Shown here in pieces: positions 1 through 64,000 of a stretch of 64,000 nucleotides of DNA (its first letter is position 1; each line of letters opens with the position of its first letter). The notes below the pieces were generated by a model. That model did no database searches and was not told where the DNA came from. It saw nothing but the letters and a program-made list of their open reading frames with translations. The DNA comes from an uncultured beta proteobacterium (lineage in GTDB: Bacteria > Pseudomonadota > Gammaproteobacteria > Burkholderiales > SG8-41), in NCBI GenBank assembly GCA_903885665.1, contig CAISJL010000157.1, forward strand, positions 15,002-79,001. The letters run 5' to 3'. Position numbers and translations under genes: made by a program.

Positions 1-197
1 AATATTGTATTGAACAGTTTGGCCCGAATCGCTGCATGTTTGAGAGCAACTTTCCGCCCGACCGCGCAGCCGCCTCGTATGCCGTGACCTGGAATGCTTT
101 GAAGCGCGTGGCGGCACCATATAGCGATAGCGAGCAACATGATTTATTTTATGGCACTGCGGTCCGGGCCTATCGTTTAGTGATTGAATCAGCGTAG
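1..197 (+). CDS. amidohydrolase-2 family protein, C-terminal fragment (5' end lies outside the window)
   Basis: Reading from nt 3 gives YCIEQFGPNRCMFESNFPPDRAAASYAVTWNALKRV...AYRLVIESA*, ending at TAG 195-197. The FG..R.MF.SNFP.D block is typical of metal-dependent amidohydrolase_2 C-termini. Confidence 0.55.
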   Translation, partial: YCIEQFGPNRCMFESNFPPDRAAASYAVTWNALKRVAAPYSDSEQHDLFYGTAVRAYRLVIESA

Positions 198-1226
198 ATG
201 ATGTGGAGGACGCAAAAAATGAATCAACAGACGAGTAATACAGGGCGAATGTGGGTGCGGTGTTTATGGATTAAGCCTGTCATCATCAGCGTAATGACTG
301 GTGTTCTGTGCGGTGTAATGAGCGCTTGGGCGCAACAATTTCCAAGCCGTCCGATCACATTGATTAATCCGTTCCAAGCAGGCCCTACCGATACGCAGTT
401 GCGAAAACTTGCAGAAATTACAAGTCGCCACTTAGGCCAGCCGATTGCTATTGTGAGTAAGCCCGGCGCAGGTGGCATGCTGGGGCCAGTATCTATGGCT
501 AAAACAGCTAAACCAGATGGCTATACCTTGTCGCAATTGTCCGTAGGTGCCTATCGGATTCCGCATATGGAGCCTGTAGATTGGCACCCATTGAAAGACT
601 TTACTTATATTATTGGTTTGACTGGATATGAGTTCGCAGTCATTGTGCGTGCAGACTCGCCGTTTAAAACGCTCAAAGATTTTATGGATTACGGTAAAGC
701 AAATCCAGGACGTATTTCGTATGCTTCAGTTGGTGCCGGCACCTCAACCCACTTGTTGATGGAAGATATGGCGATCAAAGCGGGTATTCAGCTATTACAT
801 GTACCGTATAAAGGCACCTCTGGCACTTTACCGGCGTTATTAGGTGGGCATGTGATGGCTTCGTGTAATAGCACGGGTTCATTTGCAGCGTTAGTCGAAG
901 CCGGTCAGGTGCGTTTGCTTGCAAGCTTTGGTGAGAAGCGGATGAATCCGAAATGGAACACTCCGACTGCCCGTGAGTTGGGTATTGATGTCGTGACGTA
1001 TTCGCCCTATGGCATTGTCGCTCCTGCAGGCATGGATCCTAAGGTGGTCAAGATTCTCCATGATGCATTTAAAAAAGCCATGGATGATCCTGAGCACCTG
1101 AAGTTACTTGAGCAAATCAATCAGGTCTATTGGTATAAATCCAGCGAGGACTATACCAAGTGGGCAGCCGAGACCTTTAAGCATGAGCGCGCCTTAATTG
1201 AGCGCTTGGGATTGCTTGCTAAATAG
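198..1226 (+). CDS. Bug/TctC family periplasmic solute-binding protein
   Basis: 342-aa ORF with a signal-like N-terminus followed by FPSRPITLINPFQAGPTD and HVPYKGTSG, the family hallmarks. The start codon is uncertain (several Met codons between 198 and 250). Confidence 0.85.
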   Translation: MMWRTQKMNQQTSNTGRMWVRCLWIKPVIISVMTGVLCGVMSAWAQQFPSRPITLINPFQAGPTDTQLRKLAEITSRHLGQPIAIVSKPGAGGMLGPVSMAKTAKPDGYTLSQLSVGAYRIPHMEPVDWHPLKDFTYIIGLTGYEFAVIVRADSPFKTLKDFMDYGKANPGRISYASVGAGTSTHLLMEDMAIKAGIQLLHVPYKGTSGTLPALLGGHVMASCNSTGSFAALVEAGQVRLLASFGEKRMNPKWNTPTARELGIDVVTYSPYGIVAPAGMDPKVVKILHDAFKKAMDDPEHLKLLEQINQVYWYKSSEDYTKWAAETFKHERALIERLGLLAK

Positions 1227-1246
1227 ACTGTTGCGTGATTCGTTGA

Positions 1247-2650
1247 TTAACCCTCACGCTCAGGCCACTCTGCTGCATGCGAACCACGAGCTACTGCGGG
1301 ACGAGTCCAGTGGGTTGGGGTCTCTGACAAATGCACTGCTGGCGCGAGATGGGTGACTCGTCCACGCGGTGAGTCATGTTGCATGATTAAGGATTGTAAT
1401 TGCTCGGCATTAAATTCAGTGGGTAGATGCGCATAGTCTGCAGGCTGCATGAGACCATGCTGACGTATCCAGTGACCGGCACTGGCAAGCGATGTGCGCA
1501 CCATCCAGCTTCCCCCTTCAGTGGCGCGCCGTTCAAGCGCGACCAAGGCGCCAAATGCGAGTAGATAACCCACAACGTAATCTTGTGCAGCATAGGGCAT
1601 GAATGCAGGTGGCTTGCCCTCCCCTTGCCAAGCAAAACCGTTGGCTGATTGCACGACCGTATCGTATCCGCGCCGCTCGTGCCATGGGCCTTCGTGACCC
1701 CAAGCGTTTAATGTGACATAGACAATGCCCGGACGCATCTCAGCTAATGCTTGCGGTGATAGACCGCGACGCGCTAAGGTCCCTGGGCGATATGATTGTG
1801 AGAATACATCACAAGTGCTAATGAGTTTGCGCATGATAGCGGCTTGCTCGGGTTGGCGTAAATCAATGTGGGTGGCCAGCTTCCCAATGTTGGTATCAAA
1901 ATCACTGTAGCCAAAGTCAGCTAAGTCTTCACGAGTCACCCGCAACACATCAGCACCATGCTCGGCAAGCGTACGTGCGCAGACTGGGCCTGCAAGTACT
2001 CGGGTGAGATCGAGCACCCGTACACCCGATAAGGGACGCGGACCTGGTGGTAAGGGGCGTGGTGGGGCATCGCCAATTTTGGTAATTTCTAACACAGGCA
2101 ATTGCGCCACAGCTTGACTTTGCGGTAGTGCAAGCCACTCTGCTTCGCTACGTACAAGACTACCCACGCCGCCATGCGCCACCAGTGCGGCTTCAAGCGC
2201 TAAGCCTTCACGTTGGGCAACGGCTGCGGCCACAGATTCCCGGGTCGGCGCGCAACCTAAGACGTTTACATTTTGATCGCGTAAATTAAAAAAGTTGCAG
2301 TGTAAATACATCCAACGCTGATCTTTGAGTGGATAGAAACCGGTGAGATTGGTCGGGTCTTCGGGTGGTTTTTCACCATTAATTTTGAGATAACGGGTGC
2401 TGCGCAGTGCCGCCGCCGCCGCTTCTGCACTTACGCGGACTTGTTGTTGGCGTCCAGTCTTTAATGCCCAGAGCCGGCTTGCCGCAAGTCCTGCGGCGGC
2501 TATGGCCGCGGCACCGGGCGTCACTGCCCGATACCGAGTTGGGAACACGGGATCAGAGCCTGTGATTTCAACGTTGGCGGCGGCATCTAGTGGAATTTTT
2601 GCTAGGGTGAGTAAGTGCTTTAAACTATCTTGCATAGTGGGTGTGGTCAT
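1247..2650 (-). CDS. CoA-transferase family III (CaiB/BaiF-type) protein, long form
   Basis: 467-aa ORF containing GVRVLDLTRVLAGPVCARTLAEHGADVLRV, the family III CoA-transferase N-domain signature. It is preceded by an N-terminal extension of about 200 aa. Confidence 0.85.
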   Translation of the reverse strand: MTTPTMQDSLKHLLTLAKIPLDAAANVEITGSDPVFPTRYRAVTPGAAAIAAAGLAASRLWALKTGRQQQVRVSAEAAAAALRSTRYLKINGEKPPEDPTNLTGFYPLKDQRWMYLHCNFFNLRDQNVNVLGCAPTRESVAAAVAQREGLALEAALVAHGGVGSLVRSEAEWLALPQSQAVAQLPVLEITKIGDAPPRPLPPGPRPLSGVRVLDLTRVLAGPVCARTLAEHGADVLRVTREDLADFGYSDFDTNIGKLATHIDLRQPEQAAIMRKLISTCDVFSQSYRPGTLARRGLSPQALAEMRPGIVYVTLNAWGHEGPWHERRGYDTVVQSANGFAWQGEGKPPAFMPYAAQDYVVGYLLAFGALVALERRATEGGSWMVRTSLASAGHWIRQHGLMQPADYAHLPTEFNAEQLQSLIMQHDSPRGRVTHLAPAVHLSETPTHWTRPAVARGSHAAEWPEREG

Positions 2651-2771
2651 TTGAGGTCCTTACAATCCAGGTGATGATTTAGCGTAAAAAATAATTGATA
2701 AAAAAGTGGCTACTGTGTTGAATAGGGTATGGTCCGTGGGACGGAACCACGCAAAACCTATTGAATCGTCC

Positions 2772-3764
2772 TTATTCGATCGGAATATTGGCGGCTTTCA
2801 CTAACTTGGCATATTTGGCCACATCATTTTTCAGATAGAGGGCAAACTCTTCACTGCTACTACCCACTACATTGACGCCTTGTGCGGTAAATCGTTCTAC
2901 CATATCGGGTAGACTGATGATGCGCACGACCTCGTTTTGCAATTTACTCAGTATGGTTTGGGGTGTGGCAGCGGGTGCGAATAAACCATGCCAAGCAGAT
3001 TGTTCATAGCCAGGCAGACCAGACTCTGCAATCGTGGGGATGTCGGGTACGGCCGCAGAACGTTTGGCACTGGTCACGCCCAAGGCGCGTAAGCGACCAT
3101 TGCGCACAAACGGCACTGTGCTGGGGGTGGTTCCAAAATACATAGAAATATTACCAGCAACCAAATCAGTAACTGCTGCACCCCCGCCTTTATACGGCAC
3201 GTGAATAATGTTCACATTCGCCATCACATTAAATAAAGCGCCAGATAAATGGTTTGAACTGCCAATACCGGCAGAGGCGTAGAGCAACTCACCGCGGCGT
3301 AGTTTAGCCAATGCAATTAGTTCTTTGACCGAGCGCACGGGCACTGAGGCATGGACGACCAATACATTCGGTGCGGTGGAGAGTTGGGTGATGGCAGCAA
3401 AATCACGAATCACGTCATATGGGGGCTTACGATATAAGGTCATATTCACAGCGTTGGGTACACCACCAACTAATAAGGTGTGACCATCAGCGACTGCTCG
3501 CGCTACATATTCAGAACCAATGTTAGTGCCTGCGCCGGGTCGATTATCGACTATCACCGGATGACTCCAAATTTCAGTGAGCTTTTGCGCTACGGTGCGT
3601 CCAACAAAATCAACACCACCGCCCGGCACATAAGGCACAACAAAACGAATCGGTCGCGAGGGGTAAGTTTGCGCGAGCGTCAGTGTGGCCGTGCTCAGCA
3701 TGGCGCTACAACACCCCAGAAGCACGGTGCGTAGCAGTCTACGGTGGTCAGTAAGATCGGGCAT
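2772..3764 (-). CDS. Bug/TctC family periplasmic solute-binding protein
   Basis: 330-aa ORF with a signal peptide, YPSRPIRFVVPYVPGGGVDF and HVPYKGGG. Confidence 0.9.
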   Translation of the reverse strand: MPDLTDHRRLLRTVLLGCCSAMLSTATLTLAQTYPSRPIRFVVPYVPGGGVDFVGRTVAQKLTEIWSHPVIVDNRPGAGTNIGSEYVARAVADGHTLLVGGVPNAVNMTLYRKPPYDVIRDFAAITQLSTAPNVLVVHASVPVRSVKELIALAKLRRGELLYASAGIGSSNHLSGALFNVMANVNIIHVPYKGGGAAVTDLVAGNISMYFGTTPSTVPFVRNGRLRALGVTSAKRSAAVPDIPTIAESGLPGYEQSAWHGLFAPAATPQTILSKLQNEVVRIISLPDMVERFTAQGVNVVGSSSEEFALYLKNDVAKYAKLVKAANIPIE

Positions 3765-3817
3765 GGGCGGCGGCCTAGAAAAAGAGATTAAAAATATATA
3801 ATAATCAAATAGTTAGT

Positions 3818-5263
3818 TTATGATAACTGTTGCTGTGCAGCCTGTTGTCCGGCGATGCGGCCGTAGATGACGGCTTGGCCTAATGCGCTACCGGTCATAT
3901 AACCTGCACCATGAAAGCCACCTGTTAGCTCTCCTGCAGCAAACAATTGGGCAATCGGTTGGCCAAAGACATCGAGCACTCGTGCTTGCGGATCGACTGA
4001 GATGCCACCATAAGTACCAAGAATGGCCGCTGTACTGGGATACGCGTAGAACACTGGCCCGTTCAAGGTTTGCAGTGCTCCACTACCATTGGCTAGGCTG
4101 CTCCGACCGAGGGGGTCGCTCAGCTGATGGTTGATGTGATGGTTGTAAGTATCGACTGTGGTTTGTAGGGTGTCGGGCTCAACGCCAATGCGCGCCGCTA
4201 ATTGTGCAAGACTTTGGGCTGCAATGACTTCACCTCGCGTGAGTGCGCCTTGAAAATTGGACGTAGCGGCGTCCGCCACTGATAAATCCATGATCCGCTC
4301 ATCAAATATTTGGTATGCCATGCCGTTACTTTGGGCTAAGCAAGCAATACCCAAGGTTTTATAGGAGGCCGATTCATCGCAAAAGCGCAGGCCTTGTTGA
4401 TTAATGGCAATGGCACCTTTGTAAATGGGATGCAGCAGCGCGCAAGCCTCGGGCGCAGCCTTGGGAAACCAACCAAAAGTGCTATTGAGATAACCCATTT
4501 CTGCCAGACCTGCACCCAATGCGGTGGCCAGATATAAGCCATCGCCGTGACTACCAGCTGCACCCGCACCGCAAGCATGATCGAGCTCTGGTGCGAAGGT
4601 GTGGATTAGAGATCGATTGCGAGCAAAGCCGCCAGTGGCGAGGACCACACCAGTGCGTGCTTGCAGCGCCAGATACCGCGAGTCGTGTTCAACCACTACA
4701 CCACAGACGCGCGACTGTGTGCGCGTGCGTACGAGCCGTACTGCACAATGCTGGGTGCGGATTTTTATTAAAGGATGTTCCCGTGCACGCTCGGCTAAGG
4801 TGTCCATCATGGCTTGGGCATTGACGCGATTTGAGCGTGCCACCGATTGTGCACTGCCCATTTGCACCGAACTAAATTCAACACCAAGTGCGCATAACCA
4901 CTGATAGCACGCGAGCTGCTGTTCGGCATAAAGGGTGCGTAAGACGGTGCTGCCAGCACCACCACTACTGCGTTCCAGATCACGGAGTAATTGTGCAGCA
5001 CTATCCTGAATGCCAGCGCGAGCCTGGATGGGCGTGCCAGCAAATGCGATGGCGCCACCGCTTAAGGCGCTGGTGCCACCCGTATTTGCTTGTTTTTCGA
5101 GTAGCAACACTTGGGCGCCCGCGGCGGCTGCAGCCAGTGCTGCACTCAAGCCAGCTAAGCCGCCACCCAGTACGATGACATCAACCGTGTCATCCCAATT
5201 GATGAGGCCACTGCCCAGGTGGGCAGTAATAAAATCAGGGCCGCTTAAGCGTGATGTTGGCAT
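3818..5263 (-). CDS. FAD-dependent oxidoreductase (FAD_binding_2 / fumarate-reductase-flavoprotein-like)
   Basis: Contains the dinucleotide-binding motif DVIVLGGGLAGLSAALAAAAAGAQVLLLEK and the C-terminal AAGELTGGFHGAGYMTGSALGQAVIYGR. The start is set at Met14 (ATG 5263), which removes the overlap with the upstream Bug stop at 5271. Confidence 0.8.
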   Translation of the reverse strand: MPTSRLSGPDFITAHLGSGLINWDDTVDVIVLGGGLAGLSAALAAAAAGAQVLLLEKQANTGGTSALSGGAIAFAGTPIQARAGIQDSAAQLLRDLERSSGGAGSTVLRTLYAEQQLACYQWLCALGVEFSSVQMGSAQSVARSNRVNAQAMMDTLAERAREHPLIKIRTQHCAVRLVRTRTQSRVCGVVVEHDSRYLALQARTGVVLATGGFARNRSLIHTFAPELDHACGAGAAGSHGDGLYLATALGAGLAEMGYLNSTFGWFPKAAPEACALLHPIYKGAIAINQQGLRFCDESASYKTLGIACLAQSNGMAYQIFDERIMDLSVADAATSNFQGALTRGEVIAAQSLAQLAARIGVEPDTLQTTVDTYNHHINHQLSDPLGRSSLANGSGALQTLNGPVFYAYPSTAAILGTYGGISVDPQARVLDVFGQPIAQLFAAGELTGGFHGAGYMTGSALGQAVIYGRIAGQQAAQQQLS

Positions 5264-5270
5264 GGATCGC

Positions 5271-6269
5271 TTATTGCGCGGTGGCACCAGCGGCTTTGGC
5301 AACCTTGGTCCATTTAATCAGCTCTTCGTTCATAAATTGCTGAAACTCGGCAGGCGTCATCGGGCGCGACTCGACACCGAGTGAATGGAGCTGGTCGGAG
5401 ACATTAGTGCTACTGAGACCTTGGCGAATCGCTTGGCTAATTTGGGTGGTGAGCACGCTGGGTGTGCCTGCTGGTGCCACAATGCCCCACCATGAATTCG
5501 CACTAAAACCGGGCGAGAGCTCAGCTATAGCGGGCAGTTCGGGCATCGCGCTAGAGCGTTTCAGGCTAGTGACAGCTAGCGCTTTGAGGCGGTTGGCTTT
5601 GACTTGCGGCACCGCGGCGAGCGCGTTGGCAAAACTCATAGAGACCTCATTGGCGACCAAGGCTACAATGGCGGGCCCCGTGCCTTTATACGGCACATGT
5701 ACAGCATCTATCCCGAAAGTGCTATTAAACAACACCCCTGCTAAATGCTGAGAACTGCCAACGCCATTAGAACCGTAACTCAGTTTACCGGGCTGCTTTT
5801 TGGCGTAGGCAATAAAGTCATTGAGTGTAGTGACAGGGGTGGCCATGGGCACAACCAGAAAATTGGCAGTGGTGCCTAACAGTGAAATTGGCGCGTAGGA
5901 TTTGACGGGTTCGTAGGGCAAGTTTTTGTAGAGTGCAGCGTTGATGGCATTGCTACCAATATTGGCCACTAACAAGGTGTAGCCATCGGGGGCGGCGCTG
6001 GCGACAATTTGGCAGGCAATAATACCGTTTGCACCGGAACGATTATCGATGATGATTTGCTGCGACCACAGCTCGGTGAGCTTAGCGGCAATAATCCGTG
6101 CAATCGCGTCGTTGCCACCGCCCGGGGGGTAAGGCACGATTAAGCGCACCGGTCGATTGGGGAAATGAGGCGCCGGGCTGGCAGCCTGACTGAGCGCCCA
6201 GTGCAAACCTATCCAGAGGCTGAATAGGGGAAGTAAGCAAGATCTATAACGCATAAAAGCTCCTGTCAT
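5271..6269 (-). CDS. Bug/TctC family periplasmic solute-binding protein
   Basis: 332-aa ORF with a signal peptide, FPNRPVRLIVPYPPGGGNDA and HVPYKGTGP. Confidence 0.9.
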   Translation of the reverse strand: MTGAFMRYRSCLLPLFSLWIGLHWALSQAASPAPHFPNRPVRLIVPYPPGGGNDAIARIIAAKLTELWSQQIIIDNRSGANGIIACQIVASAAPDGYTLLVANIGSNAINAALYKNLPYEPVKSYAPISLLGTTANFLVVPMATPVTTLNDFIAYAKKQPGKLSYGSNGVGSSQHLAGVLFNSTFGIDAVHVPYKGTGPAIVALVANEVSMSFANALAAVPQVKANRLKALAVTSLKRSSAMPELPAIAELSPGFSANSWWGIVAPAGTPSVLTTQISQAIRQGLSSTNVSDQLHSLGVESRPMTPAEFQQFMNEELIKWTKVAKAAGATAQ

Positions 6270-6395
6270 ACGATCGATAGTGAGTCGTCAATAAGTCGTC
6301 AATAAAATAAGTAAGCGCTAACATTGCAGAAGTGCTAATAATAAAAACCAATATAATCAAGTAGTTATTTTAAACGCTCAGGCTGTTCACGCGGC

Positions 6396-7589
6396 CTAGG
6401 CGGTCTGAGGTAAACCCACCATACCGGTCCAATATTGTTGCTGGTCGCCAGTCGGGATATCCACCCGGCTAAGGAAGGTGAGTCTGCCGTCTGCACCAAT
6501 CCGCATTAAAGATAAGGCTGCCGGCATGTCTATGATCGCGGTGGATCCGCCATCGGGGTTACGCATTTTGTGCGGCTCAATGCTGCCGGTGATTAACAGC
6601 TGACCGCTGGGGTCTATCGAAAACGTGCGGACATGGATATTTTGAATCTGGGCGTGTTGAATTAAAGTAGGCTCCCCGGTATGCGGGTCTAGGGCGAATA
6701 CCGCAATGCTATTCTCGCCGCCGTTAAACACGTGCTGACCGTGAAAGTCGACGCTAGAGTCGGCGCGATTCATGACGTAGACAAAGCGACCATTGGGATG
6801 AGCATGGATAGTGCCAGCTAATTGTCGGGGCATCACTTGGTGCGGATTGGCCAGCGTAGATCTCACAAAACTGGCATCAGTTGCGCAGACGTCGCCAACC
6901 ATGTGATACATGTAGAGCTGGTTTTGGCGCTCCAATGATACATAGAGCCAAGGTTGGGTAGGGTGAAAATCCAAGTGTCTGGGGCCAAAACCATAACCCC
7001 AATTCGGGGCGACTGCGCAAAATGGACTGAGTTGACCACGATCCAGATGATAAAAGCGTAGCGCACCAGGGTCTTCGGGTTTGCCCTTGGCAGCGTCATT
7101 ACCGCGGTCGATGATGATCGCCGCGCGACCGCTAGGTGTGCTCATGACTTGGTGCGGATAGATCCCAAAGTCTAGATCCGCATGTCGCTGAGCGACTGCC
7201 GGCGCTAAGCGACCATCGGCGGCGATGGGGTTAATGGTTAAACCGGGGCGCGGTAAGTTATGACCGCTTAAAACATACTGCCCTTGCGGTTCGACACAAA
7301 TATGCACGGCCCGCGCATAGTGTGTCTGAGACTCGCCATGCGGGCTTAAGGCACCAGTGTGCGGATCGATCTTAAAAGCACTCAGGTGATTGTAGTCAGA
7401 CTTTAAGCCAGGGCCACGATTGCTAGTGGCCACATATAAATAGCGCCGCGATGGGTGCGGCCAGGCATATTGCACATTGGCGGGTGTTTGAATAGTGGCA
7501 CGCTGGGTGAGCGTGGCGCGTTGAACATCGACTTCAAAGTGAGTGAGTGCAGAACCTACGGCGCTGTATAAGGCAACTTTGGATGACAT
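6396..7589 (-). CDS. 7-bladed beta-propeller lactonase family protein (6-phosphogluconolactonase / carboxy-muconate-cycloisomerase-like)
   Basis: About 397 aa with repeated short beta-strand/Gly-Asp-rich blades and a family-typical N-terminus (KVALYSAVG..L.HFEVD). The start is set at MSSKVAL, preceded by GAGGAG. Confidence 0.65.
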   Translation of the reverse strand: MSSKVALYSAVGSALTHFEVDVQRATLTQRATIQTPANVQYAWPHPSRRYLYVATSNRGPGLKSDYNHLSAFKIDPHTGALSPHGESQTHYARAVHICVEPQGQYVLSGHNLPRPGLTINPIAADGRLAPAVAQRHADLDFGIYPHQVMSTPSGRAAIIIDRGNDAAKGKPEDPGALRFYHLDRGQLSPFCAVAPNWGYGFGPRHLDFHPTQPWLYVSLERQNQLYMYHMVGDVCATDASFVRSTLANPHQVMPRQLAGTIHAHPNGRFVYVMNRADSSVDFHGQHVFNGGENSIAVFALDPHTGEPTLIQHAQIQNIHVRTFSIDPSGQLLITGSIEPHKMRNPDGGSTAIIDMPAALSLMRIGADGRLTFLSRVDIPTGDQQQYWTGMVGLPQTA

Positions 7590-7641
7590 ACAAACTCCTC
7601 TCAACACAAAATGAGTTAAGCCCGTGGGCTAGACCTGAAGA

Positions 7642-8670
7642 TTATTGTGGACTGACACCGGCGGCTTTTAAAACACCAGCCCATTTAATGATTTCAGCTT
7701 GAATATATGTGGCAAATTGGCTGGGCGTTGAGGCTGCAGGGTCAATCGCTTGACTGGTGAGGCGAGCATGCACTTCGGGTATTGCCAAAGCATGGCTAAT
7801 CGATTGATGCAGACGCGTCACAATAGCAGTAGGCGTTTTGCTCGGCGCCACAATGCCATACCAGCTACTGGCTTCGTAACCGGGGACACCGGCCTCAGCG
7901 ACGGTAACCAACTCAGGCATGACCGCTGAGCGCTGCGCACTGGTGACACCGAGCGCGCGCAACTTACCGGATTTAATGTGTGGAATGACTGAGCCCGAAG
8001 TGCTAAATACCACTGCAAGCCGACCTGCGATTAAATCAGTAATACCGGGGCCGCTACCTTTGTAGGGCACATGTAAGAGTTTGACATGGGCCATGACGGC
8101 GAACAGCTCACCGGCCAAATGCGTCGAGTTGCCCGTGCCCGCAGAAGGATAGGCTAATTCACCGGGCTTGGCCTTAGCGGCTGCTATGAGTTGATTGATG
8201 GTGGTGATGGCCGATGTGGTCGGTGTGGCTACAATCAAGGGGCTAGTGCCTACCAAAGAAATCGCTGCAAAATCACGCCGCGAATCATAGGGCAGTTGGC
8301 GATAGAGCGTGGCGTTAATCGGTAAGGTGCTACTGGTTAAAATTAAGGTATAACCATCGGCCTGGGCTTTTGCAACCAGATCCATACCGATGATGGTATT
8401 GGCACCCGGTCGATTATCAACGACTACCGTTTGACCCAAGTCGCTAGTAAGCGCTAATCCTAAGGTGCGGGCAATAAAATCATTGCCGCCGCCGGGGGCG
8501 AATGGCGAGATGAGTCGGATGGGGCGAGTCGGATAGCTGACGTTGCTCGCCGCCTGACTAGTAGAAACAACACTGAGGATCACAGCGGGGATACAGAACG
8601 CACAGAGCAGAGATGAGACAGATGTGAGGATTGCCGGCATCTGCCAGCGTAGATAGTTTATTCGCGACAT
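7642..8670 (-). CDS. Bug/TctC family periplasmic solute-binding protein
   Basis: 342-aa ORF containing YPTRPIRLISPFAPGGGNDF and HVPYKGSGP. An alternative start at Met11 (8640) would remove the 13-nt overlap with the upstream hydrolase gene. Confidence 0.9.
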   Translation of the reverse strand: MSRINYLRWQMPAILTSVSSLLCAFCIPAVILSVVSTSQAASNVSYPTRPIRLISPFAPGGGNDFIARTLGLALTSDLGQTVVVDNRPGANTIIGMDLVAKAQADGYTLILTSSTLPINATLYRQLPYDSRRDFAAISLVGTSPLIVATPTTSAITTINQLIAAAKAKPGELAYPSAGTGNSTHLAGELFAVMAHVKLLHVPYKGSGPGITDLIAGRLAVVFSTSGSVIPHIKSGKLRALGVTSAQRSAVMPELVTVAEAGVPGYEASSWYGIVAPSKTPTAIVTRLHQSISHALAIPEVHARLTSQAIDPAASTPSQFATYIQAEIIKWAGVLKAAGVSPQ

Positions 8671-9500
8671 GGTATTCCGTCATGCTGAGCGGCAAAATGT
8701 AAAACATGATCAGCACAAGCCGCTGCTTGTGTGCAGTGTAGATTGTGATGAGCTGAGGGTAATTGCACGAGCGTTAAGTTGCGAATGCCTTCTCGCATTA
8801 ACTGAATTTGTTCGGGCGAGGTGATCGGGCCATGTGAGGGGTAGATTGATAATACGGGTGCTGTGATGCGAGGCAGATGCGCGGTGGCGTTGACGCGTCC
8901 GGCGAGTTTTTGCATAGCGATTAACACTTCAACATCTGATTTGCCTTGGCCGTCGGCAAACCATTGCATTAAGTTAGCATCAGTGCCGGGGGCAAAGCGA
9001 TCGCCACTATTTTTGGCTTTGGCATAACCGGCAGAACCCATGTTGCGTAGCGCTTCTTCCCAAGACGCGTAACCAAATTTTGAGCGCTCTTGAAAATCAG
9101 AATTTAAAAATACAGGTGTTGAAACCAAATTGAGTGTGCGTATGCGATGTGGTGCTTCGCCGGCAAAGATCATGCCGATAATGCCACCGAGTGATTCGCC
9201 ACAATAATGCACAGACTCGGCCCCAATGGCATCGAGTAGCGCATTCAAATCACCAACATAAGCCTCTGCATTTAATTGCGTGGTGTAGTCAAAGTTGCGT
9301 CCAGACTGACCGAGTCCCCGCAAGTCGGGACGAATCACTTTGTAGAAGCGCGATAGATAGGGCACCCAGCGATACCAAAATTCACCCGAGCGGCCATAGC
9401 CGTGTTGTAACAAGATATAGGGTGCGTGTTGCCAAGGGTCGGTAAAGTCATCAATCACATAATGTAAATCAGGTTGTCCTGGACGTTGTAATACGGGCAT
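8658..9500 (-). CDS. alpha/beta-fold hydrolase
   Basis: 280-aa ORF with the HGYGRS oxyanion-region motif, the nucleophile elbow GESLGG, and a C-terminal SAHH.. His region. Confidence 0.8.
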   Translation of the reverse strand: MPVLQRPGQPDLHYVIDDFTDPWQHAPYILLQHGYGRSGEFWYRWVPYLSRFYKVIRPDLRGLGQSGRNFDYTTQLNAEAYVGDLNALLDAIGAESVHYCGESLGGIIGMIFAGEAPHRIRTLNLVSTPVFLNSDFQERSKFGYASWEEALRNMGSAGYAKAKNSGDRFAPGTDANLMQWFADGQGKSDVEVLIAMQKLAGRVNATAHLPRITAPVLSIYPSHGPITSPEQIQLMREGIRNLTLVQLPSAHHNLHCTQAAACADHVLHFAAQHDGIPCRE

Positions 9501-9633
9501 TGCGTTGGTCTTTCTATCGATGAATACTACACATGAAAAACGAATAATGAAAAAATATAAAAAATATAAAAAATATAAAAACTAAAAAACGACTACGCTC
9601 CGCCCATACTGGCCAGGGGACGCAGTTAAATAC

Positions 9634-10863
9634 TTATGGCGTGCTGCGTGGGGTATGAATAATCACGTGGTCGGTGATTAATGCATCAATATCGCTGGTA
9701 CTAAAACCGGCCTCCATTAATACTTCTCGAGTATGCTCGCCCATGTGTGGGGGTTGGCGCGCAAGCCCTGGTTTATGGCCATTCATCTCGAGCGGTATAC
9801 CCGGGATTTTGGCGTGCGTGCCTGTAGGTAAATGTACGTCAAGCAAACCACCTGCAGCATTGAGATGTACATCATCGAATAAGTCACCCGGTTTTGCCAG
9901 TGGTCCGAACGGAATGCTTAAGCGTTCGAGTTTTTCAACTAAACTCGCCAGCGTTTCCGCAGCAAATTTGGCAGTGACTATCGGCATGATGATGGCCCGT
10001 TGTTGGGCGCGCTGAGGGTTCGTTTTGAGTGCAGGGTTATCGAGCAGTTCAGCAACACCGAACTCCTGACAAAAACTGCGCCAATGGTTGTCGCTGGTAA
10101 TGCCGACAAATACGGTTTGGCCATCTGCAGTTTGGAATGGATCATAGACTGCCCACGAACTGGCTTTCGCTGGCATGGGTGGGGGAGCTTTGCCGGTGAG
10201 TGCGTGTTGCCCCATGTGTTGGGCCACCAAAAATGCGGTTGATTCAAACAGCGCGCTTTGCACCAACTGTCCGCGACCTGTGAGGTCACGTTCGCGCAAG
10301 GCCGCCATGATGCCGAGTGCGCCAAACATACCGCCCATGATATCGACGACAGAAGCGCCCGCCCGTAGCGGCATACCGGGCGGCCCAGTCATATAGGCTA
10401 AGCCGCCCATGTATTGCACAATTTCATCCAGGGCCGCACGTTTTTCATAGGGGCCACTCAAAAAGCCTTTTAAGCTGCAATAGACGAGACGCGGAAATTG
10501 ACTCGCCAGTTGGCTATAGCCTAAACCCAAGCGATCCATCGCCCCATACGCAAAGTTCTCAATTAAAGCATCAGCACCAGCAATCATTTTAAGCACAACC
10601 GCTTTACCGGTTGGATTTTTAAGATCAATCGAGACGCTGCGTTTGTTGCGATTAAATACGGGGAATAATGCTGAACCAAACCCCACATTAGCGCGGGTGC
10701 GATCGCCTTCTAGCGGTTCGACTTTGATCACATCTGCACCTAAGTCAGCTAAGACCATGCTACAAGATGGCCCCATCACGGTATGACCGAGTTCAAGAAT
10801 GCGAATTCCAGCTAAGGGGCCGGCGCGGTTGGGGCTTGCGGTTGCGGTGTTATTCATGGTCAT
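9634..10863 (-). CDS. CoA-transferase family III (CaiB/BaiF-type) protein
   Basis: 409-aa ORF containing GIRILELGHTVMGPSCSMVLADLGADVIKVEP, the classic family III signature. Confidence 0.9.
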   Translation of the reverse strand: MTMNNTATASPNRAGPLAGIRILELGHTVMGPSCSMVLADLGADVIKVEPLEGDRTRANVGFGSALFPVFNRNKRSVSIDLKNPTGKAVVLKMIAGADALIENFAYGAMDRLGLGYSQLASQFPRLVYCSLKGFLSGPYEKRAALDEIVQYMGGLAYMTGPPGMPLRAGASVVDIMGGMFGALGIMAALRERDLTGRGQLVQSALFESTAFLVAQHMGQHALTGKAPPPMPAKASSWAVYDPFQTADGQTVFVGITSDNHWRSFCQEFGVAELLDNPALKTNPQRAQQRAIIMPIVTAKFAAETLASLVEKLERLSIPFGPLAKPGDLFDDVHLNAAGGLLDVHLPTGTHAKIPGIPLEMNGHKPGLARQPPHMGEHTREVLMEAGFSTSDIDALITDHVIIHTPRSTP

Positions 10864-11355
10864 TTATTCCTGGTCGTGCGTTATAAAAAACGGTTAACAC
10901 AATTGTCTGTGGCCATTCTAGGGCGCGGACACTGTCCAACCGTTGCATTCTAATCCCGTCGGTGTAAAAAGTTAGGCTTGCGGCGAGATTGTGGACACGC
11001 GCTAGGCCCTATTTATTCGGGGCGTATCCCCGCATTGCGAACGATCTGGTCTCATGAGCTGAATGGATCTCTTTAATCAGTCCTTGGTTAAGGCTGCGTG
11101 TGCACAGCAGCTTGTTTCAGGTCATGGATCCGTTTCTTGATCAGCGCTGCTTTTTATCGTAAGCTGTAGGCCAAAGAAAATATAAAAAATACAAATAAAT
11201 CATATAGTTAGTAGTTTTAAATAATTGTTAAGTGTCGCCGCTTTGTGCAGTGATTGAGAGGATACGTTATCGGTGAGCGCCCTCGCCAGTGCTACAGTTG
11301 CGCATGACGACTGACCCAAATCACACATTTAAAATTTTTCAAGAAAGATCGCGCC

Positions 11356-12135
11356 ATGATTTATACCATGCAAGGTAGTGCTGCCCTAGGTCGGCGTACG
11401 GTGATTGAGTCACCAGGAACCGGTCTGCCGCATTGGGGCACGGTGTATTTTGGGCCACGCTCATCGACCAGTGTGGCCCCCGGCCCGCAGACCACCATGA
11501 CGGAAATGGCGGCCAATGAAACCATAGTGCCGCATTTTCATGGCATTACTCAATTTCAAATATTTGCCGCAGGTTCAGGCACGATTGGTAAAAATGCCGC
11601 GCCCTTGCAACCCTTGACACTGCAATATAAAGACCATCATACCGCCTACGGCCCAGTGGTGGCGGGAGCGCAGGGTTTAACTTTTTTTGCCTTGCGCATC
11701 AAAACCGGAAATTCCGCACCCGTGTATTTAGATCGACCCGGTTACCGTGATCAGTTACAACCCAGCCCGCGCCGTAACCTAATTTCTGCGCCATTGGGGT
11801 TATCTATTGAGCCAGTCTTACAACATCGAAACACGGTCACTTGGGAACCGATATTTGTACAAAATCCGGTGGCTGATTGTATGGACGCGCACATGGTGCG
11901 CATGGGCGCGGGTCAGACGACGCTATGCCCCGACCCCAGTGCCGCAGGCGGCTATTACGTGTTTGTGGCCAATGGCAGCATGGTTCACGATGGTGCAGAG
12001 TTTGGTTTATGGTCGATGATTGTGGTTGAGCGCAATGAGGCGGCGCTGCCACTGGTAGCAGGCCCCAAAGGCTTAGAAGCATTGGTAATGGTGTATCCGC
12101 GTGAGGCCGATGATTACCCATTGAATGAAGTGTGA
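11356..12135 (+). CDS. hypothetical protein, possibly cupin-like
   Basis: 259-aa ORF with protein-like composition. PHFHG.TQFQIF and a second beta-rich half suggest a (bi)cupin fold. No firm family assignment is possible by eye. Confidence 0.4.
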   Translation: MIYTMQGSAALGRRTVIESPGTGLPHWGTVYFGPRSSTSVAPGPQTTMTEMAANETIVPHFHGITQFQIFAAGSGTIGKNAAPLQPLTLQYKDHHTAYGPVVAGAQGLTFFALRIKTGNSAPVYLDRPGYRDQLQPSPRRNLISAPLGLSIEPVLQHRNTVTWEPIFVQNPVADCMDAHMVRMGAGQTTLCPDPSAAGGYYVFVANGSMVHDGAEFGLWSMIVVERNEAALPLVAGPKGLEALVMVYPREADDYPLNEV

Positions 12136-12220
12136 ATGAAGTGGGTTGCTATGTATAAGGCTAGTCTATAAATCCTTTCTTCACTGAAGTTGATTGAAAA
12201 TGACTTAAAAGAATGCAGCT

Positions 12221-13231
12221 ATGAACATAATATTGACACTAGGTTTACGTCTGTTGTTTGGCGGCAGTTACTTTTTAACTCTGCTGACCGTGCTGACGTT
12301 GTGCACCTTATTAAACCGCGTATCGGCTGAAGAGTTTCCAGCGCGTCCCGTGCGCTGGATTATTGGCTTCCCGCCAGGCGGCAGTTCCGATCTACAAGGC
12401 CGTTTATTTGCCGACAAACTGAGTAAAATTTGGGGGCAACCGGTGGTGGTAGAGAATATTTCAGGTGCCGGTAGTGGTGTAGCGGCCAGCACTGTGGCGC
12501 GCGCGAAAGCCGATGGCTATACCATTTTTTTTGTGACGCATCCGGTGCTGGCGGTCAATCCGTTTATCTATGAAAAATTAAGTTACGACCCTGAAAAAGA
12601 TTTTCTACCAGTCATTAAATTAAGTGATAGCCACAACGTATTGTTGGTCAATGCCAGCTCGCCCTATCGCCAAGTGAGCGATCTGATTCGCGCGGCTAAA
12701 GACAAACCGGGCAGTCTAAATTTTGGCTCAGGTGGCCTAGGTACAACCCAGCACTTAACGGCAGAGAGTTTTAAAGCAGCAGCAGGTATTCAACTCACCC
12801 ATATCCCCTATCGCGGCACAGGCCCTGCAGCCACCGCGCTACTGGTTAATGAAATTCAATTGCATTTTGACGGCACGTTTTCAGCTATGGCGCAAATGAG
12901 TGGTGGGCGGGTGCGTGGTTTAGCGATCTCGAGTCTACAGCGCCTACCGACTTTGCCCGATTTACCCACGCTCAACGAGAGCGGATTGCCAGGATTCGAA
13001 GCCACCCTCGCCTATGGTTTGCTGGTGCCAGTGAATACGCCAGTAGCGATTGTGAATCAGATTAATCGCGATACTTTGAAAGTGTTGCAAGATGCCGTGC
13101 TCAAAAAACAGTTACAAGACCAAGGCATTTACTTGCTAGGCAGCACTCCAGAGCAATTTAAAGTGTTCTTAACCAATGAACGTAAAAAATGGGGCGAGCT
13201 ACTCAAGCGCTTGAATATTCGAGCCAGTTAA
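12221..13231 (+). CDS. Bug/TctC family periplasmic solute-binding protein
   Basis: 336-aa ORF with a signal peptide, FPARPVRWIIGFPPGGSSDL and HIPYRGTGP. Confidence 0.9.
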   Translation: MNIILTLGLRLLFGGSYFLTLLTVLTLCTLLNRVSAEEFPARPVRWIIGFPPGGSSDLQGRLFADKLSKIWGQPVVVENISGAGSGVAASTVARAKADGYTIFFVTHPVLAVNPFIYEKLSYDPEKDFLPVIKLSDSHNVLLVNASSPYRQVSDLIRAAKDKPGSLNFGSGGLGTTQHLTAESFKAAAGIQLTHIPYRGTGPAATALLVNEIQLHFDGTFSAMAQMSGGRVRGLAISSLQRLPTLPDLPTLNESGLPGFEATLAYGLLVPVNTPVAIVNQINRDTLKVLQDAVLKKQLQDQGIYLLGSTPEQFKVFLTNERKKWGELLKRLNIRAS

Positions 13232-13460
13232 TTGATCAGTGCAGGCAAAATCAGCGCATGGATGTCGAATCCGCTCTACCCAACACAGCGTATTTTATTT
13301 TTGTAGCAGTCATAAAACTGCTCAGCACAGTGACTGCTGTAGTCACTCCATCCCTTGCGATCGCTAATCGAGTGGGTTTATGCAATATTTATAATGTATC
13401 CTAATGTGGTTTTAAATTAGATCGCTACCGATCTCTACGAAATGCGCATTGCCTCTTGCC

Positions 13461-14450
13461 CTAGTTCGCTGTCACCTTTGCCGCTTTAATCACTTTAGTC
13501 CACTTCGGGATTTCTGCGCGCACCATACGGGCGAACTCTTGCGGGCTACTGCCCACGGGCTCTGCCCCATCGACGAGAATTTTGGCGCGCACATCGGGAG
13601 AAGTCACTGCCGTGGCTAAGTCTTGATGCAGTTTTGCCAATAAGGCGGGTGCAACCCCGGTTGGCGCCATGACACCGGTCCAAGACGACGCATCGTAGCC
13701 TGCGACTCCAGACTCAGCAATGGTGGGGACTTCGGGCAGTGCGATAGAGCGCTTTGCCGTGCTGACCGCAATGGCGCGCAACCGACCCGACTTCACATGG
13801 GGCAGTGAAGGCAGAATAGTGCTAAACATCAGTTGCACTTGGCCTGCGACTAAATCAACAATTGCCGGAGCGGCACCGCGATAAGGCACATGCACCATTT
13901 CGATTTTAGTCATCAATGAAAATAGCTCGGAGGCCAAATGACCCCCACTACCATTACCCGGGGAACAAAAATTTAACTTACCAGGGCGAGTGCGGGCATA
14001 AGCGATAAATTCGCGCACATTGGTTGCGGGTAGCCCTGGATGCACGGCAAACACATAGGGCTGAATCGCCATCTGGCTGATTTGCACCAAGTCTTTGAGC
14101 GGATCATAGGGCAGCTTGGCATGGAGTCCGGGGTTAACACCGTAGCTACTGGAGGACATCAACAAGGTATAACCATCGGGTACTGATTTCGCCACTAAGT
14201 CAGTGCCAATAATCGTGCCTGCACCCGGCCGGTTGTCGATGACCACCTGCTGTCCCCACATCTCGATCAGCTTGGGGCTCACCAAGCGCGCTACGGTATC
14301 TACACCGCCGCCTGGTGGAAACCCCACCACAATGCGCACGGGGCGCGTGGGATAAGTAGGGGCTGCTGCGCTGACGTTGGTGCACAGTAGCGCTAATACA
14401 CTCAGGCCTAGAAGCTTGTGGCTGCTGCCGAACGATTTTATAATGTTCAT
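13461..14450 (-). CDS. Bug/TctC family periplasmic solute-binding protein
   Basis: Contains YPTRPVRIVVGFPPGGGVDT and HVPYRGAAP. The start is set at ATG 14450 (MNIIKSF). The ORF-track start at 14468 is a TTG lying inside a recurrent intergenic motif. Confidence 0.88.
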   Translation of the reverse strand: MNIIKSFGSSHKLLGLSVLALLCTNVSAAAPTYPTRPVRIVVGFPPGGGVDTVARLVSPKLIEMWGQQVVIDNRPGAGTIIGTDLVAKSVPDGYTLLMSSSSYGVNPGLHAKLPYDPLKDLVQISQMAIQPYVFAVHPGLPATNVREFIAYARTRPGKLNFCSPGNGSGGHLASELFSLMTKIEMVHVPYRGAAPAIVDLVAGQVQLMFSTILPSLPHVKSGRLRAIAVSTAKRSIALPEVPTIAESGVAGYDASSWTGVMAPTGVAPALLAKLHQDLATAVTSPDVRAKILVDGAEPVGSSPQEFARMVRAEIPKWTKVIKAAKVTAN

Positions 14451-14516
14451 AATATGTAAAATAATCAAATAGTTAGTAATAGTTTAGTAATAGTTAGTGT
14501 TTGAATGGGCATCTGT

Positions 14517-15518
14517 TTACTGAGCTTGCAGATTAGCATTACGTACCACTTTACCCCAACGATCGATTTCATGTTTGATATAGGCGCCAAAGGCTTCGGG
14601 ACTGTTGGGCGCGACTTCAGCGCCGGTTGAATTAAATTGGCGAACAACCTCGGGTTTTTGTAGCACCTGCACCAAGCTTGCATGTAAGTATTGAATAATC
14701 GGGCGTGGCGTTTTGGCGGGCACCAGCACACCATTCCAGGCGGTGATGATAATGGCGGGATAACCCACCTCGCCCATGGTGGGCACTTGTGGCAAGGCAT
14801 CAACCCGATGGCTGGTGGTGACCGCCAGCGCGCGTAGTCTGCCAGCTTGAATTTGGGGCAGCAATGCCAACACCGTGCCAAAGGAGACTTGCACTTGGCC
14901 GCCAATTAAGTCGGTAAGCGACTGACCAGTGCTTTTGTAGGGGATATGCACAATGTCTACACCGGTGACTAATTTAAACAACTCACCTGCTAAATGCGGC
15001 GAGCCACCAGTGCCAGAGGAGGCAAAGTTAACCTTACCCGGGCGAGCTTTGGCGTACGCAACAAACTCTTTAACATTAGCCGTGGGTAACGCAGGATGCA
15101 CCACCATCACGTTAGGCGCGAGCGAGACCAAACTAATGGGCGCGAAATCACGCACCGCATTATAGTTGAGGTTGCGATAAAGCGTAGGGTTCACGCCAAA
15201 AGTGCTAGAGCTTCCCATCACCCAAGTGTAGCCATCGGCTGGTGCATGCGCTGCTAGATCAGCACCGATATTGCCACCTGCCCCGGCGCGATTATCAATC
15301 ACCACTTGCTGACCGAGGATAGCGGATAAGTCGGGTGCAATATTACGCGCAGCGATATCCACGCTGCCACCCGGGGCTAGCGGCACAATAAAGCGAATCG
15401 GACGCGTTGGATAATGTGGCGGCTTGCTATCTGCGGCGAGACTGATGGCAGGCGTGAGCCCGCAAGCGCTGAGAAACGTGGCACAGCGTATGAAAGTGTT
15501 GAATACAGTGGAAGGCAT
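14517..15518 (-). CDS. Bug/TctC family periplasmic solute-binding protein
   Basis: 333-aa ORF containing YPTRPIRFIVPLAPGGSVDI and HIPYKSTGQ. It sits in tandem with the previous Bug gene. Confidence 0.9.
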   Translation of the reverse strand: MPSTVFNTFIRCATFLSACGLTPAISLAADSKPPHYPTRPIRFIVPLAPGGSVDIAARNIAPDLSAILGQQVVIDNRAGAGGNIGADLAAHAPADGYTWVMGSSSTFGVNPTLYRNLNYNAVRDFAPISLVSLAPNVMVVHPALPTANVKEFVAYAKARPGKVNFASSGTGGSPHLAGELFKLVTGVDIVHIPYKSTGQSLTDLIGGQVQVSFGTVLALLPQIQAGRLRALAVTTSHRVDALPQVPTMGEVGYPAIIITAWNGVLVPAKTPRPIIQYLHASLVQVLQKPEVVRQFNSTGAEVAPNSPEAFGAYIKHEIDRWGKVVRNANLQAQ

Positions 15519-15802
15519 GGTGTTGGGTGAGGATATGGTTAGAGATGATTAATATGAAAACTCAAGAATTGTGTAGATTGTACGCTCATCTGTTCTGTAA
15601 TGACAGATGCTAGGATAGATTGCCAAATACGCCTAACATATTGTGGGCGATTGAGCGCTGAAGTCACAGTGATCTTATATGATGGCGGTTTGAGGGTGGC
15701 TTGCTGTGCAGGCAGGCTAAATCAGATTAATGATGAATAGTCGATGATCGATGGTTGATGACCGTTAATCAATAATCAATTTATAGATTTTGGAGAATAT
15801 CA

Positions 15803-17200
15803 ATGAGTCAAGTTGCACTCACCGCTGCGATTGCAAAGATGTTGGTAGAGACTGCGCCCGATGCGTATCCGGCGTTGGCGATTGAAAAGTCTACCAAAGT
15901 CATTATGGATACGTTTGCCGCAATTTTGTCGGGCGCGGGTAGCGAAGTAGCGCATCCGCTGGATCAATACATGGCATTGTCTGGCGAGAGTGGTACTAGC
16001 CCAATTATGGGCACTGCGCGGCAGACCAGTGCGGAGATGGCAGCATTGGTGAACGGCACTTATGGCCATGCGCTTGATTTTGACGATGTATTGTCGATGA
16101 TGCCAGCGCATCCGAGTGCGGTGATTGTGGCGGTGTTGTGTGCGGACTTACAACACTATCCGTTATCGGGCCGTGCGTTTATTGATGCGCATATTATGGG
16201 TGTGGAAGTCGGTGCAAAAATTGGTTTAGGGATGACCACCGAGCATTATCATCGCGGCTTCCATGGCACCGGCACCTTGGGTATTTTTTGCGGGGTTGCA
16301 GCCTTGGCCAGAGCCTATCGACTAGCGCCCGCGATCAGTGAGATGGCGTTTGGTATTGCGGGCTCTATGGCCAGTGGTATACGGCGTAACTTTGGCACCA
16401 TGACTAAACCGCTACATACAGGTTGGGCTGCGCGCAGTGCGCTCACCGCAGTGCGCTTAGCCATGAGTGGCTTTACAGCAGCGCCTGATATTTTTGAGGC
16501 AAAGTCAGGGTTCTTTAGCACTTACGGTGTAGCGCAATCTGACCCAGTGGTGGCTTTGCAAGGCTTGGGTCAACCGTGGGTGATGACGGATCCAGGAATT
16601 GCGCTGAAAAAATTCCCGTGTTGTTATGCGTCGCATCGTGGTATGGATGCAGTCTTGGTGTTGCGTGAGCGTATGGGTGTGACTGCCGATGCGGTAGCGC
16701 GACTGGAGTGCCGGATGCCTGAGGGTGGTATGCAAGTATTGACTTATCCCACGCCGACCACTGGTTTGGAGGGCAAATTCAGTTTGCAATATGCACTCGC
16801 TGCTGGATTGTTAGACGGCGCGTATTCTTTGTGGTCATTTAGTGATGAGGCTGTGAATCGACCCGCGATTCGTGATCTATTGCAACGTGTGAAAGCCTAT
16901 GAAGATCCGTCTTGTCGCGGTGATGATCCTCTGTTTGAGACGCGTAGTTCGGGCAGTCGTGGTTTTGTTGAAGTTGATTTTGTGTTACACAATGGTCAGA
17001 CCGAGACCGTGCGTGTTGCCAAGGCGCCAGGTCATCCATCTCGTGAATTAAGCTGGGATGAGTTGGCACATAAGTTCCGTGATTGTGCAGCACATGCCGG
17101 ATTGAGTGCCGCACAAACCGATCGCGCGGTCAGTGCTTTGCAGCAATTACAGTCACAAGATCAAATGGATACGATCATGCACAGTTTGCGTCAACAATAA
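15803..17200 (+). CDS. MmgE/PrpD family protein (2-methylcitrate-dehydratase-like)
   Basis: 465-aa ORF with family-typical blocks: DTFA..LSGA, GHALDFDD, HPS, FHGTGT.G and KKFPCCY..H. Confidence 0.9.
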   Translation: MSQVALTAAIAKMLVETAPDAYPALAIEKSTKVIMDTFAAILSGAGSEVAHPLDQYMALSGESGTSPIMGTARQTSAEMAALVNGTYGHALDFDDVLSMMPAHPSAVIVAVLCADLQHYPLSGRAFIDAHIMGVEVGAKIGLGMTTEHYHRGFHGTGTLGIFCGVAALARAYRLAPAISEMAFGIAGSMASGIRRNFGTMTKPLHTGWAARSALTAVRLAMSGFTAAPDIFEAKSGFFSTYGVAQSDPVVALQGLGQPWVMTDPGIALKKFPCCYASHRGMDAVLVLRERMGVTADAVARLECRMPEGGMQVLTYPTPTTGLEGKFSLQYALAAGLLDGAYSLWSFSDEAVNRPAIRDLLQRVKAYEDPSCRGDDPLFETRSSGSRGFVEVDFVLHNGQTETVRVAKAPGHPSRELSWDELAHKFRDCAAHAGLSAAQTDRAVSALQQLQSQDQMDTIMHSLRQQ

Positions 17201-17262
17201 GACTAAGCCAATAAGACCAAGATCCGAAGATCCAGCCACGACTCAATACGAAGGAGCAGACC

Positions 17263-18354
17263 ATGCAGATGCACAGTTCAGAAATGCATAATTCAATGGT
17301 AGAGGTTGACGGTACTGTTGGTGTTAAACGTCGACTGGGTCGCAGTCTCACTCATCGCAACGCCACGCAAGGTGCGCGTCGCGTGTTCAGTGGCCTAGCA
17401 CTAGCTGCGACGGTGTTCGCTTGCACCGCACTGAGCAATGCCCAAAGCCCAGCCTTTCCGGTGCGACCCGTGCGCTTGGTGATTCCGTTTGCACCGGGTG
17501 GTGGTACGGATATTGTCGGTCGTTTGCTGGCGCAAAAACTCAGTGAGCAATGGGGCCAAGGGGTCAGGGTTGAAAACCCGGCTGGTGCTAATGGTACGAT
17601 TGGCGCCACGATGATTGCGAAGTCCCCAGCGGATGGTCATCACTTGTGTTTATTCACCACCAGTCATACGGTGAATGTGACTTTGCAGGGTATTAAGCAG
17701 CCCTATGATTTATTGAAAGACTTCACGCCGATTATTCATGTGGCGGTACAACCCTATGTGTTAGTGGTGCGCCCCGATTTAGAAGCCCGTAGTGTGAAAG
17801 AGTTGATCGGACTCATTCAAGCAAAGCCTGGTGCAATCACCTTTGGTTCTTCGGGTGTCGGTGGTCTGGTACATTTATCGGGTGAATTATTGGTATCGTT
17901 GGCAAATTTAAAAATGCAGCATATTCCCTATAAAGGCGGCGCTTTGGCAATGATGGATGTGATCGCCGGTCGGGTTGATTTGATGTTCACCAGTTTGAAT
18001 CAATCTAAAACCTTTATTGATGCCGGTAAGTTGCGTCTATTGGCGGTGACCAGCGCTAGCCGTTCGTCAGCCATCCCGCAGACTCCCACCATGCAAGAGG
18101 CTGGAGTGCCTGGTTATTTAGTCGAGTCGTGGTATGGCGTAGCCGGCCCTGCGGGACTGCCAGCTCCAGTTGTAGAGAAAATTAATCGTGATTTAAATCA
18201 GATTTTGCGCACCTCAGAGATGCGTGAGCGATTGGCAAGCGATGGGGCCACACCAGCCGGCGGCACGCCGCAACAATTTGCAGATTATCTCCGCCACGAG
18301 GTTGAGAAATGGCGGCGCACAATTCAATCGGCGGATATTCCGATCGGAATATAA
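17263..18354 (+). CDS. Bug/TctC family periplasmic solute-binding protein with a long leader
   Basis: 363-aa ORF with GAAGGAG 6 nt upstream of the ATG. It contains FPVRPVRLVIPFAPGGGTDI and HIPYKGGA. The leader of about 60 aa contains ARRVFSGLALAA (Tat-like RR). Confidence 0.88.
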   Translation: MQMHSSEMHNSMVEVDGTVGVKRRLGRSLTHRNATQGARRVFSGLALAATVFACTALSNAQSPAFPVRPVRLVIPFAPGGGTDIVGRLLAQKLSEQWGQGVRVENPAGANGTIGATMIAKSPADGHHLCLFTTSHTVNVTLQGIKQPYDLLKDFTPIIHVAVQPYVLVVRPDLEARSVKELIGLIQAKPGAITFGSSGVGGLVHLSGELLVSLANLKMQHIPYKGGALAMMDVIAGRVDLMFTSLNQSKTFIDAGKLRLLAVTSASRSSAIPQTPTMQEAGVPGYLVESWYGVAGPAGLPAPVVEKINRDLNQILRTSEMRERLASDGATPAGGTPQQFADYLRHEVEKWRRTIQSADIPIGI

Positions 18355-18415
18355 GTGTGGATCTTAGAGCTCGTGTTAGCGGTAGAGTTAATTTTAATGT
18401 AAGTGACTGTGTTGG

Positions 18416-19189
18416 ATGTTGATGCGACATCGCTGGCGTCGGGGCCTGATTGTGTTTGAATTGGCGTTTAAATTAGCGTTTAAATGTTTGGCGCTCGTGT
18501 GCTTGGCGGCCTTAGGCCCGAACCTATGTGCAGCGCCGCAGCCCATGGTCAGTGCGATGCACGCCAATCAAGCGGGCTATGTGCACTTTTGGGAAATGAC
18601 CCTCGCTAACGGCGAGCTTGAAACCCAAGTCGGTATGGCGTTGCAAGATCAACGGATTGTGTGGTCATTACCGGGTTTGGGCGTGCGTGTGACACCGTTT
18701 ATGGCCAACGGCGTACTCGCCTTAGAGGGGCAGCGCTTTCAATTGCGTTATCGTTATGGCCTTGCCCCTTTGTTGAGTCCGCAAGCCTTACAAGTGTTTC
18801 GCCAAAGTTTGCTGCGTCGGGTTGCGGTAATTGTCGGTCGGCGCATCCCCTATTGCCCGCTCAATGGCGAGCGGCCAGGGGTCTGTATGAGCTGTATGGC
18901 CTTGGTGTCGCAGTTATTGTTTCCGGGTCAGCGCTTGGATTACCCACAGTTTCCGCCACAGTTCCCGCGTGTTGCTGGTGAGTCTTACTACACCACCGAG
19001 GATTTATTGCTGTATTTAAGTGGCTTTGATCGCTTGCCTAGCACTGCCCGCGATGCGCAATTAGCGCAACTTCAAGCCTCACCCGCGTTGCGCGAAGATT
19101 TGTTGCGATTGACAGAGCGCTATGCGGAGGTATTGCCGCTAGCCGCACCGCCCACTGCGGTTCCAACGCAGGCCCGACCGCGCCGCTAG
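18416..19189 (+). CDS. hypothetical exported protein
   Basis: 257-aa ORF with a hydrophobic N-terminal segment ([17 protein letters not shown]). No family was recognised. Confidence 0.45.
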
Positions 19190-19917
19190 AACTGCTCGTC
19201 GGGGTGTAGATAGCGCCATTGGCCTATGGGTAAATCGCTCAGCATGACTTTGCCAATACGCACGCGTTTGAGTCCTACTGCCAACAAGCCGACTAATTCG
19301 CACATACGACGGATTTGGCGCTTTTTGCCTTGGCGCAGTACAAACCGCAGTTGGTCACGGTTTAGCCACGATACTTCAGCCGGCCGTAGCGGCTCATCGT
19401 CAAGACTTAAACCATGATTGAGTAAAGCCAAGCCCTGCTTGCTGAGTTTGCCGGTGACACGAACTAGGTATTCTTTTTCTACCGTGGAGTGTTCACCGAT
19501 CAAGTGCTTGGCGATGCGACCATCTTGAGTCAGCACTAATAGGCCGGTGGAATCAATGTCCAAGCGCCCTGCTGGCGCTAAGCCGCGCAGTTGGCGCGGG
19601 TCAAAGCGCAGCTGCGAGCGGTCCTCGCTGTAGTGATTTTCAGCGTTGATTAAATCAATTGCCGGCTTGTAATCTTTCTCGGGTTGCGCCGAGACATAGC
19701 CAATAGGCTTATTCAGCAGGATGGTCAGGCGTGCGTCTTGTTGCTGATGAGCGGCACGAGTCAGGGTAATAGTTTGGTGCGGGAGGATGCGGGTGCCCAG
19801 CTCGGTAATGGCGATGCCATCGACCAATACCCAACCGCGTTCGATGTACGTATCTGCCTCGCGGCGCGAGCACAAACCCTGTGCCGACATTAATTTAGAG
19901 AGTCGAATTTTTTCCAT
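19186..19917 (-). CDS. RsuA/RluB/RluF-family pseudouridine synthase
   Basis: 243-aa ORF with an S4-like N-terminus ([25 protein letters not shown]) and the catalytic block [16 protein letters not shown]. Confidence 0.85.
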
Positions 19918-19996
19918 GAGCTGATCGGAGTTATCAAGTAGATTTTTAATAACTATTTGATTATTATATACTTTTTAAAATAGTTAGCGCCTACAC

Positions 19997-21280
19997 TCAG
20001 CCGGCCAAGGTGCTGAAAATTTTAGCCGCTGACTCAATGGTGCGGTCTATATCTTCGGTGCCATGGGCGCTAGAGACGAAGCCTGCTTCAAATGCCGAGG
20101 GGGCAAGGTAGATGCCGGCACCGAGCATGGCGTGGAAGAATTGGTTAAAGCGTGCTTGGTCGGCACGCATCACTTCGCTGTAACTGGTGGGCACTTCGGC
20201 CAAGAAATACAGACCAAACATGCCGCCGACATGGCGCGCCGAAAAGGGTACGTGGGCTGCGGCTGCCGCAGCGCTCAGGCCAGTACACAATTTGGCTGTC
20301 TGGCTAGATAGCTGCTCGTAGAAGCCTGGCGCTTGAATTAAGGTGAGTGTAGCCAAGCCTGCGGCCAAGGCCACCGGGTTTCCGGAAAGTGTGCCCGCTT
20401 GGTAGACCGGGCCTTGTGGCGCGAGGCATTGCATGATGTCACGCCGTCCACCAAAAGCGCCTACAGGCAAGCCACCACCGATCACTTTGCCCAGAGTGGT
20501 GAGGTCGGGTTTAATGCCATAGAGCGCTTGGGCGCCACCCAAAGCAACCCGAAAGCCAGTCATCACTTCATCAAATATCAAGACACTGCCATGTTGGGTA
20601 CACAGCTTGCGAAGCAGCTCTAGAAAACTGGGCTGTGGCACGATCAGGTTCATATTGCCGGCAACCGGCTCGACAATGACGGCCGCAATCTGCTCGCCAT
20701 GTTGGGCGAAGGCTAGTTCTAGCGCCGCCGGATTATTGTATTCAAGCACTAAGGTATGGGCGGCAGTTTCTGCCGGCACTCCGGCTGATGAGGGCTGTCC
20801 CAGGGTAAGCGCGCCAGAGCCCGCTTTAACCAAGAGGGCATCAGCGTGGCCGTGGTAGCAGCCTTCAAACTTAATAATCAGATTGCGTTCGGTGAAGCCA
20901 CGCGCTAGGCGAATAGCACTCATAGTCGCCTCAGTGCCAGAGCTGACCAAACGCACTTGTTCTAAAGATGGCATGAGTTGCCGCAGGACATCTGCCATAG
21001 TCACTTCGATTTCGGTGGGCGCGCCAAACGAGAGTCCGCGCTCTGCCGCCTGTTGCACCGCTTTAACCACGGCCGGATGAGCGTGACCGCAAATTAATGG
21101 CCCCCATGAGCAGACATAATCAATAAAAGCATGGCCATCAACGTCCCATACGGTTGAGCCTTTGCCGCGCTGGAAAAACAAGGGTGTGCCACCGACGGAT
21201 TTAAAAGCGCGCACAGGTGAGTTCACGCCACCGGGAATGGTCAGTTGCGCATGGTTAAAGAGTTTTTGACTTTTTTTCAT
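19997..21280 (-). CDS. hemL: glutamate-1-semialdehyde 2,1-aminomutase
   Basis: Contains MKKSQKLF..A...[22 protein letters not shown]-aminotransferase class III blocks and the [17 protein letters not shown] Lys site. The start is set at the internal ATG 21280, which abuts the thiE stop at 21291. Confidence 0.95.
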
Positions 21281-21290
21281 GGTCAAGCAA

Positions 21291-21935
21291 TCAATTCTGA
21301 TGAGAGGAAGTGGGTGGAACAAATAAATTGTGAAATTGACGAGCCCTCGCGTAGACATCAGGCGCAGCAAACAAATTAGAAATTAGGGCGATTGCCGATA
21401 CCCCAGCGTCGATCAGTGAAGGGGCGTTGTCAAGGGTAATACCACCAATTGCCACGATAGGCACGGGCAGTAATTGGCGTGCTGAGCGAATTAAAGACAG
21501 CGGAGGTCGTGGTGCAAAGGGCTTAACCGAGGAGGGGAAAAAACTGCCAAACGCAATGTGATCAGCCCCTGCCGCCACAGCGGTTTGCGCTAACTCAAGT
21601 CGGTCGTAACAAGACGCGCCCAGACACTGATGCGGTTTGAGTTGGCGGCGCGCCTCGCTCAACGAGCCATCATCACCGCCCAGGTGCAAGCCTGCAGCAT
21701 TCACGGCTACAGCCAGATCCAGGTGATCATTGATGATGAGGGGCTTGCGATACGATTGGCACAACGCTTGGAGGGCGTGCGCTTGGGCCAGCCGCTGGGT
21801 GGGTGTCGCGATTTTATTGCGATATTGAATCACCCCAGCGCCCCCGCGTAGTGCTGACTCCACAAGACTTAACAGTTGCTCGGTGTCTGTGAGGTCGGGG
21901 GTAATGGCATAGAGGCCAGAAATGCTGACGTTCAT
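21291..21935 (-). CDS. thiE: thiamine-phosphate synthase
   Basis: 214-aa ORF containing LYAITPD, G...IQYR.K, LIINDH.DLA and VAIGGI. Confidence 0.9.
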
Positions 21936-21973
21936 GAATAAAGATTGATCAATACGGTTAATTGGATAAAGGG

Positions 21974-22837
21974 CTAGGCTGCAGAACTTGGATCGGGGTC
22001 AGCCGGTTCGGTAGCCGTTTCAGTATCGTTGTCCTCATCGCGCGCCCAGAACAAGCGATCGGGTATGTATTGGCCCATGCCAGGGTGAAACGCATGCTTG
22101 AGGGTCTGCCAAGTAAATTCTTGGGCGTCGCGCACCGCTTCTTGAATTTCGACACCATTGGCAATGGTGGCCGCAATCGCCGAGGCCAAGGTGCAGCCTG
22201 AGCCGTGATAGCTACCAGGCAGTCGTGGCCAAGCGTCAGTGCGCTCTACGCCGGTAAAACTGTATAAGGTGTTGATCACCTCATCCTTTTGGACATGGGT
22301 GCCAGTGATTAATACGTATTCACAACCGGTGTCGAGAATACGGCGAGCGCATTCGGCTAGATCAGGCGGGGTTTCATCCTCATCGGTGACTGCCAATCGA
22401 TGCGCCTCAATACTATTGGGCGTGACAATCGTGGCTTGCGGCAGTAATAAATCGTGAATTGCGGACAGAATGTCTTCAGTGGCGAGCTCATCACCGCGAC
22501 CAGAGGCCAATACAGGATCTAGGATTAAGGGTATTTCAGGATAGTCGGCAACCACTTCTGCTACTGCTGCAACCGCTTCTATACTCCCCAGCACGCCGAC
22601 TTTGAAGGCGGAGACGGGCATATCTTCGAGAATGCACCGGGCTTGGTCAGCAATCCATTCAGGATCGATCGGCAAAAGGGTATCGACACCAGTGGTGTCT
22701 TGGACGGTAATGGCGGTGACTACGGAGACCGGATGACAGCCCATGCTCACAAGCGTCATGATGTCGGCTTGTAGACCAGCACCGCTGGTGGGGTCGGTGG
22801 CAGCAAAAACCATTACGATAGGTGGTGAGTCGTTCAT
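21974..22837 (-). CDS. thiD: hydroxymethylpyrimidine/phosphomethylpyrimidine kinase
   Basis: 287-aa ORF containing DPTSGAGLQADI, KVGVLGS, DPVLASG and HGSGCTLASAIAA. Confidence 0.9.
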   Translation of the reverse strand: MNDSPPIVMVFAATDPTSGAGLQADIMTLVSMGCHPVSVVTAITVQDTTGVDTLLPIDPEWIADQARCILEDMPVSAFKVGVLGSIEAVAAVAEVVADYPEIPLILDPVLASGRGDELATEDILSAIHDLLLPQATIVTPNSIEAHRLAVTDEDETPPDLAECARRILDTGCEYVLITGTHVQKDEVINTLYSFTGVERTDAWPRLPGSYHGSGCTLASAIAATIANGVEIQEAVRDAQEFTWQTLKHAFHPGMGQYIPDRLFWARDEDNDTETATEPADPDPSSAA

Positions 22838-23029
22838 GAGATCCAGTTGAGCAGCAAAGCAACAGTGTAGACGGGCGTTAACATCGGTCAGTGAAACGGT
22901 TAAACTGTGAGTTTACACTTCAGTTTATGGGCTATTCGGATGGTATCAGCTAAAATAGCTAAGATATCACCTGGATTGTAGCGCATTTATCCTTAGAACC
23001 TTCAGAAGACCAATTTAGAAGACCACACG

Positions 23030-23215
23030 ATGTCCACAGAAAACGTAACGTATCAAAAATGGATGTGCTTGATTTGCGGCTATATTTATGACGAAGCAGC
23101 GGGCGCCCCTGAAGAGGGTATTGCCCCAGGCACGCTGTGGGCGGATGTGCCAGTGAACTGGACCTGCTCCGAGTGCGGCGCTCGCAAAGAAGATTTTGAA
23201 ATGATCCTGGTCTAA
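23030..23215 (+). CDS. rubredoxin
   Basis: 61-aa ORF with two Cys pairs, WMCLICGYIYDE and WTCSECGARKEDF. Confidence 0.9.
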   Translation: MSTENVTYQKWMCLICGYIYDEAAGAPEEGIAPGTLWADVPVNWTCSECGARKEDFEMILV

Positions 23216-23252
23216 ACATCGGACCGTGGGTCCCCCACGATAAGAGGTTGTC

Positions 23253-23648
23253 ATGCGTTTGTTACATACCATGATTCGGGTTGGTGATTTAGATCGTTCT
23301 ATTGAATTTTATACTACCGTTTTGGGCATGCGCTTATTGCGCAAAACCGATTATCCCAGCGGCCGTTTTACCAATGCGTTTGTTGGCTACGAAGAAGAAT
23401 CAACTGCAGCTGTGATCGAACTCACGCACAATTGGGATACGCAGTCCTATGATTTAGGTACAGGCTACGGTCATGTGGCGATTGAAGTCGAAGATGCGTA
23501 TACAACCTGTGCCGCCGTGAGCGCGCGTGGTGGACGGGTGACCCGTGAACCGGGCCCCATGCGGCATGGCACTACGGTGATTGCTTTTGTTGAGGATCCA
23601 GACGGTTATAAAATTGAGTTTGTGCAACGCAAAGTGGCGCAAGCTTAA
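23253..23648 (+). CDS. gloA: lactoylglutathione lyase (glyoxalase I)
   Basis: 131-aa ORF containing [34 protein letters not shown] and GYGHVAIEV. Confidence 0.9.
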
Positions 23649-23672
23649 TGGCCTAAGCGTAGAGGTGCTCGC

Positions 23673-24533
23673 TTAAGCATCATCAACATCAACATCATTA
23701 GGTGGCAGAGAGTCCGCTAGGGCGTGGGGTTGATGTTGTGATAAATAGTCAGCGAGACGCACAAAATCAGCGACCGTTAATTCTTGCGCACGTGCATTCG
23801 GGCTAACCCCTAGCGTTTCTAATTCAGTAGCAGTGAGTACTCCACGCAGGGTATTGCGTAGCGTCTTACGGCGTTGGGCAAAAGCGCGCGCCACTACGTG
23901 TGCAAACAGTTTTTCGTCTAGTGCAGCAGGCGCTAGCGGGCGCCGCGGAATGAGTCGCACTACTGCAGAGTCTACTCGTGGAATAGGGTCAAAAGCGGCT
24001 GGCGGCACATCAAATAAATATTCAATGTGATAGCGATATTGCAACATCACCGAGAGACGACTGTAGGAAGAGTCACCCGCGCCCGCGCTCATGCGTTCGA
24101 CCACTTCGCGCTGTAGCATTACGTGAATATCTTGAATCAGGTGGGCGGCTTGCGCTAAGCGAAATAAAATTGGTGTTGAAATGTTATAGGGCAAATTACC
24201 AGTGATTCGTAAATTACTGCCAATAGTGCTCAAATCAATAAGTAGAGCATCGCCTTCGTGAACGCTCATTACGGTAGGCGAGTATTCAGTGCGTAGTCTG
24301 GCGCTCAGATCACGATCGATTTCAATGACGTGCAAATGTGCGAGGCGTGATAACAACGGACGAGTGAGCGCACCAAGGCCTGGACCGATTTCCACCATGG
24401 CATCATTCGTTTGTGGGGCAATGGCTTGCACAATACTCGTGATGATGCCTTCATCGATGAGAAAGTGTTGACCAAAGCGTTTGCGCGCAATGTGGGAATC
24501 GCGTTGTGGCGGCTTGCTACCTCGGTAGTTCAC
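23673..24533 (-). CDS. rsmA: 16S rRNA (adenine1518/1519-N6)-dimethyltransferase
   Basis: 286-aa ORF containing KRFGQHFL.D, VEIGPGLGALT and GNLPYNISTP. It lies in the conserved pdxA-rsmA arrangement. Confidence 0.92.
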   Translation of the reverse strand: MNYRGSKPPQRDSHIARKRFGQHFLIDEGIITSIVQAIAPQTNDAMVEIGPGLGALTRPLLSRLAHLHVIEIDRDLSARLRTEYSPTVMSVHEGDALLIDLSTIGSNLRITGNLPYNISTPILFRLAQAAHLIQDIHVMLQREVVERMSAGAGDSSYSRLSVMLQYRYHIEYLFDVPPAAFDPIPRVDSAVVRLIPRRPLAPAALDEKLFAHVVARAFAQRRKTLRNTLRGVLTATELETLGVSPNARAQELTVADFVRLADYLSQHQPHALADSLPPNDVDVDDA

Positions 24534-25558
24534 GACGGTTGTGCTCTATGCCGTTGCATACGTTGTTCTCCGAGATGTATGGCAAGATCGATAGCGGCTT
24601 GCATGCTCTCAGTATTAGCGTGTCCCGTGCCAGCAATGTCGAGCGCAGTGCCGTGATCGACAGAGGTGCGAATAATCGGCAAGCCCAAGGTGATATTGAT
24701 GCCGCGCCCAAAGCTTGCATACTTTAATACGGGCAGACCTTGATCGTGATACATCGCTAACACACAATCAGCAGTCTTTAAATGTTGGGGTTGAAATAAA
24801 GTATCAGCGGGTAATGGGCCTGTGAGATGCCAGCCTTCGTGGCGTAAGCGCTCGAGAAGCGGCGTGATGATGTCTATTTCTTCGCGACCCAAGTGCCCCG
24901 ATTCGCCGGCATGTGGGTTTAAGCCGGCAACTACAATATGCGGTTGGCGAATACCAAAGTGCTTGATTAAGTCGTGACGCAGAATGCGTAGGGTGCGCTC
25001 TAAGGATTCGCTGGTAATCGCTGCCGCCACAGAGGATAGCGGTAAGTGCGTGGTGGCTAAGGCTACGCGTAAGCCACCACCGGCAAGCATCATGACGACT
25101 TGGGCCACGCCAAGGCGCTCTGCTAAGTATTCGGTATGACCGGTGAATGCAATGCCCGCATCATTGATGACCCCTTTGTGCAGTGGTGCGGTAACCATAG
25201 CTGAAAAATGACCTTGTTCGCAGCCATCAGCAGCAATCGCGAGTGTTTGCACCACTGCCGGGCTATTGGCGGGATTTAATTGCCCAGTGATCACCTGTGC
25301 TGCAAGCGGCACATGGTAGATCGAGATCGGGGTGATGGGTTGGTCGGGCTGGTAGGCTGGCCACGTGTGTTGGCTAAGACCGAGTTGCTGTGCGCGTGCT
25401 TGTAACAGCGTGCGATCACCAACCAAGACTAATGGGGTCAATGGCAACTGCTGTGCTAGGGTGACGCAAATATCAGGGCCAATGCCTGCAGGCTCACCTA
25501 CAGTGATTGCCAGAGGCGCGAGCGCTTGATTCTCGCCTTGGTGATTCAAGTGGAACAT
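24530..25558 (-). CDS. pdxA: 4-hydroxythreonine-4-phosphate dehydrogenase
   Basis: 342-aa ORF containing AITVGEPAGIGPDI, FTGHTEYLA, GLNPHAGE and SVDHGTALDIAG. Confidence 0.92.
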   Translation of the reverse strand: MFHLNHQGENQALAPLAITVGEPAGIGPDICVTLAQQLPLTPLVLVGDRTLLQARAQQLGLSQHTWPAYQPDQPITPISIYHVPLAAQVITGQLNPANSPAVVQTLAIAADGCEQGHFSAMVTAPLHKGVINDAGIAFTGHTEYLAERLGVAQVVMMLAGGGLRVALATTHLPLSSVAAAITSESLERTLRILRHDLIKHFGIRQPHIVVAGLNPHAGESGHLGREEIDIITPLLERLRHEGWHLTGPLPADTLFQPQHLKTADCVLAMYHDQGLPVLKYASFGRGINITLGLPIIRTSVDHGTALDIAGTGHANTESMQAAIDLAIHLGEQRMQRHRAQPS

Positions 25559-25570
25559 TAAAGCTGCTGA

Positions 25571-26908
25571 TTAATTGGGATTATCAAGACGTTGCTCTAT
25601 ATAAGCGCGATCTCGTAATTGGCGCACCCACTCCTGATAGGCTTCATCGGTTTTACGTTCACGCAAGGCGTTGCGTGCATTGAGTCGCTGCCCTTCTTTG
25701 GTCATGTCTTGATTGCGCCGCTCGAGAACTTCAATTAAATGCCAACCAAAGGGGCTACGCACCGGCTCGCTGATTTCGTTGAGTTTGAGATTATTCATCG
25801 CGGCTTCAAATTCGATAACGGTATCGTTAGGAGATAACCAACCGAGTTCACCGCCACGCGATGCGCTGGTGTCTTCCGAGCGAGTGCGTGCCAGTTCGGC
25901 GAAATCAACTTTATTATCTAAGCGCTCTTTAATACTTAAAATACGGTTTTTGGCTTCGGACTCTGAAGTGAGTTCGTTGGTTTTAATTAATATATGGCGG
26001 GCGCGAGTTTGTTGCACAATGATGGGTGGTGTGCCGCCACGCTCTTCGTTGAGCTTTAAAATATGAAAGCCATTGGGGCTGCGTACTATTTCACTCACAC
26101 CACCCACTTTCAGATTTTTGAGGGCCTCTAGGAATAAGGTGGGCAAGCGTCCGCCTTCACGCCACCCAATCACACCGCCTTGAAGTGCTTCTGGGCCATC
26201 TGAAGTGGCTGCTGCTACCTGCCGAAAATCAACGCCATTATTAATGTCAGCGAGTGCTTTTTCTGCTTTTTGGCGACGCGCTTGCAATTGTGCCGGGGAT
26301 GCGTTCTCTGGCACGGACACTAAAATATGCGAGACGTTGTATTCATTGCGTTGATGGGCTTGATTTTTCTCGAGCTGCAGATATTGGTCGATTTCGCTCT
26401 CAGTGATGACAATTTTTTGGCCGACTTCCCGATCGCGCAAACGTGTCAGGGTGATTTCATTACGAATATCATCACGAAATTTAGCAAACGGAATACCATC
26501 TTTTTGAATCGCATCTCGTAACTCCGGCACAGATATTTTATTTTGTTCTGCAATGCGTGCAATTGCTTTGTCGAGCTCTGCATCATCAATACGCACACCG
26601 AACTCTTTGGATAGTTGCAGTTGCACCCGATCATTAATTAAGCGTTCGAGTAACTGTTTAGCAATGACTGGGCGAGGTGGTGCGGTAGTGCCTTGTTGTT
26701 TGAGTTGTTTGAAAGCAAATTCAATTCGGGCGTCTAATTCTTTTTGAGTAATTACCTCGTCGTTGATAACCGCTACAATTCGATCAAGTAAAATAATTTG
26801 CCGTGGACTGGTGGCCTGAGCGAAGACTGCACTCAGTGGACTCAGTAACGCGGTTGTCAGCAGCACGTTATAAAGAGTGTGACGGGTACGGTCAGAAGTC
26901 ATAGCCAT
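25571..26908 (-). CDS. surA: periplasmic chaperone / peptidyl-prolyl isomerase SurA
   Basis: 445-aa ORF with a signal peptide, a SurA N-domain and two parvulin repeats (HILV... and HILIK...G.LGW). It lies in lptD-surA synteny. Confidence 0.9.
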   Translation of the reverse strand: MAMTSDRTRHTLYNVLLTTALLSPLSAVFAQATSPRQIILLDRIVAVINDEVITQKELDARIEFAFKQLKQQGTTAPPRPVIAKQLLERLINDRVQLQLSKEFGVRIDDAELDKAIARIAEQNKISVPELRDAIQKDGIPFAKFRDDIRNEITLTRLRDREVGQKIVITESEIDQYLQLEKNQAHQRNEYNVSHILVSVPENASPAQLQARRQKAEKALADINNGVDFRQVAAATSDGPEALQGGVIGWREGGRLPTLFLEALKNLKVGGVSEIVRSPNGFHILKLNEERGGTPPIIVQQTRARHILIKTNELTSESEAKNRILSIKERLDNKVDFAELARTRSEDTSASRGGELGWLSPNDTVIEFEAAMNNLKLNEISEPVRSPFGWHLIEVLERRNQDMTKEGQRLNARNALRERKTDEAYQEWVRQLRDRAYIEQRLDNPN

Positions 26909-26982
26909 GGTTCATCCAGTGTGGTTCATCAACAAATATTAAATAGAAAAAGTAAGGCATCTGGGTAATGATAACGCAAAGT

Positions 26983-29403
26983 TTAGAATATACCGGGCAT
27001 ATTGTATTCGACAGGGTTAGGGGCACGTGGATCGAGTTGTTTATAGCCGGTAATATTTCGCCGTAGCACATCTAGCGGCGCGCTAGAGCGCGATAATCCG
27101 CTTAATTCAAACTGTAAAAATAACGAGGTGTTCGCAGTCGTTGAGGTTGTTGCAAAGCGGTGCGCCACCAGCCTCAGACTCCAACAGGGATCGCGATATT
27201 CTAAGCCGCCCAGTGTTTCAAGGTTACGATGGTCAATTAACGATCGGCTAAGGCGCCCTACAAAGCCCCATTCTGCATTAATCTGCCACTGACTGGAGAG
27301 CTCAGCTTGGCGTAAATTATCACTGTTCTCGCGGTACGTGACATTCACTACTTTACCGGCCTGGGGCTGGTAGCGCGTGGTCATATTAAAGCGTTCAGTA
27401 CGTTGTAGATCGGTGTTGTATTGCCAACCGGTCTCAGCCACCCAGTTTTTTGCAATATTACCCCGCGCTAGGCCCAGTAAGTCTGATTTGTTATTGGTAC
27501 TGCTGGTGGTCACTCCGGGTAAGGTGACCAATTGCGAGTTAAAGTAATAGCGTTGGGCGAGGGCATAACGAAATAGCTCTACCCCGCTATTGGCATCGAT
27601 ATAGCGCGAGGTTGCACCATAGGTCAGTTGATTCGCATTATTGACCCGATCGTGCCCGCTAAATTGGTTATCGGCAAAGATGGTGGCAAAATTGATATCC
27701 AGTAATGCGCTGTCAAAATTGGGTAGATGACTTTGGTCGTGATAGGGCACGTATAAATAATAAATTTTAGGCTCTAAGGTGTTTACTAAAGGAAACGTGC
27801 CGATGCTGGTTGTGCGCTCAAAATTTAAGCCGCTATCTAGGCTAATGAAAGGCACGCTACGCGTGGCGTCACCAAGTTGCGAGGTGTTGTTTGCGCCTAT
27901 GTTATAGCTGGTGTAGTGGAGCCCAACTTTGGGGGTAATATAAGAATAGGCATTTTGTAATGGCATGCTCAGACTGGGGTTAACCATGAATCTACGGGCA
28001 TTAACTAAAGTCGGATGATCAAATGCTACGGCAGAGCTGATCATGTCAAAGTCACCAATCAGGGTTGCCGTGCGTTGGGAGGTGAGCGTTAATTGCGGCA
28101 AGCGATTGTATGGCGGCGTAATGGGTGATAAAGGGTCGGTTTGCAGAGTTTGCCAGTGCTGAGTGAGCGCTGAAAAATTGTAAGCCATACCATCTCCCCA
28201 AGTGCCTCCATGCATTAAGGTGATGTCACTGGCTAGGGTTGATTGCGAGGTAAAAGCTAACAGTGGGGATAAATCGGTAAAGTATTTACTATCCGACACC
28301 CGACTAAAATTAAAATTAGCAATCCAGTTATTGCTCAATGCTTGTTGGTGCTTGCTATTGATGGCCCAGCGATCTTTGTTGGTCATCAAATCGCCCGCTA
28401 ATAGTTCCGCACGGGTTTGCCCATTCCACTGTTGGCCTAAGTAGCGAAATTCTCCACCTAGTTGTAAGCCACGATTAGTCATCTCACGTGGTGTAATGGT
28501 GGCATCCATATTGGGCGCAATATTCCAGTAATAGGGCACTGAAAACTCAAAGCCTGTGGTGTTTGAGGTGCGGTAATGCGGTGCGAGAAAACCAGATTTA
28601 CGTTCCTGATGTAGGGGAAAGGACAAATATGGCGTATAAAAAATCGGCACATCATAAAAATATACGCTGGCATTGCGCGCGATGCCCTCATCCCGATTGC
28701 GGTCAATATCTAAGGTCTTAGCGTGCAGAATCCATGCGGGGTGTTGCGGGCTGCACGTTGTGTAGTTTGCAGTTTCTAAATGGTAGCGGCCAGGGCCTTG
28801 GAACAATAAGCGTTCGGCCTCGCCCCGACCATCGATTTCGGCAAAGCGCACGGCTGGGCCTGCAGCAATTGGTGCTTGAGGGATCTCGTAGCTACTACTT
28901 TCTTGAGTGGTGTGTGCTGTCGTCGGGCTGGCCAGTGCGGTGCCGGCATTAGATATCGGGTTCAGAAAGGTGTTGCTGAGCCCGCGTTTGGGTTTGCGGT
29001 CTTGGGGTTTCGCCATGAGTTGATAGCGCGGTTGGGTCATGACCCCAAGCGCGCTCTTCAACCCATATTCTAAACTGGTGCCTTCGACGATCTCTAGAGG
29101 TTGCTCCATCCGTACCTGGTCTTTGGCCGACACCGTTTCGGTGGGCATGTCGTAGCGCATCCAGTCGGCATAAAAGAGTTGATTTTGCTTTCGCAGCTCG
29201 ACCTTGCCAAAGGCTTCAGTGGCCTGATCGTGGCGCCCTTCTATACGATCCGCAGCCATAAACAGCGGCGTCGGCTGCGCGGGGTCGGGCGTGATCGTTG
29301 CAAGATCGTGGCTTAATTGAAGACCCAAGCCCTCAGCCACCGCGCCCAAAGGCAGTGTGCAAAGCAGTACAAGAGCAATCCGTGATTGGGGAAGATGGGG
29401 CAT
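26983..29403 (-). CDS. lptD: LPS-assembly outer-membrane protein LptD
   Basis: About 806 aa of beta-barrel-type sequence upstream of surA. The start is set at MPHLPQSRIALVLLC (signal-like). The longer ORF-track start at 29472 would overlap the divergent amgK leader. Confidence 0.9.
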   Translation of the reverse strand: MPHLPQSRIALVLLCTLPLGAVAEGLGLQLSHDLATITPDPAQPTPLFMAADRIEGRHDQATEAFGKVELRKQNQLFYADWMRYDMPTETVSAKDQVRMEQPLEIVEGTSLEYGLKSALGVMTQPRYQLMAKPQDRKPKRGLSNTFLNPISNAGTALASPTTAHTTQESSSYEIPQAPIAAGPAVRFAEIDGRGEAERLLFQGPGRYHLETANYTTCSPQHPAWILHAKTLDIDRNRDEGIARNASVYFYDVPIFYTPYLSFPLHQERKSGFLAPHYRTSNTTGFEFSVPYYWNIAPNMDATITPREMTNRGLQLGGEFRYLGQQWNGQTRAELLAGDLMTNKDRWAINSKHQQALSNNWIANFNFSRVSDSKYFTDLSPLLAFTSQSTLASDITLMHGGTWGDGMAYNFSALTQHWQTLQTDPLSPITPPYNRLPQLTLTSQRTATLIGDFDMISSAVAFDHPTLVNARRFMVNPSLSMPLQNAYSYITPKVGLHYTSYNIGANNTSQLGDATRSVPFISLDSGLNFERTTSIGTFPLVNTLEPKIYYLYVPYHDQSHLPNFDSALLDINFATIFADNQFSGHDRVNNANQLTYGATSRYIDANSGVELFRYALAQRYYFNSQLVTLPGVTTSSTNNKSDLLGLARGNIAKNWVAETGWQYNTDLQRTERFNMTTRYQPQAGKVVNVTYRENSDNLRQAELSSQWQINAEWGFVGRLSRSLIDHRNLETLGGLEYRDPCWSLRLVAHRFATTSTTANTSLFLQFELSGLSRSSAPLDVLRRNITGYKQLDPRAPNPVEYNMPGIF

Positions 29404-29480
29404 TGAGCGGTGGGGGGTTTTTTGCAGAGGTGCTAAAATCTCATAATTCACCGTTTGAAGCAACGCTTGCACACATTACT

Positions 29481-30485
29481 ATGACGCTAATAGATACACG
29501 CCTTGACATTCTGCACGATTGGCTAGCTAAAATCTTAGCGGGAGTGACTTATCAGCTAGAGCCAGCCTCTGCAGATGCCAGTTTTCGTCGTTATTTTCGG
29601 GTCACAACAGCCGCGGGCACGCAGATTGTGATGGATGCGCCACCACCACAAGAAGATTGTCGCCCGTTTGTTGCGGTTGCTCAATTAATGCGCAGCGCCG
29701 GTCTGCACGTGCCGCAGATTGTGGCGCAGGATGTGGCGCATGGCTTTTTGTTGTTGTCTGATCTGGGCAATCAGACGTATTTGAATGTGCTCGATGATAC
29801 CAACGCCGATCGCCTGTTCGCAGACGCCATCACGGCTTTGGTGAGTTGGCAGCAGGCGAGTCGTCCAGGCGTGTTGCCACCCTATGATCGTGCGCTGCTC
29901 GCTCGCGAGTTGGATTTATTTCCGCAGTGGTACGTTGATCGCCACTTAGGTTATACCTTGAGTCCTGCAGAGCAGGCGGTATTAACCCGCATCAATACTT
30001 TATTGATCGATAGTGCTTTGGCGCAACCACACGTCTATGTCCATCGTGACTTTATGCCGCGTAATTTAATGATTTCTACACCTAACCCTGGGGTTTTAGA
30101 TTTTCAAGACGCGGTCTATGGTCCGGTTACTTATGACGTAGCCTCTTTATTTCGTGATGCTTTTATCAGTTGGCCGGAAGCGCGCGCGCTCGATTGGATA
30201 GTGCGTTACTGGGAGCAAGCGCGTAGCGCGCAGATTCCCGTAAACCCTGATTTTGGGACGTTTTACCGCGACCTGGAATGGATGGGTTTGCAGCGTCACC
30301 TTAAAGTATTGGGGATTTTTGCGCGGATTAAGCACCGCGATGGCAAGCCCCACTACATTGAAGATGCACCGCGTTTTATTGCCTATGTGCGTGCGGTATG
30401 CGCTCGATATAACGCACTTGCCCCCCTCGCGCAGTTGTTTGATGCGTTTGAGGCGCGTGCGCCCCAAGTTGGTTATACCTTTTGA
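29481..30485 (+). CDS. amgK: aminoglycoside-phosphotransferase-fold kinase, AmgK-like (anomeric MurNAc/GlcNAc kinase)
   Basis: The kinase-fold catalytic region is VHRDFMPRNLM...LDFQDAV.GP..YD. The gene is divergent from lptD and translationally coupled to a MurU-like gene (stop and start overlap at 30482-30485). The start is set at ATG 29481 (MTLIDTRL). Confidence 0.72.
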   Translation: MTLIDTRLDILHDWLAKILAGVTYQLEPASADASFRRYFRVTTAAGTQIVMDAPPPQEDCRPFVAVAQLMRSAGLHVPQIVAQDVAHGFLLLSDLGNQTYLNVLDDTNADRLFADAITALVSWQQASRPGVLPPYDRALLARELDLFPQWYVDRHLGYTLSPAEQAVLTRINTLLIDSALAQPHVYVHRDFMPRNLMISTPNPGVLDFQDAVYGPVTYDVASLFRDAFISWPEARALDWIVRYWEQARSAQIPVNPDFGTFYRDLEWMGLQRHLKVLGIFARIKHRDGKPHYIEDAPRFIAYVRAVCARYNALAPLAQLFDAFEARAPQVGYTF

Positions 30486-31189
30486 CCATGACAGTGCAAT
30501 TCTCGCCGCCAGTAGCAATGATTCTGGCTGCAGGGCGTGGTGAGCGGATGCGTCCGCTCACTGACCACACGCCGAAGGCTTTACTAAAAATCAAGGGTAA
30601 GTATTTGATTGTAAATGTTATTGAGGCATTGGTGCGAGCGGGGGTTGAGTCACTGGTGATTAATCATGCGCACTTAGGCAAACAGATTGAGCGCGCTGTG
30701 GGCGATGGTCGCACGTGGGGCGTGTCGATTCGATATTCCCCCGAAACAACCGCTTTAGAGACGGCGGGCGGCATTGTGCAAGCGTTGCCGCTACTCGGTG
30801 ATGCGCCATTTATCGCGGTGAATGCGGATGTCTATTCTGATTTTCAGATGCGTCGATTGATGGTGGCGGCACAGCTTTTGCATCCCCCGCACGCCTTGGC
30901 TGAATTGGTCTTGGTGCCTAATCCTGCGCATCACCCAATGGGTGATTTTGGTTTGATGGGCAGTCAAGTGTTGGTGACTAGTGCAACTCGTTATACGTTT
31001 AGTGGTATGGGTGCGTATCACCCCCGTTTGTTTACCGGCTTGCAGCTTGGGGTGCCCACCCGCTTAGCCGATGTGTTGCGGGCGCACATGCCGGCGGGGC
31101 AGATCCGCGGCCAGCTCCATCGTGGCACCTGGGAAGATGTAGGCACGCCCGAGCGCTTGGCAGCTTTGAACCCAGTCGCGGCAAGCTAG
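30482..31189 (+). CDS. murU: nucleotidyltransferase, MurU-like (MurNAc-alpha-1-P uridylyltransferase)
   Basis: 235-aa ORF with the sugar-nucleotidyltransferase N-terminus MILAAGRGERMRPLTDHTPKALL. It is paired with amgK. Confidence 0.72.
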   Translation: MTMTVQFSPPVAMILAAGRGERMRPLTDHTPKALLKIKGKYLIVNVIEALVRAGVESLVINHAHLGKQIERAVGDGRTWGVSIRYSPETTALETAGGIVQALPLLGDAPFIAVNADVYSDFQMRRLMVAAQLLHPPHALAELVLVPNPAHHPMGDFGLMGSQVLVTSATRYTFSGMGAYHPRLFTGLQLGVPTRLADVLRAHMPAGQIRGQLHRGTWEDVGTPERLAALNPVAAS

Positions 31190-31336
31190 TACGGCTCAGC
31201 AAGTTATAGACTTGGGTCTATAATGCATCGAATACCCTAGAGTGCTGTGGCGAGCATGATGCTAGTCAGCAGATAAACATGGCCAGATTAAGCTATCTAA
31301 TTGATTTTATGGATATTTTTTGTTAAGGATGGTGTC

Positions 31337-32671
31337 ATGAGCATCTCGACCAGTGTGGATTGTGCAGTGTATGCAGCACGCCGAGCGGCGCTGATCGCGC
31401 AAATTGGTGATGGGATTGCGGTGATTCCGACCGCGCCTGAGCGCGTGCGTAATCGCGACAGTCACTATCCTTATCGTTTTGACAGCTACTTTTACTATCT
31501 TACCGGCTTTCGCGAGCCCGAAGCCGTGCTAGTGTTGATTGGTGGTGAGCACCCGCAAAGTATCTTATTTTGTCGCGAAAAAAATCTGGAACGTGAAATT
31601 TGGGATGGTTTTCGTTATGGCCCGGCGCTAGCCCGCGAAGTTTTTGGCCTAGATGTAGCGTGGGCTGAGACCGAGTTAGACCAGCAGATGCCTGAATTAA
31701 TGGCTAATCGTGCCGCTCTCTATGTGCATTTGGGTGAGGATAAGCTGTGGGATCAGCGCGTGATTGGATGGCTAAACGCGGTGCGAGCGCGGGTGCGTAG
31801 TGGCGTTGTAGCGCCAGCGGACTTACGCGATATTCGGCCTCTAGTCGATGAGATGCGCTTGATTAAAGCACCGGCAGAGTTGGCGCTGATGCGCCGTGCC
31901 GGGGAGATTTCAGCCGGGGCTCATCGCTTAGCCCTGCAAGCGACCCGTCCGGGACGTTATGAGTATGAAATAGAGGCTACCCTGTTACATGAATTTCGCC
32001 GCCACGGCGCGCAAGCCCCTGCCTATACCTCGATTGTGGCAGGTGGTGCCAATGCTTGTGTGCTGCATTACATCGAGAATAACGCGCCATTACTCGATGG
32101 CGACTTATTATTGATTGATGCCGGTTGCGAGCTCGATGGCTATGCTGCTGATATCACACGCACTTTTCCAGTCAATGGGTGCTTTAGCGGTCCTCAGCGG
32201 GCAGTCTACGACGTGGTACTGGCGGCGCAAGCGGCAGCGATTGCCACTGTGCGAGCGGGAGCCGCTTGGAATGCACCACACGATGCCGCAGTAGCCGTTC
32301 TCGCCCAAGGTATGGTGGATTTAGGGCTACTTCAAGGCAGTGTTGACGCGGTGTTGGAGCAAGAAACTTATAAGCAGTTTTATATGCATCGCACCGGTCA
32401 CTGGTTGGGGCTGGATGTGCATGACGCGGGTGCATACAGCGTGGGTGGCCAGTGGCGAACCTTAGTCCCTGGCATGGTGCTGACGGTTGAGCCGGGTTGC
32501 TATATTCGTCCAGCGCCAGGCGTGCCTGAGGCCTTCTTTAATATTGGGATACGGATAGAGGACGATGTCTGTGTGACCACGCAAGGTGCGGACATACTGA
32601 CCGTGGCAGCGCCCAAGGCGATTGCTGAGTTGGAAGCGTTGAGCCGTGAAAAAAATGAGTCAACTCTCTGA
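31337..32671 (+). CDS. pepP: Xaa-Pro aminopeptidase
   Basis: About 444 aa with the M24B metal-ligand blocks DGDLLLIDAG.E..GYAADITRT, HRTGHWLGLDVHD and VLTVEPG.Y. The start is set at ATG 31337. Confidence 0.9.
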   Translation: MSISTSVDCAVYAARRAALIAQIGDGIAVIPTAPERVRNRDSHYPYRFDSYFYYLTGFREPEAVLVLIGGEHPQSILFCREKNLEREIWDGFRYGPALAREVFGLDVAWAETELDQQMPELMANRAALYVHLGEDKLWDQRVIGWLNAVRARVRSGVVAPADLRDIRPLVDEMRLIKAPAELALMRRAGEISAGAHRLALQATRPGRYEYEIEATLLHEFRRHGAQAPAYTSIVAGGANACVLHYIENNAPLLDGDLLLIDAGCELDGYAADITRTFPVNGCFSGPQRAVYDVVLAAQAAAIATVRAGAAWNAPHDAAVAVLAQGMVDLGLLQGSVDAVLEQETYKQFYMHRTGHWLGLDVHDAGAYSVGGQWRTLVPGMVLTVEPGCYIRPAPGVPEAFFNIGIRIEDDVCVTTQGADILTVAAPKAIAELEALSREKNESTL

Positions 32672-33803
32672 TTTAAAAGTAGATATTGCTATTGCTGGTG
32701 GTGGCCCCGTAGGTTCGGCATTGGCCCTGGCGCTAGCGCCGCAGGGCTATACGGTGACTCTCCTCAACCCGCCAGCACCAGGTGCGCCGGATCTACGGCC
32801 ACTCGCACTGTCATATGGCAGTCGTTTGATCTTAGAGCGTTTGGGGGTGTGGTCGCACTTAGCGCCTGATGTCACGGCTATTCAAACCATACATGTGTCG
32901 CAGCGTGGGGGTTTTGGTCGCGTGAATATGCGTGCCGCCGAAATCGGAGTGCCAGAGCTCGGTTATGTTGTGCCCTATCAAACGCTGCTCTCGGCTATAA
33001 CCTTAACGTTAGCGGATAATAATGCAAACATCTTAGCGGCTCAGATGACGCACTGGAAAGCAGGCGAAGTTGCCCAAGTCGAGTACAGCTTCGCTGATCA
33101 AGCCCAGAGCCTTAGTGCGCGCATGTTAGTGCTTGCTGATGGTGGCAGCAATGAATCAGAAGGGCATGTAAAAACATTTAAATATCAACAAGTTGCAATC
33201 ACCGCCCGGGTTGTGAGTCGGTATCCACATCAGGCCCGCGCGTTTGAGCGATTTACTGTCGACGGGCCACTCGCGTTGCTACCCTTTGGCACGGGTTGGG
33301 CTTTGGTCTGGACCACTTCAGAGGGGCGAGCTGCCGAATTAAGTGCCGTCAGCGATGCTGAGTTCTTAGCTTCACTACACATTGAGTTCGGCTCACGGGT
33401 GGGTGAATTTACCGCAGTGAGCGATCGAGCGGCCTACCCTTTACGTCGACGTGAATTTGATTCTGCGCCCACACCGGTATTGCGGATTGGTAATGCTGCA
33501 CAGACCTTGCATCCTGTTGCTGGTCAGGGCTTTAACTTGGGATTGCGAGATGCCTGGTTCTTAGCCCAACATGGTGCGACCAGCACTTTGAGGTTGGGCA
33601 GTTCGGCGTGGATTCAAGCCTATCTGGAGCAGCGCCAAGCCGACCGTCGCGCCTCTTTAGATATGACCCACAGCTTGGTGCAATGGTTTGGGATTGATCA
33701 GTTTGCAGTACGCCAAGCCCGCGGTTTGGGTTTGCAAATATTGGGCATGTTGCCGCCATTGAAGCGCCACTGGATGCGCAAACTCAGTTTTGGGCAGCGC
33801 TAA
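32655..33803 (+). CDS. ubiH: FAD-dependent ubiquinone-biosynthesis hydroxylase (UbiH/UbiF/VisC family)
   Basis: Contains DIAIAGGGPVGSALALAL and the C-terminal IGNAAQTLHPVAGQGFNLGLRD. It follows pepP, as ubiH does in E. coli. The paralogue assignment is tentative. Confidence 0.72.
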   Translation: MSQLSDLKVDIAIAGGGPVGSALALALAPQGYTVTLLNPPAPGAPDLRPLALSYGSRLILERLGVWSHLAPDVTAIQTIHVSQRGGFGRVNMRAAEIGVPELGYVVPYQTLLSAITLTLADNNANILAAQMTHWKAGEVAQVEYSFADQAQSLSARMLVLADGGSNESEGHVKTFKYQQVAITARVVSRYPHQARAFERFTVDGPLALLPFGTGWALVWTTSEGRAAELSAVSDAEFLASLHIEFGSRVGEFTAVSDRAAYPLRRREFDSAPTPVLRIGNAAQTLHPVAGQGFNLGLRDAWFLAQHGATSTLRLGSSAWIQAYLEQRQADRRASLDMTHSLVQWFGIDQFAVRQARGLGLQILGMLPPLKRHWMRKLSFGQR

Positions 33804-33964
33804 ATTCTAGGCCGCACAATTGGTGTGGGACGCGCTTGCCGCTGAAAGATGTAGGGGGCTTCTAAAATTGCTTAAAAAATAGGCAAAAAATCCTTTGCAG
33901 CATGGGCTCAGGTGATTACAATGTTGCCCTTCGCGCGCCCGCGCCCTCCATTCGAAATTCCCCG

Positions 33965-34972
33965 ATGCGTATTGGCTCCTACCAACTGAAAAATAATTTG
34001 ATTGTGGCACCGATGGCGGGGGTCACGGACAGACCGTTCCGCCAATTGTGTAAGACCATGGGCGCCGGCATGGCGGTCTCGGAAATGGTCTCGAGTAACT
34101 CATTGTTGTGGGGATCGGAGAAAACCTTGCGCCGCGCTAATCATGAGGGCGAAGTTGATCCTATATCTGTGCAGATTGCGGGTGCTGATCCGCAGATGTT
34201 GGCGCAGGCAGCGCGCTATAACGTCGATCATGGTGCGCAAATTATTGATATCAACATGGGCTGTCCGGCAAAAAAAGTCTGCAACGTTATGGCGGGCTCT
34301 GCCTTATTAAAAGACGAGCCCTTGGTGGCTAGAATATTGGAAGCGGTGGTGGGTGCGGTGTCAGTACCGGTCACCTTGAAAATTCGCACAGGCTGGGATC
34401 GCGACCATCGTAACGCCTTGATCGTAGCGCGCATTGCAGAAAGTGCAGGTATCCAAGCTTTAGCAATTCATGGCCGCACTCGCGCTTGTGGCTACACCGG
34501 AGAGGCTGAGTACGACACAATTGCGGCAGTGAAAGCCGCGATTAAAATTCCAGTGATTGCCAATGGTGACATTACAACACCAGAGCGTGTGCGTCATGTT
34601 TTAGCGTATACCGGTGCAGATGCAGTGATGATTGGCCGAGCCGCGCAAGGGCGGCCGTGGATGTTTAGAGAGATTAGTCATTTTCTTGCGACGGGTGAGC
34701 ATTTGCCGCCGCCGGCAGTGGGTGAAATTCATCGGGTGCTGAGCGCGCACTTACAAGATTTATATCAGTTCTATGGCGAACAGCGCGGGGTGCGCGTCGC
34801 CCGCAAACATATCTCTTGGTATACCAAAGGATTAGTGGGCTCTGCAGCGTTTCGACATGGTATGAATCAGCTACAAAGCTGTGCCGAACAAATCGAAGCG
34901 ATCGACCTATTCTTTAACGAACACTCAGGTTTGGGCGATCGTCTGACCTACACCGAGGACATTGCAGCATGA
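33965..34972 (+). CDS. dusB: tRNA-dihydrouridine synthase B
   Basis: Contains APMAGVTDRPFR, DINMGCPAKKV and HGRTR. The gene is coupled to fis. The start is set at ATG 33965 (MRIGSYQL). Confidence 0.9.
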   Translation: MRIGSYQLKNNLIVAPMAGVTDRPFRQLCKTMGAGMAVSEMVSSNSLLWGSEKTLRRANHEGEVDPISVQIAGADPQMLAQAARYNVDHGAQIIDINMGCPAKKVCNVMAGSALLKDEPLVARILEAVVGAVSVPVTLKIRTGWDRDHRNALIVARIAESAGIQALAIHGRTRACGYTGEAEYDTIAAVKAAIKIPVIANGDITTPERVRHVLAYTGADAVMIGRAAQGRPWMFREISHFLATGEHLPPPAVGEIHRVLSAHLQDLYQFYGEQRGVRVARKHISWYTKGLVGSAAFRHGMNQLQSCAEQIEAIDLFFNEHSGLGDRLTYTEDIAA

Positions 34973-35247
34973 TCAATGAAACAGAAATGGCGCAATTCGT
35001 GCGTCGTGCAATCAGCGACTATTTTGCTGATTTAGAAGGCGAGAAAGCCAGTGGTATCTATGACATGGTAATACGCAGTGTCGAGAAGCCTTTGTTAGAA
35101 GTTGTATTAGAAAAAGTTGGCGGCAATCAATCGCAAGCCGCTACCTTGTTGGGCATTAACCGCAACACCTTGTACAAAAAAATGCGCACCCATCAATTAG
35201 TATCGCGCGAAGATACCCATCCAGATCGTTCAATCAGAGAGAAATAA
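34969..35247 (+). CDS. fis: Fis-family DNA-binding protein
   Basis: 92-aa ORF with the C-terminal helix-turn-helix [21 protein letters not shown], in dusB-fis synteny. It carries a C-terminal extension of about 15 aa. Confidence 0.88.
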
Positions 35248-35252
35248 GTCGC

Positions 35253-36809
35253 ATGATCAAACAAGCATTACTGAGTGTTTCAGATAAAAGTGGAATCCTA
35301 GAGTTTGCCCGTGAATTATCACAACGCGGTGTACGTTTGCTCTCTACCGGAGGCACAGCGCAGTTATTACGTGATGGCGGTTTAGCGGTGATAGAAGTCG
35401 CTGATTACACCGGTTTTCCAGAAATGCTCGATGGTCGGGTTAAAACGTTGCATCCACGTATTCATGCTGGTTTGCTGGCTAGACGTGATCTGCCCGAACA
35501 TCAAGCCGCAATGGATCGTGCAGGATTTCAAGGCATCGATTTGGTGGTAGTGAATTTGTATCCATTTGTGCAAACTATTCAAAAAGCAGGCTGTACTCTA
35601 GAGGAAGCCATAGAAAATATCGATATTGGTGGACCGGCTATGGTGCGTAGCGCCGCTAAAAATTATGCGCACGTTGGTGTCGTCACCGATCCCGCAGACT
35701 ACCCCGCATTAATTGCTGAAATGAGCGCCCAAGGTGGTCATTTAACGGAGCGCACGCGGTTTCGTCTGGCTTGTAGAGCCTACAGCCATACGGCAGCTTA
35801 TGATGGTGCAATTAGTAATTACCTCACGGCATTGCAAGATGATGGTACTACAGCGCCCTTCCCGTCCCGGCTTACGGAACAATGGGAACAGGTGCAAAGT
35901 TTGCGCTACGGTGAGAATCCACATCAAAGTGCAGCTTTTTATCGCGACAGTCGAGCCGTGCCTGGCGGGCTTGCGGCGTATCGTCAAATTCAAGGCAAGG
36001 AGTTGTCATATAACAATATTGCTGACGCTGATGCTGCATGGGAGTGTGTTAAGACCTTTGCGGATACTGCTTGTGTGATTGTTAAACACGCAAACCCTTG
36101 TGGTGTCGCTATTGCCAACGACGTGGCGACTGCCTATCACCTCGCATTTGCCACTGATCCCACCTCCGCTTTTGGTGGGATTATTGCAGTGAATCGACCA
36201 CTAGATGCCGCTGCGGCTGAGGCTATTAGTCAACAATTTGCAGAAGTGATTATTGCGCCTGAAATATTACCTGAAGCTGTTGCAGTGTTTGCAAAGAAAA
36301 CCAATTTACGCGTATTGGAAGTCCCACTGGCTGCGGGTCACAATCGCTATGACTTGAAGCGAATTGGTGGGGGGCTATTAGTGCAAACTCCAGATCTATT
36401 GAATATCACTGCTGATCAATTGAAAGTGGTGACCCGTCGTCAACCTACACCCGCAGAGTTAACAGATTTATTGTTTGCCTCGAGAGTTGCGAAGTATGTG
36501 AAATCAAATGCCATAGTGTTTTGTCGTGCTGGTCAAACCTTGGGCGTAGGTGCCGGTCAGATGAGCCGTGTAGATTCGGCGCGCATTGCATCGATTAAAG
36601 CAGAACATGCAAATCTAAAGTTAGCGCAATCGGTGGTAGCGTCCGATGCGTTTTTCCCGTTTCGTGATGGGGTTGATGTGGTGGTGCAAGCCGGTGCAGT
36701 GGCGATTATTCAACCTGGTGGTAGCGTGCGCGATGCCGAAGTGATTGCCGCTGCTGACGAGCAAAATGTGGCGATGGTGTTTACTGGGGCGCGTCATTTC
36801 CGACATTGA
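35253..36809 (+). CDS. purH: bifunctional AICAR transformylase / IMP cyclohydrolase
   Basis: 518-aa ORF containing [26 protein letters not shown] and a C-terminus ending RHFRH. Confidence 0.95.
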
Positions 36810-37011
36810 TATTGTTGGTTCGTGCATCAATAGTCGTTAATGTGCAAGTTAGCTCATCAGCAAGGTAGTTAATGAGTAGATATTTAATGAGTAGATATAT
36901 AAATGAGTTGAGAGTTGAATAATTTGAGAGATGAATGGGTTGTGACAGCAATGGGTAGTGAGAACAATGAGTAGAAAGATTAAAGCAGATTAGCAAAGCA
37001 AGGATAGAGCA

Positions 37012-38304
37012 ATGAAAATTTTAGTGGTTGGTGGTGGTGGACGTGAACATGCGCTAGCGTGGAAGTTAGCACAATCCGAGCGTGTATCACGGGTCTATAT
37101 AGCGCCTGGCAACCCCGGAGCCCTCGCCGAGTCTGGTGTCTATCGTGCTGATGTGCATGACAATGCACAGATTGTTGAATTTATACAACACCACGATATT
37201 CACCTAACTGTGGTTGGACCAGAAGCACCGCTAGCTGCAGGTTTGGTTGATGCGGTGCAGGCTGCGGGGCGACGGATTTTTGGCCCGACTCAGCAAGCCG
37301 CGCAGCTCGAGAGTTCAAAGGATTACGCCAAACGCTTTATGGTGCGCCATGGCATACCAACAGCGCATCATGCGACCTTTACCGACGCTGCTGCAGCGCA
37401 TCGCTACTTGGATCAACAGGGTGCGCCGATCGTGATTAAAGCCGATGGTTTGGCCGCCGGCAAGGGTGTAGTCGTGGCTATGGACTTGGTTGAGGCACAT
37501 GCTGCCGTCGATATGATGTTGGTCTCTAACACGATGGGTACAGCAGGTGCGCGGGTGGTGATTGAAGAGTTTTTAACGGGTGAGGAAGCCAGTTTTATTG
37601 TGCTCGCTGATGGTCATCATGCGTTGGCGCTAGCGAGTAGCCAAGACCATAAGCGTTTATGCGATGGTGATGTAGGTCCCAACACGGGTGGTATGGGTGC
37701 GTATTCTCCAGCCCCCGTAGTTACACCAGAGATACACGCCCGAGTAATGCGCGAAGTCATTATGCCAACCATGAATGGCATGTTAGCAGATGGCATACCG
37801 TATACCGGATTTTTATATGCTGGCTTAATGATCAAACCGGATGGTGAGCTCAAGGTATTAGAGTTTAATTGTCGGATGGGTGACCCTGAAACACAACCGA
37901 TTATGATGCGACTCAAATCTGATTTAGTGAGCTTGCTGGAGGCCGCAGTCGATGGTCGGCTCGATCAGGTTGAGGCGCTCTGGGATCCGCGTGTGGCCTT
38001 AGGCGTTGTAATGGCTGCTGCCGGATATCCAGCTGACCCAAGGCGCGGCGATGTGATTACTGGTTTGCCGGGTGCCTTAGATGACTGTCATGTGTTTCAT
38101 GCCGGCACTGCTCAAGTTGGTGCGCAAGTGGTGACTCATGGTGGTCGTGTCTTGTGCGTGACTGCATTAGGTCACAATACCAGAACCGCACAACGGCGCG
38201 CCTACGAAGTCGCTGCCCAAATCCAATTCGACGGTCAGCAATATCGTCACGATATTGGTCACCGCGGCATAGGCGCACGCAGCACCGAGACTAAATGCGT
38301 GTAG
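37012..38304 (+). CDS. purD: phosphoribosylamine-glycine ligase
   Basis: 430-aa ORF containing [19 protein letters not shown], an ATP-grasp core and EFN.R.GDPETQ. Confidence 0.95.
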
Positions 38305-39230
38305 AGGATACACAATTGGTGGGTGATGCAGACATTGCAGCGGTGCAACAGTATTTGACGCAGTTGCAATCACAAATGATTGCCCGACTAGAGGCCTTGG
38401 ATGGCGGTCGTTTTAGTCGTGATGCATGGAGTCGCGACCAAGGCGGTGGAGGTATCTCTTGCATTTTAGAAAACAGTACGGTGTTTGAGCGCGCAGGTGT
38501 TGGCTTCTCTCATGTGTTTGGTGATCACTTACCACCGTCAGCCTCAGCGGCACGCCCGGAGTTAGCGGGCAGATCTTTTCAAGCAATGGGCGTGTCGTTG
38601 GTCTTGCATCCGCGTAATCCACGTGCACCAACCGTGCATTTGAATGTGCGCTTCTTTGTGGCACAACATCAAACAGAGCCAGCGGTCTGGTGGTTTGGTG
38701 GTGGTATGGACTTAACGCCCTATTATGGAGATGTTCAAGATGCTCAACATTTTCATCAGACTTGTAAGGACGCATTAACCCCCTTTGGTGCGGATTATTA
38801 CCCACAATATAAAGCGTGGTGTGATCGTTATTTTTATTTGAAGCATCGCGCTGAACCGCGTGGCATTGGCGGTATATTCTTTGATGACTTAAATACGCCA
38901 GACTTTGCCCATTGCTTTGGATTAATGCGTAGCGTGGGCGATCATTTTATTCCAGCATACCTTCCGATTGTAGAAAGACGTCATCTGCTACCCTATGGCG
39001 AGCGTGAACGTGATTTCCAAGCCTATCGTCGGGGTCGTTATGTTGAATTTAATTTAGTCTATGATCGCGGCACCTTATTTGGTTTGCAATCGGGTGGGCG
39101 CACAGAATCTATTTTAATGTCGATGCCACCCGTGGTGCATTGGCGTTATCAATGGCAACCCGAGGCTGGCTCTGCTGAAGCGCAACTGTATAGCGAATTT
39201 TTAATTGCGAAAGATTGGTTGTTGGAATAA
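38295..39230 (+). CDS. hemF: oxygen-dependent coproporphyrinogen-III oxidase
   Basis: 311-aa ORF containing GGGIS..LE....FE.AGV.FS.V, HPRNP..PT.H.N.R.F, WWFGGG.DLTP and GIGGIFFDD. Confidence 0.93.
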
Positions 39231-39269
39231 AGCGTGGCGATTTAGCGGTGGTGCACTAGGCGTCATGCA

Positions 39270-39986
39270 TTAGGTGGGCTCACCCATTTCGCCTAAATAC
39301 GCTTGGCGCACGCGCGGATGATCGAGCAAGACCTGAGCAGTATCGGCCAACACAATTTGTCCGCTCTCCATCACGTAGGCGCGTGAGCAAGTCTCTAATG
39401 CCAAGCGGGCATTCTGCTCTACCAGTAATAACGTAACCCCAGACTGCGCGACGGTTTTGATTGCCTCAAAAATCGTTTGAATCATTAACGGTGCTAAGCC
39501 CATACTGGGTTCGTCGAGTAACAGTAACTGTGGTTTACTCAATAAGGCTCGCGCAATCGCTAACAATTGCTGTTCACCACCTGATAACGTGCCAGCCAGT
39601 TGTAAGCGGCGCTCGGCGAGCCGAGGAAATTGAGCAAAGGTTTTTTGAATATCTTGGGCAATGACTTGGGTGTCATTGCGGCAATAAGCACCCATTGCGA
39701 GGTTCTCGGCAACCGTGAGTCGTGGAAATATACCCCGACCTTCGGGTACTAAGGCCATGCCCAAGGTCACGCGACGATGAGCAGCAAGTGTAGTGATGTC
39801 TTGGTTGTTATAGCTAATCTGTCCAGCGTGAGGTTTTAATAATCCGGCAATAGCGTTTAAGGTGCTGGATTTACCAGCGCCATTGGCACCAATTAAAGCG
39901 ACTTGTTCACCGCGTGCGATCGAGAGATTGATCCCTTTAACAGCGGCAATGCCGCCATAGTGAATTTGTAGACTTTGAATATCGAG
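39270..39986 (-). CDS. livF: branched-chain amino-acid ABC transporter ATP-binding protein (LivF-type)
   Basis: Contains the Walker A motif GANGAGKSS, the signature LSGGEQQ and the Walker B motif LLLLDEPS. The start is set at MLDIQSL (39986). Confidence 0.85.
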   Translation of the reverse strand, partial: LDIQSLQIHYGGIAAVKGINLSIARGEQVALIGANGAGKSSTLNAIAGLLKPHAGQISYNNQDITTLAAHRRVTLGMALVPEGRGIFPRLTVAENLAMGAYCRNDTQVIAQDIQKTFAQFPRLAERRLQLAGTLSGGEQQLLAIARALLSKPQLLLLDEPSMGLAPLMIQTIFEAIKTVAQSGVTLLLVEQNARLALETCSRAYVMESGQIVLADTAQVLLDHPRVRQAYLGEMGEPT

Positions 39987-39993
39987 CATCACG

Positions 39994-40776
39994 TTACACA
40001 CTGCTCCCAAGATAGGCTGCAATCACTGCAGGGTTTTTTTGAATCTCTTGTGGTGTGCCTGCTGCAAGATGACGACCTTGATCGAGCACCACGACCCGAT
40101 GACAAACCTGCATCACTAACGACATATCGTGCTCAATCAGTAGTATGGTGATGCCATCAGAGGTAATGCGCTCTAGTAGTGCACGCAAGGTATTGGTCTC
40201 GGTGGCATTCATGCCAGCAGCAGGCTCGTCTAGGGCCAGTAATCGTGGTTGAGCGGCCAGCGCGCGCGCGATCTCCAAGCGTCGCTGATCGCCATAAGGC
40301 AGTTGGGAGGCTACTGTTTGCGCTTGATTGCCTAGTCCGCAGTACGTGAGCAATCCTTGCGAGGTCTCACGAATCTGTTGTTCTTCTTGGCGGGTGGCAG
40401 TAGTGTTAAAGATTGCACCTAAGACTCCAGACTGTGCTCGCGCATGATGCCCGACCATGACATTTTCAAGAGCAGTCATGGTCCCAAATAATCGAATATT
40501 TTGAAATGTCCGCGCAATACCGTGCTGTGCAATTTGATAGGGTTGCGCATGATGGATCGCTTGACCTGCAAATAATAAGCGGCCGCTATCTGCGGTATAC
40601 AGACCAGTGATGACATTAAACAAGGTTGTTTTACCTGCGCCATTGGGGCCGATTAAGCCGCAAATTTCACCCTGATACACTGTGAACGACACTCCATCGA
40701 GCGCAGTGAGTCCACCAAAGCGTTTGCAAAGCGTGGAGGCCTCCAAAAGTGGTGTGGAATGCGTAATGCGAGTCAT
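39994..40776 (-). CDS. livG: branched-chain amino-acid ABC transporter ATP-binding protein (LivG-type)
   Basis: Contains the Walker A motif GPNGAGKTT, the [13 protein letters not shown] signature region and [10 protein letters not shown]. The start is set at ATG 40776, directly after the livM stop. Confidence 0.85.
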
Positions 40777-40777
40777 A

Positions 40778-41836
40778 TTAACCGCCACGGTTAGTGAGCT
40801 GGCCAGTCAGCTGGCGTTTGGGCCATAAACCACGGGGCCGTAGCAACATCATCAACACGAGCGCCAAACCAAACAACAACATGCGCAGGTCGGCAGGGTC
40901 AATATAAACTGTGCCAAAGATTTGTTGTTGCAATGGTCCAATGTAGCGCAGCGTTTCTGGCAATATCGTGAGTAACAGTGCGCCTAGTATCACCCCACCG
41001 ATATGACCGATACCACCTAATACCACCATACACAGAATCATCACAGAATCGATCAATTGAAAACTCTCGGGGCTAATAAACCCTTGGAACGAAGCGAATA
41101 AGCACCCTGCAACACCACCAAAACTTGCCCCCATGGCAAAGGCTAATAGTTTTAAATTACGGGTGTGAATCCCCATTGCTTGAGCGGCTAGTTCATCATC
41201 GCGAATCGCGCGCCATGCCCGCCCAATACGAGAATGTTCTAAGCGTACCGAAATTAAAATAGTGATTAAGACAAACGCTAAAAATATCAAATAATATTGA
41301 TGTAATGGCGTAAAAGTAATGCCGCCAAGGCTGTGACTGTGGCCAAATGAGAACTGACTGATATGTAGTGGATCAATGCGGGTAATCCCTTGTGGACCAT
41401 TGGTGATATTTATAGGACGATTTAAATTATTGAGTAGCACGCGAATAATTTCACCAAAGCCCAGCGTAACAATTGCTAAATAATCACCGCGTAGTCGCAA
41501 AGTTGGTGCGCCCAGTGCGATTCCGAATAATGCAGCTAAGGCAGCGCCCACTGGAATAATGACCAATACTGGCGCATGTATAGCCAGTTGTGGTGAAGCA
41601 AGTAAGGCATAGCTATAAGCACCAACGGCAAAAAAAGCGATATAGCCTAAGTCTAGTAAGCCAGCAAAGCCAACTACAATGTTTAAACCGAGGGCGAGCA
41701 TGACATAGAGTAAAGCCACATCGGTGATGCGCAACCAACTCCGCCCCAACAGCATCTCAATGGCAAAGGGTGCAACAATGAGCGCACTGATGATCAGCAA
41801 TTGACGAGACCATGACGCATAGCGAAGGCCTGTCAT
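40778..41836 (-). CDS. livM: branched-chain amino-acid ABC transporter permease (LivM-type)
   Basis: 352-aa polytopic membrane protein between the LivH-type and LivG-type genes. It overlaps livH by 4 nt. Confidence 0.85.
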   Translation of the reverse strand: MTGLRYASWSRQLLIISALIVAPFAIEMLLGRSWLRITDVALLYVMLALGLNIVVGFAGLLDLGYIAFFAVGAYSYALLASPQLAIHAPVLVIIPVGAALAALFGIALGAPTLRLRGDYLAIVTLGFGEIIRVLLNNLNRPINITNGPQGITRIDPLHISQFSFGHSHSLGGITFTPLHQYYLIFLAFVLITILISVRLEHSRIGRAWRAIRDDELAAQAMGIHTRNLKLLAFAMGASFGGVAGCLFASFQGFISPESFQLIDSVMILCMVVLGGIGHIGGVILGALLLTILPETLRYIGPLQQQIFGTVYIDPADLRMLLFGLALVLMMLLRPRGLWPKRQLTGQLTNRGG

Positions 41837-42756
41837 GCGCGATCACCACTGCGTTGCCCGAGCAAACCTTGGGGGCGAAGTAACAATACCAAAATTAGAA
41901 CGAGGAACGCAAAAATGTCGCGGTAATTGCTGCCGAACAGCCCGCCGCTGAGTTGTTCGATATAACCCGCGGCAAGACTCTCGATGATGCCCAGCAACAG
42001 ACCACCAATCACTGCCCCGCCAACATTACCGATACCACCTAAGACCGCAGCGGTAAATGCTTTCAGCCCTAACATAAAGCCCATAAAGTAGTGACCAATG
42101 CCGTAGTAGAGTATGACCATTAAACCGGCAATCGCACCAATGGCCGAACCCAATAGGAAGGTCATAGCAATGACAGCATGGGTATCAACGCCCATGAGAC
42201 TAGCAACTGCAGGGTTTTGTTCGGTAGCGCGCATTGCTCGACCCATACGGCTATGGTGAATAAACCAAATTAAACCACCCATGATGCAAGCGGCTAATAT
42301 CACAATCGCAATTTGTAAGTGGTTGATTTGGGCACCAGCAAATTCAATCGAGGGCGGTGTGATGATCGCTGGTAGTGCAATGTATTGCTTACCCCATATT
42401 AATGCTGCGGAATATTGAATCAGAATCGAGACACCAATAGCAGTGATCAGCGGTGCGAGTCGTGGTGCATTGCGCAGTGGTCGGTAAGCAATGCGTTCAA
42501 TGCTGAAGCCTAAGCTTGCACAGACAATAACCGCACCCCCGCCAGCGAGCAACAAACTCACTGGCACAGGTAGCCCTGCGGCATGTAGTAATTGAATGAG
42601 GGTTGCGCTGACTAACGCGCCGATCATGGTGACATCACCGTGCGCAAAATTAATCAGCCCTAAAATGCCATAGACCATGGTGTAACCCAGAGCCACTAGA
42701 GCATAGATACTGCCTAGCACTAGGCCATTGATGAGCTGCTGAACAAAGATATCCAT
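41833..42756 (-). CDS. livH: branched-chain amino-acid ABC transporter permease (LivH-type)
   Basis: A polytopic membrane protein that begins MDIFVQQLINGL..GSIYAL.ALGYTMVYG. Confidence 0.85.
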   Translation of the reverse strand: MDIFVQQLINGLVLGSIYALVALGYTMVYGILGLINFAHGDVTMIGALVSATLIQLLHAAGLPVPVSLLLAGGGAVIVCASLGFSIERIAYRPLRNAPRLAPLITAIGVSILIQYSAALIWGKQYIALPAIITPPSIEFAGAQINHLQIAIVILAACIMGGLIWFIHHSRMGRAMRATEQNPAVASLMGVDTHAVIAMTFLLGSAIGAIAGLMVILYYGIGHYFMGFMLGLKAFTAAVLGGIGNVGGAVIGGLLLGIIESLAAGYIEQLSGGLFGSNYRDIFAFLVLILVLLLRPQGLLGQRSGDRA

Positions 42757-42810
42757 AGATAGATATCGATAGATTAACGGCACCCTAGGGATGCCGTTAA
42801 TCTATGCAAT

Positions 42811-44076
42811 TTATTTCTTGACTGCAGTTGGAGCAGTAGCGCCCGGAGCAGCTGGTGCGGGGCTTGATTCAGCCGCTGCAGCTACGGGCTCTGGTTGAAT
42901 CACTTCTAGGGGTTCCCATTGTCCAGCTTTTACTACATAGATAGTGATTGGGGCATTTTTAAGATCACCTTTTTCATCAAAAGCAATCGGACCAATTACC
43001 CCTTGGTGTTGGGTGTTTTTCAGTTCAGGTAGATACTTGGCAGGATCTGCAGAACCCGCACGTTTCATGGCTGCAACTAAAACCTGTACCGCGTCATAGC
43101 CCATGGGTGCGAACAGTTCAACGTCTTGGTTAAAGCGTGTTTTAAACTTGGCTAAGAACTCATTGCCACCAGGCATTTTGTCTTTGGGTAGGCCGGGGAT
43201 TGAAGCCATCGCACCTTCAGATGCCGCACCCCCGAGCTTAATAAAGTTAGGTGTTTGCACGCCATCGCCACCCATGAAGCGGGCTTTAATGCGCAAGTCC
43301 TGCATTTGTTTAATCATCGGACCTGCTTGTGGGTCAATACCACCAAAAAAAATCAGATCAGGTTTTTTACCCTTGATTTTGGTGAGTATCGCTTTAAAGT
43401 CGGTATCTTTATCGGTGGTATGTTCATGCGCCACGATTTTTGCACCGAGTTCTTTAGCAGTAGCTTCAAAATTGTCTGCCAGACCTTGACCATAGGCCGT
43501 GCTGTCGTCAATCACGGCAATGCTGCGGGATTTGAGGGTGTTGATGGCAAACCGTGCTAATGTTGGGCCTTGTTGACCATCATGAGCGACAACCCGAAAG
43601 GTGGTGGGATAACCTTTGAGGGTGTAATCAGGATTGGTGGATCCCGGAGAGATCTGAGGGATACCGGCATCGGCGTAAATTTTGGAAGCTGGAATCGAGG
43701 CCCCTGAATTAAAGTGACCGACTACGGCGGCAACTTTGGCATCGACTAATTTTTGGGCCACTGTGGTGGCTTTAGTTGGATTGGCTTCGTCATCTTCGGC
43801 AACTAGCTCAAAAGTAGCTTTCTGATCACCAATCATAATGCCTGCGGCATTCAGATCCTCAATTGCTAATTGAACGCCATTGCGAATATCGATGCCGATA
43901 TGCGCTTGCGGGCCAGTCAGCGGTGAGGCAGATCCAATTTTAATGATTAAGGGTTGCGGCGCTGGCGCCTCTACTTTTGCGGGCGGCTGCTCTTTACCGC
44001 AACCGAGTAGGCCAACACTGAGCACTAGGCTAGACATAATAGTTCGAATCATAATGGGTTTTGAATGCAAGGTCAT
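42811..44076 (-). CDS. branched-chain amino-acid ABC transporter substrate-binding lipoprotein (LivK/LivJ family)
   Basis: 421-aa ORF with the lipobox LLGC, a type-I periplasmic binding-protein core (KIG..SPLTGP.A..G, VVGHFNSG) and an Ala/Pro-rich C-terminal tail. Confidence 0.85.
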   Translation of the reverse strand: MTLHSKPIMIRTIMSSLVLSVGLLGCGKEQPPAKVEAPAPQPLIIKIGSASPLTGPQAHIGIDIRNGVQLAIEDLNAAGIMIGDQKATFELVAEDDEANPTKATTVAQKLVDAKVAAVVGHFNSGASIPASKIYADAGIPQISPGSTNPDYTLKGYPTTFRVVAHDGQQGPTLARFAINTLKSRSIAVIDDSTAYGQGLADNFEATAKELGAKIVAHEHTTDKDTDFKAILTKIKGKKPDLIFFGGIDPQAGPMIKQMQDLRIKARFMGGDGVQTPNFIKLGGAASEGAMASIPGLPKDKMPGGNEFLAKFKTRFNQDVELFAPMGYDAVQVLVAAMKRAGSADPAKYLPELKNTQHQGVIGPIAFDEKGDLKNAPITIYVVKAGQWEPLEVIQPEPVAAAAESSPAPAAPGATAPTAVKK

Positions 44077-44377
44077 AACAGTCTCTTTAAAGAATAAAAT
44101 AAAAAAGAAAATGGTTGATTAATAACAGAGTAGACAGAGTAGTAGAAGCAGAGTCGTAAATGCCAGTGATTACATTAGTGCGAATAAAACTCAGCCATAT
44201 CGAATAGATTACCGCATATAGCATCTATTGCCTACCTCTAAAGCATACCAATCTATCAGTGATGAGTGGCGGCTAAGTTAACACAACGCTAGGGTGGGAT
44301 AATGCTCAATTTGTATAGGGCGATGTTTATTGGTTATAAGAAAAAATCACCCTAGGTTATTGCTTCAGCATGATGTT

Positions 44378-44404
44378 AAAAAAAACCGGCATCAGCCGGT
44401 TTTT
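44378..44404 (-). terminator. intrinsic (bidirectional) terminator after the cytochrome c gene
   Basis: The GC stem CCGGC/GCCGG (44386-44390 / 44395-44399) has a 4-nt loop and is flanked by an A-run and a T-run. On the minus-strand RNA the stem is followed by a run of about 8 U. Confidence 0.8.
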
Positions 44405-44420
44405 AAATGGTAAGGTCAAA

Positions 44421-44729
44421 TTACTTGAGGGCTAAAATCCATTGCACAATGGCTTTAACGTCCTCGTCTTTGACGTGAGGGTTTGGCGGCATTGGCACCG
44501 GACCCCACACGCCAGACCCGCCAGATTTCACTTTATTGATTAAATTGGATGCAGCAGTTTTATTACTTTGATACTTTTGTGAAACTTCCTTAAATCCTGG
44601 ACCTACAATCTTACGCTCGATACTGTGACAGCCCATGCAGCCGCTAGACTGAGCGAGCTTTTCAGTGGCGAGGGTGTAACTACTGGCAAGGCTACTAGCA
44701 AATAGAATTGCAGTAACAGCAATTTTCAT
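44421..44729 (-). CDS. class I c-type cytochrome (c551/c552-like)
   Basis: 102-aa ORF with a signal peptide, the haem-binding motif CMGCHS and a distal ...GVWGPVPMPPN Met ligand region. Confidence 0.85.
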   Translation of the reverse strand: MKIAVTAILFASSLASSYTLATEKLAQSSGCMGCHSIERKIVGPGFKEVSQKYQSNKTAASNLINKVKSGGSGVWGPVPMPPNPHVKDEDVKAIVQWILALK

Positions 44730-44910
44730 GAAGACTCCTGATCAGTGGGTGAATCAAGATGGTGATGGGATTTTTAATGGAATTTAAAATGGTTGATTTT
44801 AAATTTTATTTAAAATGCGATCGGTATGGTGACAGGTAAATAAGATTCAATGCATGGTAAGGTACAATTCATAACCTAAAAAATCAATAAGTATTTAATT
44901 GCATTAAACA

Positions 44911-44958
44911 TTTTATATAAATGCCCCAGTCCTGTAGATAAAGCGTAGTCTGGGGCAT
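44911..44958 (-). terminator. possible terminator hairpin after ilvD
   Basis: A 9-bp stem, ATGCCCCAG (44921-44929) / CTGGGGCAT (44950-44958), is followed on the minus strand by UUUAUAUAAAAU. The loop is large (20 nt), so confidence is only moderate. Confidence 0.4.
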
Positions 44959-44963
44959 ATATA

Positions 44964-46637
<1,674 letters not shown>

Positions 46638-46828
46638 GACGAATCTCCGAATTAAAATGATGGTGGATTAAAGTAATGCGCGGGCTGGGTCTAAATTAGT
46701 GTTCTGATTCATTCACAGAAAAATCATCAAGGGTGAAACTTTGCCCAGACACGTATAATAGCGGCTGAATTTTAGCGTAACTTGAACCAACATAATTAAT
46801 ATTCTACTGACTGGACTACCCTACCCTT

Positions 46829-47629
46829 ATGTTTGTCCACCCACAATTTGACCCCGTTGCCCTCCAACTCGGCCCGTTGGCGTTTCGTTGGTATGGGTTG
46901 ATGTATTTATTGGGTTTTAGCCTGATTTGGCTGCTGGGACGGTATCGTATCCAACAACACCCTGTGGGCGAGATCAAATTTAACGATCTAGACGATGTGT
47001 TGTTCTACGGCATGCTCGGTACCATTGTTGGCGGTCGCTTGGGCTATGTATTGTTCTACAAGCTGGAGGACTACATCAGTGTGCCTTGGAAAGCCTTTTA
47101 TGTGTGGGAGGGCGGCATGTCCTTCCACGGCGGTTTTCTGGGGGTGGTGATCGCGATGGCGCTGCTCGCTATACACAAACAAAAGGACTGGATGCGAGTC
47201 ACCGACTTTATCGCGCCCTTGGTGCCGCTTGGCTTAGCGGCTGGTCGCATGGGTAATTTTATTAATGGCGAGCTGTGGGGCCGACCCACCGATGTGGCTT
47301 GGGCAATGGTGTTCCCCAGTGTTGACGCCCTGCCCCGCCACCCCTCGCAACTGTACCAATTTGCCCTAGAAGGCGTTTTATTATTTGCGGTGTTATGGTG
47401 GCTGACCCGCAGACCCTTAGCCCGTGGCGTCGCTTCGGCAGCATTTTTAATCGGCTACGGCAGCTTGCGTTTTATTATGGAATACACCCGTGAACCTGAT
47501 TGGTTTTTAGGCCTATTGGCTTTTGGTTGGTCGATGGGTCAGTGGTTATCGTTGCCAATGGTGTTGGCTGGTGCAGCGATGCTGGTTTACGCCTTGAAGC
47601 AAGATAAAATAACCAATAAAATCAGATAG
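46829..47629 (+). CDS. lgt: prolipoprotein diacylglyceryl transferase
   Basis: 266-aa membrane protein containing [29 protein letters not shown] and HPSQLY. Confidence 0.93.
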
Positions 47630-47673
47630 TTATATAGATTTAGGTGTCGTTTAACAGGTTGTGTCTACCGTAG

Positions 47674-47979
47674 CTAATCCGACTCGACATCATGGATGAG
47701 CAGCTGTAATGCCAGTCGCCCACCAATGTTCAGGTCACACTTTTCTTCGTTGGCATAAGTGCGCACGAACTTAATCTTAATATTGCGCTGGGCCGCATAT
47801 TCACGGATCTTGTCTGCCTGATTGTCTGTTGAGTACTGTTGATGTTCAGTGAGCATCCGAACGTACTCGGCTGCTTTGACGTTGCTAGGTTGTTCCGTTG
47901 CATCGTGTATGGACTTTTCTGACTGCATATAACCCGATCGTTTGTTATTAGTGTTGATGCGTTCGGGCCTGCCATTCAT
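47674..47979 (-). pseudogene. serine-recombinase (resolvase-domain) N-terminal stub, truncated and with the catalytic Ser replaced
   Basis: The translation contains AAEYVRMLTEHQQYSTDNQADKIREYAAQ...TYANEEK..LNIGGR.ALQLLIHDVES and then stops. This matches the YxRxSTxxQ...NQ opening of serine recombinases. The codon at the catalytic Ser position is CTC (Leu, 47851-47853), and only about 65 residues of the domain remain. Confidence 0.6.
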
Positions 47980-48001
47980 TTCAGGGGATGGTGAACAGCC
48001 A

Positions 48002-48250
48002 GTGGTTTTTGGCTGTCATACATGCCCCCGAAACGGTTGCCCTGCAGGTGGTCGAGATCGCATTTGGGAGCAACGGTAATGCCCAGCAACACATTTGTTG
48101 GCAATGCGTCTTGACCGTCCCCGACTGACGTGGGGCGGCGGCGAGGCATCCATCACCACGGTGGGGGAGCTTCGCGATCAATACCTTGCTGCCTTACGTG
48201 CAGCAGATCAGGGTCAGCTCAACGATTTGATTGCATTTGCTCGCAGTTGA
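48002..48250 (+). pseudogene. decayed Fic-family gene remnant (mobile-mystery-protein-B-like C-terminus)
   Basis: One frame reads VVFGCHTCPRNGCPAGGRDR..R*CPATHLLAMRLDRPRLTWGGGEASITTVGELRDQYLAALRAADQGQLNDLIAFARS*. The tail (R..Y..ALRAAD.G....L..F) and a garbled H-x-x-P-x-N-G-x-x-x-x-R stretch resemble a Fic motif region. The frame is interrupted by TAA at 48077-48079 and has no N-terminal part. Confidence 0.4.
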
Positions 48251-48271
48251 CGAAGGGGAGCGTGGAATGGC

Positions 48272-48546
48272 ATGACCTTAGGCGCTTATATTTCAATTAG
48301 ATCTGCGGTTAGCGCGTTTGTGTCCGCGACTCTGTGGGTCATCGCTGCACGTGCCAGAGTGTCCTATGACCCCAAGCCAAATGAAGATGGTTGTTATCCG
48401 TCCGGAGTTTCAGATGGGGATGATGACTTCATGGAGACTGTGAAGAAGCAGGGGGGGAGTGGAGCTGCCAGGCGGCCTATTCAGCTGCGATTGCCGCCGT
48501 TTTACAGGGCATTTCGATGCTGCTCCAGGTCCTTGAATCGTCATGA
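48272..48546 (+). pseudogene. small two-helix membrane ORF disrupted at a G7 homopolymer
   Basis: The N-terminal part MTLGAYISIRSAVSAFVSATLWVIAARA...ETVKKQ runs into GGGGGGG (48451-48457). A second helix-like segment, EWSCQAAYSAAIAAVLQGISMLLQVLESS*, is read only after a 1-nt frame change and ends at TGA 48544-48546. The unshifted continuation is Arg-rich and looks out of frame. Confidence 0.3.
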
Positions 48547-48601
48547 CAAAGAAAGGAGAAATTCAAAATGGGTGATACAGCTATGGTTGGTGGTGCAATT
48601 T

Positions 48602-49471
48602 CTAGATTGCCGCTTTAGGAATCAGTCGGTCTGCTTGTTGCAACACTAATTCTTTTAAAAACTGCTGATGACTACAGTTTGGGATGGACTCAACAGTCTT
48701 GATAATGAGTGTATTAAAGCAATCTATTGCATCGGTGAGCTGAGTGGAATGAACGGCATTTGGGCGCTGATGTTTTTGGTCTTGTGATATAGGCTTGCCT
48801 AGATCGTCAGCATTGCCAATCACATCACGAATATCATCGGCAATTTGATACGCTGAACCAAGGTGTTCACCGACTACGCGCCACGGTGTTGGATCAAAGC
48901 CAGCTGCCTGGGCTCCAGCCACACTGGCAGCAACAAATAAGGCGCCAGTTTTAGCATGGTGGTATTGTTTTAAAGAGATATCTGATTCACTTTCCCAAGC
49001 TTGACCTGCAATCAAACCATAAGGACTGCCAACACTTGTAGTGAGCGTTTGAATAAGCAGTGTGAGTCGATCAAGGTAACGGGTGTCGGATTGTGCCAGA
49101 TATTGAAAGGCGAGGATGATGAGTGCATCACCTGTAAGTATGGCAATACGCTCACCAAAACGTGCGTGCAATGAAGGCATGCCGCGCCGCGTTGCGGCGT
49201 TATCGAAACAGGGTAAGTCGTCATGGGCGAGAGATGCGCAATGTAATAGTTCTATTGCAGTGGCAACCCGCATTGATAATTGTGGGTCATCATTGCCACA
49301 GGCATGAGATACCGATAAACAAAGTTGTGGACGAACACGAGCGCCGCCAGGAAATACGGCATATTCAATCGCGGACGTTAGCGTAGGCGGACTCACTTTA
49401 GTTTGAGTGAGTGCAACCGCAGCATGCAGGCTTTGTTCAAGATTGCCGATTACATGAAAAATATTACTCAT
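48602..49471 (-). CDS. polyprenyl diphosphate synthase (GGPP/FPP synthase, CrtE/IspA-like)
   Basis: 289-aa ORF with the first Asp-rich motif LAHDDLPCFDN and the second YQIADDIRD. Confidence 0.88.
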   Translation of the reverse strand: MSNIFHVIGNLEQSLHAAVALTQTKVSPPTLTSAIEYAVFPGGARVRPQLCLSVSHACGNDDPQLSMRVATAIELLHCASLAHDDLPCFDNAATRRGMPSLHARFGERIAILTGDALIILAFQYLAQSDTRYLDRLTLLIQTLTTSVGSPYGLIAGQAWESESDISLKQYHHAKTGALFVAASVAGAQAAGFDPTPWRVVGEHLGSAYQIADDIRDVIGNADDLGKPISQDQKHQRPNAVHSTQLTDAIDCFNTLIIKTVESIPNCSHQQFLKELVLQQADRLIPKAAI

Positions 49472-49610
49472 AAATGATGGTGTACACTAATAAAGCATAT
49501 AAAGCATATGATGTTAAATATATCGAATCGTTCAATATTGAGCATTTCAAAGCAATACAAAAAGGATATGATATTGAAAGACAGCTGTTAAGGATAACAA
49601 CAGTTAGATT

Positions 49611-49642
49611 ATTAGTATTGTATGTTATTAGTATTGTATGTT
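49611..49642. repeat. 16-nt tandem duplication (ATTAGTATTGTATGTT x2)
   Basis: Exact copies lie at 49611-49626 and 49627-49642, immediately before the heptamer array. Confidence 0.95.
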
Positions 49643-49650
49643 GTAAAAAC

Positions 49651-49727
49651 TACACCATACACCATACACCATACACCATACACCATACACCATACACCAT
49701 ACACCATACACCATACACCATACACCA
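49651..49727. repeat. heptanucleotide microsatellite (TACACCA)x11
   Basis: Eleven perfect head-to-tail copies were counted directly, followed by a partial TA. Confidence 0.97.
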
Positions 49728-49929
49728 TATAAGTGCTACGGGAGTCCGATGTAAGTGAAGCAGCTACAGGCGAGAAGGGTGTGTGTTGTGAGTCGTATAC
49801 CAAACACGAGCAGGGAAACTGTGGTGTCGTGCAATTCAAGTTTTGGCGTAAGGGTGGGTTGCTGGAGATCTAACGATCAACGAAAACCGCGCCCATTTGT
49901 GCAGACCTTAGCGCAGATGTAGCAAGCGT

Positions 49930-51153
49930 TTAATGTTGGTTTGCAGTATTAATAATTTGAGTAATCCACTCTGCAGTAGCAGGTGCTAAGGTCCAGCCTA
50001 AATGACCGTGGCCAGTGTTATAAAAAATATGCGGATTATGGCCATGACCAACCTTAGGCATCATGTTAGGCATCATAGGTCTGAGGCCGGTCCATGGAAT
50101 CGTTTGGCGGGTATTCACATTAGGGAATAAATCTTCAACCCATTTGATCAGTGGAAGCACTCGGTCGGTTCGAATATCTGTATTAAAACCATTAAATTCA
50201 GCGGTCCCTGCAACACGTAGTCTGTCTATGCCAAGCCGACTAGTCACAATCTTTGCACTGTCATCGAGAAGGCTCACTGAAGGGGCAGCAGACTAGCTGA
50301 GTGTATCTAGTAAAGGAATGGTAATGGAATAGCCTTTCACGGGGTAAATATTGATGCGATCACCCACTTGAGCAGCTAAGTGACGGCTCGCAACACCCGC
50401 GCAAATGACTAATTGATCAAAGTGATGCTCAAAGGCATTGTACTGATCCGAAGAAGAAATCGTAACTTGTTGCGGATGGCAAGTTAATTGTTGTACTTGC
50501 TGGTTAAAGATCAATGTAGCACCAAGACGTTCGCATGCGGCAGCGAGACCAGAAGTATATTTATGGATATCTCCAGTGGAGTCGCTATCAGTAAAAAAAC
50601 CACCATAAAAATTGCCACTCAAGGTAGGCTCAATGCGACGGATATCTTGCGCAGTGACGGGCTGTCGAATTAACCCACCTCGCGCCAGCAATCGAGTTAC
50701 CCGAGATGCGTGGGCAAAATCAGTAGCGTTTCGGTAGATATGAAGAATACCTTGATTGCGATAATCAAAATCAATCTGCTCGATGCGTGCCCAATCAATG
50801 AGAGACTGCCTTGCACGAATAGCCAATTGAACAGTTTGAATGGTGTTTTCTTCGTAATGCGGAATATGAGAAATAAACTCAGTGATCCAAGATAGTTTAT
50901 GCCACGAGGGCTTCATGTTAAACAACAGAGGGGCTTGACTGTTAAACAGCCACCGAATCCCTTTAAGGATGGTTGAAGCTTGATTCCAAACCTCGGCATT
51001 AGAGGCTGAGAGCTGACCGCCATTGGCATACGAGGTCTCCATTGCTGGGTATCGGTTTTTGTCGAAAATAGTGACCTGGTAACCCTGTTTGAGTAAACAA
51101 TAGGCTGTGGTGATACCGGTTATACCCGCACCAATAATTGCGATGGATTTCAT
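49930..51153 (-). pseudogene. D-amino-acid dehydrogenase / glycine-oxidase-like FAD oxidoreductase (DadA family) interrupted by one in-frame TAG
   Basis: ORFs 50293-51153 and 49930-50277 are in the same frame. The join reads YPVKGYSITIPLLDTLS*SAAPSVSLLDDSAKIV, with the stop codon at 50293-50295. The N-terminus is MKSIAIIGAGITGITTAYCL and the C-terminus contains NTGHGHLGWTLAP. The whole sequence is colinear with DadA. Confidence 0.8.
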
Positions 51154-51412
51154 GTTGTTCCTAACAGTAAATAACAGGGTTATAGGGTCGATTAAGATGA
51201 ATTACATCTCAATGCGAGCCCCATCTGTTAGGAACCTGAGAGATTCTCCGCAAAATACCTAAGTATATTTACAGGTTGCTCTTTCGGTGTGTCTAAACAC
51301 AGACAACTCTTCAGATTGTCATCAATGGTCGGTCCTGAGGCCTGAGAGTTTCCGGGGCGGTTGCTCCTTCGGCGCCGCAGATGCAAACGCCTGCGGTCTC
51401 TCCCGATACATT
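51154..51412 (-). promoter_or_regulatory. tandem glycine riboswitch with an SD-sequestering expression platform
   Basis: On the minus-strand RNA, aptamer 1 reads UCGGGAGAGACCGCAGGCG..CUGCGGCGCCGAAGGAGCAACCGCCCCGGAAACUCUCAGGCCUCAGGACCGA. Aptamer 2 reads AUCUGAAGAGUUGUCUGUGUUUAGACACACCGAAAGAGCAACCUG...GGAGAAUCUCUCAGGUUCCUAACAGAU. After that, GUUCCUAACAG (51225-51235) is perfectly complementary to CUGUUAGGAAC (51157-51167), which contains the AGGA located 5 nt before the AUG at 51153. Confidence 0.8.
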
Positions 51413-51471
51413 AAGCCCATATTGTAAGAGAAAATGATGGCTGAAGATAGGTTGGCTGAATAATACTGAGA

Positions 51472-52710
51472 TTAAAGTGTCGCTAACCGCTCAACCCATT
51501 GTACTTGTTGGGGAAGACAGATGGTTTCAAGGTCGTAGTGCTTTTTAGCAAAGGTGCGTGCGGTACGGCCTAAGTGTTCTCGACGGTCTGGTTGATCTAG
51601 TAAATTAATGACTTCAGTGGTAAGGGCGGCAACATCAAAAAAATCAACTAAGCGACCCGTCACATTATGTTGAATAACTTCGTGTAGTGGTTGGGTATTG
51701 CTAGCGACAATAGCGCATCCAATACTCATGGCCTCTAATAAGCTCCAAGATAATACAAATGGATAAGTCAGGTAAACGTGCACTGTTGAGACTTGGAGTA
51801 AACTCAGATAATCTTGATAAGGAATATTACCTAGGAAATGAACCCGCACCCAGTCAGCGTCTGAAATTTTTGGACGAACTTCATCAATAAAAATATCTTT
51901 CCAGTTTTTGCCCGCTTTAGGTTTTGATCCATAGCTAACGCCATTCCCGCCCACGATCAGTATGTGTGCATTGGGGCGACTTTTCAGTAACTCGGGCAGC
52001 GCACGCATGAAAATATGATAGCCACGGTAAGGCTCTAGATTGCGATTAATAAAAGTAATGATTTCGTCGTTACGAGTGAATGGTCTATTTTGAAGGGGTT
52101 GATAAGTTGCCAAGAGATTAGGTTTGGCAATATTCGTATGAATACCATCATGGATCACCTGCATTTTAGCTCGAAAATTTTCTGGAAACGTGCTGGCTTG
52201 CCAGTGAGTAGGGGAAATCCACGCATCAGAGAGATTAAAATGGAGATGATTATTCAGATTTTTTAAGCTTAAGCGGCACGGCTCGGTAATGTCATTGCGA
52301 AGCCCAAATTCAGGATCAAAATTCATATCGCCACCCGCTAATTTATAGTAATACTCACCATAAGTGCCGAGACGCGTTAGTGGCCAAATATGCTTCAGAA
52401 AGAGTGAATCTCCCCACGCCGGATGAGCAATGATGACATCTGGGGTAAACCCTTCAGACTTAAGGCGGTGGGCTGCTCTAAAGCAAGCCTCACCACGGAT
52501 TGTTTTAGATTCAAAGTCGGCAAGCCACGGGTGTATGTTTGCTGACGAGCGACGTTCGACAGAATAGCTGACTAATGATACGCCTTGCCAGACATGAGTA
52601 TTGTATGCACGAAGCGCTAACGCAACGACTGTGTGACCGCGCCGCACCAGTTCGGGCGCTAAGTGTTTAAACTGACCCGGAAAATTTTGATGCACAAATA
52701 AGATATTCAT
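51472..52710 (-). CDS. GT4-family (group 1) glycosyltransferase
   Basis: The protein begins MNILFVHQNFPGQFKHL and has a C-terminal GT-B half with the E(x7)E-type region LLEAMSIGCAIVAS. The start is set at ATG 52710. Confidence 0.78.
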   Translation of the reverse strand: MNILFVHQNFPGQFKHLAPELVRRGHTVVALALRAYNTHVWQGVSLVSYSVERRSSANIHPWLADFESKTIRGEACFRAAHRLKSEGFTPDVIIAHPAWGDSLFLKHIWPLTRLGTYGEYYYKLAGGDMNFDPEFGLRNDITEPCRLSLKNLNNHLHFNLSDAWISPTHWQASTFPENFRAKMQVIHDGIHTNIAKPNLLATYQPLQNRPFTRNDEIITFINRNLEPYRGYHIFMRALPELLKSRPNAHILIVGGNGVSYGSKPKAGKNWKDIFIDEVRPKISDADWVRVHFLGNIPYQDYLSLLQVSTVHVYLTYPFVLSWSLLEAMSIGCAIVASNTQPLHEVIQHNVTGRLVDFFDVAALTTEVINLLDQPDRREHLGRTARTFAKKHYDLETICLPQQVQWVERLATL

Positions 52711-52806
52711 AAATATAAAAAATAAAATAAAGAATTCAAAATAAGTGACAGGTGTGGTGGGCGTAGTAGTCGAGAGTTGCAATCAGTGATGAGGGTTTAA
52801 ATGCGC

Positions 52807-54009
52807 TTACAGCGAACGATAGACCTGCGCTAAAGTAGCTACTCCCTGATGAATTTCTTCGTGGCTTAGACTCGCAAAACATAAACGCATACGATTGCGA
52901 GCGTGTGGTTTATTCACAGACCATTCTGGGCCAGGGTTAATCGCTACACCGGCTGCTTGTGCCTGCTGAAACAGCGCTAGGGTGTCAATATGCTCTGGAA
53001 GTGTGACCCATAAAAATATCCCACCTTGTACATCATCAAAAGATACAGCATCACCAAAATGGGTGTGCAGTGCTTCTTTTAGGGTGATGAATTTATTATG
53101 CAAGCCTTTGCGTAGTGCAACGATATGTTTGCCAAAGTGACTTTGGCAATACTCAGCGAGAACCATCTGCTCTAAAGCGCCAGACCCAGCATCTGTTTTA
53201 AGCGACAAAATATGTGACAAAACATTCCAAGAGGCAACAATAAATCCAACGCGTAGAGCAGGTGCAATAGATTTAGAAAACGAGCCAATATGAATAACAT
53301 TATTGTATGGACTCATCGCATATAGCGCCGGCGGGCGCTCTCCAGACCATGTGAGATCAGCGTAGCAATCGTCTTCAAAAATGGGAACGCCATGCGTATG
53401 CGCGAGTTGGAGCAAGCGTTCGCGGTGCGATGTTGGCATGATGGTGCTGCTTGGATTTTGAACCGTTGGGATTGTATAAATATATTTCGGCCGAACACCT
53501 TTGGATGAAAGCGCATTAAGCACGGATGCTAATACATCTATACGCATACCCTGTTCATTGAGGGGTATGCCAATCGGATTGACGCCCATGCGTAATAAGC
53601 GATTAATCGAGCCTTGATAGCAATCCTCTTCAATGATGACCGTGTCGCCCCGTGTGAGTAGGGTGTGATTAATCAAATCGATGGCTTGCAATGAGCCCGA
53701 GGTGATTAAAATGTCGTTGACTGTGCACTGAATGGCGGCATCGGCGAGTAATTTTTTGACCAAAAATTCACGTAAAGGGCGATACCCTTGCGGGCCGCTG
53801 TTTAAACTATATGTTGAAAGCGAACGACCTTCGCGTTTTAACACAGTTTCAGTTGCTACTATTAAATCTTGGAGCGGTAACTGATCCGGATCATTATTGC
53901 CACCAGTAAAATCAAACTTTGGTCGGCCAGTCCAACGCATTGCCGCAGGAGGAAGACCAGGTGCTAATAGGGGAGCGAAGTCAAATGTAGTGTCTGTAGT
54001 CGAGTGCAT
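52807..54009 (-). CDS. PLP-dependent aminotransferase, class I/II fold
   Basis: 400-aa ORF containing IYTIPTVQNPS, FEDDCY and the Lys site GSFSKSIAPALRVGF. Confidence 0.85.
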   Translation of the reverse strand: MHSTTDTTFDFAPLLAPGLPPAAMRWTGRPKFDFTGGNNDPDQLPLQDLIVATETVLKREGRSLSTYSLNSGPQGYRPLREFLVKKLLADAAIQCTVNDILITSGSLQAIDLINHTLLTRGDTVIIEEDCYQGSINRLLRMGVNPIGIPLNEQGMRIDVLASVLNALSSKGVRPKYIYTIPTVQNPSSTIMPTSHRERLLQLAHTHGVPIFEDDCYADLTWSGERPPALYAMSPYNNVIHIGSFSKSIAPALRVGFIVASWNVLSHILSLKTDAGSGALEQMVLAEYCQSHFGKHIVALRKGLHNKFITLKEALHTHFGDAVSFDDVQGGIFLWVTLPEHIDTLALFQQAQAAGVAINPGPEWSVNKPHARNRMRLCFASLSHEEIHQGVATLAQVYRSL

Positions 54010-54165
54010 GGTGCGCCCTTTGTGATGAATTTATGGTTATCTTTATGGTTGTTATTATGTGGTTGTTATTATGGCTGTGATTCATGGAGTAGTGGTTATT
54101 AATTTTATTTAATGGTATTGAATTTAATCTATTGCATGGCATGACATCAGTGGATCATAAGCTAG

Positions 54166-54195
54166 TGATGATGTGATGATGTGATGATGTGATGA
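54166..54195. repeat. 8-nt tandem repeat (TGATGATG) x3.75
   Basis: Read directly from the 54010-54860 spacer. Confidence 0.9.
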
Positions 54196-54669
54196 ACCAA
54201 TGAGACATCAGTGAATGTTTTGATAAAACATTGTATATATTCAGGAATAAACAAATTAGTCGTTTTAATGAAATTAAAAACGGTAAAAATGCATTGTCAT
54301 GTCAATATTAAATGCATAATTCTGGAAAATGCATATCAATATAGTGATAAACTTCTATTGCATGTCAATCGCGTGATGCGTGTCTACATCCAAGACCTTA
54401 AGACTGAACAAGCCTAGTGTTTCTATATCTGAGCGCCACTGATAAACCTAGAGTTTTCCAATCGTAACGGGCTAAGTTCGCGGATTAGCTGGTGCTCAAG
54501 TGCACCATTGGGGATCGTCATTTTTGCGAATACATGAATGCTCGTGTGCTGTAAGTCAATGCATGTGGTGGCATGTTTATGATGTGGTTATTGTGTAGGA
54601 TCAATACTGTTATGGGTAATCGCTGGCTACAACAAACACTCGCAAGTGATGAGCGATAAGAAGAAAGGA

Positions 54670-54697
54670 TAGGAAGCAAAGGACAGGAAGCAAAGGA
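54670..54697. repeat. 14-nt tandem duplication (AGGAAGCAAAGGAC x2)
   Basis: Exact copies lie at 54670-54683 and 54684-54697. Confidence 0.95.
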
Positions 54698-54860
54698 CAC
54701 AGACTACACAATGTAAGGCGTGACTTGTAGTGCTGAGTTGTGGTGGTCTGTTGAGCATGCTCAGTGTAGTATTTACGCCGATTAGATGACGCTATGATTA
54801 TGATAAGCTCGGTGAATCTGCATATGATTAAGTATCGATAAACGCGCACAGGAGATCTGA

Positions 54861-55673
54861 ATGAGTTTCGAACACATTGCTAATGATTATGGTTTGATGG
54901 GTAAAGTCGCGATAGTGTCTGGTGCAGGTGGTCCCATTGGAGATGGTTTAGAAGAGGGTGTGACTAATGGTCGTGCTACAGCCATTTTGCTGGCGCGCGC
55001 CGGTGCAAAAGTGTGTGTAGTAGGCCGCACACTAGAGCTTGCTCAACATACAGTGAATATTATTCAACAAGAAGGTGGTGAAGCGTTTGCACATGTTGCT
55101 GACGTTACCAAAGAGGCGGAATGTAAGGCGGTTGTGGAGGCTACGATGGCACGTTATGGCCGGGTGGATTGTCTGGATAATAATGTCGGACGTAGTGCGC
55201 CAGGCGATGTGGTTGAGATGAGTCTTGAAGAGTGGCGCAATATGTTTGCCTTGAATGTCGATAGCATGATGTTGATGTGTAAGTATGCGATTCCCGCCAT
55301 GGTCGCAGGTGGCGGCGGGTCGATTGTGAATATTGGTTCTCTACGCAGTATTCGACCCCAAAACTCCACAGTGTATTCGGTGACCAAGGGTGCAGTGGTC
55401 GCGCTTACTGCAACCTTGGCCGCCGATCATGGCGCACAAGGCATACGCGCTAATTGTATTATTCTTGGCCCTGTATTTACGCCAAACATTAATCGCAATC
55501 TCACGCCTGAGCGTAGACGCTTGCGGGCAGAAGCCTCTTTGATGAAGCGTGAAGGCAGTGGTTGGGATACTGGTCATTTGGCGCGATTCTTATTGTCTGA
55601 GCAGTCTAAATTTATGACTGGCCAGAGCATCTGTCTGGACGGTGGCGCATCATTGGTGGGGCCATCACGCTAA
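54861..55673 (+). CDS. short-chain dehydrogenase/reductase (SDR)
   Basis: 270-aa ORF containing VSGAGG.IG, NNVG, the active-site sequence SVTKGAV (Y-x3-K: YSVTK) and a preceding GGAG Shine-Dalgarno sequence. Confidence 0.9.
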   Translation: MSFEHIANDYGLMGKVAIVSGAGGPIGDGLEEGVTNGRATAILLARAGAKVCVVGRTLELAQHTVNIIQQEGGEAFAHVADVTKEAECKAVVEATMARYGRVDCLDNNVGRSAPGDVVEMSLEEWRNMFALNVDSMMLMCKYAIPAMVAGGGGSIVNIGSLRSIRPQNSTVYSVTKGAVVALTATLAADHGAQGIRANCIILGPVFTPNINRNLTPERRRLRAEASLMKREGSGWDTGHLARFLLSEQSKFMTGQSICLDGGASLVGPSR

Positions 55674-56000
55674 ACGCTAGACAATAGTTTTTATTCTGAC
55701 GGTTGGCAGGTCTATGTGTTTCAAAGGCAGTGGACAGTGAGATGATTGAGAAACGCCGGCAAAAAACATAGATCTGTTAATTGTAGATGCTTAGGCAATG
55801 CCCAGTGGGTAAGCTGCAAAAAATTTAAAAAATTTAAAAAATGTAAGAAATTCAATCAATTCAATCAATGCAAGAAATGCAACAAACGCAAGATCTGCAA
55901 CAACCACAACAACTGAAATGGTTGCCCCTCAATCTAAAAACCGCATGCACTGCGCTATAAAATAAAACGGTTTACAGATGAATGTACTCACAATGACACA

Positions 56001-57236
56001 ATGCAGCCCCTTACACTGGCGACCATGATTGCTCATGAAGATTCATTTTTAGAGCAGATTCTAAAATTTGACGATCAAGGTCAAGCTTCATCGCAATCGA
56101 GCAGTGAAGGCATTCCTTATGTGACTAATGCCTTTTGGACAGCACGTCAACGGCAAGCCCATAGCTTGCACGAGATTAGTTATCGCGCATGTTTTAAACC
56201 ACAACTCCCCGAGTTCTTTATCGCGCGCCTCACCCAGCCGGGCGATACGGTCTACGACCCCTTTATGGGTCGCGGCACTACCCCACTGCAAGCGGCGTTG
56301 ATGGGTCGGTGCGCAGTGGGCAACGATATTAATCCATTAAGTATATTGTTCACACGGCCGCGACTGCGTCCACCAACACTAGAGGCAGTAGCACAGCGAC
56401 TTCAACAAGTGGATTGGCAATGTGGCGAAATTGAAAATGAAGAATTACTGGTTTTTTATAGTCCACAAACCCTACGCCACATATATGCTCTGCGTCAGTG
56501 GTTGTTAGCGCGTGCACCGATTGATCGAGTAGTCGACCCGGTCGATGATTGGATACGCATGGTAGCGATTAATCGACTCACAGGTCATTCGAGTGGTTTT
56601 TTCTCAGTCTATACCTTGCCACCTAATCAGGCGGTGTCGATCGCATCACAACGAAAAATCAATGCCAAAAGAAATCAAACTCCAGTCGATCGTGATATTC
56701 AAAAGATCATATTAAAAAAGACGCGGTCTTTGCTACGAGACGCGGCGATAGTGAATGCTGCAGTCGGGCAGCCCTATAGTTGCTTAACCACAGGGCCTGC
56801 TGAGCGTAATGCGCAACTGCGTGCAGCTTCAGTGCAGTTGGTCATCACCTCGCCACCGTTTCTGGATATTGTGCAATATGCTGATGATAATTGGTTACGC
56901 AATTGGTTTTCTGGCATTGATACCCAAAGCTTAGCTATCGCGCATCACCGACATGCTAGTGATTGGCAACACATGGTTGCTGCAACCTTGCAAGAGTTAA
57001 CAAGGGTAGTGGCGGTTGGCGGACATATTGCGTTTGAAGTTGGTGAAGTGCGTCATGGGCAGGTGATGTTAGAACAACAAGTGTGGGCAGCAGCCGAGGG
57101 CTTGCCCCTAGAACGCATCGCCGTGATGATTAATCAACAAACTTTTTCTAAGACTGCTAATTGCTGGGGCGTGGACAATAATACGCAAGGCACAAATAGC
57201 AATCGAATTGTCATTTTGCGGCGCATTGCTGATTAA
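56001..57236 (+). CDS. N6/N4 DNA methyltransferase family protein (motif I before motif IV, long spacer)
   Basis: 411-aa ORF with the AdoMet-binding motif DPFMGRGTTPLQA at about aa 86 and the catalytic motif TSPPF at about aa 285. Confidence 0.72.
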   Translation: MQPLTLATMIAHEDSFLEQILKFDDQGQASSQSSSEGIPYVTNAFWTARQRQAHSLHEISYRACFKPQLPEFFIARLTQPGDTVYDPFMGRGTTPLQAALMGRCAVGNDINPLSILFTRPRLRPPTLEAVAQRLQQVDWQCGEIENEELLVFYSPQTLRHIYALRQWLLARAPIDRVVDPVDDWIRMVAINRLTGHSSGFFSVYTLPPNQAVSIASQRKINAKRNQTPVDRDIQKIILKKTRSLLRDAAIVNAAVGQPYSCLTTGPAERNAQLRAASVQLVITSPPFLDIVQYADDNWLRNWFSGIDTQSLAIAHHRHASDWQHMVAATLQELTRVVAVGGHIAFEVGEVRHGQVMLEQQVWAAAEGLPLERIAVMINQQTFSKTANCWGVDNNTQGTNSNRIVILRRIAD

Positions 57237-57397
57237 AAAATCGAGTACTGCGCAACCTAAAGCAGAGTTAAATTGCGCTTTGAGGTCCGCGTACTGGTCT
57301 GTGCATTGATTTTATTCATGATCTTCGTTACGTTCGATGATGGATATCAAAGATAACCCTTGAGTATGCAAACATAGGGTCGCACAGAGAGGACGTA

Positions 57398-58399
57398 ATG
57401 AAACAATTCAAAATAATATGGAGTGTGCTGTGCACTGCACTGTGCTCCGTAGTGTGTGCAATACTGGTGTTATGGCCTAAGCCTGGCGTGAGTGCAGATG
57501 GATACCCTAATCGACCGATCCGCTTGATTATTCCATTTGCGCCCGGTGGGGCTACCGATGTCGTGGCTCGAATTCTAGGATCTAAATTGACCGAGAAATT
57601 AGGTCAGCAAATCGTGATGGATATTCGCCCGGGTGCTGGCAGCGTGTTGGGCACGGACATTGGCGCTAAAGCCAGTCCTGATGGATATACCATTGTGCTG
57701 GTGGCCACAGCACATGTATTGAATACGGGTTTGCTCGCTAGGTTGCCTTATGATGCCATTACTGATTTCTCGCCGATATCGATGGTGGTTGAGTCACCAT
57801 TAATCTTTTTGGTGCCGCCTAATTTGGGGGTCAATACCATAGGTGAATTAATTGCAACAGCGAAAGCTAAGCCCGGTAGTATGAGTTATGGCTCAGCTGG
57901 GCAAGGCACGAGTGGTCATTTGGCGACCGAACTCTTAAAGTTGCGTGCGGGTATTCAAATGATACATGTGCCCTATAAGGGCGCAGGTCAGGCCTTGATT
58001 GATTTGCTCGGTGGCCAGATTCAGATGCTGTGTACCAGCACAGTGCCGTCCTTACCCCATGTTCGCACAGGCAAACTGAAAGGTATTGCAGTCACTACAC
58101 GTACACGCTCGCGCGCTGCACCCGAGATCCCGACAGTGGCAGAGTCCGGGCTTCCCGGTTTTCAAGCAACGACTTGGTATGCATTACTAGCACCTGCCAA
58201 AACACCAGAACCGATTATTAAAACCTTACACCTAGCCTTGACCCAAGTATTGCGCACACCAGCAGTGGCAGAACAATTAATTGCCCAAGGTGCAGAGCCA
58301 ATGCCGAATAGCCCAGATGAATTGCGACATTTTTTTAAAAACGAGATTGAGATCTGGACCAAGGTGATTAAGCAAGCCAATATTCGGCCCAATACTTAA
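57398..58399 (+). CDS. Bug/TctC family periplasmic solute-binding protein
   Basis: 333-aa ORF with a signal peptide, YPNRPIRLIIPFAPGGATDV and HVPYKGAGQ. Confidence 0.9.
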   Translation: MKQFKIIWSVLCTALCSVVCAILVLWPKPGVSADGYPNRPIRLIIPFAPGGATDVVARILGSKLTEKLGQQIVMDIRPGAGSVLGTDIGAKASPDGYTIVLVATAHVLNTGLLARLPYDAITDFSPISMVVESPLIFLVPPNLGVNTIGELIATAKAKPGSMSYGSAGQGTSGHLATELLKLRAGIQMIHVPYKGAGQALIDLLGGQIQMLCTSTVPSLPHVRTGKLKGIAVTTRTRSRAAPEIPTVAESGLPGFQATTWYALLAPAKTPEPIIKTLHLALTQVLRTPAVAEQLIAQGAEPMPNSPDELRHFFKNEIEIWTKVIKQANIRPNT

Positions 58400-58457
58400 T
58401 ACGCCATACCAACTGTATGTTGGTGAGCGACGGTAGATCAGAATAGGAGTCAAAAGT

Positions 58458-59417
58458 ATGCAAACCAAAAATATGCAAACTAAAGCAGCCATAATGCGCG
58501 CTTTACTGCGCGAAGGTATTGTAGTCTCACCAGGCATTTATGATGGTTTGAGTGCGCGGATGGTTGAGCGCGCAGGGTTTAAGGCGGCCGCAACGGGCGG
58601 TAGTGGTTTTTCGAATGCGTTAATGGGGCAGCCTGATATTGGTTTGTTGTCGATGACCGAGAACGTCGATGCTTGCCGACATTTAGTACGCTCGGTATCT
58701 ATCCCGATTATGGCGGATGCCGAAACCGGTTATGGTAATCCGGTCACGGTTTATCACGCCGTACAGTATTTTGAAGAAGCTGGAGTGGTGGGCATGAATA
58801 TCGAAGATCAATTAAGCCCGAAGCGCTGTGGTCATATGCAAGGCAAAGAATTAATTAGTCCGCGTGAGATGGCCAAAAAAATTGAAGCTGCTGTTAAAGC
58901 CAAGAAAGATCCAGATTTTATTATTAATGCGCGCACCGATGCGATTGCTGTAGAGGGCTTAGACAGTGCGATACGCCGTGCTCAACTCTATGTTTCAGCA
59001 GGTGCTGATATGGTGTTTCCGGACGCAGTGCATACTGAAGATGACATCCGACGCTTTGTTGACGCCGTATCCGTCCCCGTCAGCATTAATATGGGATTTG
59101 CGATTCGGTCGCGACCAACAACGCCCCTGATTTCAGTGAAACGACTCGCCGAGCTGGGTGTGGCGCGGGTGTCTGCAGCTCGGATGTTGCCAGCGGCTGC
59201 ATTAATGGGCATGCACAAAGCATTAGAGGTATTGAATGAGAGCCTCAGTAGTGGCGAAGTGCGTGATCGTCCCGATTTAATCTACGGCATGGAAGAAATT
59301 ACTAGCTTGATGGGCTATGCCCATATTGCTGATTTAGAATCGATGTTTTTGCTCGAGGAGCAATTACAAAACAAATACGGCACTGCCAAGCCCGATTATG
59401 TGATTAGAGAGTCGTGA
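58458..59417 (+). CDS. isocitrate lyase / PEP mutase superfamily enzyme (methylisocitrate-lyase / oxaloacetate-decarboxylase-like)
   Basis: 319-aa ORF containing PG.YDG.SAR, ATGGSGFS, ADAETGYGN and NIEDQ..PKRCGH..GK. AGGAG lies 8 nt upstream of the ATG. Confidence 0.85.
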   Translation: MQTKNMQTKAAIMRALLREGIVVSPGIYDGLSARMVERAGFKAAATGGSGFSNALMGQPDIGLLSMTENVDACRHLVRSVSIPIMADAETGYGNPVTVYHAVQYFEEAGVVGMNIEDQLSPKRCGHMQGKELISPREMAKKIEAAVKAKKDPDFIINARTDAIAVEGLDSAIRRAQLYVSAGADMVFPDAVHTEDDIRRFVDAVSVPVSINMGFAIRSRPTTPLISVKRLAELGVARVSAARMLPAAALMGMHKALEVLNESLSSGEVRDRPDLIYGMEEITSLMGYAHIADLESMFLLEEQLQNKYGTAKPDYVIRES

Positions 59418-59426
59418 GTCACTAGT

Positions 59427-59497
59427 GATGAATTGAGATACATGAATTGAGATAGATGAGTTGAGAAAGATGAATTGAGATACATGAATTCAAAGAT
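59427..59497. repeat. degenerate 14-nt tandem array ((C/G)ATGAATTGAGATA, about 5 copies)
   Basis: Exact cores lie at 59428-59440, 59442-59454 and 59470-59482, with variant copies between and after them. Confidence 0.85.
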
Positions 59498-59613
59498 AAG
59501 CATTGAAAATCATGCTTGGCATACCGGGCGTTGATTGCCTGGTATCGCTGATGATGTGATTGAACAGTATAGTATTTTAAGTAGAAAACAAAGTAGTCAA
59601 CGAACTGTCAAAT

Positions 59614-59644
59614 CAATGTATTCAATAAATTTTTGAATACATTG
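59614..59644. promoter_or_regulatory. perfect 12-bp inverted repeat (candidate operator or 5'-UTR hairpin)
   Basis: CAATGTATTCAA (59614-59625), a 7-nt AT spacer, then TTGAATACATTG (59633-59644). The repeat lies about 50 nt upstream of ATG 59693. Confidence 0.45.
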
Positions 59645-59692
59645 GCAAATCAACTAGCAAACAAACGTGTACACATAGGAAGGATAGAGAAG

Positions 59693-61303
59693 ATGACTAC
59701 ACAACAGGTCTATGACCCGGTTGCACCATGCCTCACCGCGACAGCGGCTCCCCATCGGTTCTTGGAGCAACTCAGTGGTAAGGTGGTTGGATTTCTAGAT
59801 AATGCAAAACCAAACTTCAATCATTTAGTCGATGATCTAGCAGAGATATTAGTGCGTGATTATCAGGTGGCGCGGGTTGTAAAGCGACGTAAACGCAGTG
59901 CATCGCAAGGCGCACCCGAGGCGATGTTGCAAGAGCTTGCAGATCAGTGTGATGCCGTCATTACGGGCTCGGGTGACTGAGGCTCCTGCACATCGTGGAG
60001 TGTCCACGATACTGTAGAGTTAGTGAAACGGGGTTTGGTTGCAATGACTGTGTGTTCAGAGCAGTTCATTGGGTTAGGTCGGGCACAACAAAAAGCCTTG
60101 GGTTTTCCGGGACTGGCGATTGCTGTCGTGCCACATCCCTTTGGCACTCAAGCGCGGGAGGCTTTGACAGAGATTGCACGCGATTGTGCTGCGCAAATTG
60201 CCCAGCATTTATGTGATATTGGTAGTGATGAACCCGTAGCTGCTGCGAGTGCAGTAGCGGCGGTGCCGCGCGCCTTGTTAGTAGAAGCACCATTAGCGCT
60301 CGGTGCTCTGAATCAATTCTATATTGAACGGCGCTGGGGTGATGGCTTGCCGATTGTGCCACCGACTGTTGCTGCAGTTGACGAGATGTTGCAACACACC
60401 ACGTTGGCGCGCGATACAGTAGTGGCCACGATTGCGCCTGGTTTTGGTGTGGCCACTGTGGAATATATAGCGATTAATGCGGTGATGGCGGGTTGCTTGC
60501 CACAGTATTTACCCGTGCTGATTGCTGCGGCACGAGCAGTCGCGACCACTACATTTCATTTGCAAGCGATTCAAGCTACCACCAATCCGGCGGCTGTATG
60601 GTTAGTGGTGAATGGTCCGATCGCCAAGACGCTCGGTGTGAATGCCGGCAGCAACTGTTTGGGTCAGGGCGTATGGGCGAATGCAACGCTAGGGCGTGCA
60701 TTGCGTTTAATGTTGCAAAATATTGGGCGTGCACTACCCGGTGAGATGGACCGCTCAACCCAAGGTCAGCCCGGCAAATACTTATTTTGCTGCGCCGAGA
60801 ATGAAGCAGCGAGCCCGTGGGAGCCCTTGCATGTGGAGCGTGGGTTTGCAGCGACTGAGAGCACCGTTACTGTGGTGGGGGCGCTGGGTACTTGGAGTAT
60901 GAATATGACCGCCTCTGCTGCTGAGGATGTGCTATTCATGATTGCCGAGACCATGCAATATCCCGCCAGCAGTGATTATGTGTTTGGCGGCCATCCGTTT
61001 ATTTTGCTCTCGCCGCAGCATGCAAAGATTTTCGCTGCAGCTGGTTGGAGTAAAGCGGAGTTTAAACAACGCTTGTGGGCTGCGTCTAAAATGCCTGCAG
61101 GACGCTCGCGTGGTAGTGAGTTTGAACGCACCGTGACAGCCCGCCAAGCAGAGCTGGGTCAGATTGGTCCGGAGACTTTGCTACCGATCACCGTAGTGCC
61201 CGAAGATATTGGTGTGATTGTGGCGGGCGGCACTGGATCACATTCGGTATTTGTGCCGGTGTCTGCACACACGCAAGCGGTGACTTGTGCTATTACAGCG
61301 TGA
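59693..61303 (+). CDS. putative selenoprotein: UGSC-motif domain fused to a C-terminal domain of unknown function (TGA 59978-59980 read as Sec)
   Basis: ORFs 59633-59980 and 60023-61303 are in the same frame (an offset of 390 nt), and the TGA is the only stop between them. The read-through gives ...CDAVITGSGD-U-GSCTSWSVHDTVELVKRGLVAMTV.... A SECIS-like hairpin follows the TGA. AGGAAGGA lies upstream of ATG 59693. Confidence 0.65.
59986..60017 (+). promoter_or_regulatory. SECIS-like recoding hairpin
   Basis: The upper stem AUCGUGG (59992-59998) / CCACGAU (60004-60010) closes a loop AGUGU. The lower stem CUGCA (59986-59990) / UGUAG (60013-60017) is separated from it by a small internal loop. 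The hairpin begins 6 nt after the UGA. Confidence 0.55.
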
Positions 61304-61438
61304 TGCAGTAGCGCTGTTTGCGCAGGGGCCAAATGAAGTATAAGGGCTTAGTATAAATGTTTCCGTCGGGTGCTGATTTTAGTTACTAAGTTCAGTTGCT
61401 AAGTTCAGTTGATTAGGTCTGGAATTTAGTCCCGATAT

Positions 61439-62176
61439 TTAGTTCAGGCGCGGTGTACACGCGTTTAATGCACTGCGCCTGAAACTAAAGAGCTGACCGC
61501 GCGAGTCAGGCATGCCGATCGAGTTGTGCATGAGCAGGGGTTGAGCATGGCGACTAAAGCCTTGGGCAATCATGAGTCTACTAAACGCCGCGCTATAGCC
61601 GCGTCCTGGGTCGGCGATGAGCACTTCTGCTTGGGTCTGGGCATGGCTGGCGATGCAGTGCGCGAGCATCACTGCGTGATCACGTTCGTAGAGCAAGTCG
61701 CTACCAATAATTAAATCATAGCAAGCGGCATGGGGGTTGTTTGCCGCCCAGCTGGCTTGTAAAAAATGTATGGGTGTGAGGTCGTTGAGTGCGGTGTTCT
61801 GGCGTAGAAACTCTTCAGCCAATGGGTGTTGATCGCTGGCGGTAATGTTGGCGTGGCGTTGCGCGAGTATCAAGCTACTCAAACCAATACCACAACCGAG
61901 CTCTAAGATACGTTTGCCGGCAATCGGATAGGTGCTCATGGTGGTGGCGAGGGCGAGGCCTGCGGGCCATACCACGCCAAACAAAGGCCATGAGGCGGGC
62001 GAGACACCGGCTCGGGCCGCTGTGCCTTCTGGGTCAGCATACTGCTGACAATTGCTGAGACTGCGAATGTGTAAGTCGTGATTGCCGATATGGTAATCAA
62101 TGGTGTGGACGGCATAGCCAGGCACAGGCGTCTTTCGAGTCAAGAGCGTGGCGCTAATCCAGTCGGATCTGCGCAA
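61439..62176 (-). CDS. class I SAM-dependent methyltransferase (Methyltransf_16 / protein-lysine-MTase-like)
   Basis: 245-aa ORF with motif I, ILELGCGIGLSSLILA, and the post-I/II motifs ITASD and LIIGSDLLY. The start is uncertain (TTG at 62176, with no nearby ATG). Confidence 0.72.
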   Translation of the reverse strand: MRRSDWISATLLTRKTPVPGYAVHTIDYHIGNHDLHIRSLSNCQQYADPEGTAARAGVSPASWPLFGVVWPAGLALATTMSTYPIAGKRILELGCGIGLSSLILAQRHANITASDQHPLAEEFLRQNTALNDLTPIHFLQASWAANNPHAACYDLIIGSDLLYERDHAVMLAHCIASHAQTQAEVLIADPGRGYSAAFSRLMIAQGFSRHAQPLLMHNSIGMPDSRGQLFSFRRSALNACTPRLN

Positions 62177-62393
62177 AGCACAATTGGCGTGTGGCCTGGT
62201 GCTTATGCGATCGCTGGAGTCTAGCCCAGTTTGTGTGGACTAGGGGATTTTTACAGCGCGACAATGACTGTCCTGTCGTACACTGGGAGCGAGTGAATCG
62301 GCATCGGGTTGGTGATAGACGGTAGTCAGAAAGATTACGCAGTCTTGCTGGTCACGGATGCTAGTGAGTGTTGTTATTCAGCGTTGTTTTTAA

Positions 62394-62445
62394 GTAAGGT
62401 GATTCAGTAAGGTGATTCAGAAAAGTGATACAGAAAAATGATTCA
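62394..62445. repeat. 13-nt tandem array (GTAAGGTGATTCA x2 plus 2 degenerate copies)
   Basis: The copies lie at 62394-62406, 62407-62419, 62420-62432 and 62433-62445. Confidence 0.85.
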
Positions 62446-62512
62446 GTCATGTCATTCAATAAAGGCTAGTCAGCGACGCATGATGAGGCGACTTGTGAAT
62501 ATAAAATTAATT

Positions 62513-63505
62513 ATGCTTAAAAATCAAATAGTTAGTGTATTTTTCCAGCTAGGGGTAGCTCGTATTGCTCGTAGTTTCGCCTTAGCGTTGCTGTTCGCAT
62601 GTGCAGTTTATGCCCAGACTTTTCCGAATCGCCCACTAAAGATTATTTCGCCTTACTCGCCCGGTGGCTTAGGTGACACTGTGCCGCGTGGTGTGGCAAT
62701 GGGTCTTGCCGATGCCTTAGGCCAGCCGGTAATTGTGGAGAATCGACCAGGGGCCTCGCAAGTCATTGGGATGCAGGCGGCGGCAAAGTCAGCACCGGAT
62801 GGGTATACCCTGGTGTTTGGTAGCGTGACCAGCTTGGCGATTAATCCAGCAGTGACTAAAGATTTACCTTATGACCCGGTGAAAGATTTTGCCCCGGTGT
62901 CCTTGTGCATGACCACACCATTATTTTTAGTGATTCATCCCTCGGTACCGGTAAAGACTGTGCGTGATTTGATTGCGCTCGCCAAACTACAACCGGGGCG
63001 CTTAAGTTTTGCTTCTGGGGGTAACGGTTCATCGAATCATTTGGCCGGTGAGTTATTCAAATTATTGGCGGGGGTCGATTTATTACATGTGCCCTATAAG
63101 GGTGCTGGCCCAGCGATGGTCGATGTGATGGCCGGCCATGTGGATTTGATGTTGGGTGGGGCAGGGTTAGCCGAGGCGCGTGCCGGTCGGGTGAAAGTGT
63201 TGGCGGTAAGTTCGGCCCAACGCTCCTCAGTGGCGCCTGAGTTACCAACCTTGCAAGAAGCAGGTGTGCCGGGTTATGAGGCGACGATTTGGTTTGGTCT
63301 GTTAGCACCTGCAGCAACGCCGGCAACGATTGTGACGCGACTATCGCAAGAGATTGGTCGGGTATTGAATCAAAAAACGATGCGCGAGCGATTTAACACG
63401 GTTGATCTCACCCCTACCAGTCCCGAAGGGTTTGCCGATTTAATTCGCCGCGAAATTCCAAAATGGCGCAAAGTGGTAACTACCGCCAAAATTCCAGCAC
63501 TGTGA
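62513..63505 (+). CDS. Bug/TctC family periplasmic solute-binding protein
   Basis: Contains FPNRPLKIISPYSPGGLGDT and HVPYKGAGP. The start is set at ATG 62513 (MLKNQIVS...), because the upstream part of the ORF runs through a repeat array. Confidence 0.88.
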   Translation: MLKNQIVSVFFQLGVARIARSFALALLFACAVYAQTFPNRPLKIISPYSPGGLGDTVPRGVAMGLADALGQPVIVENRPGASQVIGMQAAAKSAPDGYTLVFGSVTSLAINPAVTKDLPYDPVKDFAPVSLCMTTPLFLVIHPSVPVKTVRDLIALAKLQPGRLSFASGGNGSSNHLAGELFKLLAGVDLLHVPYKGAGPAMVDVMAGHVDLMLGGAGLAEARAGRVKVLAVSSAQRSSVAPELPTLQEAGVPGYEATIWFGLLAPAATPATIVTRLSQEIGRVLNQKTMRERFNTVDLTPTSPEGFADLIRREIPKWRKVVTTAKIPAL

Positions 63506-63509
63506 GGCT

Positions 63510-64000
63510 ATGATGAAACCATTATCAATTGCAATTGTTGGCGCCGGTATTGGCGGTCTGGCAGTAGCTGCATTACTACGGCGCGATGGCCATCAGGTCG
63601 CGGTCTATGAGCAAGCCACTCAGTTTACGCGTGTGGGCTCGGGTATTCAGATGGCGCCCAATGCCATGAAGGTATTGCGCCATTTAGGTGTTGAACAGCA
63701 TCTGGTGGCTACAGCGTTTCAAGCCGAGCAAGCGATTAGTCGCAGCTGGGATAGTGGTGAGGTGACCAGCACCTTAACGTTGGGGGATACCGTCGCAGCG
63801 CAATTTGGCGCGCCGTATTTATTTTTACATCGTGCCGATTTGCATGAAGCGATTGCTCAATTAGTGCCGAGCTCAGTCATACATCTCAACCATAAGCTCA
63901 CCGTACTCGACCAATCTGCGCATGGGGTGAAGCTACACTTTGCTAATGGTCATGTGGTGGCAGCAGACATGGTGATTGGTGCTGATGGTGTGCACTCGCT
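63510..64000 (+). CDS. FAD-dependent aromatic-ring monooxygenase (salicylate-hydroxylase-like), N-terminal part; 3' end lies outside the window
   Basis: The sequence begins ATGATG at 63510, giving MMKPLSIAIVGAGIGGLAVAALLRRDGHQVAVYEQA...LHRADLH...VIGADGVHS. It remains open to the end of the window. Confidence 0.8.
   Translation, partial: MMKPLSIAIVGAGIGGLAVAALLRRDGHQVAVYEQATQFTRVGSGIQMAPNAMKVLRHLGVEQHLVATAFQAEQAISRSWDSGEVTSTLTLGDTVAAQFGAPYLFLHRADLHEAIAQLVPSSVIHLNHKLTVLDQSAHGVKLHFANGHVVAADMVIGADGVHS

What the first reader, a model, noticed from the sequence alone, without database searches (positions are those of the whole stretch)
51154..51412. Tandem glycine riboswitch controlling a DadA-like oxidoreductase instead of the glycine-cleavage operon
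The minus-strand leader of the dadA-like gene carries both aptamers of a glycine riboswitch, with the GGAGAG / CGCCGAAGGAGCAA / CUCUCAGG..GGAC cores. Aptamer 2 has G-to-A variants (CUGAAGAG, CCGAAAGAGCAA). The 3' strand of the aptamer-2 P1 stem (CAGAU) overlaps an 11-nt segment, GUUCCUAACAG. That segment pairs perfectly with CUGUUAGGAAC, which covers the Shine-Dalgarno AGGA. This gives a clear mutually exclusive ON-switch design acting on translation. The best-known targets of this riboswitch class are gcvT, gcvP and transporters. An FAD-dependent D-amino-acid/glycine oxidase-type gene on an AT-rich island is an unusual target.
Basis: partly seen in the sequence, partly recalled or inferred. 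Interest (0 to 1): 0.65.

Follow-up and report, generated by a model that had tools for sequence, protein, structure and literature searches.

The report
Glycine riboswitch before broken glycine-oxidase gene
This is an ordinary tandem glycine riboswitch of an already catalogued type that turns on translation of a glycine-oxidising DadA enzyme, but in this genome the enzyme gene carries a premature stop codon and the riboswitch's second sensor carries a linked mutation at an otherwise invariant base.

Summary
Rfam finds two adjacent glycine aptamers on the minus strand, at 51415-51320 (59.2 bits) and 51318-51221 (35.0 bits, cutoff 32). All quoted motifs and the perfect 11-nt anti-Shine-Dalgarno complement are present.

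The target is not unusual. About 75 of 80 orthologues of this DadA subfamily (NCBIfam NF009074), across Beta- and Gammaproteobacteria, carry the same tandem riboswitch. Sun et al. 2013 already list dadA in glycine-riboswitch regulons. The Cupriavidus necator orthologue DadA6 oxidises glycine to glyoxylate and is about 200-fold induced on glycine.

The translational ON-switch design is supported. The anti-SD and SD segments covary across orthologues (0 of 5000 permutations match). The ligand-free minimum-energy fold forms the SD-sequestering helix, and no terminator was found.

- The gene has an in-frame TAG at codon 287, replacing an invariant Gln. Sibling metagenome contigs carry the intact gene.
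- The CCGAAAGAGCAA variant is a derived G-to-A change at a base invariant in the other 71 orthologue aptamer-2 cores found. It occurs only on the nonsense haplotype.

The other variant, CUGAAGAG, is the norm for this class. Overall this is a known kind of element that may be decaying here, and interest is low.

The parts
51320..51415 (-). Glycine riboswitch aptamer 1. It has the canonical cores GGAGAG, CGCCGAAGGAGCAA and CUCUCAGG..GGAC.
   Evidence: RF00504 hit at 59.2 bits, E 1.1e-9, covering the full model 1-94. It is identical in sibling contigs.
51221..51318 (-). Glycine riboswitch aptamer 2. It has the class-typical GAAGAG and an enlarged terminal loop in the P3 arm.
   Evidence: RF00504 hit at 35.0 bits, against a gathering score of 32. 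The intact haplotype scores 40.0 bits.
51282..51282 (-). Derived G-to-A substitution in the conserved aptamer-2 core, turning CCGAAGGAGCAA into CCGAAAGAGCAA.
   Evidence: A in the window, L082 and L083. G in L081 and L084-L087. G in the other 71 of 72 aptamer-2 cores found by the motif search and in all 71 aptamer-1 cores found. The change costs 5 bits.
51225..51235 (-). Anti-SD segment GUUCCUAACAG. It spans the junction after CUCUCAGG plus the first 3 nt of the aptamer-2 P1 3' strand (CAGAU, 51227-51223).
   Evidence: Perfect 11-nt complement to 51167-51157. The equivalent segment covaries with the SD region in orthologues.
51182..51224 (-). Inner part of the OFF-state stem: AUGGGG (51224-51219) pairs with CCCUAU (51187-51182) and encloses a hairpin (51218-51188).
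   Evidence: Present in the minimum-energy fold. Orthologues have a GGGGG...hairpin...CCCC(U) element at the same position.
51157..51167 (-). SD-containing strand CUGUUAGGAAC. The Shine-Dalgarno AGGA is at 51162-51159.
   Evidence: Read directly. It is paired in the ligand-free minimum-energy fold.
49930..51153 (-). dadA-type FAD-dependent glycine/D-amino-acid dehydrogenase gene, orthologue of C. necator dadA6. It is a pseudogene in this haplotype.
   Evidence: NF009074 hit at 671 bits against a cutoff of 494; Pfam DAO E 6.6e-69. The frame runs 407 codons with one internal stop.
50293..50295 (-). Premature in-frame TAG at codon 287, replacing CAG (Gln).
   Evidence: Gln287 is invariant in 16 aligned orthologues. 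C in five sibling contigs, T in the window, L082 and L083.

Best explanation
The leader at 51415-51154 (minus strand) is a standard tandem glycine riboswitch with one expression platform. It belongs to a widespread, already catalogued class that sits in front of the DadA6-type FAD-dependent glycine dehydrogenase/oxidase gene.

**Proposed mechanism**
- Without glycine, the junction and first P1 bases at the 3' end of aptamer 2 (GUUCCUAACAG) pair with CUGUUAGGAAC. This pairing is extended by AUGGGG:CCCUAU around a small hairpin. The resulting long stem buries the Shine-Dalgarno sequence, so translation is off.
- With glycine, the aptamers fold, P1 of aptamer 2 forms, and its 3' junction is drawn into the aptamer core. 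The SD is released and translation starts.
- This is an ON switch for an enzyme that removes glycine by oxidising it to glyoxylate.

**State in this genome**
The unit appears inactivated. The enzyme gene has a CAG-to-TAG nonsense mutation at an invariant Gln287. The same haplotype has a G-to-A change at an otherwise invariant base in the aptamer-2 core.

**Shown versus inferred**
- Shown: aptamer identity; conservation of the riboswitch-gene pairing; covariation of anti-SD with SD; the nonsense and core mutations and their linkage.
- Inferred: glycine binding; the direction of switching; loss of function.
For: - **Aptamers:** two adjacent RF00504 hits above the gathering score.
- **Gene family:** NF009074 at 671 bits against a cutoff of 494. 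The closest solved structures are all glycine oxidases.
- **Conserved pairing with the gene:** 72 of 80 orthologue loci have the aptamer core motif 110-266 nt upstream of the start. 75 of 80 have the aptamer-2 3' motif within 170 nt. A formal Rfam scan gave aptamer hits at gathering score upstream of the gene in 17 of 20 sampled loci; one of those is cut off by the contig end.
- **Prior catalogue:** Sun et al. 2013 Additional file 1 lists dadA as a glycine-riboswitch operon in Ralstonia eutropha H16, three other Cupriavidus/Ralstonia strains, a Burkholderia genome, Paracoccus denitrificans, Loktanella and Oceanicola.
- **Enzyme function in an orthologue:** C. necator DadA6 converts glycine to glyoxylate in vivo. 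It is about 200-fold induced on glycine and is required for growth on glycine.
- **Orthology to DadA6:** the published dadA6-rev primer matches about 1.17 kb upstream of the orthologue, pointing towards the gene, in three Cupriavidus loci with 1-2 mismatches.
- **Platform:** the architecture is conserved in an alignment of 70 orthologues. Cognate anti-SD/SD duplexes average -8.79 kcal/mol against -7.22 for non-cognate pairs; 0 of 5000 permutations reach the observed value. With one representative for each of 22 sequence types, 1 of 5000 do.
- **Ligand-free fold:** the window's minimum-energy structure forms the OFF stem, z = -4.27. No intrinsic terminator was found.
- **Nonsense codon:**. Gln287 is invariant. 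An intact allele is widespread, indexed in 55 blocks of the collection.
- **The nonsense allele is real:** it occurs in two further independent assemblies that also carry a private synonymous SNP.
- **Linked aptamer change:** G51282A is linked to the nonsense allele, 3 of 3 against 0 of 5. That G is otherwise invariant.
Against: - No experiment here shows glycine binding or switching.
- In most orthologues the anti-SD segment overlaps P1 by only 1-3 nt. Mutual exclusivity therefore rests mainly on the junction strand being needed by the folded aptamer, which is inferred from general knowledge of the fold.
- The duplex-energy test is alignment-free but does not fully remove phylogenetic relatedness.
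- The link between the 'dadA' of Sun et al. and DadA6 rests on a primer match in sister species, not on the H16 sequence itself.
- The effect of G51282A on binding is unknown. Aptamer 1 is intact, so the RNA might still switch.
- The truncated 286-aa product could in principle retain some role.
Confidence: 0.78

Rival explanations
1. One reading: the riboswitch has been unusually retargeted from the glycine-cleavage operon to an atypical oxidoreductase carried on a horizontally acquired AT-rich island. On this view the aptamer-2 G-to-A variants are adaptive peculiarities of this locus.
For: - G+C is lower at 49-60 kb.
- A resolvase fragment and a DNA methylase lie nearby.
- The nearest orthologues outside the population are only about 65% identical.
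- Reviews of this riboswitch class stress gcv and transporter contexts.
Against: - The pairing is the rule for this enzyme subfamily in at least 75 of 80 species-level loci from two proteobacterial classes.
- It was catalogued in 2013.
- GAAGAG is class-typical.
- The other variant is a haplotype-specific lesion.
- Gene order is fixed in all sibling contigs.
Confidence: 0.04
2. The unit is still functional in this genome. Either the TAG is a sequencing or assembly artefact, or it is read through. G51282A would then be a neutral hitchhiker, with aptamer 1 doing the sensing.
For: - The contig is from a metagenome-assembled genome.
- Apart from the nonsense C-to-T at 50295 and G51282A, the window matches most intact-haplotype contigs across the ~1.58 kb compared.
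- Aptamer 1 is intact and aptamer 2 still passes the Rfam threshold.
- In ON-switch (gcv) contexts, aptamer 1 is reported to be the more conserved and more important aptamer (Crum et al. 2019).
Against: - The same 286-aa product is encoded in two other assemblies from different samples. Those also share a private synonymous SNP, so the allele is real and has diversified.
- TAG ends 6 of 38 long frames in the window, so it is an ordinary stop here.
- The replaced Gln is invariant, and 121 residues, including strongly conserved C-terminal motifs, would be lost.
Confidence: 0.1
3. Control is mainly transcriptional, by intrinsic or Rho-dependent termination in the leader, rather than by SD sequestration.
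For: - Many Firmicute glycine riboswitches use terminators (general knowledge; titles).
- Blocked translation often exposes mRNA to Rho, so a secondary transcriptional effect is plausible.
Against: - No terminator-like hairpin plus U-tract was found between 49400 and 51700 on either strand.
- The conserved alternative helix always includes the SD GGA(G).
Confidence: 0.08

Closest known systems
Tandem glycine riboswitch (Rfam RF00504; gcvT-type ON switches of Bacillus subtilis and Vibrio cholerae)
   Same: - Two homologous aptamers joined by a short linker, with a single expression platform.
- Conserved GGAGAG / CGCCGAAGGAGCAA / CUCUCAGG..GGAC cores.
- Potential leader-linker pairing.
- ON logic for a glycine-consuming function.
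- Aptamer 1 is closer to the consensus than aptamer 2, as reported for ON-switch (gcv) contexts.
   Different: - The downstream gene is dadA rather than gcvT.
- The platform sequesters the SD rather than forming a terminator.
- Aptamer 2 of the whole dadA class has GAAGAG instead of GGAGAG.
- This copy has an additional core G-to-A change.
Glycine-riboswitch-regulated dadA operons catalogued in RegPrecise (Sun et al. 2013, PMC3766115), e.g. Ralstonia eutropha H16, Cupriavidus metallidurans, Paracoccus denitrificans
   Same: - The same regulon member: a monocistronic dadA preceded by glycine aptamers.
- My Cupriavidus loci (L031, L059, L066, L073) show the same tandem arrangement upstream of the NF009074-type gene.
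   Different: - This copy is from an uncultured freshwater Burkholderiales MAG.
- It is only about 60-65% identical at protein level.
- It carries a nonsense codon.
Cupriavidus necator DadA6 (glycine oxidation to glyoxylate; Claassens et al., bioRxiv 10.1101/2020.03.11.987487)
   Same: - Orthologous enzyme family (primer match to orthologous Cupriavidus loci; 60-61% identity).
- Strong induction by glycine is the behaviour expected of a glycine ON switch.
   Different: - That work does not mention a riboswitch (0 occurrences).
- The activity of the protein encoded by this population's intact allele is untested.
Glycine oxidase ThiO (PDB 1NG3, 1RYI) and the other solved glycine oxidases (6J38, 4YSH)
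   Same: FAD-dependent DAO fold. These are the closest solved relatives by sequence, with E 4e-19 to 1e-8.
   Different: - The relationship is distant.
- The TIGR02352 ThiO model scores 148.6 bits, below its 250.8 cutoff, so this is not ThiO.
- There is no thiamine-gene context.

Membership tests
Glycine riboswitch (RF00504), tandem architecture | Covariance-model score at or above the Rfam gathering score for each aptamer | tested here: met
   59.2 and 35.0 bits against a gathering score of 32. The sibling haplotype scores 59.2 and 40.0 bits.
Glycine riboswitch (RF00504), tandem architecture | Two aptamers head to tail with a short linker, followed by one expression platform in a 5' leader | tested here: met
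   The aptamers are at 51415-51320 and 51318-51221. The platform runs to the ATG at 51153.
Glycine riboswitch (RF00504), tandem architecture | Leader-linker (P0) pairing typical of tandem glycine riboswitches | tested here: inconclusive
   In the window, UUAAUG (51414-51409) can pair with CAUUGA (51327-51322). Across 66 orthologues, cognate leader/linker duplexes average -5.59 against -4.79 kcal/mol, with 6 of 5000 permutations reaching the observed value. The kink-turn itself was not examined.
Glycine riboswitch (RF00504), tandem architecture | All highly conserved core nucleotides present in both aptamers | tested here: not met
   Aptamer 1 is canonical. Aptamer 2 has A at 51282 where the other 71 of 72 orthologue aptamer-2 cores found, and the sibling haplotype, have G. 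It also has the class-typical GAAGAG in place of GGAGAG.
Glycine riboswitch (RF00504), tandem architecture | Selective, cooperative glycine binding | not testable with these tools
   This needs in-line probing, ITC or SHAPE.
Glycine riboswitch (RF00504), tandem architecture | Association with a glycine metabolism or transport gene, conserved across species | tested here: met
   About 75 of 80 orthologue loci carry it. It is listed in Sun et al. 2013.
NF009074 / PRK12409 D-amino acid dehydrogenase (DadA6-type glycine dehydrogenase/oxidase) | Full-length HMM match above the curated cutoff | tested here: met
   671.2 bits against 494, covering profile positions 1-406 of 410, with the stop read as X.
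NF009074 / PRK12409 D-amino acid dehydrogenase (DadA6-type glycine dehydrogenase/oxidase) | Uninterrupted reading frame encoding the whole enzyme | tested here: not met
   In-frame TAG at codon 287, 50295-50293. The intact allele exists in sibling contigs.
NF009074 / PRK12409 D-amino acid dehydrogenase (DadA6-type glycine dehydrogenase/oxidase) | N-terminal dinucleotide-binding GxGxxG motif and DAO domain | tested here: met
   GAGITG at residues 8-13. Pfam PF01266 E 6.6e-69 over residues 4-399.
NF009074 / PRK12409 D-amino acid dehydrogenase (DadA6-type glycine dehydrogenase/oxidase) | Oxidation of glycine to glyoxylate | not testable with these tools
   Shown in vivo only for C. necator DadA6. 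Orthology is inferred from the primer match and 60-61% identity.
Glycine oxidase ThiO (TIGR02352) | HMM score above the curated cutoff | tested here: not met
   148.6 bits against a cutoff of 250.8.

The most novel reading that the evidence does not exclude
The dadA-associated tandem riboswitches may form a distinct subclass. Their aptamer 2 carries a conserved GAAGAG junction in place of GGAGAG (61 of 63) and an A/C polymorphic core (CCGAAGG in 36, CCGCAGG in 35). It scores well below aptamer 1. Aptamer 2 might bind glycine weakly or not at all and act mainly as a folding partner and SD-switching module, or it might have an altered ligand preference. The window's haplotype would then be a natural snapshot of a riboswitch and its gene decaying together in a wild population.
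Probability: 0.15. Interest if true: 0.4.

Novelty: new member of a known kind. Interest (0 to 1): 0.18.

Why it matters
There is little news for riboswitch biology. The element is a regular member of a known class in a known genomic context. Three modest points are of practical use:
- The data tie together two pieces of the literature that the papers I could search do not connect. One is the catalogued glycine-riboswitch-dadA operon. The other is the experimentally shown, glycine-induced DadA6 glycine-to-glyoxylate route now used in reductive-glycine-pathway engineering. A riboswitch is a ready explanation for that induction.
- The comparative alignment gives a testable, conserved SD-sequestering platform for this class.
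- The linked nonsense and aptamer-core mutations, set against intact sibling alleles, offer a natural pair of RNAs and genes for testing the role of that conserved G.

Tried and rejected
- **Literature on a direct link.** Full-text searches for 'glycine riboswitch' with 'D-amino acid dehydrogenase', 'dadA', 'glycine oxidase', or 'glyoxylate'/'FAD-dependent' found no paper discussing this pairing in its main text. The dadA hits were Dickeya dadantii or unrelated. The pairing turned up only in a supplementary table of Sun et al. 2013. Crum et al. 2019 and Ruff et al. 2016 do not mention it.
- **Terminator-based control.** No terminator-like site was found.
- **TAG recoding or readthrough.** TAG is a normal stop in the window, and sibling alleles have CAG.
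- **Assembly error.** Rejected because two further assemblies carry the same allele.
- **tRNA-flanked island.** There are no tRNA genes in the window.
- **ThiO membership.** The score is below the cutoff.
- **Glyphosate oxidoreductase paper.** It has no bearing on this locus.
- **Species identity.** The genome-collection scan did not return this species' own genome among its 80 best loci. The organism is therefore known only as a Burkholderiales MAG, from cluster names.
- **dadA6-for primer.** No match in the Cupriavidus loci within 5 mismatches. Only dadA6-rev matched.

Full report
**1. The observation**

- Aptamer 1 has GGAGAG (51403-51398), CGCCGAAGGAGCAA (51374-51361) and CUCUCAGG..GGAC (51348-51332).
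- Aptamer 2 has CUGAAGAG (51314-51307), CCGAAAGAGCAA (51287-51276) and CUCUCAGG (51242-51235).
- GUUCCUAACAG (51235-51225) is the exact reverse complement of CUGUUAGGAAC (51167-51157). The latter holds AGGA (51162-51159), 5 nt before the ATG at 51153.

A cmscan of the whole window against Rfam 15 gives only two hits. Both are RF00504, adjacent and on the minus strand: 51415-51320 (59.2 bits, E 1.1e-9) and 51318-51221 (35.0 bits, gathering score 32, E 0.0025).

**2. The gene behind it**

The frame opening at 51153 runs 407 codons to 49930. It is interrupted by TAG at codon 287 (50295-50293). The ORF finder therefore reports two in-frame pieces of 286 and 115 aa.

With the stop read as X, the protein matches three models:
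- Pfam DAO, E 6.6e-69.
- The NCBIfam equivalog NF009074 (PRK12409, 'D-amino acid dehydrogenase'), 671 bits against a cutoff of 494.
- It falls below the cutoffs for the classical DadA model NF001933 (335 against 383) and for ThiO (149 against 251).

Its closest solved relatives by sequence are all glycine oxidases.

**3. The stop codon is a real, derived allele**

- A database search returned a 407-aa protein with Gln at position 287 (P0001). It matches the window's translation apart from N31 for D31.
- Gln287 is invariant in 16 aligned orthologues.
- The 90% cluster contains many intact 407-aa members on long contigs, while the 286-aa product occurs on three contigs.
- I fetched two further contigs with the truncated product from different assemblies (L082, L083). 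I also fetched four long contigs with the intact gene and the same gene order as the window (L084-L087).
- Aligning about 1.58 kb from all of them shows only six variable sites.
- Two of those sites separate the haplotypes cleanly. At 50295 the window, L082 and L083 have T, against C in the other five. At 51282 the same three have A, against G in the other five.
- L082 and L083 also share a private synonymous change at 50932. The nonsense lineage has therefore diversified and is not an assembly error.
- TAG ends 6 of 38 long frames in the window, so it is an ordinary stop.

**4. The second linked change hits the riboswitch**

Position 51282 is the third A of CCGAAAGAGCAA. The sibling haplotype reads the canonical CCGAAGGAGCAA and scores 40.0 rather than 35.0 bits.

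Among the orthologues, that G is present in the other 71 of 72 aptamer-2 cores found by the motif search, and in all 71 aptamer-1 cores found.

Of the 63 orthologue aptamer-2s in which the motif was found, 61 have GAAGAG, while aptamer 1 nearly always has GGAGAG. One variant is thus a class signature and the other a haplotype-specific lesion.

**5. Is DadA an unusual target? No.**

- A scan of one genome per species returned 595 relatives. I kept the best 80 loci, at 58-64% identity. They come from Comamonadaceae, Cupriavidus, Polynucleobacter, Massilia, Azoarcus, Marinobacter, Halomonas/Vreelandella, Stutzerimonas, Nitrincola and others.
- 72 of the 80 have the aptamer core motif 110-266 nt upstream of the start codon, on the coding strand.
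- 75 of the 80 have the aptamer-2 3' motif within 170 nt of the start. One of the five exceptions has only 65 nt of upstream sequence.
- A formal Rfam scan of 20 loci, deliberately including the apparent negatives, found glycine aptamers at gathering score just upstream of the gene in 17. Only L042, L064, L072 and L074 remain negative, and L043 has only 65 nt of upstream sequence.
- Aptamer 1 scored 52-70 bits and aptamer 2 scored 38-52 bits. The weaker aptamer 2 is therefore typical of the class.

The literature already records the pairing. Additional file 1 of Sun et al. 2013 (PMC3766115) lists 'dadA' as a glycine-riboswitch operon, next to gcvTHP. The genomes include Ralstonia eutropha H16, Cupriavidus taiwanensis, C. 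metallidurans CH34, R. eutropha JMP134, a Burkholderia genome, Paracoccus denitrificans, Loktanella and Oceanicola.

**6. What the enzyme does**

In Cupriavidus necator, dadA6 is about 200-fold induced during growth on glycine. Its product converts glycine to glyoxylate in an E. coli sensor strain, and its deletion abolishes growth on glycine (bioRxiv 10.1101/2020.03.11.987487). That paper does not mention a riboswitch.

The published check primer dadA6-rev (PMC11879842) matches with 1-2 mismatches about 1.17 kb upstream of the orthologue, pointing towards it, in three Cupriavidus loci (L059, L066, L073). All three carry the tandem aptamer cores.

I therefore infer that DadA6 is the orthologue of the window's gene, and that the class is a glycine-inducible glycine-to-glyoxylate enzyme. 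This step is an inference, because the H16 sequence itself was not available to me.

**7. How the switch most likely works**

An alignment of 70 distinct platforms shows a conserved layout, in this order:
- CUCUCAGG;
- a short segment such as UCCAGAAC, UUCCAAAC, UCCAGCAC or, in the window, UUCCUAAC;
- AGAGGGGG;
- a variable hairpin;
- CCCC(U);
- usually UGACG;
- a segment complementary to the first one that runs into the SD (GUUCUGGAG, GUUUGGAG, GUGCUGGAG or, in the window, CUGUUAGGAAC);
- the start codon.

The two segments change together. An alignment-free test compared duplex energies of each locus's own pair with mismatched pairs. It gave -8.79 against -7.22 kcal/mol, with 0 of 5000 permutations as good. 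With one representative for each of 22 sequence types, 1 of 5000 was as good.

The window's pair is the strongest of the 22 representative pairs listed (-14.3 kcal/mol, 11 perfect pairs). The ligand-free minimum-energy fold of 51320-51140 forms exactly this stem, extended by AUGGGG:CCCUAU around a hairpin (-55.5 kcal/mol, z = -4.27). No terminator-like site exists in 49400-51700.

The best reading is a translational ON switch:
- Without glycine, the 3' junction and the start of P1 of aptamer 2 hold the SD.
- With glycine, that strand is taken up by the folded aptamer and the SD is free.

The overlap with P1 proper is only 1-3 nt. Most of the competing strand is the junction after CUCUCAGG.

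A leader-linker pairing, as in other tandem glycine riboswitches, is possible in the window (UUAAUG with CAUUGA). It has modest comparative support, with 6 of 5000 permutations reaching the observed value.

**8. Context**

- G+C is 0.40-0.48 from 49 to 60 kb, against about 0.49-0.57 in most of the rest.
- Neighbours are a family-4 glycosyltransferase, an aminotransferase, a polyprenyl synthetase, an SDR, a DNA methylase and a resolvase fragment.
- The window has no tRNA genes.
- The same order is found in all sibling contigs. If this is an island, it is fixed in the population. I did not test island status further.
- The organism is an uncultured Burkholderiales bacterium from metagenome assemblies that appear, from their sample names, to be freshwater.
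- Whether its gcv operon has its own riboswitch cannot be seen from this window. The only Rfam hits in the window are the two aptamers.

**9. Verdict**

This is a correct identification of an ordinary, already catalogued riboswitch-gene pair with a well supported SD-sequestering platform. The claim of an unusual target fails.

What is specific to this window is that the unit may be decaying. There is a nonsense codon at an invariant Gln, plus a linked change at an otherwise invariant aptamer-2 base, while intact alleles circulate in the same population.

Interest is low. The residual points of value are the untested link between the riboswitch and DadA6 induction, and the class-wide GAAGAG signature of aptamer 2.

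Noticed in passing
window 49651-49729: A perfect heptamer tandem repeat, TACACCA x 11.3, lies in the gap between the dadA 3' end and the polyprenyl synthetase gene. Copy number differs between sibling contigs: 11 here, 6+4 in L084, 3 in L086, and fewer than 3 in L085 and L087. It is a hypervariable repeat, and it creates the spurious HHTPYTI-repeat ORF at 49474-49758.
   Followed up: partly
orthologue loci L001-L080, aptamer 2: Aptamer 2 of the dadA-linked riboswitches almost always has GAAGAG where the Rfam consensus and aptamer 1 have GGAGAG (61 of 63). Its core splits nearly evenly between CCGAAGGAGCAA (36) and CCGCAGGAGCAA (35). This may mark a context-specific subclass.
   Followed up: partly
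L042, L064, L072, L074: Four orthologue loci show no glycine aptamer upstream of the gene, either by motif or by Rfam at gathering score. They are Halothiobacillus, Massilia, a Pigmentiphaga plasmid and Marinospirillum. They may use another regulator.
   Followed up: no
window 47674-47979 (minus): A 101-aa ORF matches only the N-terminal part of a serine recombinase/resolvase domain (E 2.2e-5). It lies between lgt and the low-G+C block. It is kept as an 84-101 aa gene in all sibling contigs, so it looks like a conserved remnant of a mobile element.
   Followed up: no
window 49000-60000: A block of lower G+C (0.40-0.48) holds dadA, a glycosyltransferase, an aminotransferase, an SDR, an N6/N4 DNA methylase (56001-57236) and a TctC-family receptor. 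Possible old horizontal acquisition; not tested.
   Followed up: no
window 51421-51426 (minus): TACAAT lies a few bases upstream of the first aptamer base and could be the -10 element of the leader's promoter. The consensus scan found no good -35 element and did not report a promoter here.
   Followed up: no
L018 5559-5622: An nhaA-I RNA (RF03057, 43.3 bits) lies about 1.4 kb downstream of dadA in Comamonas testosteroni. It is unrelated to the finding.
   Followed up: no
L016, L031, L057 downstream of dadA: tRNA genes on the opposite strand follow dadA directly in several orthologue loci. This suggests the riboswitch-controlled unit is monocistronic there.
   Followed up: no
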